64,000 nucleotides of DNA, from NCBI GenBank assembly GCA_000004985.1, contig GG738868.1. One strand, given 5' to 3'. The DNA comes from Naegleria gruberi. Its lineage: Eukaryota. The notes beneath the pieces were generated by a model that ran no database searches, was not told where the DNA came from, and worked only from the letters and a program-made list of their open reading frames with translations. This document shows, one piece after another, positions 1 to 64,000 of this stretch. The first letter of the stretch is position 1. Each line of letters starts with the position of its first letter. The translations under genes were made by a program, and so were the position numbers.

Positions 1-2071
1 AAATGGTTCTGAATATTGATTCTGGTTAAAGGCATTATTGAAGGCATTATTAACATGTCCAGGTAAGAATTGATTAAATTGGAATGCGTTATTCATTGGT
101 TGCCAATTACTATTAAATCCATTGTTTTGTTGATTTGGAGGGGATGGAGATTTTCCAGTAGGGGTTGGTTGCACAATTGGATCATTGTTATTCACAATTT
201 GATCCTGATGGTTCAAAGGATTATGGATTGGTTGTGGTGAGGTCATCATTGTATTGTTGGTTGAGGTGTTTCCTGACGACATTGTATCATTGGAAGAAAC
301 ATCTGTTTCAGTACTTTGATTTGAGGTAACCGAGTTATTACTTGGTATTGGAGGAGGTTCAACAACAGTTGATGGCTTTACCGTGATTGTCCTTGGTTTC
401 TTTTCGTTAATGGTCGGTTTGGCTTGATATCTCGGAAATTGCTCAGGAGTAATCTTTACATCACTCATATCATTTTCGAATAGCACTTGAGTAATTTCTT
501 GTTCATTCTCTGGCTCCTCTTCATAAGATGAATCTTGATCTTGTTTCACCTCTTCAACTTGCTTTTGGGCAGAGGCTTCCTTCTTTTTCTGCTTTTCCTT
601 CTTTACAATTTCTATCATTTCCTTTTCTATCTTTTTCCTTTCCTCTTCCATTTTCTTTTGCTTTTCAAGTTCTTGTTTCTTTTTTTCTTGCTCTTTCTTT
701 TTCTTTAACTTCTTTTCTGACTTTTCCTTTTCACTCATCTCTTCCTCTTCAATAAGCTTGGCCTGCATATCTAAAGCTTGTTTTTCTTTGAAAGCAGTCA
801 AAATATTCTCATAAAAGGATTTAGCAGCAAACCAATGAAAGACTCTTCTACTTTCTCTCCATTTAATATAAGAATCTTCAGGATTTTCACTTTCTATCTC
901 AGAATCCTCGTCCACGTCCTCTTCATCATCACTCTCCTCACCTGATATTTCATGGTCAGTATCTTCATCCTCGGAACATTGATCATCATCGTCCTCGTCA
1001 TTGTCGTCTTCATATTCATCATCCTCTGAATTATTATTATTATTATTTTTCTTATCCTTGTTCAATATTAAATTTTCCAAATTATTGTGTTTGATATTAT
1101 GTTCAAATTTTTGTAATAAATGGATAATATCGTTGGATTCGTTTTGCTTTATCCAATCCTCGGAGATTGTTATGATACCTTCTCGACTGATCGAAAGATT
1201 CTTTCCAAAGTCATACTGAACACTATCTTCTTGACTATCTTCAGGTTGAATAGGTGGAGGTGGTGGTAAATGCTGATTATTTTGTTGTGAACCGTTTTTC
1301 GAATCTATTGGTTCGGTGTTTGAACCATTAGTTTGACTCTGTTTAGAAATAGCCTTTTCTCTATTATCCTCTGTGATATCTTCAATAATAGGACTACTTG
1401 CTTTGTCATTTGGATTTACTTTTGTTGTAGAATAGTATTTTACAGTTTTTTCAATAACTCGTACGTTACCACTTTTCTTTACGGTTGTTGTGGTTAACAT
1501 TTCAGTTCCATTGCTGATGACGGTTCTCTTAGTTGTTTTTGGACTTCGTGAGTTGTTGCGAAGTTTAGATCTGTCTGATGAGTTGGAGGTGCTACAAAAA
1601 TTGAATACACAATCAACATGATTCTGATATGCAAGTTCTTTGCAGTAATCAGTAAAAAGTCTATCCAATTCTCTATCAAGAATAGATTTGTTTCTACCAC
1701 AAACAGTGCACGAACACACTCTTTGATATTGTTCCTTTGTCTTTTTTAGCAATGAACAGGCATCAACATGAAGAAGTTTTTTCCTTGTGCCAAAGTTTAA
1801 TGTTCTCCAAAAATCATTTAGAGTAGTGATTTGTGATTCAAGAGTTGTTGATCGTTTGACAGTCTGTGGTTGCGGAGCAGAAGATTTTTCGCTCTTGGAC
1901 TGACTTTTAGATGTACTCTTTTTCTTACTATTAGAACTCTGTGATGATGAAAATAATGATGATGTAAAATATTTATAAATTTTGTTGTTGTTGTTAGTTA
2001 GAGAGAAAAGGAGGCATTATAATAATGAGTAACTGCATGGTACGGAATTCTCTTACCTTTTTAGAGGGCAT
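1..2071 (-). CDS. NST1-like stress-response protein, 5'-partial in window (exons about 2057..2071 and 1..1938; intron 1939..2056)
   Basis: The minus-strand ATG at 2071 reads MPSKK, then a 118-nt intron (GTAAGA...CACAG), then a long open frame running past position 1. It carries the conserved NST1 block FWRTLNFGTRKKLLHVDACSLLKKTKEQYQRVCSCTVCGRNK, followed by acidic D/E runs and a K/E-rich coiled coil. The listed 1494..1700 ORF is in the wrong frame. Confidence 0.6.
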
Positions 2072-2345
2072 TTTTTTGTTTTGATTAAAAAATAGCCTGG
2101 CGGAAGAAGCCAACAAAACTTCATATTAGATCTTGTTCTGTACTCACACTGTGTGGTCAAACAAGCAGCAGCTTTAAAAGTAATATTTGTCAACAACAAT
2201 TCCGATTTAATCAATAGGTTTAATTGGAATTTGAGAACTCAAAGAGTCATACTGCCATTTAACTCTATTTTTATATAGTCTTCATTGATGAAGCAAGAAG
2301 CACTTTCTAATTGGCTGAACAAGTCGTTAAAATCTTTACAAAAAA

Positions 2346-3305
2346 ATGAGTACACCATCATGGAAACGTAAAGACAATACATACTGTAAGTATTGTCAGC
2401 AGTGGATTCGTGATACACCCTCCGAAAAAAGAAACCATGAAAGATCTAAACATCACGTAATTAATGTACAAAAACATATCAATAATCAACAAATTTCGGA
2501 AAGAAATAAACAAAAGGAAGAACAACGAAATCGGAAAATAGTGGATAACATTGAAAGGAAAGTACAATCGGGTTCTAATGGTGAAAATCAATATTATCAA
2601 GCCTTTTTAAAACATCAACAAGAAATGGATAAACTTCCTTCTGTTGTTATGGAGAATGTTTTTAATAGTTTTACAAATCAACAACAAGCAGATGATACTC
2701 CCCATCCTCCTAAAGAACCTCAACAAGATGATGTAATACAAGAGCCAGAGCAGTCTGACTCTTTTGAATGTAATGACCTACCTCTAGGAGCGATTGTCAA
2801 ATCTATCAAACCAGTGGAAACACATGTAGCACCAAAGACAAGTGCTCCTAAAAAAAAGACATATACTGAACCAACTGAGATTGGAAGTTATTATGACGAC
2901 CCAAATTTCTTTTACTATGAGCAAGAGGAAGAAAAAGAGGAGAAAGAAAAAGTAGAGGAGCAACCAATTGAGGAAGTGATAAGGAAGGAGAAACCAAAAT
3001 CAGACTGGAAAAATCAATATTCGAATGCTACTACAGCTTCAGCAAATACTTTTGGTCAATGGGAAATTGTTCAAGTATCCAAGATTGAAGCAGATGCTCC
3101 TTCTGAAAGTAATTCATCTGCCTCCTCCACCAAAACTCACCAAAACAAAGACGAACACGAAGAGGATCAATTTGGAGGAAGTTACAACATACCAGAAACA
3201 AAGAAGAGAAAGAATGAAACAATTGAGGAGTCTTCTAAAAAGGTGAAGAGCGAGGATAATGCACCACGTAAACCTCTTTCTTTTTCACTTGCAAAAAAGA
3301 AGTAA
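2346..3305 (+). CDS. U1/matrin-type C2H2 zinc-finger protein, WBP4 (FBP21)-like N-terminus
   Basis: 319-aa ORF. The N-terminus YCKYCQQWIRDTPSEKRNHERSKHHVINV matches the U1-type zinc finger of WBP4-like splicing factors. The rest is K/E-rich and low complexity. Confidence 0.55.
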   Translation: MSTPSWKRKDNTYCKYCQQWIRDTPSEKRNHERSKHHVINVQKHINNQQISERNKQKEEQRNRKIVDNIERKVQSGSNGENQYYQAFLKHQQEMDKLPSVVMENVFNSFTNQQQADDTPHPPKEPQQDDVIQEPEQSDSFECNDLPLGAIVKSIKPVETHVAPKTSAPKKKTYTEPTEIGSYYDDPNFFYYEQEEEKEEKEKVEEQPIEEVIRKEKPKSDWKNQYSNATTASANTFGQWEIVQVSKIEADAPSESNSSASSTKTHQNKDEHEEDQFGGSYNIPETKKRKNETIEESSKKVKSEDNAPRKPLSFSLAKKK

Positions 3306-3422
3306 ACCACTTTTCAGAATTCTCATAATCGTTAGTTTTGTACATAATAACCATTTTTAGCTTCATTAGTCCCTTAATAAGTATATGTGAATATAAACAG
3401 ATTTTAAACATCCTCAATGTAA

Positions 3423-3495
3423 GTACCCTTGGCTCAATTGGAAGAGCATCGGCCTACGGAGCCGGGGGTTGTGGGTTCGAGTCCCACAGGGTATA
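3423..3495 (+). tRNA. tRNA-Arg (anticodon ACG)
   Basis: 73-nt cloverleaf: acceptor GTACCCT/AGGGTAT with a G-T first pair; D arm GCTC-AATTGGAA-GAGC; anticodon stem-loop TCGGC-CTACGGA-GCCGG with anticodon ACG; T arm GTGGG-TTCGAGT-CCCAC; discriminator A; no encoded CCA. The anticodon loop matches eukaryotic tRNA-Arg-ACG. Confidence 0.85.
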
Positions 3496-3497
3496 AC

Positions 3498-3508
3498 TTT
3501 TGTATTTT
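3498..3508 (+). terminator. Pol III T-tract terminator downstream of the tRNA
   Basis: TTTT immediately 3' of the tRNA discriminator, followed by a second T4 run (ACTTTTGTATTTTG). Confidence 0.5.
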
Positions 3509-3674
3509 GTCTTGATTGTAAGTTTTATTCTTTCCATAAAATCTAAATCCCTCTTTATTAAGGATGGCGTACAAAAGAAACCTTTCTTCTTTCTCTTCAA
3601 ACCAACCGTAAAAACGATCACAACATTGTTGGCGCCTAAAAGTACATTTTTAATTTCAAAAATAACTACAAAAA

Positions 3675-5159
3675 ATGTTCAAAAGTGGTGTTGTTGGAGG
3701 TCTCACAAGAGAATTAAATTATTCAATTAATCAGAGAAGAAAACAAGAGGCACAACGCGATACATACAATAACATTACTCGGGTTGACGCCAAACAAAGA
3801 CTAGTTGCGGACTGGGAAAGTAAAACAACACTTAAAATACAACAAGGACAACTTCAACAACGATTGGACCAATTAAGAAAACAAAAGGAAGATGACTTGG
3901 AAAGAAGAAGAGCAATGCTCGCCGAAAAACTTGCCACAGAAGATGAAGAGTATAAAATGGAATTGGAATCAAAGCAAGAAACAACCGAAGAGAGACGTAA
4001 AAAACTAGAATCACGTGCTAAGGAACTTAAGGAACAACGTTTGCAAAGAGATCAAATGGTTGCCAGTGATAAATTACATCAACGTTTCATTCAAAATAAC
4101 GATATTCTGAGAGATGCCAAATCAAGGACAAACACCTTAAAGGTTGCTTCCGATAGAATGAGACAACAGGAGGAAAAGGAAGAGCACAAAATGATAGAAA
4201 AAGAAAGAGAAGAGTACTTTGACAGATTATGGGAAGAGGATCGTATGAAGAAGGAAGAAAGAGAACGCCAAGAACGTGAAAAACAATTACTCATGAATGA
4301 ACAATTAAAGAATACTCTTGATGAACAAAAGAGAAGATTAGAAGAAAATAAGGATGAAATTCAAAGATTGAAAGAAGAGGAAGGAAGGTTATTGAAACAA
4401 AAATGGGCTCTAGAAGAGGACAATGAAAGAAGAAAGCTCAAAGATAAGCAAGATAAATTGAGAGAAATGAGAAACAGAGTTGAAAGATTTAACTCTGTCA
4501 ATAGAAAGCAAAAGGAGGACGAAATGAGAAAAGAAAGACAAGCTGATCTTGAATTCTTGAACCAAATCCTCGAGCAAAAGAATCTTGAAGAAATTAGGGA
4601 GAAAACTAAAAGAGATCGTATCAAGGAAGAAGCTAGACAATACCAACAATGGATTATGGAACAAATGAAGAGAGAAGAAGAAGATACAAGAGTTATTGAC
4701 GATCTTATCATGCAAGAAAATGAAAGATCATGGCAAAAGAGACTCGAGCAATGGAGCAAGGAACAAAAAGCTCGAGAAAAGTTAATGCAGGAAGTGATGG
4801 ATGAAAGAAGAAATCAAATTCAAAATCGCTTAGAGGAAGCCAAGAAGAGAAGGGAAGAAAGTTTAATAGAAAGAGATAGGCTTAAGAGGGAAATGGTTGA
4901 ATCTCAATTGCAACAACAACAAGAACAAGAGGAAAAGAAGAAATTACTGAAAGAAAATCAAGGTGACATTTTGGATCAAATCAAATTTAATGACTACAGA
5001 CATCAAGAAAAGCAAAAACAAAAAGTTGCTGAACAACGAGCTCAAATGTTTGCAGAACAAATGTATCAACAAAAGTTAAAAGAGGAATTAGACAAGCTCG
5101 ATAGAGAAAAGCCATCCCAGTTTGCACATTTACGAACAAGAAAGAATAATATCTTTTAA
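3675..5159 (+). CDS. TPH-domain (trichohyalin-plectin-homology) coiled-coil protein, CFAP53/MNS1/trichoplein-like
   Basis: 494-aa highly charged K/E/R/Q-rich ORF. The segment EEYFDRLWEEDRMKKEERERQEREKQLLMNEQLKN closely resembles the conserved LWEEDRLAKEKRE core of CFAP53-like TPH domains. Confidence 0.55.
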   Translation: MFKSGVVGGLTRELNYSINQRRKQEAQRDTYNNITRVDAKQRLVADWESKTTLKIQQGQLQQRLDQLRKQKEDDLERRRAMLAEKLATEDEEYKMELESKQETTEERRKKLESRAKELKEQRLQRDQMVASDKLHQRFIQNNDILRDAKSRTNTLKVASDRMRQQEEKEEHKMIEKEREEYFDRLWEEDRMKKEERERQEREKQLLMNEQLKNTLDEQKRRLEENKDEIQRLKEEEGRLLKQKWALEEDNERRKLKDKQDKLREMRNRVERFNSVNRKQKEDEMRKERQADLEFLNQILEQKNLEEIREKTKRDRIKEEARQYQQWIMEQMKREEEDTRVIDDLIMQENERSWQKRLEQWSKEQKAREKLMQEVMDERRNQIQNRLEEAKKRREESLIERDRLKREMVESQLQQQQEQEEKKKLLKENQGDILDQIKFNDYRHQEKQKQKVAEQRAQMFAEQMYQQKLKEELDKLDREKPSQFAHLRTRKNNIF

Positions 5160-5186
5160 TAGTACAAATATAAATATATTCACAAA

Positions 5187-5714
5187 TTATTGTTGCTCAT
5201 TTTCTTGGCTGAGATAAAGAGTTTTCATTGATTCCATAATTGAATCAGATAAATCAATAATTAATTGTAAACTAGCATCAGATGTACAAATAAAAGAAAT
5301 ATATAAAAATTCTCCCATTTCATCATCATCCTCTTCTTCTGATTTCTTTTCATCTCCAGTATTTGCTGATTCTGTATACATTTGAAGGATTGAATAATCG
5401 TTATAACAACTAATAATATATTTGTTTTTTCCAAAAGGTAATTTGTTTGCTTGTTCAGCAGCTAATATATGTGTGGCAGGAAATGTTGTATCAAATTCAA
5501 TTTGACATTCCTCTGAATATCCTCGTGAAATAATATTACCATCGGAATCAGCTACTAATATCGAAACAAGTCCATCAATTCTCTTGAATAATTTTTCAAA
5601 GAATGGATTATTCTTAAATCTTTGTTCTTCCATAAATTGTTGTTGTTGTTTCAGACTCTGTGAGAGTTGTTGCATATTTTGCTGTTTGAGACTTGATGAT
5701 AAGAGACTACTCAT
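5187..5714 (-). CDS. Ragulator subunit LAMTOR3/MP1-like roadblock-fold protein with a Q-rich N-terminal extension
   Basis: 175-aa ORF. The core LVSILVADSDGNIISRG...NKLPFGKNKYIISCYNDYSILQMY...YISFICTSDASLQLI aligns motif for motif with LAMTOR3 (AIVVSDRDGVPVIKV...SKLGLSKNKSIICYYNTYQVVQF...VVSFIASSSANTGLI). Confidence 0.55.
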   Translation of the reverse strand: MSSLLSSSLKQQNMQQLSQSLKQQQQFMEEQRFKNNPFFEKLFKRIDGLVSILVADSDGNIISRGYSEECQIEFDTTFPATHILAAEQANKLPFGKNKYIISCYNDYSILQMYTESANTGDEKKSEEEDDDEMGEFLYISFICTSDASLQLIIDLSDSIMESMKTLYLSQENEQQ

Positions 5715-5898
5715 TTTTTATTGTTGTTATTTTTAATCATCTCACCTTTCTTTCTTGAAATTTGGAGATTTTTCATCATCACAATCAAATATTAATCATT
5801 TGTTGTACTATTTAAACAATTTTCAGCTTTAAAACTGATAGTAATATCACACTTGTTAAATTATTATCGGTTATATTCACTTGTTAGAAAATTGATTT

Positions 5899-6387
5899 CT
5901 AATTTGTTTTTGGTGGAGGCATTAAATGTTGATCCGAAAGGCTTTGATCACCATTTAGCATGACATTCTCTTCTTCACTACTATTAACAATATTATTATT
6001 ACTCATAGAAAAAGATGAATGATGAATATTAATTGGAACTGGATCCCAAATTAAAGACGATTCATCAACAAATTCAATTCTTCCATAGGAAAGACATGAA
6101 GTATCCCTCTCTCTACGTCCCTTCTTATCAAACTTGAGAAATAGAGATGAATCTGAGAATATCCTGTCCTTCTCCTTGATTTTGTATGTTGATGAAGAGG
6201 TTGAAGCTGATGATGATGATTTTCCTCTCTGTGATGATTTGTTTGATAAATAGCCATCGTAGCCTTTGATTGCATTACCATTATGCCATGTATCTTGAAT
6301 GTAATTCTCCTCCGATTGATAGATTTCTTGTTGGAGAATCTTTAATTCGTCCTCTAATTTTTGTCTCCTTCTCAAAAGTTCTTCCAT
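5899..6387 (-). CDS. EAF6: EAF6/MEAF6 NuA4 histone-acetyltransferase complex subunit
   Basis: True ATG at 6387 (MEELLRRRQKLEDELKILQQEIYQSEENYIQDTWHNGNAIKGYDGYLSNK...KIKEKDRIFSDSS) matches the MEAF6 coiled-coil signature. The listed ORF start at 6402 is a GTG extension. Confidence 0.7.
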   Translation of the reverse strand: MEELLRRRQKLEDELKILQQEIYQSEENYIQDTWHNGNAIKGYDGYLSNKSSQRGKSSSSASTSSSTYKIKEKDRIFSDSSLFLKFDKKGRRERDTSCLSYGRIEFVDESSLIWDPVPINIHHSSFSMSNNNIVNSSEEENVMLNGDQSLSDQHLMPPPKTN

Positions 6388-6617
6388 CCATACAGTACAC
6401 ACTCAATAAGAAAATTCTTTTCAATTTCAAAAATAAAAATTAATATTATATGAAAATAATTCAATAATGATTTTTATTCAAAAGGCAAGCCAAAGTTGGG
6501 ACATTATTATTCAAATTTCCAATTAAATTGCTTTGTGGAATGAATGCGAAAACAAAAACAATACGATTTGAATAAGAAATTTCACTTTAACATGGTAAAT
6601 AAAAGAAATTGTATTGT

Positions 6618-9600
6618 TTAGGATCTCCAATATTGAGCCCATCTGTGGATATTTTCCATGAGTTGAGGGAAGAGAGCTTTTTCACTTTCATTGATAATAC
6701 TTTGCATGTAGACGTTTGCTTCTTGATCATTTAGGTCAAGTTTAAACTTTTCCTGAACTTTCATGATATTTCTAATAGGATCCATACCTGCACCATGTTC
6801 CAAATCACGAATATTGGCATCAATCATGAGAATAAACATGTTCAAAATCAAGTGAGCCGACTTTCTCAAAATATTGTAAGCAGTCACACATAGCTCCTTA
6901 AATTTGATGTAACCTTCACTCTTACTTCCTCCCATACCTTCTACCATTTCCTTGCAGAGTTTCATTGGGGGAGGGAATGGTTTTGGATCTCTGCCCATAA
7001 TGAAACCAAAGTCAATGTGGAACATTAATCCTTGAGCTGTAATCAAGACATTGTCCAAGTGTCTATCACCAATACCAAGAATGTATGTAATGACACAATA
7101 GCCTGCACAGCTTTTAACAAAGTTTTGACAGGCAGTGTGGTAATCCTCATCCTCTGTGTTATTCTTTCTGAGCCAACCTCTAATATCTCCCTTATCAATA
7201 ACTTGAGCCAAAGCAGAGCAATTTGGTACGCACTCCAAACATCCAAAACTTGGACTGAAAGCCAATACAGAATATGGTGTAAGTTTCAAGTCCAAACCAT
7301 TGTTCTTCAAAAGTTTGTCCATAAGTAAAATCAATTGCATGACCAATTGATCTTGTCTCAAATCATCACCATTCTTTACAATTACACTATACTTGGCGCC
7401 ATTAAGATCAGAGAATGGAATCATCAAAGGACTTTGAGCACTCTTAAAGATGGTGGAATCCTCAGCAAAGATACCATTAACTTTAACTTCAGGATTGAGA
7501 GGTAATGGCAATGGTTCCTCAGGATAGTTCTTTGAAATATTGGAAAGGAAAATCTCAGTCCATGTGTATTGTTCCTTACTATCAAATTGAATGTTTGGAA
7601 TCTCACCCTTTGCAGACAATATCTTTTTAAAGATGGTAATCTTTTCTGGACGAGATAATTTAAGACCTTTCATGTATGAACCAATCTTGCTGAGAGTTTC
7701 AACCATTCTTCCTTGTCTGATAAGCTTTTCAAGGAAGAGAGGTGAATTCTTTTTAAGATGGATAAAGAATTTGTGTCTCATTTCCAAGAAATGTTCTCCA
7801 TACTTTGGATCTTCAGTTTCAACTGCCAGATACCAATTCAAATTGTTGGCAACATTGAAGTTTACACTTGCACGATCCAAAAGGAAAAGAGCCAATTCAG
7901 ATTCATGCAATTTAACTGAGCTAACCTCAATTTCATATCTCAAAGCTTGAACCAATTGTAATAATACATCCAAAATAGCTGCGTCATCAGCCTTTCTTAA
8001 AATATCTACAGCGTAGTCTCTGACAGCCTTTACATTCTTGAACAATCTTGAAAGCAATTCCAAAGCATCGACAGTATCGATCTTGTCCCATTGTGGAATT
8101 AATTTTTCAGCTTCCTTCTTTTGAGCCAAGTAGTTCCAATCGACACATCTCAAGAATTTAGTCAAGGCACGTTTGTTTGATCTCAAGTAGTATCTGTATC
8201 TCCACAACAAACTCTTGTCTTCTGTTGGCATTTCATGAAGCGGAGGATATTCCAATACTTTTTGTATCTTTCTTGTTTCTATGGCGTTTGGTTTGAGGTT
8301 GGTATCAATGAGACCACTTGATAAATTAATACTGAGTTTCAAGTGTTTTTCTTCTGCCAAGTTGGTTTGTTTGGCTTCAGGATCATCAATAAATTGATAC
8401 TTGGTACTAACAATCTCGAATCTGAAGTGATCCTTGTCAGAATCTTCGGAATATGGTACAGGGATAGTTGGTTTAACTTTTTTAGGGATAGGTGTTGGGA
8501 GATTTGGGAAGTAGGTAAAACCACTACAGAATGATGTGGCCAATTCATCACTAGTAGTTGCCAAATAATCAAAATCAACAACTCTTCTATCAAAAGTAGG
8601 AATTTCAATATTCAAAAATGTGTCAAGTGAGGATGAATTGAATTTCTTTTCTCTCAATTGTTCCTTCTTGGTAACTGTGAATTTATCCAACCACGATAAA
8701 TTAGATGTACTTGATGGGATGTCAGTTGTTTCATTAATATTGGAATTTCCAGATTTGTCAGCCTTGTCAGGTTTATCAGAGTTATTTGCCTGAGTGAATT
8801 GATTTAAATAAATGGAAATATTACTATTTTTTGGAATTGAGTTAATTTGTCCAGTAGTTTGTTTAGCATAAGCTTCAAGTTTTTCAACTTTTGCCAGTTC
8901 ATCTCTATAAAGTTTTGTACTATAATCTTCATTCAAAATTTCGTCAACATTCTTATGAGGATGAAGTGGAATTCTATATTTACCAAACTTCAGTCTTCCT
9001 TTCTTACCAAAAAGTGGTAAATAACTACTTCCAATAACAACTCTTTGTGTTGGAGAATAGACATCATAAATTGTGAAACATAATTTAGCCTTTGATGGAA
9101 TTTCATTAAATTTCACAGGAAATTGAATCCACTCATCCCATTGTCTTCTTCCCTCACGTAAAACAACATGACCTGTTGAACTTGGTACACAAATATCAGT
9201 GCCATCCTCAAAACAAAGTGTACATTCAACATACATATCCGTAAATGGACAACCAATAAGTGATTGATATTCATCATCATCTGCTCCATATTTATGATAA
9301 TAATTAGAAAAGTGTTCAAATAAATTTCCCTCCAAACATTCACTATTAAATTATAATTGTGCAATAATAAATAAACTACTATGATGACTACTATGATACT
9401 CACATTTTCACTTGAAATTGTTGATCAACAATATCGGCAATATTATAATAATATTGCAAATTAAAATTATCTGTTGATAAATTAGAAATATTTGGTAGAT
9501 TTTGTTGTTGTTGTGTATTATTGACTCCTGCTTCATCATTGATTGTCATGACACTATTCGTAGTAGTATTATTTGATATTTCATCCAATGTTCTCAAATC

Positions 9601-9696
9601 ATTATTATTACTATTGGTAACAAGTGATGATTCATCCATCATTGATGTTGTGGTCAACAAATCGGCATTCTGTTGTTCATCAACCGTTGCCAACAT
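6618..9696 (-). CDS. VPS34: Class III phosphatidylinositol 3-kinase Vps34 (exons 9404..9696 and 6618..9342; 61-nt intron 9343..9403)
   Basis: The 905-aa main ORF has C2, accessory (helical) and catalytic domains with GDRHLDNVLI, DFGFIMGRDPKPFPPPMKL and the C-terminal HRWAQYWRS typical of Vps34. The upstream exon (98 aa, N/Q/T-rich) joins through GTGAGT...TTAATAG with the phase closing to ...QQFQVK-I-ECLEGNLFEH. Confidence 0.85.
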
Positions 9697-10595
9697 TTTT
9701 TAAATATTTTTGTAATAATTCATGTTGTGGCATGATTATCTTCATCATCTTGATCCTTCACTGTTGATCCCATCACGGTATTGGATGGAAATTCTAAAGT
9801 TGATCAAGAGTGAATGCACTCAAAGGCTTCATGAGCAAAACAGAACTCAATTAACTTTGATTATTTACTTGAATGACCGAACAATGACAATAAATGGATT
9901 AATCAGCAGCGCCACTACAGCACATCAACACTTTGAATTTCCCGAATTAATTCCTCTCCAAGTATTATTAACAATAACCACTTGGATTGAATTGAGTAAC
10001 CGATTGATGTGGTTCTTGATTGAAAATGTAGAATGCACTTTTTTGGGCCACTCAACAAATTTGCTACCCAAAGTGTGAGCACTATTTAATTCATTAATAT
10101 GAAAAAAAAGCAACGCAACTGTTCACTGCTTTTATGGACTTATAAACAAAAACACTAATAATATATAATGTACTTTTCAGAGGAGGATTTTGATGGGTTA
10201 TTCGAAAGACATGCTGCAGTATCGAATGCAGTTGAAAATGTTGAGGATGAAGAATTTACGACGAAAATTATTGAACAAGTTTATAGAGAAAGGAATAAGG
10301 GAGTTAATGGAATGTTGATGGAGGGGAGGAATGGGAGGAGGAAATTAATAAGTCATGAAATTGAAAACTTTGGCGATTATTGTAAAATTGTCATTAGGTT
10401 AGTTTCAGATAGAGTTTATATTGGAAATGCTAACAAATTCATAGTCATAATACGTTACTACTCTCATTCGAGGAGTGGATATTTTTGTACATACTCAAAT
10501 TATCAGAATTATTCTCCAACTCTATGAATTCTCTGCGGTCTTGGTTTAATAAATTGTGAATATTGTAAAGTTTTTAAATTCTTAATCAAAAAAAA

Positions 10596-11546
10596 ATGAA
10601 CAAACGCAGAAAAGTGGAAAGTAATAGTATTGACGGCTCTTCAAGCTCTCCTGCGAATCTACCAATCGTAAATCCATTTTTTGATGAATATTTAACAGAC
10701 GATTTGTTAGCAATAATTATTGAATTCATCGGAGATGATAAAATATTAAATTACATGCTCGTCAATAAGAGATTTAATCGAGTGATCAATGATGATCAAT
10801 ATGATTGTTTCAGACATTTCGAATATGAGCTCCCATTCACTTTTGATCCTCCGAAAAATTGTAATCTTGTTAGAAAATTAAGGATTTGTTCCATTGATGA
10901 AGATGTTTATGATTTTGATGAGGAAATTGCAATGATGAAATTTAACAAGGTTACTGAATTAATTGTTTTGGATGAATGTAGTTACTCATTCGGCTCTGCG
11001 TGTAAGGTTATCGATGCATCGAATGTGAAAATATTGTCTATTAATTTTGCAATCAGTACAGATGTTCTCAAACAAATTACTGAAGATTTCACTAATTTAG
11101 AAACACTCATTATTGCAGATTTTGAAGGTATTGCCCATAATGAAATTGAAAAGGAACTACCTACACTAACACATTTCATATTTAGTGAAGATTTAGATTA
11201 CTCATACAGTTACGAACCATTCGAAATTGATAGATTTTGTAATGTTTTCAATTTTACTCCAAATTTACGAACCATAGAATGTGAACCAATAGTTGGTTAT
11301 ATGAATTTGAATGCATTAATTAAGATATGTTCTCAATTGGAATCATTGGAATATATAAAGGTTGGAATAGTGTTGGAAAATAGCAAAATTGAAAGTTATC
11401 CCTCCCTAAATGAATTGATGAAACGAAAGTTGTTGAAACTTGAATTGAATTGTTACTCGCACATTGCTCTTGATGTGCTCACCAAATATTTTACAAATTT
11501 CAAAGATCAAACGAAGATAACATTGGAAGAAAGATTATACTTGTAG
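10596..11546 (+). CDS. F-box-like / leucine-rich-repeat protein
   Basis: 316-aa ORF. Near the N-terminus is an F-box-like segment LTDDLLAIIIEFIGDDKILNYMLVNKRFNRVI, followed by irregular L-rich repeats. Confidence 0.45.
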   Translation: MNKRRKVESNSIDGSSSSPANLPIVNPFFDEYLTDDLLAIIIEFIGDDKILNYMLVNKRFNRVINDDQYDCFRHFEYELPFTFDPPKNCNLVRKLRICSIDEDVYDFDEEIAMMKFNKVTELIVLDECSYSFGSACKVIDASNVKILSINFAISTDVLKQITEDFTNLETLIIADFEGIAHNEIEKELPTLTHFIFSEDLDYSYSYEPFEIDRFCNVFNFTPNLRTIECEPIVGYMNLNALIKICSQLESLEYIKVGIVLENSKIESYPSLNELMKRKLLKLELNCYSHIALDVLTKYFTNFKDQTKITLEERLYL

Positions 11547-11925
11547 AACAAGTTATTGGAATCAATGATTGGATTATTATTCATGATGATAAGTTATCAA
11601 GACAAACAATCAAAACCTTCACATATCAACACAATGATTCGTTACCCGTGTTCCAAAAGAATCTTGTGTTCAATTGTATTGTAATGGAATGACAGATCCT
11701 TCATCCATCATTTCATAGTTTCTTTTGTTGTGCTCAATAGTGTCTCGATCTTTTGATATTATCACATTTCTTTAATATTATGTTAAATGTTAATAGACAT
11801 GTCAAATAAATAATTAACATCTGTCATGTTTCAATTTTACCATGAAGTAAATGAGCAGGAATTAAGTGATAGATGAACTAATATGTAAACGAATTAATAG
11901 ATGATATTTACTTCCTTTCAAAAAA

Positions 11926-14900
11926 ATGCCACAAGTCGAAACAATGACAAGAGACAGCAACAAAGGAGTTGGAGGTAACGAACGATCATCATCAACTCAA
12001 GCATTAGTACTTTATACGTTTGAAGCATCTTCTTCAAATGAAATGTCAATAATCGGTAAGTTTAATGTTGAATAAGTTTCGAATAAATTTGCAAAGAGAA
12101 TCAAATATTAACAGTTATTAAAAGTGATGATGATTGGACACTTTGTAAAAATCCAGAAACATCACAACTAGGTTATGTTCCAACACAATATATTCAAATA
12201 ATTGTTAAACCTCAAATTCGACCTCAACTAAATGTTAGCCGAAAGGTTTCGAATAATCAACAATCAACCACCACAACCAGTACATCGATCAATGTTTCAT
12301 CAAACAAACAACAAGAAAGAAATAATTCTGATCACGAAACTAATCAAAAACCTCCACTTTCGGCTAGAAACAAAGTTTCGTCTACACAAGTACCAACCTC
12401 TTCTTCTTCATCGAATGAGACAATAACAACTACAACACCAACAATCAATACCAAGTTAGCAGATTCACAAAAATCCTCATCTCCACAATCACCTGCCACA
12501 TCAACATCATCAACTGACAATTTTACATCTGTCAAACAAAGAATTAAATTCTTACAAGAACATCAATTACCAATTCCTGGTGCAAATAACACAACAAATC
12601 AACAAGATAAGTCAAAACGTGTTCAATTTGTTCAAACTCCAAGAAATCAAGATTCTTCACCAATTCCTAATACTGTTAATAATAATGTTAATGTTAATAC
12701 TACTACTAATAATAATACTGTTAATAATAATACCAATAATAGTGGTAATGGTAGTGGTATTAATCAATCATCAACAATAGAGAGTGGTTCTTCGAGTGGA
12801 AATGTTTCTGGAAGACCTCCAAAACCAAAAGGTTACTCAACTGGAACACCAAGTGGTAATAACAATGGTAATATTTCAGGAATTAATTCTAGTGGTTCAA
12901 CATCAGGATCTTCATCATTGAATGTTTCAACACCTCCAAGTGGAACTAGTCCAGTTCTCAATAATTATTTACAAATGTATGGAGCTGTTCCAATTTTACC
13001 ATTTGTAAAACCTATGCAAACAAAGAATTTGACTCCTGATGAAACTTATGAAAATGCAGTGAATAATTCAATTTCAAATAATCAATATAGTACTAGTGGT
13101 AGTTCATTGAATGGAAGTTCTGTGCCTACTTCTACACAAGATTCCAATTTATTGGTTGATACTCGTGTCGAGGATAAGAAGGGATTGGCTAAATTGGGGA
13201 GAAGTTTATCACGTAAATTTAAAAAGAATCATAAGAATCATCACTCTGCAGCAACTCCAACGAGTGGAGATGATGATGAGATTATTCAATCATCAACCAC
13301 TGGTCATACAGATTACTTGAAAACAAGTCCTAGAGCAACTACTTCATTCCAACAATCACCAATTACCTCACTAACTAATGAAAATGAATTTGATAAGCCA
13401 GCACTTCCTCCAAAGAAAACCAGAGGAATTGAAGAGGAATTAGATGCAGCCGATAAGAGAAAAACTCTTCCAGTCAACATGAGAAATGATCTATTCCAAA
13501 AGATGCACAGTCAATTGAAAATGCAATCATTCACAGGTGACAATGCTCCTTCACTTTCTCGAACTGGAAGTATTCTTCAAACAACACAGGCTGAAGATGA
13601 TGTTCAATTCATCAATGAAATAAGAAAACCATCAATGAGCAAATCAGTTGCTGTAAAATTAATTGCTGACAAGATGAAATTCTATAATAACTATAGATTA
13701 ATGAAATACTATCTCCAAAAAGATGAATCTCTCAAGAATGCCAGAATAAGAAAGCAAAAGGTGTTGGAAATTGTTAGTACAGAAAGAGATTATGTACAAA
13801 ATATTCATATTTGTGTTGATGAATTCCTAGCTCCAATGAGAACAAATCCAAAGAAGTTTGGTGTTAAAAACGAGCAATTGGATGTTCTCTTCTTGAATAT
13901 TCTCCAAATTTTACAATGTAATCAAGAATTATTGAAGAGATTGAATGAACAAGTCAATGAAAATCAACAAGGAAGAACAACATGTGTGAGGATTGGTATT
14001 GTCTTTAGAGAAATGGCTGTGTGGTTCAAACTCTACACAGATTATATCAATAACCATGAGTCTGCCACCAGCACTTATGATTCACTGATTGAGAGAAAGA
14101 AAAAGTTTGCTGCCTACATTGAAAAGCAACAAAATAATCCAAAATGTAAAAATTTACCACTTGCTGCCTATTTAATTCAACCTGTTCAAAGAATTCCAAG
14201 ATATAGTAAGTAGAAAACTATGAAATATTCAATTATTAACCTATTGAAATTTTACAATCAAAATAGGACTTTTACTTGCTGACGTTATAAAATTGACACC
14301 AACAGATCACGTTGATTTTGATGATCTGCAAAAGGGTTATCAAGCAATTCTTGAAATTGCTGATTGGGTCAATGAAAGAAAGAGAGAGAATGAAAATCAA
14401 CACTCTCTCACTAAATTACAACTCAAATTAACCGATTCAGAATTTAAACAAATTTTCCTTCCTCATAGAAAGTTAATTTCCAAGACTGAAACATTGAAAT
14501 CAACAATAACTTTTAAGGATCATGAATCTGATTTTGACAAGTATTTTGCATTTAACAGACAAACAGAAGCTTACTTGTTTTCTGATATGTTAATCATAGC
14601 ACTTGGAGAACAAGTTGATACTTCACAAGCTCTCTCCCAGCAACACATTATTATGAGAGAAAATTTGGTAATCATTTACTTTGTATTTGTAAAAATTGTA
14701 AAAGTAGAATATATGCAACCAGTTGAGGATGCTCCAGCACAAACTGATTCAGTTCCAAATATGGTTCAAATAGCATATGGATTGAGAGGAAAGGATTTAA
14801 TGTTTGAATTCAATTTAGAATCATGTGATAACCATTTCTCTAAAAAGATTCTCTCCTGTATTAATACATGTAAGAAGAATGTCTCAAATAAGACAGGCAT

Positions 14901-15300
14901 GGATCCAGAAAGTCTATTTGGTGTCTCTGCTCAATTCAATAGAATTTTGAGATCGATACCAGAAATTAAAGATCAAATGAAAAGAAAAAAGGAAAAGGCA
15001 ACTAGAATGCAAGCTGAAATAACGACCATATCTAAGGAAATTGAAAGAAAAGAACAGGAAGTTCTCAGATTATTGGAAGAAATCAATAATTTGAAAGAAC
15101 AAAAGATGCAAAATGAATTGGGAATTTCAGAGGCAGAACAAGACTCTGTTAAATCTTCCTCAGATTTCAAACAAGTAGCAGAAGAAAAGAAGAAATGTCA
15201 GGAAAATGTCTTTACAATTCTTGGAAATGATTTATTTGCATACACTGAAATGTTCGGTTCAATTTCAAATCGAGACGATCCTAAAATACTAATGGATTAA
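11926..15300 (+). CDS. Rho guanine-nucleotide exchange factor with SH3, DH (RhoGEF) and PH-like regions (exons 11926..12055, 12115..14205, 14267..15300)
   Basis: Exon 1 and the start of exon 2 encode an SH3 domain (ALVLYTFEASSSNEMSII-G-VIKSDDDWTLCKNPETSQLGYVPTQYIQI) split by a phase-1 intron. A long S/T/N-rich linker follows. The DH domain (ERDYVQNIHICVDEFLAPMR...LAAYLIQPVQRIPRY-R-LLLADVIKLTP) is interrupted by a phase-1 61-nt intron exactly at the conserved RY|RLLL. Exon phases close. Confidence 0.75.
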
Positions 15301-15319
15301 ATAAATAATGAAAGTTGTT

Positions 15320-17076
15320 TTATTCTCCATTATTGGTTACCCTCTTGAATACCTCAGAGTACTTTTCAATTTGTCTATAGACGAGAAAGTTTTCCTTCAC
15401 TCGTTTCTCTGAATTAATTCCATAAAGAGTTCTCTTCTTTTCATCTAACAGCATTTCGGATAGAGTTTGAGCAATTTCAAAATCATCTTGAGCATTCACT
15501 AAGCGACCATCAATTCCATCCCTCAATTGAATTCTCAATCCAACAGCTTGTCTTGAACCCATCACTGGAATTCCCTTAAACATTGCCTCAGTACAAGTTA
15601 ATCCGAAACTCTCTCTTAAACTATTCTGAACCACAACAAGTGAACATCTCTGAAGAGCATTGACAATGAGAGCATTTTGTTGAACGTTATTCATTGGAAG
15701 TGAGAGAATGGCAACATCCTCCTGTAGTTCAGGACTCAAATCAGCATAGAAAACTGACAATTCCTCAAATACTTGCAATCCTTCAGGATCATCTTGAATG
15801 AATTTAGGATCTGGACCTGCCAATACTTTACAAAACAATCAAATTTCTTTGTTTTTCAAAGAATTAACTTACCTAGCTTGACTCTCTTTAATAATTTCAT
15901 TTCTTCTTCTGTTAATTTCTCTGACATTGTTTCAAGATTTTGTTTCATTCTCAACCAACCTTTCATGAGTGGAATCCAACCTTTCAATCTGTCCCATCTA
16001 CTTATTTGAGTGACAATTGGATTGAATGGAATGCCTAATAGATATGGATCTCTGAATAATCTCTTAACTTTGTGTGGATATTTGGATTTCCACTCAAATT
16101 CTTCTTCACATCTAGTCAACCCAGATTGAACTAGAATATTCATAATTTCATTGGTTGATAAATGTTGATTCTTTGGATTGAATGGTGATAAACTTGGATA
16201 AATAATTGAAAAGTTATTCTTCAAATATGAAGGAGCATACTCTGGTGAAGTAAAAATTGAATGGTCAACCATTTGAATATATGGCTGAAGGAAATTCCAA
16301 GCACATCTTGTTTGAAAATTATGTTCATCCAATCCAATATGACATCTGAATATGACCTTCACTCTATTTCCAAATACTTCACGAATGCTCTTTACTAATC
16401 CCAAAGGTTGAGGATCATGTAATACTTTATGTGAAATAATTTCACAAATTATTAAGCTAAACTTCAAACCCATTATTGTAATACATACTCACAATATCAC
16501 CCTCACTGATAATACTACCAGTCAGGAAGCCCTCACTATTGGCATTCTCTCTATTCACATTTTCGTAAACAATTCGATCCTCAGATGTAAAGTCACGATC
16601 TTCTCCACTGCCATGAATGAAATTGTGAATCTTTTTAGTTACACTGAAAAACATTTCATCATCTGTATTGATTGTTAACCACGATGCCTGCATAATTGTA
16701 TATTGATTTAGCAATGTTTCATTATTTTGTTTTGTATTAATAAACAATACATACAGTATAGCCAACTTCATTCATTGTACCACATAATCTTAACTGATCG
16801 ATTAGAGAGAATGAATTGAATAAAAGAGATGATAATACGTACCAACATTTCTGCAACACCTCCTCCAACTGCTGTTGAATTAATGTGCCATATCTTTCTA
16901 TTGGAAAATGGTTTCACTTTCCTTTTCATTTTACCTTAAGAATGTTAATTCACTAACTGAATTATTTAAATAATATATTTACCAATTGCTTCAGAAAAGG
17001 AAGCATACTTTGATTGTTCTTCCAATGATAACGTATCTTCTTTGTCTTTGGCTTCCTTTACGAATTTTAGAGGCAT
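15320..17076 (-). CDS. GT4-family glycosyltransferase, trehalose synthase/phosphorylase-like (exons 16983..17076, 16843..16934, 16493..16687, about 15873..16461, 15320..15825)
   Basis: Matches the trehalose synthase (TreT)/GT4 pattern (INSTAVGGGVAEML, VLHDPQPLGLV, EGFGLTCTEAMFKGIPVMGSRQAVGLRIQ). Introns 1, 2 and 4 (48, 155 and 47 nt) have clean GTAAAT/GTACGT/GTAAGT donors and closing phases. The third intron is ambiguous (31-nt GTGAGT...GAAG or a 76-nt alternative). Confidence 0.65.
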
Positions 17077-17219
17077 TTCTTTTACTCAATGATTCTCTTT
17101 GATTATTCTAAAAGAGGAAAAAAGACAAAAAAATAACAAAGTAAATTGTACAAAATTAAAAGGGAGTTTTAGTTTAGGGGAGTTATTTGATACAGAGGAA
17201 GGAAAAAGGTATGATGAAA

Positions 17220-18797
17220 TTACCACTTCTTTTGATTTTGTTGATGTGTGGTATTATTGGTTGGATTACCTGATGGATAAGCTGGATAAACAATTTGGTT
17301 TGGATGTCCAAAAACGTAGCCAGATTGTGGGTATTGGGATTGGTAACCTGGGAGATAAGCTGGGTATGGATTAACCTTAGCTTCGTTTTGTGGAGATTCT
17401 GATTTATGCTTATTGTCCATTTGCATTTGTTGACTTTGTGGATACATGAAGAAGTATGGTTGTTGAACGAATGGATAGTTAGCATCTTGTTGATGTTGTT
17501 CAGCATCTTCAGAACCAGTAGCTTGATTGTACATTCCGAATCCTTCTTGACTATAACCAAAACCTTGATTAAAGTTCTTATTAGTATTAACACCTTGAGC
17601 ACCTTGAGGTTGATAATATTGATAAATGTATGGGTAATATTGAGGATGATATGGATATTGATGATTTGGAATGTATGGAATGCCATAATTGTGATGCATC
17701 TTTGGATCAGACCAGAATTGACCATTTTGCATTTGTGGGTTAGTTTGAGCGTTTGGTTGATTAACAGAAGAAGTAGGTTGAGATTTTGGAAGTGGTTGAG
17801 ATCCTAAATCCAAAGTACCGAATTGAATATTTTGAGTAGTATTGTATGGAATACCTGTTGGCATTTGGAGTTGTGGTTGTTCTTCTTGTTGAGTTGGTCT
17901 TTGTTCGAATGAAGTTTGGTAGTTTGATTGAGCAGATTGTTGTGGTTGTTGAATTGGTTGAGATGGTTGTTGGATTTCAACTTGTTCTTCAACTTGTTGT
18001 TCAACTTCTTCATTGGCCAATTCTTCTTCTGGTACTTCTTCTTCGACAACAGATTCTTGGACAATTTGTTGTTGAATTTGAACTGGTTCTTGGACAGGTT
18101 CTTTAACCTCTTCCTTTGGAGCCTTCTTATCACCCTTTTTCTTTCGTTGTTGATTTCGTTCATTCTTAGCTTTTTCCTTTTGATCCTTGGCTTGTTGTTC
18201 CAAAAGTTTCTTTTCTTCATCAATCTTCTTCTTTTCTTCATCTTCCTTTTTTTTGAAAGCAGCAGCAGCTTCGCTGTATGAAAGAACCTTGGCTTGTTGT
18301 GGTTGAGTTTGTTTTGGTTCTTCTACAACTTCGTCTTCTGGAGCAGAAAAATTACGAACTTCAGATGATGTTGTTTTGTCTTGCTTAGATGGTTTTTTCT
18401 TGTTTGGTTTATCATTTGTAGGAGAGGCTGGTTGTTGTGTGGTTGATGTTGATCTAGGGCCTGATGGTGAGGAACCAGCACGGCTTCCACCACGAGAACC
18501 ACCTCTACCTCCACGACCACCTCTACCACCTCTAGTAGTCTTTTGTGTTCTGATATCCTTTTTCTCTACGGTTGTCCAATCTTCCTTACCATCAACCTTC
18601 TTTTGTACTACAAGTTGAACATCATAGTTGTTTTCTTCGAGACATCTTTGGATTTCATTTTTTTTCCAATCACCGAACATTTCTTGGATTTGTCTTACTT
18701 TTTTCTCAACATCCCTTGGAAGGTTATCACCTTCAGAGTTATTGTTGTTGTATTGTCTTTTAGTGTATGTTTGCTTTCCTCCTTTGTTTTGGGACAT
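17220..18797 (-). CDS. Def1-like protein: N-terminal CUE domain, K/E-rich middle, Q/P/Y/N-rich prion-like C-terminus
   Basis: 525-aa single ORF. CUE-like VRQIQEMFGDWKKNEIQRCLEENNYDVQLVV near the N-terminus, then poly-K/E, then a long Q/P/Y-rich tail (YPYHPQYYPYIYQYYQPQG...), the same architecture as fungal Def1. Confidence 0.6.
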   Translation of the reverse strand: MSQNKGGKQTYTKRQYNNNNSEGDNLPRDVEKKVRQIQEMFGDWKKNEIQRCLEENNYDVQLVVQKKVDGKEDWTTVEKKDIRTQKTTRGGRGGRGGRGGSRGGSRAGSSPSGPRSTSTTQQPASPTNDKPNKKKPSKQDKTTSSEVRNFSAPEDEVVEEPKQTQPQQAKVLSYSEAAAAFKKKEDEEKKKIDEEKKLLEQQAKDQKEKAKNERNQQRKKKGDKKAPKEEVKEPVQEPVQIQQQIVQESVVEEEVPEEELANEEVEQQVEEQVEIQQPSQPIQQPQQSAQSNYQTSFEQRPTQQEEQPQLQMPTGIPYNTTQNIQFGTLDLGSQPLPKSQPTSSVNQPNAQTNPQMQNGQFWSDPKMHHNYGIPYIPNHQYPYHPQYYPYIYQYYQPQGAQGVNTNKNFNQGFGYSQEGFGMYNQATGSEDAEQHQQDANYPFVQQPYFFMYPQSQQMQMDNKHKSESPQNEAKVNPYPAYLPGYQSQYPQSGYVFGHPNQIVYPAYPSGNPTNNTTHQQNQKKW

Positions 18798-19734
18798 TTT
18801 TTATGGGGGGATGATATGTCAAGCGAGACGCTTTGAGTTATTTTTTTTTGTAAGTTTTATTTTTGTTTTGCTACTTCCTTTGCGCTTTAGCTTGACTCTT
18901 CTCACAGCTAAAGGCCTTGTTGAAATACACACGCTTTGTATGAACAAAATTCCAGCCTTGTTTTGCTTTTTGATGTTGGCGCCAAAATTTTGTGCCACAA
19001 TACTCAACACCACAACAATAAATTGGATATCCATCTTCATTCTCTGTCTGTAACTACACTCTTTGGAACAAGGACTACTACCAACAAGATGACACAAAGA
19101 TGACAATGATCCATTCGGTTTGTTACGGAAGGTAGGTTATTGTTGATAACAATTATTATTATTTTTACCACCATCACGTTTGTAACCTTTGTCAACTTTA
19201 CAATGACAATTCCGATGTACTTCCATTGTGAAATGCAACATTTAGAAATAACAAGATTCATTCCTGACAATATGAATTAGCAATTCAATTTGGATATTAT
19301 TATGAAAACCTCAACGACTGTGCAGTTGTTGTCATGAACAATGGAATTCATAAACTCGATTTCAACTATAATTATTCATCCTCATCAACTCTCATTATTC
19401 TCTACTAAGTCTATACAGGATGATCCAATTAAGATTGAAGGTGTTGTTCCTCTCTAATATTCAGTCTATCCTTGATATATCGTCCAAATTGATTGAGCAC
19501 AATAAGATTCTCATCAAATATTTTACTCCAAACTTATCTTGATGTTCAATCCTCTATAAGTACTACAACAAAAGCAGCCATCATGATGTGATGCTGCTTG
19601 ATTTTTACCTGGAGAATCATCCTCCGAGTTGTGGCTGGGTAGCTTCAATTCTATCAAAATGAAAATTATTGCGAATATTTTACCTCCATGCTAAGAAGAG
19701 GACGACGGAATCATCAAACCAAATTTAAAAAAAA

Positions 19735-21946
19735 ATGTTGGTCAAGAAATCTAGTGGAAGTCTCAGACAATTAAAACTCAATCCGTTGATGAGGAGTTCT
19801 GCATTAATTGTTGGTCAACCATCATCTTTCTTGGATGTACCTGTATATTCTTCTGTGCCAGGTGAGTTTTAATTTTCGGATGATGATGATTTAATTCGGA
19901 ATTTTTCTAGAATCTTTTTATACAAAATTGTTTTTAAAGAGAATGTTCCATACATCTACACTTTTAAAGGCATATAAAGTTAGTCCTTCAAAATTAGCTA
20001 GATTAGAATATGAAGCTCAAACATCAAATGATATGAATAGAAAAGCTGAATATTTACAAGCTTTGTGTGATTTGGAACAATATCAATTGGTAACTCAACT
20101 TGTAGATAATGGAAACTATTCATTGGATCATCCATTGATTAGAACTTCTTACAAAATTGCTTTGGAAAGAATTGGAGGTGTCAATCAATCGGACCTCTCT
20201 AGAACTTCATTGCATCAAACAATTTTCAATCAACAGCCTCAATATCATCAACCACAACAACAACAACAACAACCACAACAATCATATTATCCTCCTCCAG
20301 ATTATCAACAATATTCCAATAATTATCAATCACCTCAACCAGTCCTTCCTCAAAAATTAGTTGTTACTATGGATGATTCCTTCTTCTCCAGATTTAACAA
20401 AGTCAATATGAATAGAGCTATTTGGTCAATGCTTTTTAGTGCATCTATTCTCTTGGTTTTCTTCTATTTAACATTTTACTCTTCCGATCCATCCAAACAA
20501 AAACAAGGTGGAGGTGGAATAGGTTCAATGTTTGGGCAAACTACCTATAAACCAATTACAAATGTTGAAACAAGATTTGATGATGTCAAAGGTATTGATG
20601 AATGTAGAGGCGAATTGGAAGAAATTGTTGATTTTTTGAAAAATCCAGAAAAGTTTAACAAATTGGGTGGTAAACTTCCTAAGGGTGTTCTCCTTGTAGG
20701 TAAACCTGGTGTTGGTAAGACCCTCCTTGCCAAGGCTATTGCTGGTGAAGCTGGAGTTCCTTTCTTCTTCTGTTCAGGATCTGAATTTGACGAAATGTTT
20801 GTCGGTGTTGGTGCTAAACGTATTAGAGAATTGTTTGCTGCAGCAAGAAAGCAAGCACCTTGTATTATCTTTATTGATGAAATTGACTCTCTTGGTGGTA
20901 AAAGAACAGCCAGAGATCCATTCTATTCTAAACAAACACTCAATCAAATCCTTTCGGAAATGGATGGTTTCAAATCAAGTGAAGGAATCATTGTTATCGG
21001 TGCTACTAACTTGTTAGATTCTCTTGATAAGGCTTTAATTAGACCTGGAAGATTTGATAGACATATTGAAGTTCCTCTTCCTGATTTGAAAGGTAGAAAG
21101 GATATTTTGAGTTTGTACTTGAAGAAAGTACCAATTAATCCAGCTGTAAATATTGACACAATTGCCAAAAAGACAACAGGATTTACTGGAGCTGATTTAG
21201 AAAATCTTGTCAATGTTGCATCGATAAGAGCATGTACAAAGAATAAGGAACAAGTTAGTAATGATGATATGGATTATGCCTTCGATAGAATTGTTATGGG
21301 TATTGCAAGAACATCTAGTATTAATTTGATGAATGAAAAGGATAAGGAAATTACTGCTATTCACGAATGTGGACATGCTTTAGTTGTCTTACTCAATCAA
21401 AAGAATCTTACTCATAATAAGGATAATCTTCACAAGATCACTATTATTCCTAGAGGTAGTGCCCTTGGTTTCACAGCATCTTTGCCTGAACGAGAGGTTC
21501 ATCACATGTCTAAACAACAATATCATCAAATTATAGATAAGGCTCTTGGAGGTGTTGTTGCTGAGGAAATTTGTTATGGAAAGGATTATGTCACAAGTGG
21601 TTGTACATCAGATTTACAACATGCTACAAATATTGCCAGAGCTATGGTTACAAGATTTGGTATGAGTGAATTGGGATTAATCGATTTTACTGAAGAATCA
21701 GGTTCTATGTATCAAAAGGGTCCTGAGTTCTCTCCAGAAACCAAGAGATTAATTGATATTGAAATTCAAAAGATTGTCAATGGTTCTTATGAAAGAGTTA
21801 AAAAGATGCTTAAGGAAAATGAACCTCAATTGAGGAAGCTTGCCCACGAGTTGGTCAAGTATGAAACCTTATCAGGAAAGGAAGTTTTAGATATTTTGGA
21901 TGGAAAAGAAGTTACTCGTTCCATTGCTGGTGAAGTTGATTATTAA
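19735..21946 (+). CDS. YME1: Mitochondrial i-AAA protease YME1 (FtsH family) (exons 19735..19861 and 19911..21946; 49-nt intron)
   Basis: Exon 1 encodes a presequence-like [28 protein letters not shown]... and ends in phase 1 before GTGAGT. The acceptor TTTTTCTAG restores the frame of the long ORF, which has Walker [24 protein letters not shown], Walker [10 protein letters not shown], the second region of homology and the HEXGH zinc site (AIHECGHAL). Confidence 0.85.
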
Positions 21947-22158
21947 GCTCTAATAATAAAATTCTTTTTAATTGATGATAAATAATTCCCAGTTATAAAA
22001 ATAAAAACAATTATAAAGAATTATACATTTAAATTATTTTAATGTTTTCAGATTTTTAGAATTAAATTTACACTCTATTTTAATTGTCGTCATCACTAGG
22101 TGGTTCAACATAATCATTACTAAAATATTTGTCAAGATATTTTGATAATGTAAAATAC

Positions 22159-24196
22159 TTACTTTAAGAAAAATCTTACGTCTCTATCCTTGTCATTATC
22201 TAAAGTTTGTCTAATTGTAACAAAGATTGGAGTTTCTCTAAGTTGTTCATTTGGAAGAATAGCTCTCCTCATAACTTTAGCTAAATTCAATCTGACATTA
22301 GGTATGACATCTTTTGATAATTTTTCTAATTCAGGAGCAAATTCTGACAAAAACAAATTAATATCAATTTCTTGAACCAAATATTCACAAGCAAAAACAA
22401 AGATTAATCTTCTGTGGAATTCACCAGAAGCCAATTCATGAAGGAAACCTGTCAACTCATTTTGACCTTCCTTGCTTTCCTCATCACATAATCTCTTCAT
22501 AATTTTACCACACTAAAATGTTTGAGTAAATTTGTTTGTAAATTAGTTTGTTACTTACAGAAACAATAGAATTCTTTCGGACTACGGCAAAATCATCAGT
22601 GTACAAATCAAAAATAACATTGAGTATAGTATTCTTAACAGTCTCAGGTGAAACTAATTCAGCCAACAAGCCCAATTGTTTGGAAATTTCGCTCTTAATT
22701 CTCCAGTTATCAGTTTGCTCTGGAATGGAACAAATTGTTGATAAATACTTTTGCTTAGTTTCTTCAGAGAAGTGTTTGAAAAGGATTGATAAATTGGCAA
22801 TAACACCAATCTTGACTTCATCTAAATCTTTCAAAAAGAGTTCTAAAGCGTTAGCTAAACAAGTTTCTGTAACTTCCTGAGAAACAAGTTGTGCAACTTC
22901 GTGTAATGAACAAGCCAATGATCTTCTAACCTTCCATTGAACATCCTTAACCAAATGATTGTAGGCATTTTCAACTTGTGACCATTTAGTCTTTCCTATG
23001 ATTTGGGCAACAGCTGGGAAGTTATAAGCACAGTATTCTACCATATCAGTTTCATTTTGATCATTTTGGAATGCCATTTCAGAAAAGTATTGAATAAGTG
23101 TTTCAGGGATAGATGAAGGAACTTCAGGAGTATCAGGTTCAAAAGTAGCAATGAAAGCACCTAATTGCTTATATGCTTCCATTTTAACCCATCTGGAAAC
23201 ATCATCAGCAAATCTTTCAAAAAGTTCAACCAAAGTATTCAATCTAGTTTCTCTATCAACACACTTAGAAATTTCTGGAAGAGATTCAGCACAAGCCTTT
23301 CTAACACCCCATATTTCATCCTTACTTAAAACAAGATAGACTGGAAGTATTTTGGTTACTGTCAATTCTGGTCCAATTTGTTGACAAATTAAACTTAATG
23401 ATTGTGATACAGTTTTTCTAACCAAAAGTGATGGATCATCACTGAGGGAAATAATTTCTTGAACAACAACTTCCTTTACAAGATCAGGTCCAAATTGTGG
23501 TGCCAATTCGTTAAATAATCTAGCTGCTGCAATACGATACTCCTCAACTCTATCATCATGGGCCAAATTTACTATTACGGACAGCAATTGTGGCTCGATG
23601 TGATTTTGTTTTATCAATTTTGAAATTTTTACCAAGGCCTCAGTAGCACTATTTCCAACTTCAGTATTCTTATCAATGATCAATTCAAAAGTATATGGTA
23701 TAAATGTATTGATAAGTTCATTGTATCCTTCCTCTCCTCCATTTTCCAAAAAGAATGTTGCTAATGGATAGAGTTTTTCAGCGAATACTTGTCTGACTAC
23801 AGGTTCTGTGTCTGAAACGAAGTTTTGAAGAAGAGGTAATAAACGTTTCACACTTTCCTTGTACCCTGCTTCAATTGCTGTATCATGAACATCCCTAAGG
23901 AGTACAAGTCTGTTGTATAAATAATAATGATATAATTTGATGATGATGATGATGAAAATAACGTTATTTGTTATACAAATTAATTAGAATTGTATAACAA
24001 TAACAAAATACAAACCTCTGCAGAGAAAAATCAGAATTATAATACTTTTCCAGACGCGAAAGGCTGTCCAAAGTATCATCTATTGTGTATTCATTAAAAA
24101 TAAAATCGTCCTCTATTTAAAAAGTATATTAGTTTTTTGTTCTTCTTTATAAAAGAAAAACTAACCATCAAAAGAATCATCTCCGTTTTCATACAT
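22159..24196 (-). CDS. HEAT-repeat protein-phosphatase regulatory subunit, PP4R1-like (PP2A-A/PR65 family) (exons 24166..24196, 24016..24112, 22559..23909, 22159..22512)
   Basis: Four exons with GTTAGT/GTTTGT/GTAAGT donors and closing phases. The protein MYENGDDSFD-E-DDFIFNEYTIDDTLDSLSRLEKYYNSDFSLQ-R-LVLLRDVHDTAIE... aligns along its length with PP4R1 (LGRLDKY..., WKVRRSLACSLHEV, LKDLDEVKIGV, IPNVRLNLAKVMRR, DKDRDVRFF). Confidence 0.7.
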
Positions 24197-24603
24197 CTTC
24201 GCGTCTTGTTATTCTTCCAAGTTGTAGGATAAAAATTTTTGAAGATTATTTTTTTTGTTCGTCTAAAAGCGTTATTCTCTTCAATGAGGGCGCCAAGTCA
24301 AAACTTTTGTAAGCCAAAATAATGGCTATTATTATTGTGAATATCTAACTATTTAATTATTATTGCAAATTATAATAATTTAATTTATTAATGTAATTGT
24401 TGTTATTCGAAAAATCAGCACTGCTGGGTGGAAGAAGTAACAAGTTGTTCGTAATGATGAAGAAACATCATCACCCATTTACAGCACGCGTTGATTCCTT
24501 TCAAGTTAATCGTACATCATCACAATTGAGTAATTAAGTATCAAGTTTCATCATAATACGCAGCTTGTCTCTCTATTCAGAAAATGGTATTTCAAAGTTT
24601 AGT

Positions 24604-25350
24604 TCAATAATCATAACATGATTGTTTCTTCTTTTGACCTTTCATTAGACTTTGAATGAAAATTGAGCTTTCAATTAGTTTATATTCCCATCTTTTGGAT
24701 TTTGATAATGCTTCATGAGATAGTTTCATAACATATTTGCAAAGTATTTTGAATCCAGTAAGGTTTTTTCTACTTTGTTTTGGAGAAACCTCACATAAAT
24801 TCACAACTACGTAATTGTGATTATGTTCACTAACACAAATTAAATCTCTATGCCTAATTATTTCATCAATAAATTCAGGTTTTTCTCCATACTTTACAGT
24901 AAAATTGATTGATTTTTTTTCTTTGGATTGAGTAAGGGGAATGTATTTCAGTAACGAAACGTCATTTTCTAAATACATTGATTTGACAGTTACTCTTGAA
25001 TCAAAATTTCTAATAATTAGTAAATTTGTCTTGAGCTTTTTATCATAGTAGGCTTTCTTAAAAAACTGCTCTGAAATACTTGTGTCAATACTATTACGAT
25101 CAAAAAACTCATCAACACCAATCTTACTATTCTTTCCACTAACTGAAATACATTTATAACACATAAATCTCCAAATATCGTTTCTGATTGCTACATTATA
25201 CCATTGCTTGCAAACTTGACCAACTCGGAGTGATAATTCTTCTGGTGAAAGGAAGAAGAATATTTGCATCAAGGATAGATCATCCAATAAGAGTCGTCTA
25301 ATCATTTTTTTTATCAGTTGTATTTTAATATTTAATGGTGAACTTGCCAA
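24604..25350 (-). CDS. F-box domain protein
   Basis: 248-aa ORF. N-terminal F-box LLLDDLSLMQIFFFLSPEELSLRVGQVCKQWYNVAIRNDIWR. The remainder is unassigned. Confidence 0.5.
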   Translation of the reverse strand: MASSPLNIKIQLIKKMIRRLLLDDLSLMQIFFFLSPEELSLRVGQVCKQWYNVAIRNDIWRFMCYKCISVSGKNSKIGVDEFFDRNSIDTSISEQFFKKAYYDKKLKTNLLIIRNFDSRVTVKSMYLENDVSLLKYIPLTQSKEKKSINFTVKYGEKPEFIDEIIRHRDLICVSEHNHNYVVVNLCEVSPKQSRKNLTGFKILCKYVMKLSHEALSKSKRWEYKLIESSIFIQSLMKGQKKKQSCYDY

Positions 25351-25986
25351 ATCACCAGATTTGAAATAGATTACAATTGTTAATAATTATTAATGATTAT
25401 GAACATTTCAATAAAAACAAGAATTATAATGTTGTCTTTGACTTTTATATTAATATGGAAGGAATTTTTGCAAATTTGGAAATTTTTTAATAAGGGATTT
25501 TACAAGCATAAAATGTGTTTGGCGCCAATTTCACAACCAATCATCATGATATTTCAATGTTTAATGAATAATAAGAGGAAAATGAGCCCTGATGTTGATG
25601 AATTCTCTCAAAATAAGCTGTCCTCACATTGAATAATTTCCTTGATCTTGTTGGCGCTCAAGTTACAATTTATTCAAAATGAAATTGTTTACGATTATTG
25701 TTTGGCTGCCTTATATCTCCCTCAAACACAATTAAAAAATATTCAACAACGTTTAACCGATACATCAACCGAACAACCGACAAGGCCTTAGATCTACAAC
25801 TACTGCTTTACCTCATCATCATTATCAATAATTTAATATTGTAAAGGCACAATAATAGTAGAATTTCTCTCATATTTAATTGTAGATTATCAACTTAATT
25901 TGTTTGGAATTATCTTATCTTTATTTCCATCAAGTTTTAGGTTTAATAGTAAATAGTATCCAAACAAACACTCTCTTCCGAATAAT

Positions 25987-27438
25987 ATGAACACTACCAA
26001 TTTTTCTTACATCCTCCAAGACCAAAATCAACAGGGGCATACTAGCATAACATTAAATAATGATGTTAGCTACTTGAATCCCTCCACTTTTTCTTCAATG
26101 TTCAATCAGCAAGATTCCTTACAAAACATCCAAACAGAATGCGTCATTAGTAATGGTATTCATGTACAAACATCAAATATGCAAAGGCATAATAACAATA
26201 ACAATAATAATCAAAGAAGCATGAATACAAACGAACAGATTAACAATTCAATACAGGATAACCAATATTTTGGGTTACCTAATAATCAATTTATTGATTA
26301 TTGCTCTAATAAGAATGAGCCATTCTTTATGGCTAAAATACCTACTGCTTACTATGAAAAGTTGACATTCTTTTTCAAACAAATTAACTCTCCTTCCTCA
26401 GAAAACACAAATGCCCTCAAAGTTCCAAAACAAAGTGATGACCTCTCTGATGATTCATCAAATGATAAACGAAGTAATAAGGGTGACTCTGTAATCAAAG
26501 GTTCATGGAGTGAAATTGAGGATGAGAAGCTGTTACAACTTGTAAAGAAGCATGGTCCAAAGAGATGGTCATTTATTGCTTCACATTTAGAAGGAAGAGT
26601 AGGTAAACAATGTAGAGAAAGATACCTCAATCACCTGGATCCAAAGATTAAGAAGAATGCTTGGACAGAAGAGGAAGATTCAATTATTATTGAAATGCAT
26701 GAAAAACATGGAAATCAATGGGCTAAAATCAGTAAATTCCTTGAAGGAAGAACAGCCAATGCCATTAAAAACCATTGGAATTCAACATTGTCCAAAAGAT
26801 TGGATAAAAAGAAGGGTGAAGAACAAGGAGACAAACAACTCTTAGAACAAACACAAATACAAATGCCTCAACAATCAATACCTGTCCAACAAATGGTCTA
26901 TTCATCTGTAGACACTTCGATGTTAAAAGAAGGATTGAGAACAGACTATGCAGACCAAATCCCACTTTCTTGTAAATCAGACTTTGCAGACTTTTTCACT
27001 CCAACCCCACAAGCTGCTGAGAACACAAATAAGAGAACATTCCCTTCAGGAACCATCGAGTCACTGAGTAAAAAGATCAAAACAGAGGAGTTACAATTAG
27101 AGACTGAAGAAACTCTCAATTCATTCGATAGTGGAAAGGAAAAATTCAAAAAGCTGAGACTCAATCTTATAGAGAAGAGTGACGATGTAAATAGTAGCTC
27201 AACAGTGATATGTCACGATTCAGGAACTCCTGGTATATCTGGTGTTTCAGTAATAACAGAACACATGTTACCTTCTGGATTTACACCAAAAGGTTTTGAT
27301 CCCTCTCCGAGTGGTTTGTCTTTATTCTCTCCATCCAATTTTAATGATGGTGCCACTCCTTCCTCAACATCCTTAGGTAATATTTGGATGGATACAGATG
27401 GGTTTTTCTCCTCCCCTAAGAGTACTAAGAATGTTTGA
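25987..27438 (+). CDS. Myb-family transcription factor with tandem SANT/Myb repeats (R2R3-type)
   Basis: 483-aa ORF with an N/Q-rich N-terminus. It has two canonical Myb repeats, WSEIEDEKLLQLVKKHGPKRWSFIASHLEGRVGKQCRERYLNHLDP and WTEEEDSIIIEMHEKHGNQWAKISKFLEGRTANAIKNHWNSTL. Confidence 0.8.
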   Translation: MNTTNFSYILQDQNQQGHTSITLNNDVSYLNPSTFSSMFNQQDSLQNIQTECVISNGIHVQTSNMQRHNNNNNNNQRSMNTNEQINNSIQDNQYFGLPNNQFIDYCSNKNEPFFMAKIPTAYYEKLTFFFKQINSPSSENTNALKVPKQSDDLSDDSSNDKRSNKGDSVIKGSWSEIEDEKLLQLVKKHGPKRWSFIASHLEGRVGKQCRERYLNHLDPKIKKNAWTEEEDSIIIEMHEKHGNQWAKISKFLEGRTANAIKNHWNSTLSKRLDKKKGEEQGDKQLLEQTQIQMPQQSIPVQQMVYSSVDTSMLKEGLRTDYADQIPLSCKSDFADFFTPTPQAAENTNKRTFPSGTIESLSKKIKTEELQLETEETLNSFDSGKEKFKKLRLNLIEKSDDVNSSSTVICHDSGTPGISGVSVITEHMLPSGFTPKGFDPSPSGLSLFSPSNFNDGATPSSTSLGNIWMDTDGFFSSPKSTKNV

Positions 27439-27642
27439 ATAAATACATATATTTAAACATTTACTGATGTAATATTTATTGAAGCTTTACTTTAGGTTTC
27501 TTGTCTGAAGTTGTTTTTAACTTTCCTTCCCTTGCTTCCACCATCTCACATCCATAACGCTCTAAAAAATTTTCATTGTAAAACAACAAATAACTGGTTG
27601 TTCTTTAAAAAATTTGTTGAAAAAAAAACTCGCAAATCCAAA

Positions 27643-28098
27643 ATGCCACCAAAGTCCAAGGAGAGAAAGCAAAAGGTTGAACAAGTTTACTACGGTCCAA
27701 GAAAGGGTGAAAACGAACTTGTCTTCGGTGTTGCTCATCTTTATGCTTCATTCAATAACACTTTCGTTCACGTCACTGACTTGTCTGGTCAAGAAACTAT
27801 TGTCAAGGTTACCGGTGGTATGAAGGTCAAGGCTGACAGAGATGAAGCTTCTCCATACGCTGCTATGCTTGCCGCTCAAGACGTTGTCGTCAGATGTAAG
27901 GAATTGGGTATCAATGCTCTCCACATTAAACTCCGTGCTACTGGTGGTGTCCTCACTAAGACTCCTGGTCCAGGTGCTCAATCAGCTTTGAGAGCTTTAG
28001 CTCGTGCTGGTATCAAGATTGGTAGAATTGAAGATGTCACTCCAATTCCTCACGACTCTACTAGAAGAAAGGGTGGTAGACGTGGTCGTAGATTGTAA
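27643..28098 (+). CDS. RPS14: 40S ribosomal protein S14 (uS11)
   Basis: 151-aa intronless [56 protein letters not shown]...[24 protein letters not shown], near-identical to eukaryotic RPS14. The listed 27511 start is an upstream non-ATG extension. C-ending codon bias is consistent with high expression. Confidence 0.9.
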
Positions 28099-28492
28099 AT
28101 GGTCTATTTTCATTTTCTCTCAATAAAAAAAATAAATAAATTCTAAAATATTAAATTGTTCTTGTCGTGGATTTTTGGTTCGGTAGATAGGATAACTAGT
28201 AAAATTTACAATATTGAAATTGTTTAATTATTGATCGAATTAATCCTCAATCCTTCTTTAAATTTTTAAGATCAAAATGAGTTTTTAAAGGAAAATTGTT
28301 TTGTTGTTTATTGTTTTGTGATTTGTACAAGGAGGGCCGGCAAAATTGTTTGTTGATTAGAAAAGTGTTTTGAAAATGTATGAATAAACTCTTAGGTTTG
28401 ATGAACTGTCACTCTCTCAGTTAACATCGTATTCTTAGTCGTGTCACACTATACACTTTAAAATTGTGGTAATTGATGATTGAATTGTTCAA

Positions 28493-29696
28493 TTATTGTA
28501 ATTGTTCACAAATCGAAGCCAAAACATCAATAGCAGACTTTGATTCGATTGGTTGATGGAAATAGAAAACACCAGGTTGTTGCCCAGTCATTGGAGAAAA
28601 GGCAAGAGAATAATCAACATCTTCTGTTTCTGAAGTTGTTGGTGAGGATGTTTCAGTTGTATAACCATCAATCTTTGAATAAATTCTAGCCATTGATCCA
28701 GCTACTTTTGGAGACAAGTTTTGCATATTGATTGGGGATGGTGGTTGATTCTTTAGCCTCTTTTTGAATGGCATGGAAGGGGAGTTAGTTGATTGATTTG
28801 GTGATGGAATACTTGTTGTTGGGGATTGAGGAGTTGCGTTGGATGAAATAACTGGAATCTTTTCACTTGGGAAATGTTCAACTACTCTTCTCTTTGGAGT
28901 TGATTCAGTTGTTGATGGACTTGTCACAATTTCTTCTTCTTCTTCATCTGAAGATTGTTTGGACTTCTTTGTCTTTTTACGTTTGTTATTAACTGTACGG
29001 TTTGGATTTTCTTGACATTCGCAACAAGTATAACTACCAGATTCATTATGTGGGTTTTTCATGCACTTTTTATGGATCCATTGATTGCAGTTAGTGCAAA
29101 TGAGCCAGAATTGCTTTTCATTTCTCATATCACTTTCTTTGAAAATTTCTAAACATTCTTTACAATAGTGACCTTTTCTATAATGAAGACCACACTTGTT
29201 ACATAAGAAAACTGTCTTGGCTTTAAAGTTATTCTTTGGACTTGCTTCTTCAATACACCAGCCCTATTATTACATTACTGTAAATGAAAATATTGAAATT
29301 ATTACTTACTTTTCTCCAGAGTGGTGTTTTGGTGGTACCACATTTAAAGTTTGCACATTGCTTAACATTTCCATTGACACTTTGATGAGCGTGGGTAATT
29401 GCTGCTGATGCCTTTTCTTCGTGATGATGTTGAGAAGTTGTTTGAATGAGAACACTATTAGCAGTTGGTACGGGAAGAAGTGGATGTGGATTGATTGTGA
29501 GAGGATTTGGTATTGTAGGAGTAAGAATTGGATTCAATGTTGAGGAGGATTTAATATTGACCAATGAAGGTTGAAGATTAGGTTGCAATGAAAGAGGAGG
29601 AGCAACAACGTTCATCACTGGTGTCATCTTTGGGAATGAATAAGAGAGACCATGAAAACAATCAGGTGGTGGTGGTGGTAATGCACTACTAGACAT
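28493..29696 (-). CDS. Zinc-finger protein with a GATA-type finger signature followed by a PHD-type C4HC3 finger (exons 29310..29696 and 28493..29263; 46-nt intron)
   Basis: Exon 1 ends ...CANFKCGTTKTPLWRK before GTAAGT. Exon 2 supplies ...VFLCNKCGLHYRKGH (GATA second half), then YCKECLEIFKESDMRNEKQFWLICTNCNQWIHKKCMKNPHNESGSYTCCECQ (C4HC3 spacing). The exact acceptor within the GATA loop is uncertain: three in-phase AGs give loop lengths of 14, 20 or 30 residues. The first Cys pair has an atypical C-x4-C spacing. Confidence 0.5.
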
Positions 29697-31952
29697 TGTA
29701 GATAACTATTTGAGAGACGACGAAGGGAATGCGCGGGTATTTAATATTACTAGTTATTTGAAGGTAATCAGTTTTTTGATTCAAAATCTGATTTGGCGGT
29801 TTGATTGTTTTTTTTGTCTTCAATTTTATGTTGCACGATGGAGTGGCTCGTTTTGAAGTGAGCGGCAATCTTTCCCACGATCAATCAGTCTGATTCAGTT
29901 TTTCTCTTCGGGCTGATTGTTTGCATGCTTGGTCATAAAGAAATGCTGCTGATCGCATAGAGCTTGAATATCGACGGGAATGGATTCTTTAATTTACAAT
30001 TCTGAATACATCAATGCTACCAAAAGAGTTAGGGAATGTTGAGTGATGGGTCGAAAAAAGCATGTGTTGGCGCAATAAAACCAAATCCTACAGATATTGT
30101 CACAGTTTAATTGTGCTAATTGCCTGCATTATGTAGGAATAATATAATATACTCATTTCCTTTGTGGAGATTGACAATAATTGAAGTGGCCCATTCAAAG
30201 GCATTTTGCATAATCCGAAACGATGTGGGTTACTTGTTGGAGTTTGAATGACTATATTATTCTATACACGTTAGATATTTGATTTTACAATGAGGAGAAG
30301 ATCATCTACAGTGATTGAACATCTAAACCCAAAGATTTATCAGATCTATTGTGAAACAAACATGTCACCCACTACCCATCATCCACTATCTATTCATTGT
30401 ATCAGTTATTTCATCATCTACAGCGTTATCATTTCATTTACACTGTAGTGTTATCATTTCATTTACCAACTGCAGATATTTGCTCATTAAATTAATTGAA
30501 GTGAAGCCGAATCAAATAATATCGGTGTTATGCGTTAATTTGCAGACCACTCTTTCCTTATCTCGAAAAAATACCGTACGCAAACGGGACTTCGCAAGGT
30601 TTTTGAAAAAGGAGCAAAAATTCTCCTTCAACACATTTGAATACTACAACTTACAAAGAAGGTTTGTTAAAGTTATACAATCATCTCTGACAATATGATA
30701 TATTGTTTCTTTTGGATGTTTCATTTGCCTTCTATTTTTATAATGTAAGAGATTGAGTTTGTTTTGTATCAAAATGCAATAATTAGAGGTTTAGTCTCGA
30801 TTAATACAAAAATAGTCTTTTTATTACAGTTTTGCATAACAAGATTGATTTCAATTTATTTGGATCTGCTTCAACACATTTGAATCAATTAAGGATGTTT
30901 GATCAATTTATACAAAAAAAATCTCATTTAAAAATTCCCAAAATTACCTGGAAAGAGCCCTTAAATGGTGTATTGTAAATTGTATACAATGTTGATCTAA
31001 CAAACTCAGTGATCTAACTCAGTGTATTAATTTATTCTGCATCTCAACTCCAACAATTACAGTGATTTAAAATGCAATTTGAATGAATCTCTTCTGCTAA
31101 TTAAAATATGAATTTCTTATCTACTGATTGAAAGAAATTGTCAATTTGTGTATTGGTAGGGATGTTCAACATTTCCAATTCAAAACAAATACCAATCTAC
31201 GTTATTAGGGAAAATATTAAGTTTAATTCTTCAAATTATTCAAGATGGTTTATGGACGTCAGTAAAGATTATTCCAAAGTTGTCATCTGTTTCCAATTCA
31301 TGATTCTTGTTTCATTGGAAGTTAGCTTCAAAGCACATCAAGAAGCAAACCATTTTCGTTATGCATGTTCTAAGCCAACTATATCTCAAAACCTTCCATT
31401 AAATTAAGATATCACACCATACCAAACAGGAACCATTTCGAAATTAATCCATTTATACAATGTTGAAATTATTGGTTTTGGAGGATACAGATTAGAGAGT
31501 CTTTGGTATTGGATCACATTTTCTCTTGGTTTCATCTCTGATGGGGGAGCTGTTTTGCTGCCACCATTATTTTGTTTACATTTTCAATAAGCCAACAGAT
31601 TGACTGCAATTTAAGTCAACTTTCACCTTTCCAAATCACAATAAAAAAACATGAGAAAACCACCTAGGATTGAAAAATCGGAATGTTTCTGTCATCACTC
31701 CTTTTTATGCAATGGTTAGAGAAAAGCAGTACAATAATTGATGAACAGGTATTTGATAAATTTAATTGTTAAGAGATTTGCATCATGTCCCATCAATTTC
31801 TTCATCACTTAGCGTGAGGATTCAACAACACCTCTTTATTTCCCGCCAAGATTTTAGTACAACTTTTTATTCTAAATATCATTAAATTGAAAAAAATCCA
31901 TCACTGACTGCAATAGCATTAGTTTCAAATATATATTGAGCAGCTATTTTGT

Positions 31953-32378
31953 ATGGAAAATAATATCCTTGATCCACAGAGAATAAGTGTAAATACTGAA
32001 AGGGTTGAAATTGTTATTCCCGAAAATATGTCGTCCCCAAGAGTTGAGTATCAACAACAACCACAACAAGATGTTTACATTACAACTACTACTACAACTG
32101 AGCAGATATTTCAACAATTACCAGGTCAGGATGTAATGTTAAATCATTTTGTAAATTTGGAGGAAAATATCAAGATGGAGAATGACAAGAAGGGAGATTC
32201 GAATAAGAAGAAAAAGAAAGATAGTGGAAGTGATAAATCAGATAGTGAAAATAGCAGTAATGTAGATCCAGCCCTGAAAAAATTAAAAAAGAAGAAAAAA
32301 CTCAAAAAGAAGGCAGTTAAATGCTTTGGTAAGGCTGTTGATTTTTTGGATTCAGTTGGAGAAAGTGTTGATGGGCCA
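31953..32378 (+). CDS. Possible 5' exon of the large membrane glycoprotein gene (acidic/Q-rich then poly-Lys; alternatively an independent small ORF)
   Basis: The 142-codon ORF ends ...VDGP directly before GTAAGT. A 44-nt intron (GTAAGT...CCTGTTAG, 32379..32422) would join in phase 0 to GLRKKTFIGA immediately upstream of the MATTVMRIVVV ATG. Confidence 0.35.
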
Positions 32379-32452
32379 GTAAGTTTAATCTTATGAGTAT
32401 TTTTCATTATGACACCTGTTAGGGATTAAGAAAGAAGACATTTATTGGAGCT

Positions 32453-35400
32453 ATGGCAACAACTGTAATGAGGATAGTTGTTGTCATTCTAATTGCATAC
32501 AAATTATACTTATTGATTATAGATCAACGTACTCAAACTACTGGAAATATTTTAGCATTGAACTATTTCAGAACAACCGATACAAAATATATGGACATTC
32601 CAACTTTACAATTGAGTATTAGGAAAAATATTACATTTTATGAAAGGAGGGAATATGGTCCTTCTCTTCAAAGAATTGATATTTACGATAATTTTGGTTA
32701 TGAGAAGGTGTTTTCATCTCGTAGAAAAGCTGAGGATTCATCTTCTGTAGTTCCAGTTACCAAATCAATTAATGGAAAGGCCACTGTTAAATTGAATAGT
32801 TTTAGTCCTGCCCTCACTCCTCCTTTTACATCTGTGCAAATTGTAAGAGGTGCTAATGCATCACAGAGTGTGTTCACAACCAAGCAACAAAGTTTGAATA
32901 TGTTATCATCAAAAGTATCAGATCCTTTGAAGATTTTATATTTAGTGAATGGTGTATTTGATTCTGGTGATTCAGTATTTTATAATAATACTGTTCATTT
33001 GTACTTGAGATTTGTTGATGACATGTCTCATATTAAACCATGTCAGATTCAAATTGGTTTATTGAATAGTGGTGTTTTGGATCTGATCAGTACGGTTGGT
33101 GTAGATGGACAAACATATATTAAGAAAGAATATCAATCCCATGCTGAAACCTATTTTGTGACTCAAAATTCTACTTGGTTAGTTCCAATAACAAGTTATG
33201 AAGGTACTGGAACTACGAGTGAGATTTCATCTGATGGTATTAATTATAATATGATTTACTTGAATTCTAAATTTAACACTCAACAGTTATATGAATTCAT
33301 GTCAAGAACAAGTATTGGTGGGGCTAGTATTGATGTGGCCAAACGATATTCAGAAAAGGGAATGACACCATCATCTTTTCTAGAATGGTCCTTCCTGATT
33401 AGCTATGTCAATAACTTTATCTACACTGAAAATACTATTCAGTGTGATCAATACGAATCCGATGTTACAGATCTAACAACTTTGTATTCAAATCCATCCA
33501 AAAATTTAAAGGAATGGATATTCAATGTTGATATTCAAATCATTGCGGATATGATAGTTGATACTTCTGATTTTTTCTATGCCCAAGTACCTAGCACATT
33601 TAGTTTTGAATCTAATAGCTTTAATTTGATAATTTTTGGTGTAACTGGTTTGTCTGAAATTGTGCAAGTAACAAACATTGAATCTCCAACAATCTCTGCT
33701 AATGGAGCTACAAAGAAATACCTTAAATTATTTGTCACAAGAACAAATCCAAAAAATTTCAAATCTGTAGAGTCACAAGGTTCAACCTTTGTCAATTCGG
33801 TTATCAATTACAAGAAGGTCAACTCACCCAATACACTTCCTCTGGAATGGGTGTTAAACGGTTTCTGGAATTGTCCATCCTCTAAATATGGAGATAACTT
33901 TTGCGATTGTGAGTGTGGATTTTCAAACTCAACCCATACCTTTCGAGATGTAGATTGTGACAATTTGCTTCCAACTTTATTTTTTGGTAATAACTTTGTT
34001 AATAATTTTATGAAAACATCCTGTGCTTCAAGTGGTAAATTCTGTTCTTCATCTGGTTCATGTATCAGTGCTCCTTATTTGAAAGCTAGCAAACCATGTT
34101 ATTACAAAGCTTCATATCTTGGAGAAAAGCAAATCGTAGGATTTTTTGGAGCTCAGTCTGATTTCAAAGAGAGTCTTTGTTCTCAATGTCTTGGTGATAC
34201 CTTCTACAATCAAGTGCCTAGTCTTTCCTTTAATAACAACAAGTACATGTGTCAATTGACTCCAAAGGGCTATCTATTTGGAAGAGATATTTTCTCTGAT
34301 CTAATGTCTGGAAAAGATTATCTGCAACCATACACAAGTGGACCAGACTTTTTAGCAACTAAATGCTTAAATATTCCTGTAAGAGTCTATGTTGGTCGCC
34401 CAGTTTTCCCAACCATTCAAACAGGTAAATATTATGAGCTAAATATTGGAGATGAATCAAATGATCAATACGTTCAATCCATGTACTTTGTTAATTTAAA
34501 TGCCACAAAAAGAACAATCAAAACTCTCAATTCTGATAAGGACCTAGTTGGTGAATCCAAGTTTGATATTCAAATTCTATGTCTCGCAGCAGAGGATAAT
34601 TTTGAAGAAATCCAACCAATGACTGGGTTTGGTGTAGTTGCTTCATCTGTTTCTTCTTATTCCAATTACATTTTTGTAGAACCAAAGAGTATCACTAGCT
34701 CAGATCCGAATATTGATTTAAGTTTCATTGGTAGATTCCCAACCAGTGGAACTTTCAAAGTCCAATTCTATGCGGGTAGTTCGTATTCTGATGGATTGTA
34801 TGATTCATACACGCAACAACCAATAATGCTAGATGTAGAAGGGGTTACCGATTTAAACGGTTTACAAATACTTCAATTAAGATCACCACCTTCATTCTCC
34901 ATTGGCCTTGCATTTGAATTGAAATCTTTCAATAATTTACAAAGAACAAATGTCACCATTCAACAATTTGCTATTGGTACTGATTTATCAGGAACTAATA
35001 TTATTGAAATGGTTGCAAAATATAAGGCAGATCCAGTTACTTATGCTCAAAGAAGACCAAGAATGCTGATTAGACCTTCTGTGAGTGATTACAGTTATAC
35101 GCAATACGTGCAAATAGATAATGTTATAATCACTAATACCTTGCCTCTAACTTATGAGATTCTTTTTGCTCAACCAGTCACATCTGATTTTGATGAGGGT
35201 GCCTTTGTGGAGTGCATAAACGACATGTCAGTTGGAACAGTGTTGATACCACTTACATTATCAAGTTCCTATGCAAGACAAGCTTATGCTCCAGCTCAAT
35301 CATTTGAAAATGTTGGTATTCCTACACCTGATTCATTCAACATCGAATACTCCATGTTTGTTGTTCCTGACAAAAAGCATTTCCCAAACTCTGATATGGA

Positions 35401-36670
35401 TGATACATTTGAACAAGTACAAAATAGTCTCTCTGATACAGTTCTCAACTTGTGTCCTCGTGCTTATTCATACGAAAAGACCAGTATTCTCCAAAGCTCA
35501 GATGTTTGGACAAATTTTACTCTCAACCCCACCAGAGGTTATCAAATTAAAAACTGTACACTTCAGGTGTGGACAAGTAGTATGGTGAATAAGCATTGTG
35601 TAGATGCTAGCAAGTCTACTAAGAACAAGTATAATGATAATTGTATCAAAGAAATGCCACCTTCTCAATCTTTGATTTATAACCATGTGATTCAATTGAA
35701 CAACAAATGGCAAAACTATTCTGTAACATCAGCATCAGACGCCTCTACAGGTGGTGCAACTCGTCCTGAATATGAATATAATTTCAAACATATTTACCAT
35801 TTCCAACATGATAATTATGCTGATGAAACAGATTCCAAGTTTGCCAGTGAATCCCCAACTAGTGGTGATAAAACTGAAGATGGAACCAATTATTTCTTCA
35901 ATGGTAAACTGAATTATATTGGAAAATCCTTCAATCAATATGTACCGGCCAATAATCCAATTCTAGATATGGAAGCAACCATTGATTTATCAGATTTCTT
36001 TGCTAAAGATGTTCTAGCAAATTCCAATGAATTAACAGCCAATTATGTGTTTAACTTCCTAGCAGAAAGTGGAACTTGGAGAGGGATTAAAACAAAAACT
36101 GAGAAAGATGTTAATGCATTTGGAAGATCCATTTTCAATGCAGTTAATATTAGATGGGATTTTTCATCGATGGAAAAGGGATCGCTCAACAACAAGTTAA
36201 CACTCACTCCAGGTAGTCAATACAATCTATTTGCTACCCTCAAAGTAACAACAGTATATTCTAGTGGAGTATTTGGAAATGCAGATATAACCAATGTTCA
36301 AGTATTTGTTCAGTCAACCTCTGTAACTCATTCAGTTTTAGATTATTTGAATAGAAACAAATGCATTTTGAATTATGTTATTCAAATTGATATGGCACAA
36401 AGTTATCAGGTGAAATTGTCTTCCGACTATACATTTCTGAGCTTCTTCAGTGATGTTGGTGCTGCATTAGGAGTAATGTCATTAGGAGTCATTGTTGTTG
36501 AATTGTGGCAATCATACATTTCACAACCTGAAATGTTTTTACATGAAGCAATTAAAGAAGAAAAGAAACTTCGTAAAAAGAAAGCTAAAGGATCTGTTGC
36601 TCCTGATATCATGGTTGGTGAAAATCTAAATGCCTCCAATTTCGTAAATAATCTAGCCTCACTCAACTAG
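32453..36670 (+). CDS. Large type I membrane glycoprotein of unknown family (N-terminal hydrophobic signal/anchor, ~1300-aa ectodomain with Cys-rich region and many N-x-S/T sites, C-terminal TM plus short basic tail)
   Basis: Uninterrupted 1405-aa ORF. N-terminal hydrophobic MATTVMRIVVVILIAYKLYLLII. Cys-rich stretch WNCPSSKYGDNFCDCECGF...CASSGKFCSSSGSCISAPY...CSQCLGD. A single C-terminal TM (FLSFFSDVGAALGVMSLGVIVVELW) is followed by KEEKKLRKKKAK. No family motif I can name. Confidence 0.6.
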   Translation: MATTVMRIVVVILIAYKLYLLIIDQRTQTTGNILALNYFRTTDTKYMDIPTLQLSIRKNITFYERREYGPSLQRIDIYDNFGYEKVFSSRRKAEDSSSVVPVTKSINGKATVKLNSFSPALTPPFTSVQIVRGANASQSVFTTKQQSLNMLSSKVSDPLKILYLVNGVFDSGDSVFYNNTVHLYLRFVDDMSHIKPCQIQIGLLNSGVLDLISTVGVDGQTYIKKEYQSHAETYFVTQNSTWLVPITSYEGTGTTSEISSDGINYNMIYLNSKFNTQQLYEFMSRTSIGGASIDVAKRYSEKGMTPSSFLEWSFLISYVNNFIYTENTIQCDQYESDVTDLTTLYSNPSKNLKEWIFNVDIQIIADMIVDTSDFFYAQVPSTFSFESNSFNLIIFGVTGLSEIVQVTNIESPTISANGATKKYLKLFVTRTNPKNFKSVESQGSTFVNSVINYKKVNSPNTLPLEWVLNGFWNCPSSKYGDNFCDCECGFSNSTHTFRDVDCDNLLPTLFFGNNFVNNFMKTSCASSGKFCSSSGSCISAPYLKASKPCYYKASYLGEKQIVGFFGAQSDFKESLCSQCLGDTFYNQVPSLSFNNNKYMCQLTPKGYLFGRDIFSDLMSGKDYLQPYTSGPDFLATKCLNIPVRVYVGRPVFPTIQTGKYYELNIGDESNDQYVQSMYFVNLNATKRTIKTLNSDKDLVGESKFDIQILCLAAEDNFEEIQPMTGFGVVASSVSSYSNYIFVEPKSITSSDPNIDLSFIGRFPTSGTFKVQFYAGSSYSDGLYDSYTQQPIMLDVEGVTDLNGLQILQLRSPPSFSIGLAFELKSFNNLQRTNVTIQQFAIGTDLSGTNIIEMVAKYKADPVTYAQRRPRMLIRPSVSDYSYTQYVQIDNVIITNTLPLTYEILFAQPVTSDFDEGAFVECINDMSVGTVLIPLTLSSSYARQAYAPAQSFENVGIPTPDSFNIEYSMFVVPDKKHFPNSDMDDTFEQVQNSLSDTVLNLCPRAYSYEKTSILQSSDVWTNFTLNPTRGYQIKNCTLQVWTSSMVNKHCVDASKSTKNKYNDNCIKEMPPSQSLIYNHVIQLNNKWQNYSVTSASDASTGGATRPEYEYNFKHIYHFQHDNYADETDSKFASESPTSGDKTEDGTNYFFNGKLNYIGKSFNQYVPANNPILDMEATIDLSDFFAKDVLANSNELTANYVFNFLAESGTWRGIKTKTEKDVNAFGRSIFNAVNIRWDFSSMEKGSLNNKLTLTPGSQYNLFATLKVTTVYSSGVFGNADITNVQVFVQSTSVTHSVLDYLNRNKCILNYVIQIDMAQSYQVKLSSDYTFLSFFSDVGAALGVMSLGVIVVELWQSYISQPEMFLHEAIKEEKKLRKKKAKGSVAPDIMVGENLNASNFVNNLASLN

Positions 36671-36949
36671 AATAAATCTTAATTTTTCCTCACATATATT
36701 AAAACAAACTTTCCTCACAAGTTTAGCAAAACAACCAAAGCTGGGATTTGATTCATCATTTTTTTTGTAGATTGTGCTTGGCGGCAATCCTCTTTAGCAA
36801 ATGGGAAATTGCAAAAGCGCGAGAAGTCCAAATTTGTTCTTAACAAACAAGGAATTGTTACTCTTTACATCAAGTTTGATGATGCAAAACAACAGCCAGG
36901 AGAATAATCGAGTCAATAACTCCAGGTGTCTATTACTTGACTCAAAAAA

Positions 36950-38333
<1,384 letters not shown>

Positions 38334-38394
38334 ATTGTAATTCTAATGTCAGTAAAAATGTAAATTTATTTGTGCCATCAATGATTTTGAAAAT

Positions 38395-39861
38395 TTGGCG
38401 CCATTTTTCTACAGAAAAAAAACAATAAAAAAATCGAAAATAATGCTCTCGACTCCAGCCTCTCCAAACAAGCACGTTTCAAGACAGAAGAACACTACAA
38501 GAAATTGGAAATCAAAGAGTAATTCGGATTATACAGTTTCTCCAATTTATGCCCTTAGAGTGAGTGCTGTTATTGAGGACACGTTAGAAAAATTGCAATT
38601 ATTAGATTTACTCTCGGGTGATATCAAGGAATTTATGGGAAGTGATGACCAAGAAAAGGAAGAAGATGAAGATGCTCTCGATCAAGAGACAAATGCTGTA
38701 GCTAATATTTTGGAGGATCAAAAAGTATTGGGAAAGAGATATGAACAATTATCATTCTTTTTAAGAGCAAACAAACAAGATAATCACATGTCTCAATCAC
38801 TGGAGGAAATCAATAAGGTTAAAGATGAATTGGAAATGATTCAAAGAAAGTTAAAAGATAACACTAAAAAGTTGTGTAGAAATTTGAAAGAAACACCAAA
38901 TGAATTGGAAAATTGGAAGAAAATTCAATCTGAAAGACATGAAATTCAAACAATATTCGTGACTCTTCTGAGAGAAATTCAAGCTGGATTGATTCCTCCT
39001 CAAGCCAAATCAACTATTCCTAAAAATAGAGGTCTTAACTACTCTACTGTTGTTGAAGAAAATGACGAAGAAGAAAGTGAAACAGTCTCAGTACCACAAA
39101 GTATTATTCCTGATGTACCATATGAATCATTTATGAAGAAAGTTGCTGAAGAAAAAGAAAAGAAACAATATTTACAACACATCACAGAAATTGAAAGTAA
39201 AACTTTAGAACAAGTCAATAAGCTAAAGATTGAAGTAATCAAAGAAAAAGAATTAAAGAAGACTGAAGTTGATGACAGAAGTACAAAGGTGAATACATTA
39301 CTTAACAAGTTGAGAAAGTTGAAGAAGCTCACTGCAGATGAAGATTCAAAGACAAAGGCAACAGAGGAAGCTTCTCACGAATCGAGAAGAAGAAGAGAAG
39401 CAAGCACTCTCCACAAACTTGAATCAGAATCTCGATCTAAAAACATAGAGTTAGAAGTGGAGAAGAATGTGTTTTCTCAGATTAAAAACTTTTTAGAAAA
39501 GAAAACAGATGAATTAAAAAGAAAGGGTGAATACTGGAGAGAGAAATATGAAAAGGAATCAGAAGAATTAAGATCCAAGATTATTCAATGGGAAGCCATG
39601 AGAGAAGAACAAATAGAAAAGCTTAAAAGGCTCGAGGAAAAGTTTGAGTTAGAAACTCAAGATAAGCAAGTTCAAGAAGATGTAGATGCTACAACAAAGG
39701 CAAAAGAGAAGGATGATGCAGAAAAGAAGATTCAAATGTCTGCTGATGTTATCAAAATGGCTTTCAAGTGCTACAAAGCTAGAGAAGATTTTGCTAATCG
39801 TAAAAAGAAAAAGAAGACAAGAAGCGCAAGTAACCCAAAGAGTGCAGGTTCTTCTAAGTAA
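38395..39861 (+). CDS. Coiled-coil protein with a C-terminal IQ-like calmodulin-binding motif
   Basis: 488-aa ORF (the alternative ATG at 38443 is also plausible). It has long heptad-rich E/K segments and a C-terminal IQMSADVIKMAFKCYKAREDFANRKKKKK resembling an IQ motif. Architecture is reminiscent of IQCG/DRC9-like axonemal proteins, but the assignment is not secure. Confidence 0.5.
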   Translation: MAPFFYRKKTIKKSKIMLSTPASPNKHVSRQKNTTRNWKSKSNSDYTVSPIYALRVSAVIEDTLEKLQLLDLLSGDIKEFMGSDDQEKEEDEDALDQETNAVANILEDQKVLGKRYEQLSFFLRANKQDNHMSQSLEEINKVKDELEMIQRKLKDNTKKLCRNLKETPNELENWKKIQSERHEIQTIFVTLLREIQAGLIPPQAKSTIPKNRGLNYSTVVEENDEEESETVSVPQSIIPDVPYESFMKKVAEEKEKKQYLQHITEIESKTLEQVNKLKIEVIKEKELKKTEVDDRSTKVNTLLNKLRKLKKLTADEDSKTKATEEASHESRRRREASTLHKLESESRSKNIELEVEKNVFSQIKNFLEKKTDELKRKGEYWREKYEKESEELRSKIIQWEAMREEQIEKLKRLEEKFELETQDKQVQEDVDATTKAKEKDDAEKKIQMSADVIKMAFKCYKAREDFANRKKKKKTRSASNPKSAGSSK

Positions 39862-39879
39862 ATGTAAATAATATTTTAA

Positions 39880-41435
39880 TTAAAAATTCTTGTCAATTTG
39901 CAATGCTTTGTCTGTAGTTACAATAAAGGTGTCCTTATAATTAATTGAATTGAGTTTAGGGTCAATATCAATATTTTGCCAAACTGGATCTGCTTTACCA
40001 GGAATAATAATACTAAGATCTACTCCCACAATCATTTCTGATTCAAATTGTTCTACAACCAAAGGAGAATCCAACCAATCAAATAAATTTTGAGATATAA
40101 AATATTTAGACAGTCCCTCCTTATAAATAGTTTCGAATAAATCCTCGCTAGAAAGAGTTGGAGTGATCACACCCAATGAAATTAATGATCTCATTGTGTT
40201 ATTGGAAATTAATTCTTGGATATGTGTTGGGTGAGATCCGTGAACCAAATTTGACTTGATTAATTTCAAGTTATCCTCTATTGTTGATACAAGTCTTCCA
40301 TCTAAAGTGAAATTATTTCCAACTACAAATGTCCTAGCAAGAGTTAATCTATTGTTAAAATAAGAGTAAGTCACTTCAATAGAGAATGTTTGTGAGTCTC
40401 CGCTGCCATATAAATGAGTTATTGGCTCTTCAACAAGCTTTGAAATCCAACTATTTCTTAATGGTGATGAAATGCAATTTTCAAGGCTTTGGTAGAATTG
40501 CTCCACAATAGTATTCTTAAGAGATTGTTGTAAACTTGTTGATTGAGAAAGATAGTTTTTAACTTTTTGAAAACTATTGGATATCAATTCTGAAGCATAG
40601 TAAAGAGAGTCTCTATCAAATGATCCTTTAATAGATCTGGATCCAGTAATTTTAGCCAAAATTGCTTCATTGTTTTCAATTGTTAAGTTAAGCGGATTGT
40701 AAGCAGTGTTCTTTCCAAGAATTACAAACTCAGAGGTAGCCAAATATTTCTCACAAATAGACTCATCAAAAATGTTTTCCACTGGAATTTGATCAAAGTA
40801 TTTAGTATTATGTCCAGATCCAATAATGCAAATGAATGATTTGGAATTTGTCAAAAATAAGAGCACATCATCTTTGTAATATTCAGGGATTGAAAAACCA
40901 GTCAAGTAACTATGATTCTCTTTGAATAATGCTTTACCAACAAGTATACATACCTTATCTCTGAAGGATATTCTGAATATGGCAAATAAACAGCCTCCTT
41001 CTCCTTAATTCCAAAACTCATTTGAATTAATCTTCTTGATTCTTTATATTTTTCTATATCCATTGGATAAGTTTGATTAAAATTAATTGAACAATAACTA
41101 GTGTTATTATCTACAACATTGAAATATGTTTTAAAGTGAATATATAAAGAGAAGCCTAAAACCAAAGCTAATCCAATTAATAGAAATACAGTAATCATAA
41201 ATACACAAAATAATCTATTAAATTTCTTCTTTTGATGTAATTCATTCTTCTTGGCTTGAAACAATGGATCAGCTTGTACTTCCTGTTCTAAATCATCTCC
41301 AAAGTAACCATGGTTATTCTTTTTTTCTCCTAAAAACAATTCTTCATCATCATCCTCCTCCGTAATAAAAGCATGTTGTGGTTGATTATGAAACTCGGCT
41401 TCATCATCAGAGAAAGTCACTCTGAATTGATTCAT
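39880..41435 (-). CDS. Type II (signal-anchor) membrane protein of unknown function (exons 40954..41435 and 39880..40909; 44-nt intron)
   Basis: An acidic cytosolic N-terminus is followed by a TM helix (LFCVFMITVFLLIGLALVLGFSLYI) and a ~440-aa lumenal domain. The GTATGT donor after ...YPSEI and the acceptor ...AATCATAG restore the downstream frame (...YPSEI-S-YLTGFSIPEYY...). The topology resembles Golgi glycosyltransferases, but no family motif was recognised. Confidence 0.55.
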
Positions 41436-42225
41436 TTTTTTATGATGGTTAAATTAGCATTTATGGCTTTTTAATTAGAAAGTAATTAGATGTGATGAAT
41501 AAGCAATACAATTAAAACGTTGATTGTTATTATTAGTATTCTATTAACGAAATTTGAAGATTTTAGAATCGGATGTTACAATCCAAAAGAACTTCCATAT
41601 CTGAAATTAATATTTAAGATATTAATTTTAACAAAAACATTTATTTTGAATTTAAACAGAATGATTAAAATTCATTAGTTTTCATTTATTTTTTAATTAT
41701 TATTTATTTTTAAATAATCGTCTCTAAGGTCGTTATGATAGAAGAGACATTCATAAAATTACAATTTATTATTTTTTTAATAAGTATTTTATTTGAATAA
41801 GTTTTAATGCTGGCAATCTTATTTTTCATGTTATTGCGTTGACACTTATTCACCTTGACTTAAATATTTATCGAGGAAATAGTTCATTACTTGTTGCTCA
41901 TCTCGTTATCATTGTTTTAGATCAAAATGTCATCTCATCGGGTATTCAATATTGCCCCATCTCAGAAGATGATTATCCATAGTAATAAGGCTCAATTGTC
42001 GTAATTTTGAAATATCTTTGTTTTTGGTTTGAATTGAATAGGTTCATTGGTATTGTTGGACTCAACCTTGACAATCTCTAATTGGAGAATTTTAGTTTGT
42101 CATCGTCTTAAAACGTCGGCCCAATGCTTGTTAATGCACAAGTTTGGCGCTTGAAAAATTGTAACAGTCAACAACCCATTTTGGGCAAAAAATGAAGAAC
42201 CAGCATAAAAAAAGCACAAATAAAA

Positions 42226-42918
42226 ATGTTGAGAAGAGTTATCAGCAAGTCCCTCACCTCATTCAAATATAACCAAAAGCCATACCACACCGCTTTGGCT
42301 GTTTTGTCTGAAGACAAGGTCGCCAACAAACCATACGACAAGGAAGCTATCAAGGTTAGAATGAACCCAACTCCACAACCATCACAAGAAGACCCAGAAC
42401 TTGAAAACTATTGGTTGAACTTGCCTACAGTCTTTGAAAGAGCTGTTGGTTCTGAACGTGCTGAATTGTTGGACCCTACTCTCTTCGATGATCACCTTGT
42501 AAGTTTTTGAAAAAGACATCATCATGTTGTATTAACATTTTCCTTAAAATTTTTATTCAATTTTTATGATGACGATTTAATGATGATGAATTTAAAATAG
42601 CCTGAAGTTGTTGATATTGAATCCGGTGTTGGATCATCCCTTTTCAACCCAATTATTGTTGCCTCTAGAGGTGAACCAGAACGTGTTGTTGGTTGTTTGG
42701 GTGAATGTTGGAAGGCTAACGATATTGACTACCATACTACTGATATGCAATTCTGGGTTATGAAGGAAAATACTTTCTCAGTTTGCGACGAATGTGGTTT
42801 GATCTTCTACTGTGCTTCTGATGAAGTCATGGCTCAAATCGAAATTTGGGAAACTCTTGAAGAAGAAAAGGCTTCTCAACAAATTGAACAATCTGTTGAA
42901 TATCCACAATTGAATTAA
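42226..42918 (+). CDS. Cytochrome c oxidase zinc-binding subunit (COX5B/yeast Cox4-like) (exons 42226..42498 and 42601..42918; 102-nt intron)
   Basis: Presequence-like N-terminus. The second exon carries the Cys pairs VVGCLGE...FWVMKEN...VCDECGLIFY, arranged as in COX Vb (VGC...WFWLHKGE...CPxCG..YKLV). Confidence 0.6.
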
Positions 42919-43206
42919 ATCTAGCTTAAATTTTGTACCAGAAACAAGGGCATAAAAAAAAGCAAATTAAAGACGACAGGGTGTTTCTTTAGTTCTGAAA
43001 ATTATTAATGTTTAATGTTCTTCCATTAATATCTTAAATATTTAAGTTTAAAATAAATTTTAGTTAAGATATTGCACTTTTAATCAAAGAGAAAGCCAAA
43101 TTTTGAAGAGGCTGTTGTTCTTCCTCCAGCTTGTGTTCTCTGCAAGCATCAATAGGACTTGGGCGGGCAGAAAAGAATTTTGTAATGTGATTAAATTTAA
43201 AAAAAA

Positions 43207-43632
43207 ATGGGTAAGAGAAGTATTTTGAAGCGTTTCTCTCGTATTGCCTCAAAGGTTGGAAAGGCCACCGAAAAGAAGGCTCTCGGCATGGAAAGTTCTA
43301 TGGCCACTTCTATCAATTCATTTGCTGGAGATAAATATGTTAGTGAATTAAATACTCTTGAATCTTTTGATGAAATTACTAGAGTCCAAAGAGAAGCTAG
43401 AGAAAGATATATTAAACTCACTGCTGCCGCTTTCCCACACAAAGTCACCCAATTCAAGAAGGAATTTTCTTACTTCAGAGAACTCCTCAGCAAGCCAGGT
43501 GAAATCACTGTTGGTGAATTGGCTGCTTTTGCTACTGCTCTCGTTGCCGGTTATATTTTGTATCGTGGAGGTGAAATCATTGGCCGTGCTGACATCTTCG
43601 GATATAAATATGAACATCTTGAACAAAAGTAA
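43207..43632 (+). CDS. ATP20: Mitochondrial F1Fo ATP synthase subunit g (Atp20-like)
   Basis: 141-aa ORF. The C-terminus ...FATALVAGYILYRGGEIIGRADIFGYKYEH matches the subunit-g GxxxG TM and the ...VGEIIGRRKLVGYKHH ending of yeast Atp20. HKVTQFKKEFSYFREL is also similar to the Atp20 mid-region. Confidence 0.65.
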   Translation: MGKRSILKRFSRIASKVGKATEKKALGMESSMATSINSFAGDKYVSELNTLESFDEITRVQREARERYIKLTAAAFPHKVTQFKKEFSYFRELLSKPGEITVGELAAFATALVAGYILYRGGEIIGRADIFGYKYEHLEQK

Positions 43633-43681
43633 ATATGATCAAATATTAGCAATATAGGGCGATTTATAAATTAAAAATTAA

Positions 43682-45793
43682 TTATTTAAATTTCTTCATG
43701 TAAACATTCATCAATTTAGTTCGCATCTCATCACTGAATATATTTCCAACCAATCTAATCAGCTTTTTAGAAACATTTTCTGCAAAGTCCATATTCTTAT
43801 CTCTGAGTGGTGATGTCATTAAAACATTGGTCATGACTGGAGAAACTGTATTGGCTCTGCTCTTGGTTGTAGACAATTCATTCTTTCTTGATAATCTTGT
43901 CAACTTTTCTACAATCTTTCTTTCTTTAATGCTCGCTAAATCAATGTAAATTATTTGAATATTATTGATTAATACTTACATTCTATTGGTGGAAGTTTGC
44001 TTAGTACATCTGATTCTGGATCAAACAGATACGACACTAGAGAAGACATTTTGTTACAAAAAATTGAAAAGTACTTGGTTTTTCCAAATCCTTGATAACA
44101 GATTCTAAATGTACTCTCTGTTGTTACTCTTATACACAGCAATATTATTGGATGATTTGTTGTCAGTTTCATTCTGTTAGTTCTGTATTTTATCAAATCA
44201 TCCATAAGTGTCGAATAAGCTCCTAACAGCCGTTTGTCCAAATCCTCTCTGATTGGTCCAGTTAATTTCCTCCAGAAATGTTCTTGAAACTTACCTATCA
44301 TGATTTTGATCTTTTGCAAATTCTTTTAAGAAAGCCCAGTAGCAGTATTCAATAAAAACTTTGATAAATGCTGTAAGCTTAATGTCTGTTAAATCTTTTG
44401 CTATCGAATGTTTTTGCTTGTCTGAAATCCAATTCCATTTATCAAATGGAAATTCTTCAAAGAATGAGTTTTGTAATTCTACAATTTCAAAGGATGATAA
44501 ATGAGGCATCTTCTCCAACTCTCTTTCATCAAATGTATGGGGATCAATAATTGAATAAGATATATCCTCTTCTCTCTTACTAATCTTTGACATTACGGAT
44601 CTACTTCTTGGAGGAATGTTTGACTTTGAGATTCTATTCTCTTTCTTACTTGTTGCCCTCTTTAGAGTGGATTTTAAAGTTGAAGTTTGTGTTGTTTGTA
44701 AAGTACTGTTCTGATTATTTTGAATGTTAGTCGTGTTGACTGTTATATTTGTTACATTAGTATTTTCTGAGGTTGCGTTAGCTCTCCTCTCGATTCTGTT
44801 TTGCTTATATTTCTCCTTATCAACTTTTCTCAATTCATGTATAGAAATCTCTAGCTCTTTATCATCTCCATCCAACATGAATTTTTCTCTTATCAAATTG
44901 TAAGGATAAATATATTTTTTGTACTCATCAAATTTGGGAACTGCTAATTTTCCTTCATCAGTAACTACTCCAGTCTTTTTTGGGGTTGTTTCTGATTTTT
45001 CGTTATCAGCACTTTGTTCATCTTCCTCACTTTGTTCCAGTTCTTTTAATTTCTTTTTCCTTTTAATTCTTTCGAATAAAGGATCAAAATTAAGTCTTTT
45101 CATTTCCTTTGACATTATTTCCATAACTCTGTATTCATAATCTGTTTTTGATGATGTAGCACCTCCAGTGGCTGTTATTGCAGATACTGGTTGATTTTTT
45201 GCTAATAATGGAGATGGAGAAAATGTCAAATATAATTCATTGTTTTGAGTTCTATGTTTGTGGGCTACACAATTAGAAATTGGTAAAATATTATGCACTA
45301 TTTTCAAATTCCTTTGTGTAACTGAAATTCCTAATCGTTCCAAATATCTAGCAGCATATTCATCTCTAAAACATTTTTCTAAAGTTTCGGGAGATTGTTC
45401 CAAAAGAGTTGATTCTTTAAATCCCTTATTCATAGGAATACTTGCTACAGTTGAATCATCTAGTAATGTATCCACTTCTTTCCTTTGTCTTCCTCCCATT
45501 TGAGCAACTAGGGGAAGTTTGCTACTTCCTTGACTTGAGCTTCCTCTTGTACTCGATTCACTTGATGATGGTAGTACTTGTTTTACTTTCTTTATAATTT
45601 CATTATACATTTCTTGATTTAATTGATTATCGGGAGCTTCAATTTGATTGAGGACTGAAGGAACATTCTTGGTTTTATTAGGAGCCTTTCCTCTCGTTTC
45701 AATAATCCTATTTGCTAATGAGGTTAATTCGTTTACATTCATATCTACATCGTAGGATATCAGATCCAAGCCTTTAAACTCCTTCTTCTTCAT
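43682..45793 (-). CDS. Conserved hypothetical protein (three exons: 44295..45793, 43980..44248, 43682..43935; introns 46 and 44 nt)
   Basis: Exon 1 ends ...FAKDQNHD with AG|GTAAGT. The 46-nt intron ending CCAATCAG and the 44-nt intron GTAAGTATT...GATTTAG give exon phases 2, 1 and 0 that close exactly, with exon lengths 1499+269+254 nt. The product has an S/T/N-rich middle and a C-terminal region ...DKWNWISDKQKHSIAKDLTDIKLTAFIKVFIEYCYWAFLKEF.... No family recognised. Confidence 0.55.
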
Positions 45794-47095
45794 CTTTTAA
45801 GGTCTTGAATAAAATTTAGGCTTTTTTTAATGATGAAATAACACAGTACTACGATAAGGTGGCAGATTATCGTTACACATCTCTAGTCCTCAATCATCAC
45901 ACAGTTTCGATTCAAGTTATTGGAGTGATGATGATATTCATAGAGGCTCATCATTCTTTGCTTTTCCAAGATCTTAAATTAATGTTATTATTATTAACTA
46001 TTTGGTTTTTTATTAAGAAGATATTGGTGAGGGTAGTAAGCAAGGCAAATTAATAATACAGAGAAAAGGTGGTGGGATGAAAGCAAATGGGAATAAAAGC
46101 CTTTCCTCTTTGTATAATATTATGTTCGCTACGCAAATCGTTATTCAAAAAACAAAATTAATCCTATTTGTCCAAAATAATATTAATATTATTCATCATT
46201 ATTATTAATCCACAAAATCAATCCGTTCATTGTTAATTATATTAAAAGTATCCATCGTGGTCATCATCATTGTTTAATATTATAGAGTACTACTAAAAAC
46301 ATACCTCTCTGGAAGCGGTAACATAGTGATAAATGACCAACAAGACCATGATCATAACACCCATGAAATTGGCAAACACTCCTAATTGTACGTCTGATAT
46401 CATTTACTATTGTACAGTAAAACACATAACAAATATTTGATCATCAATCATCAGCAAAAACCGGCAAAGACCATGAAGACATACCTCGAATATTTTTTAT
46501 TAATTTTATTGTTAAAAAAACTTTGCCAACAACAAACAACAATATTTGGAAACAAGATGATTTGTCAATATTATTAATCCAAACCTTCACGAATCTTATG
46601 TAAAATACTTTGATGATTTAAATTTTAATATTATAGCTCAATACTGGGAAAGATTTGACCTTCATGTATCAATCCACAACTGTTGATAACTTACAAATTG
46701 GAATTTCGCATTATTTACCCCCGTCTTCTGATCCAGTTTGTTAATCAATAATCCAGTTAATGAGAAAGAAAGAAATTATTTAAGGAACTCAAATAATGAA
46801 AACTCCAATTATTAAGTGAGCCATACCAATCAATTTTAATAAAGTGCTGAATTGTGTGTTGCTTTAAAAGGGTTAAAGTACTATTCTAGCTCTTCAAAAA
46901 CTAGTTGTAAAGTATTACAACAACAGTGTCAGCTATCCTTTGGTTGCAACTCAATTATCTTGATGTTTCCTGCAGGGATTATCAGACAATCTTTCTCATT
47001 TCCAAAAGAAAATGGCAGGAAATCATAAATGAATGATCAACATTTTTTATTCAATTTAAAAAAAAAAATAGACTTGGTGAAATCATCTTGTTGGA

Positions 47096-47998
47096 ATGGT
47101 TAATGTTTCGTCTCAATTAAAGCCTCTGATAATATCGAGTAAAGTGAATCCAATTATCAAGGAATGTATTAAGATTAGGACGAAATATTCTAAAAACTTT
47201 AAAAAATGTTTTACCTTTGATCAACCTCAAGTTTTTAAAGGAGAAGAAGGAATTCAATATAAATCTCTTCCAATGTTGATGAATGGATCAAAGATTATTA
47301 GAGAAGCTTCCGAAAAGTATAAAATTGAACCTAAATGGTTGTTTTATAGCTCGGAACAATCCGAAATTAAATTCAAATCTAATGATATTCAATATTATCA
47401 AACTAATGATAATTTAATTAATCATATTTGTGGAGATATTGTTAGTAATGATGGATATTGTGCAGTTTATGATAATTATAATCCTTTTAAATTATTTGAA
47501 AATAAGAAGAAGAGGAATGTTTATATTTATTGTTATAAAGTGAGTGATCCAAATAATTTAGGGTCAATTATTAGAATGAGTTTTGGATTTGATATTAAAG
47601 CAATTTTCTTGAGTGAAGATTGTGTTTCACCTTTTACTGAACGATCAATTAGATCAAGTAGAAATTATATTTTAAATATTCCAGTTTTTCATTTACCTTT
47701 GAAAGATTATAAAACAATTATTTATGATCAATTGAAATGTAAAAAATCATTAATTGCTGATGCTTCAACAGATAGGAAAACTCCAATTCAAAATTTGAAT
47801 GATTCTAATGAAGGAGATGTATGTTTAATTATTGGAAATGAACATCATGGATTTTGTGATGATGATTTTAAATCAATTCTTTTACCACAATTAGAAAATC
47901 AATATGAAGGTATTTACATTCCAATGAAGAATAATTTAGATTCCATTTCCGTTAGTCATGCAGCTTCTATATTAATGTTTGAATTAACAAAAAAGTAA
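47096..47998 (+). CDS. SpoU/TrmH-family RNA 2'-O-ribose methyltransferase
   Basis: 300-aa ORF with SPOUT signatures NLGSIIRMSFGFDIKAIFL and VCLIIGNEHHGF...SVSHAASILMFEL. Confidence 0.65.
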   Translation: MVNVSSQLKPLIISSKVNPIIKECIKIRTKYSKNFKKCFTFDQPQVFKGEEGIQYKSLPMLMNGSKIIREASEKYKIEPKWLFYSSEQSEIKFKSNDIQYYQTNDNLINHICGDIVSNDGYCAVYDNYNPFKLFENKKKRNVYIYCYKVSDPNNLGSIIRMSFGFDIKAIFLSEDCVSPFTERSIRSSRNYILNIPVFHLPLKDYKTIIYDQLKCKKSLIADASTDRKTPIQNLNDSNEGDVCLIIGNEHHGFCDDDFKSILLPQLENQYEGIYIPMKNNLDSISVSHAASILMFELTKK

Positions 47999-48006
47999 TA
48001 AATAAT

Positions 48007-50674
48007 TTATTTCATTAATTGAGCATCAGCAGAGTACAATGACAAGTTATTAGTAGCACATTCAGTTAAATATTTACATGGTTTGAATGAGACAATTTCA
48101 CCATTACTATCTTGATAGAATTTGGTTAATTGGTCATGAATATATTTAGCACCATATTCATCAGCCCACTTCATCAAACCTCCATAGAAATGCATGAATC
48201 CCATTCCCATAACACTGGCAACATCAATGTCACTAACTCTGAAAACAAGTTTTTCTTCAATTACTCTACAAGCTTCATTAACAGCATTGAAAAGACAAGC
48301 TTCAGCAATTTCCTTATCAGAATAATTCAATTTGCTTGGATTACCAGCTAACTTTCTTGCTTGAGTTAATAAAACTTCCAAACCTTCAAGATCTGGGCTT
48401 CTCTTACCAGTTGAATCATACTTATAGAATCCTAGACTTGTCTTTTCTCCCAATCTCTTTGAATCAATCATGAGTTTCAAAAGAGGTGATCCTCTGGCTC
48501 TATCCTTATAAGCTCCTCCAATTGATCCTGAAGCATAGTTCAATACATCAACACCAGCTGTTTAAATATTGTTGTAAACTCTATAAAGAATTTAAATTAG
48601 TGAAAACTTACACATATCAGCCATATTGAAGAAACCAACACGCATAGCAGTTTGATTAATAGCCTTATCTAATTGATATGGATGAACACCTCTTTCAATG
48701 AGATATTGAGCAGCAATACCATATCTGTCAATGATTCATATAATTATTATTAATATTAAAATATTAAGATATTCACATTTGAAAGAATGAAATTACTTAC
48801 GGCCAGAAGATTCTATTAACAGCAAAACCAACAGCATTGAGAACAACAACTGGAGTCTTTTTAACTTGTTTGGCAAATGATAAAGAAGCATTCAAAACAT
48901 TTGAAGTATTATGTTCAGTTCTAATAATTTCCAAAAGTGGCATAACGTGAGCTGGAGTGAAATAGTGAAGACCAATAACACGTTCTCTATTCTTCTTATT
49001 TGTCATCTTATCTGAAATTCTATTCAAATCAATAGTACTGGTATTAGTAGCTAAAATACAATTTGGTGAACAGTGCTTTTCCAAATCAGCAAAGATATTT
49101 TGTTTCAATTCAACAATTTCCAAAACAGCTTCAATAACCATATCTAACTTGTCAAAGTTTTCAAAAGTAGTTTGAGCTTTGAGTTGTGACATGATCTTAT
49201 CAAATTGTTCCTTTGTCATTCTCTTTCTATCAACTTTGGATTGGAAAACTTTACGAATACGATCTAAACCAGCTTGAGCAGCACCATCATTGATTTCCTT
49301 AAGAATAACTTGAATACCATTCTCTAAGGCATTTACAACAATGTTAGCACCCATAGTACCTCCACCAATGACACCCAAATATTTAATCTTTTGAGGTGAT
49401 GAAGGAGAAGAAGATGAGGATGTTAAATATTTTGGTAATTTTGTGGTGGCCTTAGTAGCAAGGAAATAGTGAACCATTCCACGTGAAACAGGTTGATTGG
49501 CAATCTTTAAGAATTCTCTACCTTCACAATCTAATCCATAATATCCATTACTGATGAATGAAACACTTTCACGTACAACTCTAATCAATGCTCTCAAATG
49601 TGGAAGTTTTTGTTGAATTGGATCTAATTTGCTTTCAATTTGATTGACAATTTCAACAGAATTACCTTCTTCAAGTAAAACTTTTGAATATAAAAGTGAT
49701 TTCTTAATACTTCTCTTTCCATTAATCATTTCTAAAACGAGTTCAATGGCAGAATTTAACAATTTTGATGAATCCTTTTCTAATTTATCAACAAGACCTA
49801 ATTCAAATGCTTGTTTTCCTTTGATTGGTTGAGCAGATAACATCATTTCAATTGATTTCTTTGTACCAATCAATCTTGGTAATCTATTACAACCTCCAAA
49901 TCCAGGAATAATACCAAGATTAGTTTCAGGTAATCCTAAAACTGAACTTTCAGTACAAACTCTTCCATTACAACTCATAGCTAATTCTAAACCACCACCC
50001 AAAGCAACTCCATCAATACAAGCAATAGTTGGCTTGTTTTTAGGAGAATTTTCAATTAAATTCATTAATCCATTACCATTTTGAAGGAATTGAACTTGTG
50101 CATCACTTGTTTGAACATTTTTACCTTGTCCTGAAGCAATTTCTAATTTAATCAATGAATTATCATTCAAAAAAATTATTAAAATCATTTGAATGGTTAT
50201 TTGTATAAATTCAAATAATTCAAATTAAAATGAATAAATAATTAAATGAATTAAAATCCATTAATTAACAATATAAAACATACCAGTAATATCAGCTCCT
50301 GCAACAAAGAAACCCTTCAATTTAGAAGCAATAACAATACCCTTGACTGAATCATCATTGTTAGCCTTTTCAATATTTGTTTGAATAGCCTTGATAAATC
50401 CTGCAGAAAGTGCATTAACAGGACCATCATTCAAATATAATACAACAATTGGATATTGATTAAGTTTTTGATAAATGACACGATCAACAGAGGCACTACT
50501 GGTGGTGGCTGAAGTAAAATTCATCATCATGACAGATCCATCAGTACTACTACTACTACTATTTAATGAAGCGTTATTATCATTATTATTGGATGGATAT
50601 AAGTGATTATAAATTTGTTCAAGACGATGATGTACAACCATTTTTTTCTTATGTTTTTTGATCCGATTAACCAA
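48007..50674 (-). CDS. Fatty-acid beta-oxidation multifunctional enzyme, type 1 (enoyl-CoA hydratase/isomerase + L-3-hydroxyacyl-CoA dehydrogenase, FadB/EHHADH-like) (exons 50284..50674, 48801..50142, 48612..48724, 48007..48557)
   Basis: N-terminal crotonase fold (GFFVAGADITG...ACIDGVALGGGLELAMSCNGRVCTESSVLGLPETNLGIIPGFGG), then the 3HCDH Rossmann motif VIGGGTMGANIV and a C-terminal 3HCDH domain. Introns of 141, 76 and 54 nt (GTATGT, GTAAGT, GTAAGT) with phases closing; total 2397 nt. Confidence 0.8.
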
Positions 50675-50825
50675 ATAGCTCGGAGATGATGATGGAAGGA
50701 AGGAATAAAAACTTTATCGCTATTTGCAATTCTCCTGATTATTCCGACCTCATGTTTACAAAAATGATTCTTTTTTTATTGACCCACCAATAAGAATTTA
50801 TTGAATTCAAACTTTGTGTGATAAA

Positions 50826-53753
50826 TTACATATCCAACCCAACTCCCATCTTTCTTCTTTCGAGTGCTAATCTTTCGTGAAGTCTCTGTTTGACAATCAT
50901 TTCTCTTTCATTCTTGTAGGGAGAGGTATTGAGTATATTTTGTTCTGGTGATGGGAAATGAATATCCCTTGTCAGTTTGATATCTACTTCTTCCTCAGTT
51001 GACGGTTCAAGGGAAGACTCTTCCTTAATTTTCATATCATCATTGGTGGTATTGGAATCACTTCGACTATGGAGAGTTGTTGATGTATTAGTGGTTGCAG
51101 AATGTTCAAGAGTTGAAGATGAAACAGAAGTTGTTGTGGTAGACATAATTTGTTGCTGTTTCACTAATTCTGAAAGGAGGTGATGAATTTCTTGTGGAGA
51201 TAATTTGGAAAAGAAATTATCTTTGGAAGATGTGGTAGAGGCATTGAGTGGATCGTCATTTGATGTGATTGGAGGTTGTTCGTCCATTTCTATTACGTCC
51301 ATAGTGGGAGTTGGTTGGGTATCTGTAACAACAGCAATTTCTTCATCTTTGGTTGGTGTGAAGGAGAACAAATTTTCAGAACTTGATAGTACATTAACTC
51401 CAAACCGATTGTAATTGTAATTTGTGGAGTAGTCAGTATGTGTATCTTCAAAACTTGTGAGATAATCAACCTTATCCTCATAACTATTATTGAAAGATTC
51501 GTTAGATTTGAGCTGAGTAATCAAATTTTGACTTTGTTCTTCAATGATTTTGAAAATATTAGAACTACCACTTGCAGGTTGTGGATTTTCACCTTGTAAA
51601 CTTTTTTGTTTCTCTGGAGAGACGGAAGGGATTGTAATGGCATTTAAACGAGGTTGTTGTACGATTGGTTGTTGAGGTGGAGTGATATTTTGCCCAACTT
51701 GTGGTAGCCTCCTAGGTTCCAAGCTAGGAATAATGTTACTGGTATTTGGACTTGAAACGTAAACGTTAGAATTCATATTCGAAACGCCTTGCTGTTTTTT
51801 AGAATCACCACCATGTCTCAAAGACGTTTCCCAATGATAAGTACTACAGTTTGCCTTGGAATGTGCCAAATGTCTAAAATCATTAAAGTTTCTAACATTG
51901 GGATTTCCTCTCATTCTACTGTTTTTCTTTCCAGATCTTTCTGGATTGTAAGTTTCTAATATGCTTTTCACCTTTTCCGTTAATTCTGGATTTTGTTCAC
52001 TTACTGAGCTTCTTGAGCTTAAAATACTCTGCGTTATTTCTTTGACTTCCTCTTGTCTGGTTCCTTCCAGAATTGTTGACAATTCCTCAAATTGTTTTTG
52101 CTGTTGAATATTATATTGTTCCATCACAGAAATATATTCTAAAAGGACATTAATATCGTTCTTAGTTTGGTCATGTTGTTCCTTAACCATATCAAAAGTT
52201 TGAGTTTTCTCTCTATGGTCAATTTCAAGCTTAGATTTGTGTTGGTGGAGAGCTACTCTCATTTTGGAGACTTGTTTTTGCAGCTCGACTCTATTCTCTT
52301 CGATAGTAATTCTCTTTTGCTTTTCTTCTTTGTACAATTGTTGAATATTTCTATAATTTCTTTGAATTCTATCAAACTTTTTCTTGTTTTCCTCAGCTTC
52401 TGCCAATAGATTTTCATTGGCTGTTCTAAATGTTTCACAATCCAAATTCAAGTTCTTAATTTGAGTCTTTAAAGAGATTATTTCATTTCTTAGTGCTTCG
52501 TTGGATTTTTCAAGTCTGATATTTTCAGTTTGTTCCTCTGCCAAAACTAGTTTTAGGTCATCTATTGCTCTGGCATCTCTCTTTAAGGACATTGTTTGCT
52601 CATCATCAAATGTTGGCAAAGGTTGATTGTTTAACATTTTAAGTGTTGGAATATTTGGAGGTTGTACAGGAGCTGAATGCGTCAGCCTGTGAGACTTCTT
52701 AGGGGCACTATTTGGCCTAGCTCCTCTAGATGATGAAGGTCGTTCTCTAGACAATTCTTTTGATGCATTTGCTCTTGTTGGTTGAGGTGTGCTGGGTCTT
52801 TTAAAAGATGTAACCGAGGAACCAGTAGAAAAATTATCTCCAGCTTCAGAGCTTGATTGAAAACTGAAACGACGTTTAGAGTTTAATACATTCAGTTTTC
52901 TTAAAGAAGATTCAGTTTCGTATTCCATATCCTCATCCGAAGTTATTAATGTATTCATAGTTGAGATAGATTCCTGATCATCCAATAATCCACTATTTAA
53001 ATCCACTGAATCAATTTGAGAAAGTGAAGGGACAAGAGTAGATATTGCATTAGTATGACTAGCTTGTCTACACAATTAGAAAAATTATGCAATCGTTACA
53101 ACTTACTTGGAAATTGGATTCCCTCTAATTTTTAAATATTGAAGATTTCTTAAATTTGATAATGCTCTGATTGAATCAATATTTGAAATTTCATTATTCA
53201 TTACATTTAAATCCACTAGTTTTACCAAATGTTCAAGACCATCCAATAATTTAATATGATTATTAGACATGTTGAGGTGAGTTAAATTTACAAGAGTTAG
53301 AAAAGAACTATAGGTATGATTGATGTGATTATAACTGATATTAAGTTCTTGTAAGGAACACAAGATCTCTATCCCAACAATCTTTGTTAATAAATTATGA
53401 GAAACATCTAATTTTGTTAGTCCTAGGGGAAGTCCAGATAATTTTTCTATTCATCACCAATTAATCATCCAATTAATTCTTCAAAATCACTTACTTAATT
53501 TGTTTCTAGATAAATTTAAAATGTTGAGGGAAGTAAATGTTTGTAGATTTGATAACCGATGAATGTCATTCCTAGATAAGTCTAAACTTTTTACTAGACT
53601 AAGAGTTTTTTTATCTTCCTCTCCACCGAACTGTATAAATTACAATGGTGATGATTTGTAAAATTGATGATGTTATTATTGAGTGATTTATTAAAAATAT
53701 ACCTTATCTAAATCGATTTCTTCAATTTCTTGGCCAGCGAAAGAGATGTGCAT
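50826..53753 (-). CDS. Leucine-rich-repeat (SDS22-like) plus long coiled-coil/disordered protein, centriolin/LRRCC1-like architecture (exons 53703..53753, 53495..53630, 53107..53446, 50826..53067)
   Basis: Exons 1-3 encode ~7 LRRs (LDLSRNDIHRLSNLQTFTSLNILNLSRNKLKKLSGLPLGLTKLDVSHNLL...LQELNISYNHINH...LTHLNMSNNHIKLLDGLEHLVKLVDLNVMNNEISNID...LQYLKIRGNPI). Introns are 72, 48 and 39 nt with closing phases. Exon 4 is a 749-aa S/T-rich and coiled-coil region. Confidence 0.6.
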
Positions 53754-53978
53754 TATTTTTTTAGATTTGAAGGCAGTTTACATGATTTCTCCAAACAACA
53801 ATACAACTTTCCCGCCACTTCTTCTACAAAGAAGTAAAACATTCAATGATGGGCTGCATGATGATTCAATAATTTTATTTGTAGTTGTTCATCAATTGAT
53901 TCAAAATGATTAAGAATTCGTCTCTCTTGATCAGAGGAACAATGAAAAACAATGAAAGAATGAAGTGGTATACATGTA

Positions 53979-54626
53979 TTAAAGATTCAACTGGTATGAA
54001 TTATAGAAACTTCCTGAAAAGTGTACTTCTCTATTGCAATCCAATGATTTAATAACCCACTTGAAATCTCTACCCTTAGCTCTTTCCTTCTCTAAAGACA
54101 ATTTTGTTTTTGGAGGAAATATCATTCTAAGCACTTTATCCATTGCATTTTTATCAAAATGATTACCTTCAATTCTAATGATTGTTAAATTCTTAGTAAT
54201 ATCAAGAACATCATATAATGTATTAACTCTCCTACTATCCAATTTAGAATATGATAAATCTAATTCTGTGATCTTTTCTGCCAGCAAGGTAGGTGTCTCT
54301 CTTCTAGTATCAATCGATTCTTTCAAAGTTGAATAATAAACTTTACTATAATTATTTCTTCTAATCATTCTCAATAAAACTGTGGCACTTTCATAGTTGT
54401 GAGCGGAGAATTTAAAATTATCAAATCTTTCAAACACAACATTGAACCACGTACGATTAATTCTCAAGCATGAAAAAAACAAATCTTGAGTTTCCAAATA
54501 TTTCATAATCTCATAACAAACATCACCTGAAAACTTATTATCATTCTCCGCTAATAAAGGTTCATATTTTGTCTTCTTTTTTGGTTGATCAGTTTCTTCT
54601 CTTTTCCTTCTTGCCATTTTTTTCAT
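53979..54626 (-). CDS. F-box-like protein
   Basis: 215-aa ORF. Basic N-terminus, then an F-box-like segment VCYEIMKYLETQDLFFSCLRINRTWFNVV. Confidence 0.4.
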   Translation of the reverse strand: MKKMARRKREETDQPKKKTKYEPLLAENDNKFSGDVCYEIMKYLETQDLFFSCLRINRTWFNVVFERFDNFKFSAHNYESATVLLRMIRRNNYSKVYYSTLKESIDTRRETPTLLAEKITELDLSYSKLDSRRVNTLYDVLDITKNLTIIRIEGNHFDKNAMDKVLRMIFPPKTKLSLEKERAKGRDFKWVIKSLDCNREVHFSGSFYNSYQLNL

Positions 54627-54908
54627 GTTATTTGATTTTTATTAATCCACGTATTTCTGGAATAAAAAGTGACAAGTTGTAGAGCATGAAAATTTGTTTG
54701 TCTTCAATCCTTTGAATGTAATTACAACAACTTTCACAATATTTTGTAAACAACTTCAATCTTACTATTTGATTTATTAATAATTTGAAGATGAACTTTG
54801 AAAAGCAAAAAACCCAAAATGAACTTGGCCAAACAGTAAACACTTTAAAAAAAAAATCAAAACACACCAACTTGATTATTCACTTGCCACCGATCGTTAT
54901 ACAAAAAT

Positions 54909-56003
54909 ATGCAAAGTATTCTCCAATTACCTCCTGAACCATTGGGAGTGATTTGTTCGTTTATTTGTGATGAACCCGAATTAATTAAATCCTTCATGAT
55001 TACTAATAAGGATTGGTATTATAATTTATATATGGATGAGAATTCTAATATTTGGGCAGAGATTGTAACATACCGAGCAGATAAGAATATTTTGGAACAA
55101 TTTATGAAGGAAAAGCAAGATCGTTCCTATAGAGAATTAGTATTTTCTATTTGGAATGAAATGTCTGGTTATGGAGGGAATTCATTATTTGTTTTCAAGA
55201 ATAATGAAAATGGTAATTTAGCTCAACAAGTAGGAATGCAAGTAAAATTTGATGATGAGATGGCAAATAGATTTAAAGGAACTGATGGGTTTACAGTTGA
55301 AATGTGGATTAATTTTAAATTGCATACCTTCTTTCCAGTCATGTGTTGTTTAACTGATAGAGATTGGAATAATGGTTTTGGATTATTTGAATATACAAAC
55401 GGAAACAATGAAGAAAATCCAAATACTATTAACATGTTTGTACAAGATTGGTATCAAGATCCAAATTATTTCACTACAGCTCCAATTCCAGATGTGAATG
55501 AATGGAATCATTTTGCTGGAGTTTTCAGTTATGCAGATAATACAGTCAGGATTTATAGAAATGGTCAATTGATAAATTGTAAAACAATTACTGATCATAA
55601 TATTCAAATAAGTTCAGATATGAATTTGGTGATTGGTTTTTCTGATTATTCAGGTGATATTTCTTATCATGTTATTGGTGAATTTAATGACATTAGAGTT
55701 TGGAATGTGGCTCGATCTGATACTGAAATTTCAGAATATTACAATAAGAGAATTACAAAACTAAACTTTTTGAATGAGAAAGAGTATGAAGGATTAGTTT
55801 TCAATTTTTATCCATCAGTGGAGGATACTAAGGAAAATATCAAGAACAAATCACCAAATCCAGAATACAGAATTGAGAAGTATGATATTGTAGATAATGC
55901 AGCAACAGATATTGCAACCTCTGAAGTTGATAAAATGGGGAAAAGTCTACTTTCTAAAATGTGGTCGAGTGCCTATTCCACAATAAAGAAGGTTTTCAAA
56001 TAA
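54909..56003 (+). CDS. F-box-like N-terminus fused to a concanavalin-A/laminin-G-like lectin-fold domain
   Basis: 364-aa ORF. N-terminal LPPEPLGVICSFICDEPELIKSFMITNKDWY (F-box-like). The C-terminal ~230 aa carry ConA/LamG-like hallmarks (FTVEMWINFKL...NHFAGVFSYADNTVRIYRNGQLI...DIRVWNVARSDTEI). Confidence 0.5.
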   Translation: MQSILQLPPEPLGVICSFICDEPELIKSFMITNKDWYYNLYMDENSNIWAEIVTYRADKNILEQFMKEKQDRSYRELVFSIWNEMSGYGGNSLFVFKNNENGNLAQQVGMQVKFDDEMANRFKGTDGFTVEMWINFKLHTFFPVMCCLTDRDWNNGFGLFEYTNGNNEENPNTINMFVQDWYQDPNYFTTAPIPDVNEWNHFAGVFSYADNTVRIYRNGQLINCKTITDHNIQISSDMNLVIGFSDYSGDISYHVIGEFNDIRVWNVARSDTEISEYYNKRITKLNFLNEKEYEGLVFNFYPSVEDTKENIKNKSPNPEYRIEKYDIVDNAATDIATSEVDKMGKSLLSKMWSSAYSTIKKVFK

Positions 56004-56097
56004 AATCTTCTTAAATTGAATTAATTTTATATATGGTTTATTTGAATAGTTTAAGCATTTCACTAGATCAATAAAACAATAAGATCATTCTTCATTA

Positions 56098-58121
56098 TTA
56101 TTGTACTAAACACTTCTTTGAATGAGATTTACCATAATTTTCATCTCTACTGATTGCAATTGCTTTCAATATAATTTCACTCAAATCATCAAAACCATAT
56201 CTTTTTTTTGAGCTAGTTTCAATATAAGTTATACAACCTATCTTTTTAGCCATCAACTCTCCTTCTTCAAATGTGATTGGATTTGTATCATATTTGAGAA
56301 GAAAAATTGGATCAGTGCGATAGTCAACCTTATTATTCACCAATATAATAGGTGTATCAGGACAGTGATGTCTAATTTCTGGAATCCATTTGAGTGCAAC
56401 ATTGAAAAATGAATTTTCTGCTACGCAACTAAAGCTCAGTAAGAATAGAGATGTATCTGGATAATTCTATTAATCAATTAGTCAACTGATAAGATAGGTT
56501 ATTACTTACCAATGGACGTAAACTATTGATATTGAAAAATATTGAAATATATAAAACAACCTACCAATCATAATCTAAAATCGATGAGTAGAAATAAGTA
56601 TTTTCATAACTACTTACCTTCAGGACCAGCAGTATCCCTTTCAAATGTCAATTATTCATATTGACTCAATAAAACTTACCATAGACCAATTAAATAACTC
56701 TTTCCCTCAACTCTGACACTCAAATCATAATTATCAAATATTGTTGGAATGAACTCTTCTGGATAGCTACCTGTAGCATATGTAATATATAATGATGTTT
56801 TACCAACTGATCCATCACCAACCTGAATTATCTTTTCACTTGCAGGAGGTGAATATTTTTCTAACATTTCATTCATTTGAGAGTATTGTAAAATTTCAGA
56901 TGATTTTGAATAATGTTTACCATCTAAACGTTGTGTTGCTTTTCTAATTGTCCGTATTCTTTTAGAATTCTTCTGTTCAACTTTTGACAATATGGATTGA
57001 ATTGTTTCAATTAGAATTTGTCTAAAATTTGATGTTTTAAGTAAATTTAATTCAAATAGATTTGCTTGAGAGAAATATTTTGATGCAATTTTAAATTCCT
57101 TCATCTTTTTTAAATAAAAATCTTTCCAAAATTGATCTTCACTTGTTAATTCACAAATTCTTAATGATTTGGAAACTAAATGTAATTTCATTAAATCTTG
57201 AATATTAAGAAATAATAGAATTGATCTTAAAATATCATCATTCAGATTCTTGAATAGTTCAATATTAAATGAAAATGTCAAAATGTCACAAGTCATTTGA
57301 AATCCTCCAAATATAAAATAATTAAATGAAGAATCAATGGGAATTTGAACTAAAGTGTGGAGACATGGTCTAGCTACTTCCTTATCATTGAAAATATTCG
57401 AAAGTGAATGATTTTTTTCAATTTTCCAACCTTCACTAATATTTTCCAAATCAAGACATGTACAATCTGTGAAATCTTGATTTAGATTACAACCACCAAT
57501 ACTATATAACTTATTTCCTTCCAAAACCATTGAATGTCCATATCTAGCAAAATTATCATTCAAAATAATCTCAGCTTGACATTTGACATTTCCAACATTT
57601 TCCAATGAATCAAGTGAAATCTTAATTGTATCCTTAATAATTGAATCATAATTTCTACCACCATGTATATACCACTCTCCTGTTTCATTATTTAACACGG
57701 ATGCATGATAATATCGATGTGAAATTACTTCTTGACTTGAATCAATTTCCACTCTTGTCCATTCCATATTTGTAAAATTAAATTTAAATAATTCATTTGA
57801 TGCAAAATAATTTTTACAATTATATCCACCAAATATAAATAATTGATTTTTAAAAATTACACTTGAATGACCATATAAAGGTGGAATTAATCTATCTTTG
57901 GAATTTAATTGTTTCCATGAATTATTTGTAAATTCATATATCCAAATATCATTATGAAAACTATTAATAGATTTACCTCCAAATAAAATCATTTCATTTG
58001 AATTTCTTAAATTGGTAGTATGACAATTTCTTGCACATGGAATTAATTTTTCTATTGAATGATTCGGATCAGTTAATATTGTTAAATTTCTCCATTTTTT
58101 AGTTGTAATATCAAATTTCAA
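56098..58121 (-). CDS. Kelch-repeat / F-box-like / Rho-family small GTPase fusion (exons 56680..58121, 56618..56637, 56565..56574, 56510..56522, 56098..56466)
   Basis: Continuous ORF with >=5 Kelch blades (LFGG/IFGG/IHGG/SIGG/IFGG plus W positions), then an F-box-like DDILRSILLFLNIQDLMKLHLVSKSLRI. It continues without a stop into the Rho G1-G3 region KIIQVGDGSVGKTSLYITY...FIPTIFDNY...LWDTAGPE. Four introns (42, 43, 42, 43 nt; GTAAGT/GTAGGT donors) and two micro-exons (10 and 13 nt) close phase to give ...DTAGPEDYDCLRPLNYPDTSLF...NNKVD...TSSKK...KKCLVQ(stop). Q61 is replaced by P, the conserved switch-II Arg by Cys, and CLVQ is a CAAX box. Confidence 0.65.
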
Positions 58122-58405
58122 TTAAATCATTACAATAAATTGAATTTTTTAAACAACCTCCGAATAGATAGAGTTTATTCTCTCTATTAACAATACTACT
58201 ACCAATTCTAATATTACAGCTGGTAAGTGGAAGATTGAGAAGATTCAAATAACGTCATTTTTTTTTAAAGTTGATATTTTGTAAACTATTTCAATGTTCC
58301 TATCACCAATGATAAACTTGCTTAAACTTTCAAAAAAACGACTAAATATATGTAATATAAATATATATAAATAATTAAATATATAATAATAATAAATAAT
58401 AAATT

Positions 58406-61400
58406 TTATTCATTTCCATTTCCATTAATTTGAACATATTGTTGTAAAATAGTATCGATTGGAATGTCAGGATTTCCTTTTCCTTTTTGAAAAGTTTCTT
58501 CATCTTGATAACGTTGATGTAAAATGTGTGCAATCATTCTATTATATTCCTTTTTAAATTCAATTCCAATTAATTTAATATAATAAAATAAAATAAATGC
58601 TAATAAACAAATTGAATAAATTGACATTTGAATTATAAATGTTGAATAAACTGAATGAATTGAATCAACAAGTAAACAAATTAAACATCCAGGTATAGTA
58701 ATTACTATATTAATTATAAAAGTACCAATTAAAGGAATGTATGAATTTGTATAATTATGTGATAAAATAAACATTTGATAACAATTCATAAAAACATAAA
58801 TAATACTACTTGTAAATGATACAATCCAATATTGTTGTATTATTTGATCAATATTTTTAACTATTGTTGAATCTGATGTTAATTTAACTCCTTCCATTAC
58901 TATATTTGTAATATCAGTTACTAAATATATACAAATAAATATTAAAGTTATAATTAAAAGTAATAAAATTGATTTAATATTTAAATAAATTAATCCTTTG
59001 TAATTTAATCTATTTATACATCTTCTACTATATATAGTAATTAATGAATTTCCTAATAAACAAATTTTAATATAAATTAAACTATAACAAGTAACAATAA
59101 TAAAAGAAATAAATTCACTTGTAGAATAATTATAATAAATTATAATTGAATTAATTATATAAATTATTAAAGTTGAAAATGAAAATCCAAATATAGTTAA
59201 ATAATTTCCAATTAATCTTTTAAAAATAAATTTATCAAATTTAAAAAAATCATTATTATAAAAACAAAAACATGAAATTCCCTTTTTAGTAAATAACATT
59301 AATAAAATTGAAATTATTAATGGAAATAAATATGAAATTCCATAAATTAATGAAATATAATAATAAATTTTATCATTAAATGCATGAATAATTTCTGATT
59401 TTGGAATTAATAAAAATACTATATATAGTAATACACCAAATATAATTGTAAAATAAACATGAACAAAATTATAAAAAGCAATAAAAATTGAAATAAATAA
59501 TAAAATAAAATTATAAAATAAAATATTACTAATATTAAAATAAAATATAAATTCCCAAACTGTTGATCTATTTATAGCATAAAATATTCCAAAACTGGCA
59601 GCATATTGTAAAATACTTGATAAAAATGTTAATATGAATGAAATTAAAACAATTTTACCAATAAAAGAATTTGATAAAAATAATTTTGAATTTTGAATAT
59701 CAAATAATTCACGATGATAATAATATTTAAATATATTCATTCTATAATTAGTAATATCCATAAATAGATAAATAATAATTGGATACATGAAAATTAATTC
59801 TAAAATTAAATTAATTGTAAATAAAATAATAAACATTAAAGAACTATCATTATCAATAATATTAAAAGTATTATTAATTAAATATTTTGTACTAATAAAT
59901 GTCATGATAAAAATAGATGAAATTAAAATAAATAATTTTGTAATTGAACTTCCATGTGAATATTCTTTAAATGAAGGATGAACAATTAATGATGACATTG
60001 GTTCTGATTTTCTCATTAACCAATCATTTTCATCAAATTCATTAGAATCTTCTGAATCTGAATTATCATTTTCAATATTTAATAGTGATGTACTACTATT
60101 ACTATTCCACCTCCACCAACACCACCTCCACCTCCACCAACCACCAAATATACTATTAGATGATGTTAAATGTTGTGATCTAATATTTGAATGATTTGAA
60201 TGATGATTATTTGGATGAATGGATTGTTCTTGTGAAATGGATTGATAATATTCATTAAATGCCTTTTCCTTAATTGAACTTTGAAAGTTTTGTTTCACTA
60301 CCAACATTGAAATATCACTCATTAGAGATTGATTATTACTATTATTATTATTATTGGAATGTAAATCTTGAAATGCCTTATCCAATGGATTTGTCTTTTC
60401 AATTGGTGCTAAAAGTTGAATTTTTTTACGTTGAGTTGAATTGATAGAATTTGATCGTTGTTCAAAATCTTGATTATTATTAACATTTGAATTTTCATTC
60501 TTTTCAGTTGACATGATAAAGAATGAAGTAATATCATCAATAACCAATGATTGTTCTGAGGTTTCTTCTTTTTTAGATGAGGAGAATGAATTCATTTTTC
60601 TTGTTGTACTTGTTGAGAGAGCACTGAATGAACTTGATTTACCTGGTAATTGATTAATTGATTTCTTTGTTGATTTTACAACAACTTTAACTTCATCTTC
60701 ATCATCATCATCATCGTAATGATCATAAACTTGTCTCTGACCTAAATATTGAGATTCCTCTCTGGCCAATTGTTCATCCTTTAAAACATTCATATCAACT
60801 TCATCATCATTATTTTCATTATTATTATTACTATTATATTTCATTAGACTTGATAATTGTTGTGCAATGTCCATTCCATTTCTAACAGATTGACGATTAT
60901 TCATTACAATGGCATTGGAATTATAATTTTTAGAACTTGCATCTAAAATATCTGGAATTGAAGACATGGTACTCATATTCTCATCAGTTAAACGATCATC
61001 TTCATCATCCTGATCATCTCCACCATCTTGATCATCATCCTGATCATCATCATCATCATCGTCACTTGATGCTTCAGTCATTTCATTACTCGTTGGGAGA
61101 ACATCAAGAAATTGAATGGATTGATTCACTTCTTTAAATTTATCAATCCACTTGAACATTTCATCTGAATTATTAGTCTTTAAATATAATACTCTCTTTT
61201 TTGTTACAATTTTAAATATATTAAATTCATTCTTAAATTCATTAAAACATTCAACAATAATTGATTTATCAATATTTAGTGATCCCTTCTTTTTCTTCTT
61301 TTTTTCATCGGTATAATAGGTTAATTCAGATTCATCATGAAATACAAAATATCTACGTTTCCAACTCTTTACAATTTTACCTTGTTTTTGTAAAAATCCT

Positions 61401-61762
61401 TCAATATGTACATCTTTCTCATTATTATTGTTAGAATTAGAAGAATTATTAGTACGAATATTACGACTATTACGATTATTATTGTTATTATTTGATGATG
61501 AATTATTGTTATTATTACGAAGCCTAAAACTTGAAAATATTGATTGTTGATTGGATGAGTTTCCAATATTATTATTAGATGATGATGGTGTAGTATTAGA
61601 TGATTGATTAAAAGAAGATTCATCCTGTCCACCCAATGTAACCACTGGTAAATTATTGATGGTATTTCTCTGATTGTTGGGATTCATTGGAGTGGATAAA
61701 TTATTGAAATCATCATTGGTACGAAATGATGAGGTTGTTGAATGAAAGTCATCATTATCCAT
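58406..61762 (-). CDS. PH-domain protein with acidic linker and C-terminal polytopic (>=12 predicted TM) membrane domain; unknown family
   Basis: 1118-aa ORF, implausible by chance in ~85% A+T DNA. N-terminal N/S-rich region, then a PH-like domain (HIEGFLQKQGKIVKSWKRRYFVFHDESELTYYTDEKKKKKKGSLNIDKSIIV...FKIVTKKRVLYLKTNNSDEMFKWIDKF). An acidic D/E/Q block and a (WRW)n juxtamembrane motif follow, then ~550 aa of I/F/Y/L-rich predicted TM helices. Confidence 0.6.
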   Translation of the reverse strand: MDNDDFHSTTSSFRTNDDFNNLSTPMNPNNQRNTINNLPVVTLGGQDESSFNQSSNTTPSSSNNNIGNSSNQQSIFSSFRLRNNNNNSSSNNNNNNRNSRNIRTNNSSNSNNNNEKDVHIEGFLQKQGKIVKSWKRRYFVFHDESELTYYTDEKKKKKKGSLNIDKSIIVECFNEFKNEFNIFKIVTKKRVLYLKTNNSDEMFKWIDKFKEVNQSIQFLDVLPTSNEMTEASSDDDDDDDQDDDQDGGDDQDDEDDRLTDENMSTMSSIPDILDASSKNYNSNAIVMNNRQSVRNGMDIAQQLSSLMKYNSNNNNENNDDEVDMNVLKDEQLAREESQYLGQRQVYDHYDDDDDEDEVKVVVKSTKKSINQLPGKSSSFSALSTSTTRKMNSFSSSKKEETSEQSLVIDDITSFFIMSTEKNENSNVNNNQDFEQRSNSINSTQRKKIQLLAPIEKTNPLDKAFQDLHSNNNNNSNNQSLMSDISMLVVKQNFQSSIKEKAFNEYYQSISQEQSIHPNNHHSNHSNIRSQHLTSSNSIFGGWWRWRWCWWRWNSNSSTSLLNIENDNSDSEDSNEFDENDWLMRKSEPMSSLIVHPSFKEYSHGSSITKLFILISSIFIMTFISTKYLINNTFNIIDNDSSLMFIILFTINLILELIFMYPIIIYLFMDITNYRMNIFKYYYHRELFDIQNSKLFLSNSFIGKIVLISFILTFLSSILQYAASFGIFYAINRSTVWEFIFYFNISNILFYNFILLFISIFIAFYNFVHVYFTIIFGVLLYIVFLLIPKSEIIHAFNDKIYYYISLIYGISYLFPLIISILLMLFTKKGISCFCFYNNDFFKFDKFIFKRLIGNYLTIFGFSFSTLIIYIINSIIIYYNYSTSEFISFIIVTCYSLIYIKICLLGNSLITIYSRRCINRLNYKGLIYLNIKSILLLLIITLIFICIYLVTDITNIVMEGVKLTSDSTIVKNIDQIIQQYWIVSFTSSIIYVFMNCYQMFILSHNYTNSYIPLIGTFIINIVITIPGCLICLLVDSIHSVYSTFIIQMSIYSICLLAFILFYYIKLIGIEFKKEYNRMIAHILHQRYQDEETFQKGKGNPDIPIDTILQQYVQINGNGNE
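60107..60146. repeat. CCACC(T/A) simple-sequence repeat inside the CDS, encoding a Trp/Arg-rich motif (WWRWRWCWWRW) on the minus strand
   Basis: Plus strand reads ccacctccaccaacaccacctccacctccaccaaccacca. Reverse-complement codons TGG/AGG/TGT give the W/R repeat just upstream of the first TM segment. Confidence 0.6.
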
Positions 61763-61971
61763 TTTTTAACGTCAATGATTTTAAAATCATAATCAAATAA
61801 TTATTAACATTTGACAGTTATTATAATTTTAAATATCTCTTTAATATCAAAAATATCATTCCTTTCTCTCTTAATACTAGAATCTCAAGTCTTAGCAATA
61901 ATTAACAATTCTATAGCTTAAATTAAAGCCTTCAATAATGAAAAGAAAAATTCCGAAGGCTTTGAAAAAAA

Positions 61972-62418
61972 ATGTCTGAAGAAATAACCTCAACTACCAC
62001 CACAACTAACGTTCAAGAATCATCAAGTTCCGAATCAACCTCATCGGAAGTTATTACCATCACAGTTAGATTAATTAAAAGTTTCCATTATAGAAATATT
62101 AAATTATTAATCTTGAAGGATATTAAAGTAAATGAATTAACTGGAAATGATTTATTGAAATTAGTTTTGGAAAAGATTGAAAAGGAATCAGGTTTGCTTC
62201 CACATCGTGGACGTAAATATGATACATTTAAATTATATCATCATGCCTTTTCGTTTAAAGCAAATAATTTAGTTGTTAATTTACAAGATGATGATAAATT
62301 AATCTTTAAAATGGATAAAACTTTGAAGGAAAATAATGTTGATAATGAAGCTGAAATTAGTTGTTTCATTATGGATGAATATTTGGAATTCAAGAAAAAT
62401 CCAGAATTGAAATGGTAA
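61972..62418 (+). CDS. Small conserved protein, UPF0538 (C2orf76-like) family candidate
   Basis: 148-aa ORF. The core ITVRLIKSFHYRNIKLL...YDTFKLYHHAFSFKANNLVVNLQDDDKLIFKMDKTLKENNV...EISCFIMDEYLEFKKNPELKW follows the pattern I recall for UPF0538 proteins (TVRLIRSFEHRN...YD.LKI.H.A...LV..L.DD..L...TL...E.EI..F...DY..YK.NP...W). Confidence 0.45.
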   Translation: MSEEITSTTTTTNVQESSSSESTSSEVITITVRLIKSFHYRNIKLLILKDIKVNELTGNDLLKLVLEKIEKESGLLPHRGRKYDTFKLYHHAFSFKANNLVVNLQDDDKLIFKMDKTLKENNVDNEAEISCFIMDEYLEFKKNPELKW

Positions 62419-62422
62419 AAAC

Positions 62423-63202
62423 CTATTTCTTTTGAATTAAATCTAAAAATTGTACTAGAGAAATAAACAACTCTGGTTTTTCTTCCTTTTCCTCACCTGA
62501 ACTTGAATCCTCTTCTTCATCTACTTTGAAAAATTCACTATCATTTCCTTCTGATTTAACTTTTTTAGGAGGAGGTTTTTCATTCTTCTTAGTGGGAGAA
62601 TTTTTAGATTTCTTCTTTTCCCATCTTTTCATTTGAAGATTATATTCCTCCTCTCCCAAAATATGTTTTACAAATAAATCAAACTCTGTTTCACTTTTTA
62701 ATTGATCAACTCCCATTTCAAATAACAGCTTTTTCAATGCTTTAATTGGTATATATCGTTCTCCAAAACTATTCAAAACAAAGAATTTTGCAAATATATC
62801 CTCATAATCGACATCTTTTTCCAAATCATATTGTCTACTCAATATATCAAGAAAATCACCAAATGTAAAGAATTCATCACCAGATTTTAAATGTTGATTG
62901 AAATGAAACATTAATTGATCACTGGTCGGTGCTGCTCCACATAATCTCAAACATTCTGCCAAGTCCGAATAAATATTTAAAGCCTTAATGTTTTTTTGTT
63001 TTTGTTTTCTATCGACAAGAACTCTCTGATAAACTCTTTCATAGTTTTGAATTTTGGCTATTGAAAATTGAAAGAGTGATTTGTTTCTATCCATATAATT
63101 TCCACCAATCCTTGTTAGTGAGGGAGAAGGAGTTGGACGAGAGGATGATGTTGATGAAGTTGAAAAAGTAGGAGTAGATGAAGCCTTGATAAAGGATGAC
63201 AT
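62423..63202 (-). CDS. EF-hand-like protein of uncertain family with an S/T-rich N-terminus and a K/E-rich C-terminus
   Basis: 259-aa ORF. A possible EF-hand loop/helix pair around ...QHLKSGDEFFTFGDFLDILSRQYDLEKDVDYEDIFAKFFVLNSFGERYIPIKALKKLLFEMG. Low confidence in the family. Confidence 0.4.
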   Translation of the reverse strand: MSSFIKASSTPTFSTSSTSSSRPTPSPSLTRIGGNYMDRNKSLFQFSIAKIQNYERVYQRVLVDRKQKQKNIKALNIYSDLAECLRLCGAAPTSDQLMFHFNQHLKSGDEFFTFGDFLDILSRQYDLEKDVDYEDIFAKFFVLNSFGERYIPIKALKKLLFEMGVDQLKSETEFDLFVKHILGEEEYNLQMKRWEKKKSKNSPTKKNEKPPPKKVKSEGNDSEFFKVDEEEDSSSGEEKEEKPELFISLVQFLDLIQKK

Positions 63203-63388
63203 TTTTTTATGCTATGAATTGAATTGATGGTATAATCATTTGATGGTTACTTTAGTTGATTATTAATCAGTTATTAATTACGAGAGGAAATACATATGTA
63301 TTTCAAACTACTGGTAATCTTATGTAAATTGAGGGAGATGAAATATTTGATGTCTATTGAAATATTTCAATAGTTATTAAATGTTAAT

Positions 63389-63946
63389 TTATTGTAAAAC
63401 AATTTCCATTAAATAACAATCTTTACATTCATTTTCAGGTAATCTATCATTAATATAAAAGTTTTCAAGCTTTTTAATATTCTTAAAACCAATCTTTTCA
63501 TAAAATTGAATTGCACTTTCATTTGTGCATTGAACATGAAGATGACATCTATCAATTGAAAACTTTTTACAAATTTCAAAAACTTTGGAAATTAATTCAC
63601 GACCAATTCCTAACTTTCTATATTTTGGTAATACACCTAATAACATTAAATAAATTGATGGATTTCCTTCACAAGAATCAACTCTACATGAAAAACTTCC
63701 GACTGGTATATCATTGAAAATTGCAAATTGATTAAATTCTGGTCCTTTTTGAAGTATTTGTTCATATACAGATTCTCTGTATTTAATTGGATAAATATAA
63801 TTATTTAAAATCTTTAATTGTTCAATATTCTTATCAATAATTCCCAACAAGCGTAACTTTTGATTCTCTCCAAGCTTTTTTTGACTGCTATGTGATGAGA
63901 AGAATGAACGATGGTCAATTAAATTGGCTTGATTAGTAGTAGTCAT
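63389..63946 (-). CDS. NAA50: N-alpha-acetyltransferase 50 (NatE catalytic subunit, GNAT fold)
   Basis: 185-aa ORF. IEQLKILNNYIYPIKYRESVYEQIL...FAIFNDIPVGSFSCRVD...IYLMLLGVLPKYRKLGIGRELISKVFEICKK...CHLHVQCTNESAIQFYEKIGFKNIKKLENFY is collinear with the human NAA50 acetyl-CoA-binding motifs. Confidence 0.75.
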   Translation of the reverse strand: MTTTNQANLIDHRSFFSSHSSQKKLGENQKLRLLGIIDKNIEQLKILNNYIYPIKYRESVYEQILQKGPEFNQFAIFNDIPVGSFSCRVDSCEGNPSIYLMLLGVLPKYRKLGIGRELISKVFEICKKFSIDRCHLHVQCTNESAIQFYEKIGFKNIKKLENFYINDRLPENECKDCYLMEIVLQ

Positions 63947-64000
63947 ATTAATATCCGATATATATTGTTAATAATGATGATGATGAAAATTAAAGCCAAA

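What the first reader, a model, noticed from the sequence alone, without database searches (positions are those of the whole stretch)
31953..36670. Orphan ~1.4-1.55k-aa type I membrane glycoprotein, with a possible lysine-rich cytosolic 5' exon joined by a 44-nt intron
The 1405-aa ORF has an N-terminal hydrophobic segment, a very large ectodomain with a compact Cys cluster (CDCECGF...CASSGKFCSSSGSC...CSQC) and dozens of N-x-S/T sequons. It ends in a single TM and a short basic tail. The upstream 142-codon ORF ends exactly at GTAAGT, and the acceptor CCTGTTAG places it in phase with the main ORF. If spliced, the N-terminal hydrophobic stretch becomes an internal signal-anchor and the protein is bitopic. 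Size and topology recall gamete/cell-fusion or adhesion proteins and CatSper auxiliary-subunit-like proteins, but no family motif is recognisable by eye.
Basis: partly seen in the sequence, partly recalled or inferred. Interest (0 to 1): 0.55.

Follow-up and report, generated by a model that had tools for sequence, protein, structure and literature searches.

The report
Giant two-pass membrane protein, ancient family
This is one spliced Naegleria gene for a 1557-residue protein that crosses the membrane twice; it is not an orphan but belongs to an unnamed family found across distant protist groups, and the parts next to the membrane faintly resemble ER-vesicle receptors (Erv41/46) and ENaC/PAC-type channels.

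Summary
The sequence facts hold. The 1405-codon ORF (32453..36670), the upstream 142-codon ORF, the GTAAGT donor at 32379 and a 44-nt intron that restores frame are all present. Splicing is supported. All three orthologues (N. lovaniensis, N. gruberi, Willaertia magna) carry the same N-terminal extension. In Willaertia the junction 'GESVDGP-TIRKK' is uninterrupted genomic DNA. The product is a 1557-aa two-pass protein: a roughly 146-aa Lys-rich cytosolic N-tail, TM1, a roughly 1300-aa ectodomain, TM2 and a 49-aa tail.

Two claims fail. There are 10 ectodomain sequons (about 19 expected), not dozens. The protein is not an orphan: an exhaustive profile search found 123 relatives, including Cyanophora, Vitrella, Amoebophrya, Rigifila, Paratrimastix and Kipferlia. 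They share the topology and three collinear conserved blocks, and none has a Pfam domain.

Weak but reproducible remote signals:
- The pre-TM1 motif plus TM1 resembles ERGIC_N of Erv41/46.
- The last strand plus TM2 resembles DEG/ENaC.

There is no support for HAP2 or CatSper-like readings. Function is inferred: an oligomeric receptor or channel-like complex of the two-TM beta-sandwich class.

The parts
31953..32378 (+). Exon 1: 142 codons, cytosolic N-terminal region. The first ~100 aa are low-complexity and poorly conserved; the last ~35 aa are conserved.
   Evidence: ORF list and sequence. Aligned with the N-termini of P0001-P0003.
32379..32422 (+). Intron, 44 nt, GTAAGT...TGTTAG, phase 0. 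Retention would hit a TGA at 32394.
   Evidence: Sequence. N. lovaniensis has a 45-nt intron at the same site (shifted 1 nt). Willaertia has no intron here and reads straight through. Neighbouring gene introns are 40-90 nt with the same GT..TAG ends.
32423..36670 (+). Exon 2: 1415 codons plus stop (36668..36670).
   Evidence: Orthologues have I/F/F at that position.
32274..32315 (+). Poly-lysine tract (LKKLKKKKKLKKKA) in the cytosolic N-tail. Conserved in the four heteroloboseans, not in distant relatives.
32343..32452 (+). Conserved pre-TM1 motif FLDsvGESvDGP|GlRKKTfiGA, interrupted by the intron. Family consensus is LD.yG....P..r.KT..Ga. This is the segment that matches Pfam ERGIC_N.
32438..32521 (+). 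TM1 (TFIGAMATTVMRIVVVILIAYKLYLLII) with an Arg (R159) inside the helix. The Arg is invariant in the 7 relatives aligned there by hmmalign; the 17-sequence MAFFT alignment A4 shows K or non-basic residues at that column in several distant relatives.
   Evidence: Hydropathy. Conservation. Column in A4. Same position of TM1 in full-length relatives.
32522..33487 (+). Conserved N-domain of the ectodomain. Motifs: YMDIPTLQL, NITFYE, PSLQRIDIyDnfGYE, hLylRF...IKPCQiQiGL, SYVNNF...C.
   Evidence: Collinear HMM matches in distant relatives. Alignment A4.
33872..34366 (+). Cysteine-rich block. The first part (33872..33958) is an LNR-like knot, C-x3-Y-x-D-G-x-C-D-C-x-C-G-...-D-x-D-C. Relatives read 'W.C...Y.DG.CDC.CG..DPDC'.
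   Evidence: The LNR likeness is by eye only; Pfam Notch/LNR did not hit.
34367..35281 (+). Middle ectodomain. Conserved only among heteroloboseans and close relatives; variable in length in the family (whole proteins range from about 1,350 to 3,850 aa).
   Evidence: Column occupancy. Domain table.
35282..36433 (+). Conserved C-domain (alpha/beta part, then four long beta-strands running into TM2). This is the most widely conserved block of the family.
   Evidence: Exhaustive search. Alignment A3. AF2 model m62db5d0d2392 with mean pLDDT 84 and pTM 0.77. Fold searches.
36434..36520 (+). TM2 (FLSFFSDVGAALGVMSLGVIVVELWQSYI). It carries a conserved small-residue ridge G-A-x-x-G-x-x-(G/A/S)-x-G followed by L..WQ. 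Together with the preceding strand, this segment matches DEG/ENaC beta12-TM2.
36521..36667 (+). Cytosolic C-tail, 49 aa: a juxtamembrane helix (QPEMFLHEAIKEEKK), a basic patch, then a variable end. There is no terminal KKxx.

Best explanation
WHAT IT IS (shown).
- One gene of two exons (31953..32378 and 32423..36670) in a Naegleria genome.
- It encodes a 1557-aa two-pass membrane protein: a ~146-aa Lys-rich cytosolic N-tail, TM1, a ~1300-aa disulfide-bonded ectodomain (or luminal domain), TM2 and a 49-aa cytosolic tail.
- It is the single-copy orthologue of N. lovaniensis C9374_006012, N. gruberi NAEGRDRAFT_63931 and W. magna ABK040_003302.
- It belongs to an unnamed, Pfam-dark family. The family occurs in Discoba, Metamonada, Glaucophyta, Alveolata and CRuMs.
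- Family members share the same topology and three collinear conserved blocks: pre-TM1 motif + TM1 + N-domain; an LNR-like Cys knot; C-domain + TM2.

HOW IT MOST LIKELY WORKS (inferred).
- The membrane core is built like the two-TM 'hairpin + beta-sandwich' proteins (Erv41/46, PAC/TMEM206, DEG/ENaC).
- The chain leaves TM1, and four long beta-strands run straight into TM2. This forms a rigid membrane-proximal stalk that carries a large distal head.
- The TM helices are among the best-conserved parts: an Arg in TM1 (invariant in the 7 relatives aligned there) and a small-residue ridge plus WQ in TM2. I therefore take them to be functional rather than mere anchors.
- My preferred mechanism (about 1 in 3): subunits assemble, probably as trimers, through TM2. 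Binding or force on the head is passed through the strand-TM2 connection to gate a pore or to signal.
- Nearly as likely (about 0.3): an Erv41/46-style cycling luminal receptor.
For: Gene model:
- Frame-restoring 44-nt GT..AG intron.
- The orthologue proteins extend N-terminally across the junction.
- The same intron site is used in N. lovaniensis, and the junction is contiguous in Willaertia.

Topology:
- Two hydrophobic segments only.
- The same pattern occurs in full-length relatives P0010, P0014, P0015, P0024, P0030, P0065 and P0105.

Family:
- 123 hits at E<=1e-3, of which 52 are at E<=1e-10.
- Taxa were identified from source names.
- Conserved blocks are collinear.
- No Pfam domain in 9 distant full-length members, in the window protein, or above threshold in any of the 72 segments of A3 and A4.

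ERV link:
- The family consensus matches ERGIC_N at E=2e-4 (21.9 bits, top hit).
- The match is lost in 5 of 5 shuffles of the pre-TM motif.
- ERGIC_N is the only Pfam family hit by more than one member.
- hhalign against an ERGIC1/2/3 profile: P=6e-4, z=7.9 against local shuffles.

Channel link:
- hhalign of A3 against an ASIC1 + ENaC alpha/beta/gamma beta12-TM2 profile: P=2.8e-4, probability 41%, z=6.2. With ENaC alone, z=4.1 in the same register.
- Pfam ASC against the consensus: E=0.15 at profile positions 375-440.
- In Foldseek, 46 of the top 50 hits are PAC, P2X or ASIC, with PAC probability 0.9-0.99.

TM conservation.
Against: - Every remote signal is below the usual acceptance thresholds. 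ERGIC_N scores 21.9 bits against a gathering score of 27, and only with a consensus sequence.
- hhalign probabilities are 29-41% over 38-48 columns that include a TM helix.
- The two sequence signals point to different families (N-end to ERV, C-end to ENaC), and ERV and ENaC show no signal with each other.
- Hallmark motifs are missing. There is no HG motif or GxS filter (DEG/ENaC). There is no COPIIcoated_ERV domain and no terminal di-lysine or hydrophobic sorting signal (ERV).
- PAC shows no sequence signal.
- TM1 and the N-domain could not be modelled together with the C-domain, so the stalk built from both ends is an analogy, not a result.
- Oligomeric state, localisation and any conductance are untested.
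Confidence: 0.5

Rival explanations
1. Giant divergent paralogue of the Erv41/Erv46 (ERGIC2/3) family. It would be a luminal cargo or retrieval receptor that cycles between ER and Golgi. The huge Cys-containing luminal domain would bind cargo, and the cytosolic tails would bind coat proteins.
For: - Same topology as Erv41/46: two TMs, both termini cytosolic, bulk luminal (PMC7001479).
- ERGIC_N is the best and only recurrent Pfam signal.
- hhalign gives z=6.1-7.9.
- Erv46 also carries a functional Cys-rich insert in its luminal domain, and the complex may be a trimer (PMC7001479).
Against: - COPIIcoated_ERV (PF07970) is not detected in any member.
- The C-module compared with an ERV profile gives z=0.3.
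- There is no C-terminal KKxx or terminal hydrophobic signal; the tails end ..ASLN..IPMN..YKPM and ..QNLN.
- The N-tail is ~146 aa instead of ~20-30.
- The Cys motif differs (LNR-like, not CXXC/CCXXC).
- The luminal domain is 4-10 times larger.
Confidence: 0.3
2. A cell-surface adhesion or gamete/cell-fusion glycoprotein. The TM segments would be only anchors.
For: - Large Cys-containing ectodomain.
- Four conserved N-glycosylation sequons.
- Naegleria and many of the other taxa have flagellate or sexual stages (general knowledge).
Against: - No Pfam hit, including HAP2-GCS1.
- No PDB sequence hit with the four-species profile at E<=10.
- No such protein among the fold neighbours.
- Those families are single-pass type I, whereas this protein is two-pass.
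- The TM helices are among the most conserved parts of the protein, which is unusual for mere anchors.
- Sequons are fewer than expected.
Confidence: 0.1
3. The upstream ORF is a separate gene or an untranslated upstream ORF. The protein would start at 32453 with a cleavable signal peptide (type I).
For: - An ATG at 32453 directly precedes the hydrophobic segment.
- No transcript data are available here.
Against: - The Met is not conserved.
- The residues on both sides of the junction are invariant (GES.DGP / .RKK).
- The junction is contiguous in Willaertia DNA, and the intron is at the same site in N. lovaniensis.
- Distant relatives also have a cytosolic stretch carrying the LD.yG...P..r.KT motif before TM1.
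Confidence: 0.03

Closest known systems
Erv41/Erv46 (ERGIC2/ERGIC3; Pfam ERGIC_N PF13850 + COPIIcoated_ERV PF07970)
   Same: - Two TMs with both termini cytosolic and the bulk luminal.
- A conserved cytosolic motif just before TM1 (ERV 'FDayPK....r.kT..GG..t'; here 'LD.yGes..gP..rkKT..Ga..t').
- A Cys-rich insert in the luminal domain.
- A small-residue-rich TM2.
   Different: - 4-5 times longer.
- No detectable COPIIcoated_ERV domain.
- No terminal sorting signals.
- Long Lys-rich N-tail.
- Different Cys motif.
- All similarity scores are below family thresholds.
DEG/ENaC/ASIC channels (Pfam ASC PF00858)
   Same: - Two TMs, cytosolic termini and a large Cys-containing extracellular loop.
- The last beta-strand, the linker and TM2 align in one register ('..V.y.I.f....(12)..Y.(7).D(l/v)G(a/g)..G'; hhalign P=2.8e-4).
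   Different: - No HG motif before TM1.
- No GxS/GAS filter in register.
- The ectodomain is three times larger, with no detectable finger/thumb/knuckle sequence.
- ASC is not detected by Pfam in any member.
- DEG/ENaC is described as animal-specific (PMC6986788), whereas this family was found here only in protists.
PAC/ASOR (TMEM206) proton-activated chloride channel
   Same: - Same two-TM topology, with a beta-rich ectodomain running directly into TM2.
   Different: - No sequence signal at all (hhalign z=-0.3 and 1.2).
- PAC is 350 aa.
- TM-scores are only 0.1-0.2.
Lin-12/Notch repeat (LNR)-type calcium-binding cysteine knots
   Same: The pattern C..(Y).DG.CD(C).C(G)..D.DC, with acidic residues between cysteines.
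   Different: The resemblance is by eye only. Pfam Notch/LNR does not hit, and the spacing is shorter than in canonical LNRs.

Membership tests
Erv41/Erv46 (ERGIC2/3) | Two TM segments, N- and C-termini cytosolic, bulk luminal | tested here: met
   Hydropathy shows exactly two TM segments, at residues 148-176 and 1480-1508. Relatives have the same pattern. Orientation is inferred from the basic flanks.
Erv41/Erv46 (ERGIC2/3) | ERGIC_N domain (PF13850) at or above gathering score (27 bits) | tested here: not met
   - Own sequence: no hit at E<=10.
- 2 of 17 relatives: weak hits, best E 0.14.
- Family consensus: 21.9 bits, E 2e-4, profile positions 1-48 of 91 only.
- Specific to motif order.
- hhalign P 6e-4, z 7.9.
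The signal is real-looking but sub-threshold.
Erv41/Erv46 (ERGIC2/3) | COPIIcoated_ERV domain (PF07970) before TM2 | tested here: not met
   No hit in the window protein or in 55 C-domain sequences at E<=10. hhalign of A3 against ERGIC3 or an ERGIC1/2/3 profile gives z=0.0-0.3.
Erv41/Erv46 (ERGIC2/3) | Twisted beta-sandwich luminal core as in Erv41p (PDB 3zlc) | tested here: inconclusive
   [not shown]
Erv41/Erv46 (ERGIC2/3) | C-terminal COPI di-lysine or COPII hydrophobic sorting signal (PMC7001479) | tested here: not met
   The tails end ASLN, IPMN, YKPM and QNLN in the four heteroloboseans. Lysines are internal only.
DEG/ENaC/ASIC | Two TMs with cytosolic termini and a large extracellular loop | tested here: met
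DEG/ENaC/ASIC | ASC domain (PF00858) at or above gathering score (23.6 bits) | tested here: not met
   No hit in the window protein, its fragments or 55 relatives. The consensus fragment scores 11.5 bits, E 0.15, at profile positions 375-440 of 455. The profile of A1 or A3 against PDB sequences finds no ASIC or ENaC at E<=10.
DEG/ENaC/ASIC | Pre-TM1 His-Gly gating motif and post-TM1 FPAVT(I/L)CN | tested here: not met
   The pre-TM1 sequence reads ES(V)DGP and the post-TM1 sequence reads YMD(I/V)PTLQL. hhalign of the N-module against ASIC1a gives z=-1.0. The motif definitions are from my own knowledge of the family.
DEG/ENaC/ASIC | Conserved beta12-linker-TM2 segment with (D/N)xGGxxGL and the G/S-x-S filter | tested here: inconclusive
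   The same register holds over 48 columns: hhalign P 2.8e-4, probability 41%, z 6.2; ENaC alone gives z 4.1. The filter position reads (G/A/S)-L-G with a one-residue offset.
DEG/ENaC/ASIC | Trimeric assembly forming a cation pore | not testable with these tools
   No multimer prediction or experiment was available.
PAC/ASOR (TMEM206) | Sequence membership | tested here: not met
   hhalign of A3 and A4 against human PAC (identical to 7jna_A) gives z=-0.3 and 1.2. No Pfam hit.
PAC/ASOR (TMEM206) | Fold of the membrane-proximal beta-domain + TM2 | tested here: inconclusive
   [not shown]
   - No Pfam hit at E<=1.
- No PDB sequence hit at E<=10.
- None among the fold neighbours of the C-domain.
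- Topology is two-pass.
The N-terminal and middle ectodomain folds remain unmodelled (pLDDT 36).

The most novel reading that the evidence does not exclude
The family would be a previously unrecognised, pan-eukaryotic (LECA-age) branch of a structural superclass of trimeric two-TM beta-sandwich proteins. That superclass would unite Erv41/46 vesicle receptors with PAC, P2X and DEG/ENaC channels. This protein would be a giant ligand- or force-gated channel or sensor subunit whose TM2 gate is homologous to that of DEG/ENaC. That would move the origin of the DEG/ENaC pore module from animals to the root of eukaryotes and provide a sequence bridge between ERV proteins and channels.
Probability: 0.15. 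Interest if true: 0.85.

Novelty: new variant of a known kind. Interest (0 to 1): 0.55.

Why it matters
If the reading holds, several points follow.
- A conserved, single-copy, 1,400-3,800-aa membrane protein family spanning at least five eukaryotic supergroups has so far escaped naming. It carries no Pfam domain, and every source name seen is 'hypothetical', 'unnamed' or 'predicted'.
- Its TM helices and membrane-proximal domain are its best-conserved parts. They resemble families that work as trimers and respond to pH or ligands (PAC, ASIC/ENaC; Erv41-46 binds cargo pH-dependently and may be a 1:2 trimer, PMC7001479).
- This makes two questions testable. One is whether DEG/ENaC-type gates predate animals. 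The other is whether ERV receptors and two-TM channels share an architecture.
- For Naegleria, a genus that includes the pathogen N. fowleri, it is a large, conserved surface or luminal protein. Among the relatives whose source could be identified, none came from an animal.
- For genome annotation, the finding gives a corrected gene model: two exons, 1557 aa.

Tried and rejected
1. Pfam on the ORF, exon 1, fragments, 55 C-domain sequences, 17 N-module sequences and 9 distant full-length relatives. Nothing reached threshold.
2. Profiles A1 and A3 against all PDB sequences. No channel or ERV hit. The only hit was CsgC, E 4e-4, over a 53-aa 'lPAN.P' stretch, which remains unexplained. The consensus fragment found nothing.
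3. AF2 of the C-terminal 1200 aa with a 4-sequence alignment. Mean pLDDT was 36, so the model was unusable. This cost one of the two jobs, so the N-domain, Cys block and middle region have no model.
4. Word-indexed homologue search with alignments A1 and A3. It added nothing beyond the three orthologues and two metagenomic fragments.
5. afdb50 fold library. It was not available.
6. Look-up of the spliced protein's own contig. The closest available orthologue is N. lovaniensis at 63% identity.
7. Internal repeats by self-BLAST. None found.
8. Sequence link to PAC, link of the C-module to ERV, link of the N-module to ASIC, and a direct ERV-ENaC link. All were indistinguishable from local-shuffle nulls.
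9. Literature search for the orthologue identifiers. No paper mentions them.
10. HAP2, CatSper, tectonic and nicastrin readings. Rejected for lack of any signal and because the topology is wrong.
Full report
**1. The observation**

The window is AT-rich eukaryotic DNA, 27-36% GC over most of its length. The ORF 32453..36670 (+) of 1405 codons exists, and so does an upstream ORF starting at 31953. Reading the DNA gives these features:
- Codon 142 of the upstream ORF ends at 32378.
- GTAAGT starts at 32379.
- The 44-nt intron ends ...CCTGTTAG at 32422.
- Exon 2 starts at 32423, 30 nt (10 codons) upstream of the ATG at 32453 and in the same frame.

The spliced product is 1557 aa. A Kyte-Doolittle scan finds only two hydrophobic segments, at residues about 148-176 and 1480-1508. 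Fifteen of the 23 cysteines lie between residues 626 and 790.

Two details of the finding are wrong. The protein has 13 N-x-S/T sequons, 10 of them in the ectodomain, where composition predicts about 19. That is neither 'dozens' nor an enrichment. Four sequons are conserved in all four species. There are no internal repeats.

**2. The gene model**

A word-indexed search of 5.8 billion proteins found three homologues:
- N. lovaniensis C9374_006012: 1558 aa, 63% identity.
- N. gruberi NAEGRDRAFT_63931 (D2V4W6): 1535 aa, 51% identity.
- Willaertia magna ABK040_003302: 1484 aa, 42% identity.

All three are about 150 aa longer at the N-terminus than the bare ORF. They align with the spliced model along the whole length, with 65% mean column identity. 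The residues on both sides of the junction, GES(V/I)DGP | (G/T)(L/I)RKK(T/S), are nearly invariant. The Met at 32453 is not conserved.

Mapping the proteins on their genomic loci gave two results:
- N. lovaniensis has a 45-nt intron at the same place, shifted by one base, plus two further introns that the window gene lacks.
- Willaertia has no intron there, so 'GESVDGPTIRKKSYMGAF' is contiguous DNA.

This is the strongest evidence short of cDNA that exon 1 and the long ORF are one coding unit. The introns of the neighbouring gene are 40-90 nt with the same GT...TAG ends. The protein is therefore two-pass, with a long cytosolic N-tail, not type I.

**3. Not an orphan**

An exhaustive HMMER search used a profile of the C-terminal 1200 aa against 1.84 billion cluster representatives. 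It gave 123 proteins at E<=1e-3, 52 at E<=1e-10 and 11 at E<=1e-30.

Source names place them in these taxa:
- Cyanophora paradoxa
- Vitrella brassicaformis
- two Amoebophrya strains
- Rigifila ramosa
- Paratrimastix pyriformis
- Kipferlia bialata
- an MMETSP transcriptome and many metagenomes

Full-length members (1,350-3,850 aa) repeat the topology: a cytosolic stretch, TM1, a giant ectodomain, then TM2 about 50-200 residues from the end.

A full-length HMM matches them collinearly in three blocks:
- profile positions ~100-480: pre-TM1 motif, TM1 and N-domain
- ~600-750: Cys block, reading 'W.C...Y.DG.CDC.CG..DPDC' in relatives
- ~1080-1520: C-domain and TM2

None of nine distant full-length members carries any Pfam domain. 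Every source name seen is 'hypothetical', 'unnamed' or 'predicted'. No paper mentions the orthologue identifiers.

**4. Remote similarity by sequence**

By eye, TM2 and the strand before it looked like DEG/ENaC, so I treated this as a lead to test. Direct tests failed:
- Pfam ASC does not hit the protein, its fragments or 55 relatives.
- Profiles against PDB sequences find no channel.

Profile-profile comparison gives a weak signal in one fixed register.
- A 55-sequence C-domain alignment (A3) was compared with human ASIC1a.
- Only beta12-TM2 aligned, with P=0.004.
- Against 100 templates shuffled within 15-residue windows, which keeps local hydrophobicity, z=4.9 and 0 of 100 reached the real score.
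- With a profile of ASIC1 plus ENaC alpha/beta/gamma segments copied from the PDB print-out, P=2.8e-4, probability 41% and z=6.2.
- ENaC alone gives z=4.1 in the same register.
- The family consensus hits Pfam ASC at E=0.15, at profile positions 375-440 of 455.

The N-module (A4, 17 sequences) points elsewhere.
- Its consensus hits Pfam ERGIC_N as top match: E=2e-4, 21.9 bits against a gathering score of 27, profile positions 1-48.
- ERGIC_N is the only Pfam family hit by more than one member.
- Shuffling the 24-residue pre-TM motif abolishes the hit in 5 of 5 trials. Shuffling TM1 leaves 13 bits in 2 of 4 trials.
- hhalign against ERGIC3 gives z=6.1. Against an ERGIC1/2/3 profile it gives P=6e-4 and z=7.9.

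Negative controls were all at null level:
- N-module against ASIC1
- C-module against ERV
- both modules against PAC (sequence identical to 7jna_A)
- ERV against ENaC

So the signals are specific, but short, sub-threshold, and pointing to two different families.

**5. Remote similarity by structure**

AF2 with the four-species alignment failed, with pLDDT 36. With the 55-sequence alignment, the C-domain plus TM2 (window 35282..36568) gave mean pLDDT 84 and pTM 0.77. The model is an alpha/beta part followed by four long strands (residues 312-328, 334-352, 360-369, 375-380) that run directly into the TM2 helix at 385-413.

Foldseek against the PDB found no hit at E<=1e-3. However, 46 of the top 50 hits are trimeric two-TM channels:
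- 20 PAC/ASOR/TMEM206 chains, holding ranks 1-15, with E 2e-3 to 5e-2 and probability up to 0.99
- 11 P2X chains
- 15 ASIC chains
- The other four are Erv41p (twice), Meckelin and one unrelated protein.

- Everything else is a single long helix.

The Erv41p crystal lacks its TM segments, so the channel hits have an advantage. For the beta-domain alone, Erv41p is the tightest match. These values indicate a shared architecture. They do not prove homology.

**6. What it most likely is and does**

Shown:
- a two-exon gene
- a two-pass topology
- an ancient family conserved in three blocks
- TM helices that are among the best-conserved parts. TM2 carries G (79%), a small residue (99%), x, x, G/A (91%), x, x, G/A/S (86%), x, G (83%), then L, W, Q. 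TM1 carries an Arg that is invariant in the 7 relatives aligned there, though alignment A4 shows K or non-basic residues at that column in several distant relatives.

Inferred:
- The membrane core belongs to the class of two-TM proteins in which a beta-sandwich sits directly on the TM hairpin (Erv41/46, PAC, DEG/ENaC, P2X).
- In the solved members of this class, the strands after TM1 and before TM2 form the membrane-proximal sheet, and the proteins work as trimers. Erv41-Erv46 is also proposed to be a 1:2 trimer with pH-dependent cargo binding (PMC7001479).
- I therefore expect an oligomer held together by TM2. A rigid stalk would carry a ~1000-aa head that includes a probably Ca2+-binding, LNR-like knot.

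Probabilities:
- Transduction of binding or force to a pore or signal (channel/sensor reading): about 0.35.
- A cycling luminal receptor of the ERV type: about 0.30.
- An adhesion or fusion protein with passive anchors: about 0.10.
- Something else: the remainder.

The poly-Lys tract is confined to Heterolobosea, so it is not part of the family's core mechanism.

**7. Comparison with known families and novelty**

The protein fails the membership tests of every family considered:
- no ASC, no HG motif and no GxS in register
- no COPIIcoated_ERV, and ERGIC_N below threshold
- no terminal sorting signals
- no PAC sequence signal
- no HAP2 or CatSper signal

It therefore should not be filed as an ENaC, an ERV or a PAC protein. 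It works, at most, like them at the level of architecture. I rate it a new variant of a known kind: the two-TM beta-sandwich architecture in a giant, Pfam-dark, protist-wide family.

DEG/ENaC is described as animal-specific (PMC6986788). From memory, Studer et al. 2011 (pmid 21558422) reported ENaC-like genes in N. gruberi. I could not read that paper here, and it concerns canonical-size proteins.

**8. Verdict**

- 'Orphan', 'type I' and 'dozens of sequons' are wrong.
- The proposed analogies are unsupported.
- The interesting residue is the family itself and its faint double likeness to ERV receptors and ENaC-type channels.
- Interest 0.55. The most novel reading not excluded, a LECA-age giant channel/sensor family bridging ERV and DEG/ENaC, has a probability of about 0.15.

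Noticed in passing
window 32144..32407 (-): An 87-aa antisense ORF rich in F/L/S. It is simply the reverse-complement image of the Lys/Glu-rich coding stretch of exon 1, so it is an artefact of composition and not a gene.
   Followed up: partly
window ~36950..38333 (+): The downstream gene reads by eye as an isocitrate/isopropylmalate-dehydrogenase-type enzyme. It is split by at least three short introns (GTATGT or GTTAGT ... TAG, ~40-90 nt). It is useful as a local standard for intron size and splice-site form.
   Followed up: partly
window 25987..29696 and 38395..39861: Neighbouring ORFs, identified by eye only: a Myb-repeat protein (25987..27438), a ribosomal protein uS11/S14-like ORF (27511..28098), PHD-like and GATA-like zinc-finger ORFs on the minus strand, and a 488-aa K/E-rich coiled-coil ORF (38395..39861).
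   Followed up: no
window 58001..60000: GC content drops to 17%. The stretch is AT-rich low-complexity sequence with short degenerate tandem repeats.
   Followed up: partly
L001 6001..10856 (N. lovaniensis) and L002 6001..10519 (Willaertia magna): Intron positions differ between orthologues. N. lovaniensis has three introns: one at the shared site, one inside the Cys knot (KYG|GDGFCDC) and one inside TM2. Willaertia has one intron, at codon 42/43. The window gene has only the shared site. Gene neighbours within 6 kb differ in all three genomes, so there is no local synteny.
   Followed up: partly
model m62db5d0d2392 (window 35282..36568): One model retrieves PAC/TMEM206, P2X, ASIC/ENaC and Erv41p together. 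Erv41p was described as having no structural homologues, and the Erv41-Erv46 complex is thought to be a 1:2 trimer (PMC7001479). ERV receptors and trimeric two-TM channels may share an architecture that has not been recognised.
   Followed up: partly
alignment A3, profile positions 182-234 (window about 35930..36050): The conserved 'lPAN.P.l.t.l.l' stretch of the C-domain matches the curli protein CsgC (PDB 2y2t, 2xsk) at E=4e-4 in a profile search of PDB sequences. This may be a shared beta-sandwich edge motif or chance. It is unexplained.
   Followed up: no
window 32438..32521 and 36434..36520: TM1 contains an Arg (R159) that is invariant in the 7 relatives aligned there by hmmalign, although the MAFFT alignment A4 shows other residues at that column in several distant relatives. 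TM2 starts with a frequent Asp and ends with a conserved W-Q. Charged or polar residues conserved inside or at the ends of both helices suggest an intramembrane interaction or a lining.
   Followed up: partly

What the first reader, a model, noticed from the sequence alone, without database searches (positions are those of the whole stretch)
58406..61762. PH domain fused to a large polytopic membrane domain (1118 aa) with no recognisable family
The ORF combines a phosphoinositide-binding-type PH domain, a D/E/Q-rich acidic linker, a (WRW)n juxtamembrane stretch and ~550 residues of predicted TM helices (>=12 hydrophobic spans). Lipid-binding domains fused to multi-pass membrane modules occur in channels, scramblases and lipid transporters. 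I could not match this one to any named family from the sequence alone. Its expression would be notable in an organism with a lipid-dependent lifestyle. The gene lies head-to-head (210 bp) with the small UPF0538-like gene.
Basis: partly seen in the sequence, partly recalled or inferred. Interest (0 to 1): 0.6.

Follow-up and report, generated by a model that had tools for sequence, protein, structure and literature searches.

The report
Amoeba PH-domain protein with orphan membrane domain
This is a real Naegleria gruberi gene (not fungal) encoding a lipid-binding PH domain joined by a long floppy linker to about 12 membrane-spanning helices of no known family; the public annotation wrongly removes the membrane part as introns, and the only detectable relative is in the sister amoeba Willaertia.

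Summary
Window 58406-61762 (-) is one 1118-codon ORF: PH domain (aa 118-211), acidic tract, WRW run, and about 12 hydrophobic helices (aa 604-1070). The window is Naegleria gruberi, not a fungus, so the "lipid-dependent lifestyle" remark falls.

New finding: the public 671-aa gene model removes 447 residues of the membrane domain as two in-frame "introns" of 1029 and 312 nt. They are almost certainly false.
- The 14.8% GC stretch has 0 in-frame stops, against 38-81 in the other frames.
- It shows codon-position structure.
- The splice sites are unlike the genuine 42-43-nt GTAAGT introns next door.
- Willaertia magna has a single-exon ortholog with the same PH-linker-membrane layout.

The membrane domains are homologous beyond composition (z = 15-23). 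Rare residues are conserved (27 identical, 3.1 expected).

The membrane domain matches nothing in Pfam, NCBIfam or PDB. A scan of 1.84 billion proteins found only Willaertia. AlphaFold failed on it (pLDDT 39), so its fold is unknown.

Inferred function: a phosphoinositide-reading integral membrane protein. It may be an Ist2-like tether, or a lipid-regulated transporter or channel.

This is a lineage-restricted orphan family plus an annotation correction, of moderate interest.

The parts
58406..61762 (-). Complete single-exon coding sequence, 1118 codons plus stop: PH domain, disordered linker, 12-TM domain, C-terminal tail
   Evidence: ORF list. aa 1-604 and aa 1072-1118 are identical to the annotated N. 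gruberi protein P0002. The single-exon ortholog in Willaertia magna has the same layout.
61412..61762 (-). N-terminal Asn/Ser-rich low-complexity extension (aa 1-117), absent from the Willaertia ortholog
   Evidence: Composition N 32%, S 20%. It falls in an alignment gap.
61130..61411 (-). PH domain (aa 118-211) with the basic beta1-beta2 signature K126...K135-R136-R137-Y-F
   Evidence: Pfam PF00169 E 1.9e-17. PDB relatives are TAPP1, DAPP1 and myosin-X. AF2 gives 7 strands plus a helix. Foldseek top 50 hits are all PH domains. It is about 60% identical to Willaertia, with the signature kept.
59954..61129 (-). Long linker (aa 212-603), mostly predicted disordered, carrying short conserved motifs
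   Evidence: AF2 pLDDT below 50 with only short isolated helices. The islands conserved with Willaertia are listed.
60992..61069 (-). Acidic D/E/Q tract (aa 232-257)
   Evidence: Translation. Willaertia has an acidic/Asn-rich tract at the same place, but the sequence is not conserved.
60734..60805 (-). Conserved linker motif D-x-VD-x-N-x-LKD-x-x-L-x-x-EE-x-x-YL-x-QR (aa 320-343)
   Evidence: Invariant columns D320...R343 in alignment A1. BLASTP of the PH + linker region gives E 6e-42.
60515..60535 (-). Conserved linker motif DITSFFI (aa 410-416)
   Evidence: Seven consecutive invariant columns.
60365..60415 (-). Conserved linker motif L-x-x-PIEK-x-NPL-x-x-AF-x-D (aa 450-466)
   Evidence: Invariant columns L450...D466.
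60107..60139 (-). WWRWRWCWWRW run (aa 542-552) encoded by a GGTGG/TGGAGG simple repeat; specific to N. gruberi
   Evidence: DNA read. Absent from Willaertia.
58553..59953 (-). Orphan polytopic membrane domain (aa 604-1070), about 12 helices, 14.8% GC, coding strand 49% T
   Evidence: Hydropathy. Stop and shuffle statistics. Codon-position composition. Homology to Willaertia aa 407-825: phmmer E 2.9e-5 over 1.84e9 proteins, Smith-Waterman z 22.8 and 14.9. Rare-residue conservation 27 against 3.1 expected. No Pfam, NCBIfam or PDB hit.
58921..59949 (-). 'Intron 1' of the public 671-aa model (1029 nt, GTTCAA...TTTAG); judged to be coding sequence
   Evidence: Junctions reconstructed. Length is a multiple of 3 with no in-frame stop. 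Codon-position chi-square p = 5e-17. Genuine neighbouring introns are 42-43 nt and start GTAAGT.
58550..58861 (-). 'Intron 2' of the public model (312 nt, GTTAAA...AAAAG); judged to be coding sequence
   Evidence: (chi-square p = 5e-4). It aligns to Willaertia TM helices 10-12, including FI-Q--IYS.
58406..58552 (-). Basic then acidic C-terminal cytosolic tail (aa 1071-1118) and stop codon
   Evidence: Identical to the C-terminus of P0002. Y1073, M1076, A1078 and H1079 are conserved with Willaertia.
61763..61971 (.). 209-bp divergent intergenic spacer shared with the DUF2340/UPF0538 gene (61972-62418, +)
   Evidence: 21% GC. The arrangement is not conserved in Willaertia.

Best explanation
Shown:
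- Window 58406-61762 (-) is one uninterrupted Naegleria gruberi gene.
- It encodes, in order: a low-complexity N-terminus; a canonical basic PH domain; a linker of about 390 residues, largely disordered, carrying three short conserved motifs; an all-helical membrane domain of about 12 TM helices; and a short charged tail.
- The same architecture exists as a single exon in Willaertia magna, so this is a conserved vahlkampfiid gene family.
- The public 671-aa N. gruberi model, which splices out 447 residues of the membrane domain, is a gene-prediction artefact. It was probably triggered by the 13-18% GC of that stretch.

Inferred:
- With an even number of helices and a cytosolic PH domain, both termini face the cytosol.
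- The PH domain binds an anionic phosphoinositide. Its closest solved relatives bind PI(3,4)P2/PIP3, and N. gruberi is reported to have class I PI3K.
- The long flexible linker lets the PH domain reach a phosphoinositide-rich membrane up to tens of nanometres from the membrane holding the TM domain. The protein would then work like yeast Ist2: multipass anchor, disordered linker with partner-docking motifs, terminal lipid-binding module. It would tether or position its home membrane at a contact site or at PIP-rich cortex and recruit partners through the conserved linker motifs.
- Conserved intramembrane polar residues (E655, K899, K930, D950, Q996, Q1045) and three conserved prolines suggest the membrane domain has a transport, channel or scramblase-type activity of its own rather than being a plain anchor.

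My separate estimates: gene structure about 0.93; phosphoinositide binding about 0.7; tether (trans) mode about 0.35; regulation in the same membrane (cis) about 0.3.
For: Coding status of the membrane stretch:
- 0 in-frame stops against 38-81 in the other five frames; 467 open codons against a maximum of 122 in 2000 shuffles.
- Codon-position composition: chi-square p = 5e-17 and 5e-4; third-position G+C 3.8%.
- Both annotated introns are multiples of 3 and have GTTCAA/GTTAAA donors. Genuine introns 2 kb away are 42-43 nt and start GTAAGT.

Ortholog:
- Willaertia magna KAL9645922.1, 847 aa, one 2544-nt exon.
- Its membrane part is 8.5% GC, with 0 in-frame stops against 36-82 in the other frames.
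- That annotation used RNA-seq and protein hints (PMC11702301).

Homology:
- PH + linker: BLASTP E 6e-42.
- Membrane domains: score 472 against 162 +/- 14 for shuffles (z 22.8); block-shuffle z 14.9.
- 33.5% identity against 11.2% expected; rare residues 27 identical against 3.1 expected, maximum 11 in 5000 permutations.

PH domain. K126 and R137 align with the K and R of DAPP1's KQGGLVKTWKTR segment. From memory these are K173 and R184, the inositol-phosphate ligands.

Linker disorder.

Class I PI3K reported in N. gruberi: PMC3823935.

Ist2 architecture and its linker docking motif: PMC8282664.

Charge bias of internal loops fits N-in/C-in: K+R inside/outside 6/3 in N. gruberi and 8/2 in Willaertia.
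Against: - No transcript or peptide evidence for the N. gruberi membrane region could be examined.
- The family has only two known members, so conservation statistics rest on one pairwise comparison. The rare-residue test used an optimised alignment.
- The phmmer E-value for the membrane domain alone is modest (2.9e-5).
- Function is entirely inferred. The membrane domain has no family or fold assignment.
- Its composition (about 80% L/I/F/N/Y/K in Willaertia, with very little Gly, Ala or Val) is unusual for a working transporter. It would also fit a weakly constrained hydrophobic anchor.
- PH lipid specificity cannot be read from sequence, and many PH domains bind lipids weakly or bind proteins.
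- Nothing shows which membrane the protein sits in, so trans-tethering and cis-regulation cannot be separated.
- The positive-inside signal is weak.
Confidence: 0.6

Rival explanations
1. The public 671-aa model is right. The AT-rich stretch consists of two real introns (1029 and 312 nt), and the protein is a soluble PH-domain protein with at most one short hydrophobic exon.
For: This is the deposited N. gruberi gene model. GT...AG boundaries exist. GC drops to 13-18%, below even the flanking intergenic DNA at 20-21%.
Against: - No in-frame stop in 467 codons, where about 50 would be expected.
- Both 'introns' are multiples of 3.
- Strong codon-position structure.
- The donors are unlike the local GTAAGT consensus, and the lengths are 7-25 times those of the neighbouring real introns.
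- The stretch aligns residue by residue with the coding sequence of a single-exon Willaertia gene.
Confidence: 0.04
2. The membrane domain is a highly diverged member of a known transporter, channel or scramblase superfamily (for example MFS, APC, DMT or TMEM16-like). Its sequence signal has been erased by extreme AT-driven compositional drift, and the PH domain simply makes a conventional carrier respond to phosphoinositides in its own membrane.
For: - About 12 helices is the commonest transporter layout.
- Charged and polar residues and prolines are conserved within helices.
- The strong compositional bias can blind HMM searches.
Against: - No hit to Pfam, NCBIfam or PDB profiles even at E<=10 for either species.
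- An exhaustive HMMER scan found nothing beyond Willaertia.
- No 6+6 internal repeat (hhalign probability 0.2%).
- Gly, Ala and Val are scarce.
- The fold could not be tested.
Confidence: 0.25
3. The membrane domain is essentially a bulky, weakly constrained hydrophobic anchor that arose from, or was remodelled by, thymine-rich DNA downstream of an ancestral PH-domain gene. Its only job is to fix the PH domain and linker scaffold to a membrane.
For: - The coding strand is 49% T, and the domain is 8.5-14.8% GC, the lowest of any long ORF in the window.
- Residues with AT-only codons dominate.
- The domain is restricted to Naegleria and Willaertia as far as searches reach.
- Thymine-rich sequence readily encodes TM segments (PMC7005711).
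- The PH domain and linker motifs are better conserved (about 60% identity in the PH domain) than the membrane domain (33%).
Against: - Twelve helices kept collinear over a genus-level divergence, with 27 conserved rare residues including an intramembrane Asp, Glu, Lys and Gln and three Pro, is more constraint than an anchor needs. One helix would anchor as well.
- Known de novo TM proteins are short.
Confidence: 0.15

Closest known systems
Yeast Ist2 (TMEM16-like ER-plasma membrane tether)
   Same: A multipass membrane domain joined by a disordered linker of several hundred residues to a terminal module that binds plasma-membrane lipid. The linker carries a short conserved motif that docks a partner, Osh6/7 (PMC8282664; PMC12617493). 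Here the linker is about 390 residues in N. gruberi and about 300 in Willaertia, with three conserved motifs.
   Different: - The order is reversed: here the lipid binder is N-terminal.
- The lipid binder is a folded PH domain, not an amphipathic or basic helix.
- The membrane domain gives no anoctamin/TMEM16 Pfam match.
- Localisation and tethering are untested.
TAPP1 / DAPP1 / myosin-X PH domains (3-phosphoinositide-binding PH domains)
   Same: These are the best solved-structure sequence matches to the PH domain (E 7e-11, 4e-8 and 3e-13). The spacing of the beta1 Lys and beta2 Lys/Arg-x-Arg signature is identical. The fold is confirmed.
   Different: Those are soluble adaptor or motor proteins, and none is fused to a membrane domain. 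Lipid specificity here has not been measured.
ORP5/ORP8 and GRAMD1/Lam (Aster) proteins
   Same: They are integral membrane proteins that use a PH or PH-like (GRAM) domain to reach phosphoinositide- or PS-rich membranes at contact sites (from my own knowledge of these families).
   Different: They have a single TM anchor and a dedicated lipid-transfer domain (ORD or VASt). No such domain is detected here, and the anchor has 12 helices.
Willaertia magna KAL9645922.1 (hypothetical protein ABK040_001031)
   Same: It is the true ortholog and the only other family member found: PH domain, linker motifs (DITSFFI, PIEK-NPL--AF-D, L--EE--YL-QR), a 12-TM domain and a charged tail.
   Different: It lacks the N-terminal Asn/Ser extension, the long poly-Asp tract and the WRW run. 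It has shorter loops and is even more AT-rich (8.5% GC). Its neighbouring genes are different.
De novo membrane proteins from thymine-rich DNA (e.g. yeast Ybr196c-a)
   Same: A T-rich coding strand gives Phe/Leu/Ile/Tyr-rich TM segments, and the phylogenetic distribution is narrow (PMC7005711).
   Different: The known cases are single short ORFs with one or two TM segments. This one is a 470-residue, 12-helix domain conserved between genera and fused to an ancient domain. No ancestral non-coding state was examined.

Membership tests
PH domain (Pfam PF00169) | Sequence matches the family profile above the curated threshold | tested here: met
   64.1 bits against a cut-off of 25.1, E 1.9e-17, profile positions 1-102 of 105.
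PH domain (Pfam PF00169) | Seven-stranded beta-sandwich capped by a C-terminal helix | tested here: met
   AF2 model: strands E19-27, 36-43, 47-51, 59-64, 69-71, 82-87 and 91-97, then helix 100-113, with pLDDT about 58-67. All 50 top Foldseek PDB hits are PH domains, target-normalised TM-score about 0.6.
Phosphoinositide-binding subclass of PH domains | Basic beta1-beta2 signature: Lys at the end of beta1, then Lys/Arg-x-Arg-hydrophobic-hydrophobic in beta2 | tested here: met
   K126 ... K135-R136-R137-Y-F has the same 11-residue spacing as DAPP1's KQGGLVKTWKTR. It is kept in Willaertia as K..KKRYF.
Phosphoinositide-binding subclass of PH domains | Measured high-affinity binding to a specific phosphoinositide | not testable with these tools
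   This needs liposome or lipid-overlay binding assays, or live-cell probe localisation.
TMEM16/anoctamin (Ist2-type) membrane domain | Anoctamin domain detectable by profile | tested here: not met
   No Pfam hit in aa 590-1118 of either species at E<=10. No PDB profile hit.
TMEM16/anoctamin (Ist2-type) membrane domain | Ten-helix TMEM16 fold | tested here: inconclusive
   The AF2 model has pLDDT 39 and pTM 0.22, so it is unusable. The helix count of about 12 is only approximate.
Ist2-like tether (functional class, not a sequence family) | Multipass anchor, long disordered linker and terminal lipid-binding module | tested here: met
   Architecture. Linker pLDDT is below 50 over about 390 residues.
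Ist2-like tether (functional class, not a sequence family) | Localisation at membrane contact sites and tethering activity | not testable with these tools
   This needs imaging and genetics.
Known transporter superfamilies (MFS, APC, ABC, DMT and others) | Profile match to any curated transporter family | tested here: not met
   Pfam and NCBIfam give 0 families at E<=10. PDB hmmsearch gives 0. An exhaustive phmmer scan finds only the Willaertia ortholog.
Known transporter superfamilies (MFS, APC, ABC, DMT and others) | Internal structural repeat (e.g. 6+6) | tested here: not met
   hhalign of the N-terminal half against the C-terminal half: probability 0.2%, E 0.27. BLASTP of the halves: E 0.43.
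Genuine N. gruberi spliceosomal introns (as claimed by the public model) | GTAAGT-type donor, short length, no reading-frame conservation | tested here: not met
   Donors are GTTCAA and GTTAAA, and lengths are 1029 and 312 nt, both multiples of 3. There are 0 in-frame stops and codon periodicity is present. Real neighbouring introns start GTAAGT and are 42-43 nt.
De novo thymine-rich-derived membrane proteins | T-rich coding strand and narrow taxonomic distribution | tested here: met
   49% T and 14.8% GC. Only Naegleria and Willaertia were found.
De novo thymine-rich-derived membrane proteins | Orthologous non-coding sequence in an outgroup | not tested
   No outgroup heterolobosean genomes are reachable with these tools.

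The most novel reading that the evidence does not exclude
The roughly 470-residue, 12-helix membrane domain is a true evolutionary novelty of vahlkampfiid amoebae. On this reading it was built from thymine-rich, nearly GC-free DNA appended to an ancient PH-domain gene, and has since been moulded into a functional phosphoinositide-coupled membrane machine (a new fold of tether, scramblase or channel). It would be by far the largest membrane domain known to have arisen in this way.
Probability: 0.12. Interest if true: 0.75.

Novelty: new variant of a known kind. Interest (0 to 1): 0.42.

Why it matters
1. It corrects a public gene model. The reference N. gruberi proteome lists a soluble 671-aa PH protein where the genome encodes an 1118-aa integral membrane protein. 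The same failure, where gene finders treat extremely AT-rich TM-coding sequence as intron, probably hides other membrane proteins in Naegleria, including the pathogen N. fowleri.

2. It defines a lineage-restricted family with an architecture I know from no other organism: a PH domain, a long disordered linker and 12 TM helices. This suggests a heterolobosean solution to coupling phosphoinositide signals or membrane contact sites to a multipass membrane module, analogous to but unrelated to fungal Ist2.

3. The membrane domain is conserved yet only 8.5-15% GC. That makes it a useful case for asking how far mutational bias can reshape, or create, polytopic membrane proteins.

Tried and rejected
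- The search for homologous proteins on the membrane half returned only the truncated self model, because the word prefilter saturated at 8000 candidates. Two further searches with PH/linker queries returned nothing, not even the self model (translation verified). Orthologs in N. fowleri, N. lovaniensis and N. clarki could therefore not be looked for.
- Two metagenome scans and one viral-contig scan with family patterns produced 600 pattern matches each. None was confirmed.
- AF2 on the membrane domain with the two-sequence alignment gave pLDDT 39 and pTM 0.22. I deliberately ran no fold search on it, because the matches would be meaningless.
- No internal duplication of the membrane domain was found.
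- No shared neighbours between the N. gruberi and Willaertia loci, so gene context gives no functional hint.
- Considered by eye and rejected:
  - DITSFFI as a FFAT (VAP-binding) motif. The residue after FF is Ile, where FFAT needs Asp/Glu or a phosphorylatable Ser/Thr (my knowledge of the motif; no score computed).
  - A GT-C glycosyltransferase reading based on the acidic first external loop (NIIDNDSS). That loop is deleted in Willaertia.
  - The WRW run as a functional interfacial anchor. It is a non-conserved simple repeat.
- The positive-inside analysis is consistent with an N-in/C-in topology but too weak to count as proof.

Full report
**1. The observation**

Window 58406-61762 on the minus strand is a single ATG-initiated ORF of 1118 codons.
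- Pfam places a PH domain at aa 118-211 (PF00169, E 1.9e-17, 64.1 bits against a 25.1-bit cut-off).
- The translation shows the poly-Asp/Gln/Glu tract at aa 232-257 and the WWRWRWCWWRW run at aa 542-552.
- A Kyte-Doolittle scan shows a dense series of hydrophobic spans from aa 604 to 1070.
- The small gene 209 bp upstream on the other strand (61972-62418) is DUF2340/UPF0538 (E 4.5e-43).

The membrane region is nearer 470 than 550 residues.

**2. The organism**

The neighbouring GNAT acetyltransferase ORF (63389-63946) is an exact match to Naegleria gruberi XP_002677269. The first 604 residues of the ORF are identical to a N. gruberi 'predicted protein'. The window is therefore from a heterolobosean amoeba.

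**3. Conflict with the public gene model**

The deposited protein (P0002) has 671 residues. It equals ORF aa 1-604, then a 20-residue micro-exon (an Ile codon formed across the splice junction, plus ORF aa 949-967), then ORF aa 1072-1118.

Reconstructing the junctions gives two GT...AG 'introns':
- 1029 nt, window 58921-59949, GTTCAA...TTTAG
- 312 nt, window 58550-58861, GTTAAA...AAAAG

Together they delete 447 residues, almost the whole hydrophobic domain. This stretch is also where GC collapses to 13-18%, against 26-29% in the rest of the gene. The key question is therefore whether the membrane domain is translated at all.

**4. Evidence that it is coding**

- The 1401-nt stretch (14.8% GC; 49% T on the coding strand) has no stop in the ORF frame. 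The other five frames have 49, 52, 81, 38 and 68 stops. In 2000 shuffles the longest open run in any frame averaged 58 codons and never exceeded 122, against 467 observed.
- Both 'introns' are exact multiples of three.
- Base composition depends strongly on codon position. In 'intron 1', position 2 is 52% T, and G+C is 23% at position 2 but 3.8% at position 3. Chi-square p is 5e-17 for 'intron 1' and 5e-4 for 'intron 2', and the period-3 signal is 13.9 times background.
- The Rho-type GTPase exons of the gene immediately downstream contain genuine introns. Three donors all read GTAAGT, and the two introns I could delimit are 42 and 43 nt. The related heterolobosean Acrasis kona has introns of 9-95 bp (PMC11589745). 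The annotated introns match neither the donor consensus nor the size.

**5. The ortholog**

An exhaustive HMMER scan of the membrane half against 1.84 billion representative proteins returned only the truncated self model and one other protein. That protein, P0003, is 847 aa and matched at E 2.9e-5, with query residues 7-491 aligning to its residues 407-825.

P0003 is Willaertia magna KAL9645922.1. Willaertia is described as closely related to Naegleria (PMC6892926). The gene is called as one 2544-nt exon, in an annotation built with BRAKER2 from RNA-seq and protein hints (PMC11702301).

It has the same architecture:
- an N-terminal PH domain, about 60% identical, with the basic signature kept
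- a linker with three conserved islands: D-x-VD-x-N-x-LKD...EE--YL-QR, DITSFFI and L--PIEK-NPL--AF-D
- a long hydrophobic domain and a charged tail

BLASTP over PH + linker gives E 6e-42. Its membrane-coding stretch is only 8.5% GC yet has 0 in-frame stops, against 36-82 in the other frames.

The two membrane domains are homologous beyond shared composition.
- Smith-Waterman score 472, against 162 +/- 14 for residue shuffles (z 22.8) and 195 +/- 19 for shuffles within 20-residue blocks (z 14.9).
- Identity 33.5% against 11.2% expected.
- Among residues other than I/L/F/Y/N, 27 are identical against 3.1 expected, with a maximum of 11 in 5000 permutations. These include 3 of 5 Pro, one of two Trp, D950, E655, Q996, Q1045 and four Lys.

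Both annotated 'introns' fall inside this collinear alignment. I conclude with high confidence (about 0.93) that the 1118-aa single-exon reading is right and the public model is an artefact.

**6. What the parts are**

*PH domain.*
- The best solved relatives by sequence are myosin-X PH2, the TAPP1 C-terminal PH domain and DAPP1 (E 3e-13, 7e-11 and 4e-8).
- K126 and K135-R136-R137 align with the Lys and Lys-x-Arg of DAPP1's KQGGLVKTWKTR. From my own knowledge of the DAPP1/Grp1 structures, these are the inositol-phosphate ligands K173 and R184.
- An AF2 model of aa 100-599 gives seven strands and a C-terminal helix at pLDDT about 58-67. All 50 top Foldseek PDB matches are PH domains.

*Linker.* In the same model it stays below pLDDT 50, with only short isolated helices. 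This is consistent with disorder punctuated by short linear motifs, although the alignment has only two sequences.

*WRW run.* It is encoded by a GGTGG/TGGAGG simple repeat and is missing from Willaertia. I treat it as a species-specific repeat expansion.

*Membrane domain.*
- No Pfam, NCBIfam or PDB profile match in either species, even at E<=10.
- No internal 6+6 repeat.
- AF2 from the two-sequence alignment failed (pLDDT 39, pTM 0.22). It suggests only about 12 long helices, so I ran no fold search on it.
- With 12 helices and a cytosolic PH domain, both ends would be cytosolic. The K+R counts of internal loops (inside/outside 6/3 in N. gruberi, 8/2 in Willaertia) agree with this but are weak.

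**7. A compositional oddity**

The membrane domain is by far the most AT-rich long ORF segment in the window. Its minimum 600-nt GC is 12.2%, against 23.8% or more for the 39 other open stretches of at least 150 codons. It is even below the flanking intergenic DNA at 20-21%.

In Willaertia, 80% of its residues are L, I, F, N, Y or K, which can all be encoded by codons made only of A and T. Ala, Gly and Val are scarce. This probably explains why the N. gruberi gene finder called the stretch intronic.

It also raises two possibilities. The domain may be weakly constrained. Or it may owe its origin to thymine-rich DNA, which readily encodes TM segments (PMC7005711). Against a mere anchor stand the 12 collinear helices and the conserved intramembrane polar residues and prolines.

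**8. Most likely mechanism (inferred)**

I read this as an integral membrane protein that reads phosphoinositides through a PH domain held on a flexible leash of about 300-390 residues.

The closest working analogue is yeast Ist2: a multipass ER membrane domain, a long disordered linker that spans the ER-plasma membrane gap and carries a conserved Osh6/7-docking motif, and a terminal plasma-membrane lipid-binding element (PMC8282664; PMC12617493). Here the order is reversed, the lipid binder is a PH domain, and the membrane domain is not TMEM16-like by sequence.

Class I PI3K has been reported in N. gruberi (PMC3823935), so a PI(3,4)P2/PIP3 ligand is plausible. PI(4,5)P2 or PI4P cannot be excluded.

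Two modes remain open:
- trans-tethering to a PIP-rich membrane, about 0.35
- cis-regulation or recruitment of the membrane module within a PIP-rich patch such as a pseudopod, phagocytic cup or macropinosome, about 0.3

Nothing here tells which membrane holds the protein.

**9. Rivals**

- The annotated spliced model is correct: about 0.04, for the reasons in sections 4 and 5.
- The membrane domain is an unrecognisably diverged member of a known transporter or channel fold: about 0.25. This cannot be tested without more sequences.
- It is a weakly constrained, thymine-derived anchor: about 0.15.

**10. Novelty and verdict**

The gene is catalogued only as a mis-modelled 'predicted protein', and I found no literature on it. 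The architecture of a PH domain, a long disordered linker and 12 TM helices is not one I know from any characterised protein, and the membrane domain is an orphan shared only with Willaertia.

Lipid-binding modules leashed to membrane anchors are a known kind of system, so I class it as a new variant of a known kind. Orphan families are common in Naegleria-like protists. In Acrasis kona, nearly a third of predicted proteins have no BLAST hit (PMC11589745).

Interest is moderate at 0.42. It rests on the annotation correction, the unusual architecture and the extreme composition of a conserved coding domain. It is tempered by the complete absence of functional data.

**11. Dead ends**

- The two remaining word-indexed protein searches returned nothing, not even the self model. 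Other Naegleria species could therefore not be examined.
- Metagenome and viral scans found no relatives.
- There is no synteny with the Willaertia locus.

Noticed in passing
window 56100-58121 (-): The gene immediately downstream combines a Kelch beta-propeller (aa 2-275), an F-box (aa 291-337) and a Rho/Ras-type GTPase. The GTPase exons are split by short GTAAGT introns (42 and 43 nt), and the protein ends in a CaaX-like KKCLVQ. A Kelch-F-box-GTPase fusion is an unusual architecture.
   Followed up: partly
window 61972-62418 (+): DUF2340/UPF0538 gene (PF10209, E 4.5e-43), head-to-head with the PH-membrane gene across a 209-bp spacer. The pairing is not conserved at the Willaertia magna locus.
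   Followed up: yes
window 62423-63202 (-): A 259-aa ORF with a Ser/Thr/Pro-rich N-terminus and a Lys/Glu-rich C-terminus has no Pfam match at E<=1. Its stop codon lies 4 nt from the stop of the convergent DUF2340 gene, so there is almost no 3' intergenic space.
   Followed up: no
window 63389-63946 (-): A GNAT-family acetyltransferase identical to N. gruberi XP_002677269 / EFC44525.1. This match identified the organism.
   Followed up: yes
window 60107-60139 (-): The Trp/Arg run is encoded by a GGTGG/TGGAGG simple repeat of about 64% GC inside a 25% GC gene. Read one base out of frame, it would be a poly-Gly linker. The flanks are in the ORF frame, so no frameshift is needed.
   Followed up: partly
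window 58500-60000, and L001:9219-10475: Conserved coding sequence at 12-15% GC in N. gruberi and 8.5% GC in W. magna is lower than the adjacent intergenic DNA (20-21%). If gene finders routinely call such stretches introns, other polytopic membrane proteins may be truncated in Naegleria proteomes.
   Followed up: partly
L001 (Willaertia magna JBEGDK010000136.1, 34225-52768): The neighbours of the Willaertia ortholog are ORC5, an Aa_trans amino-acid transporter, WD40 and ankyrin proteins, and several ORFs with no Pfam hit. None matches the last 20 kb of the N. gruberi window.
   Followed up: partly
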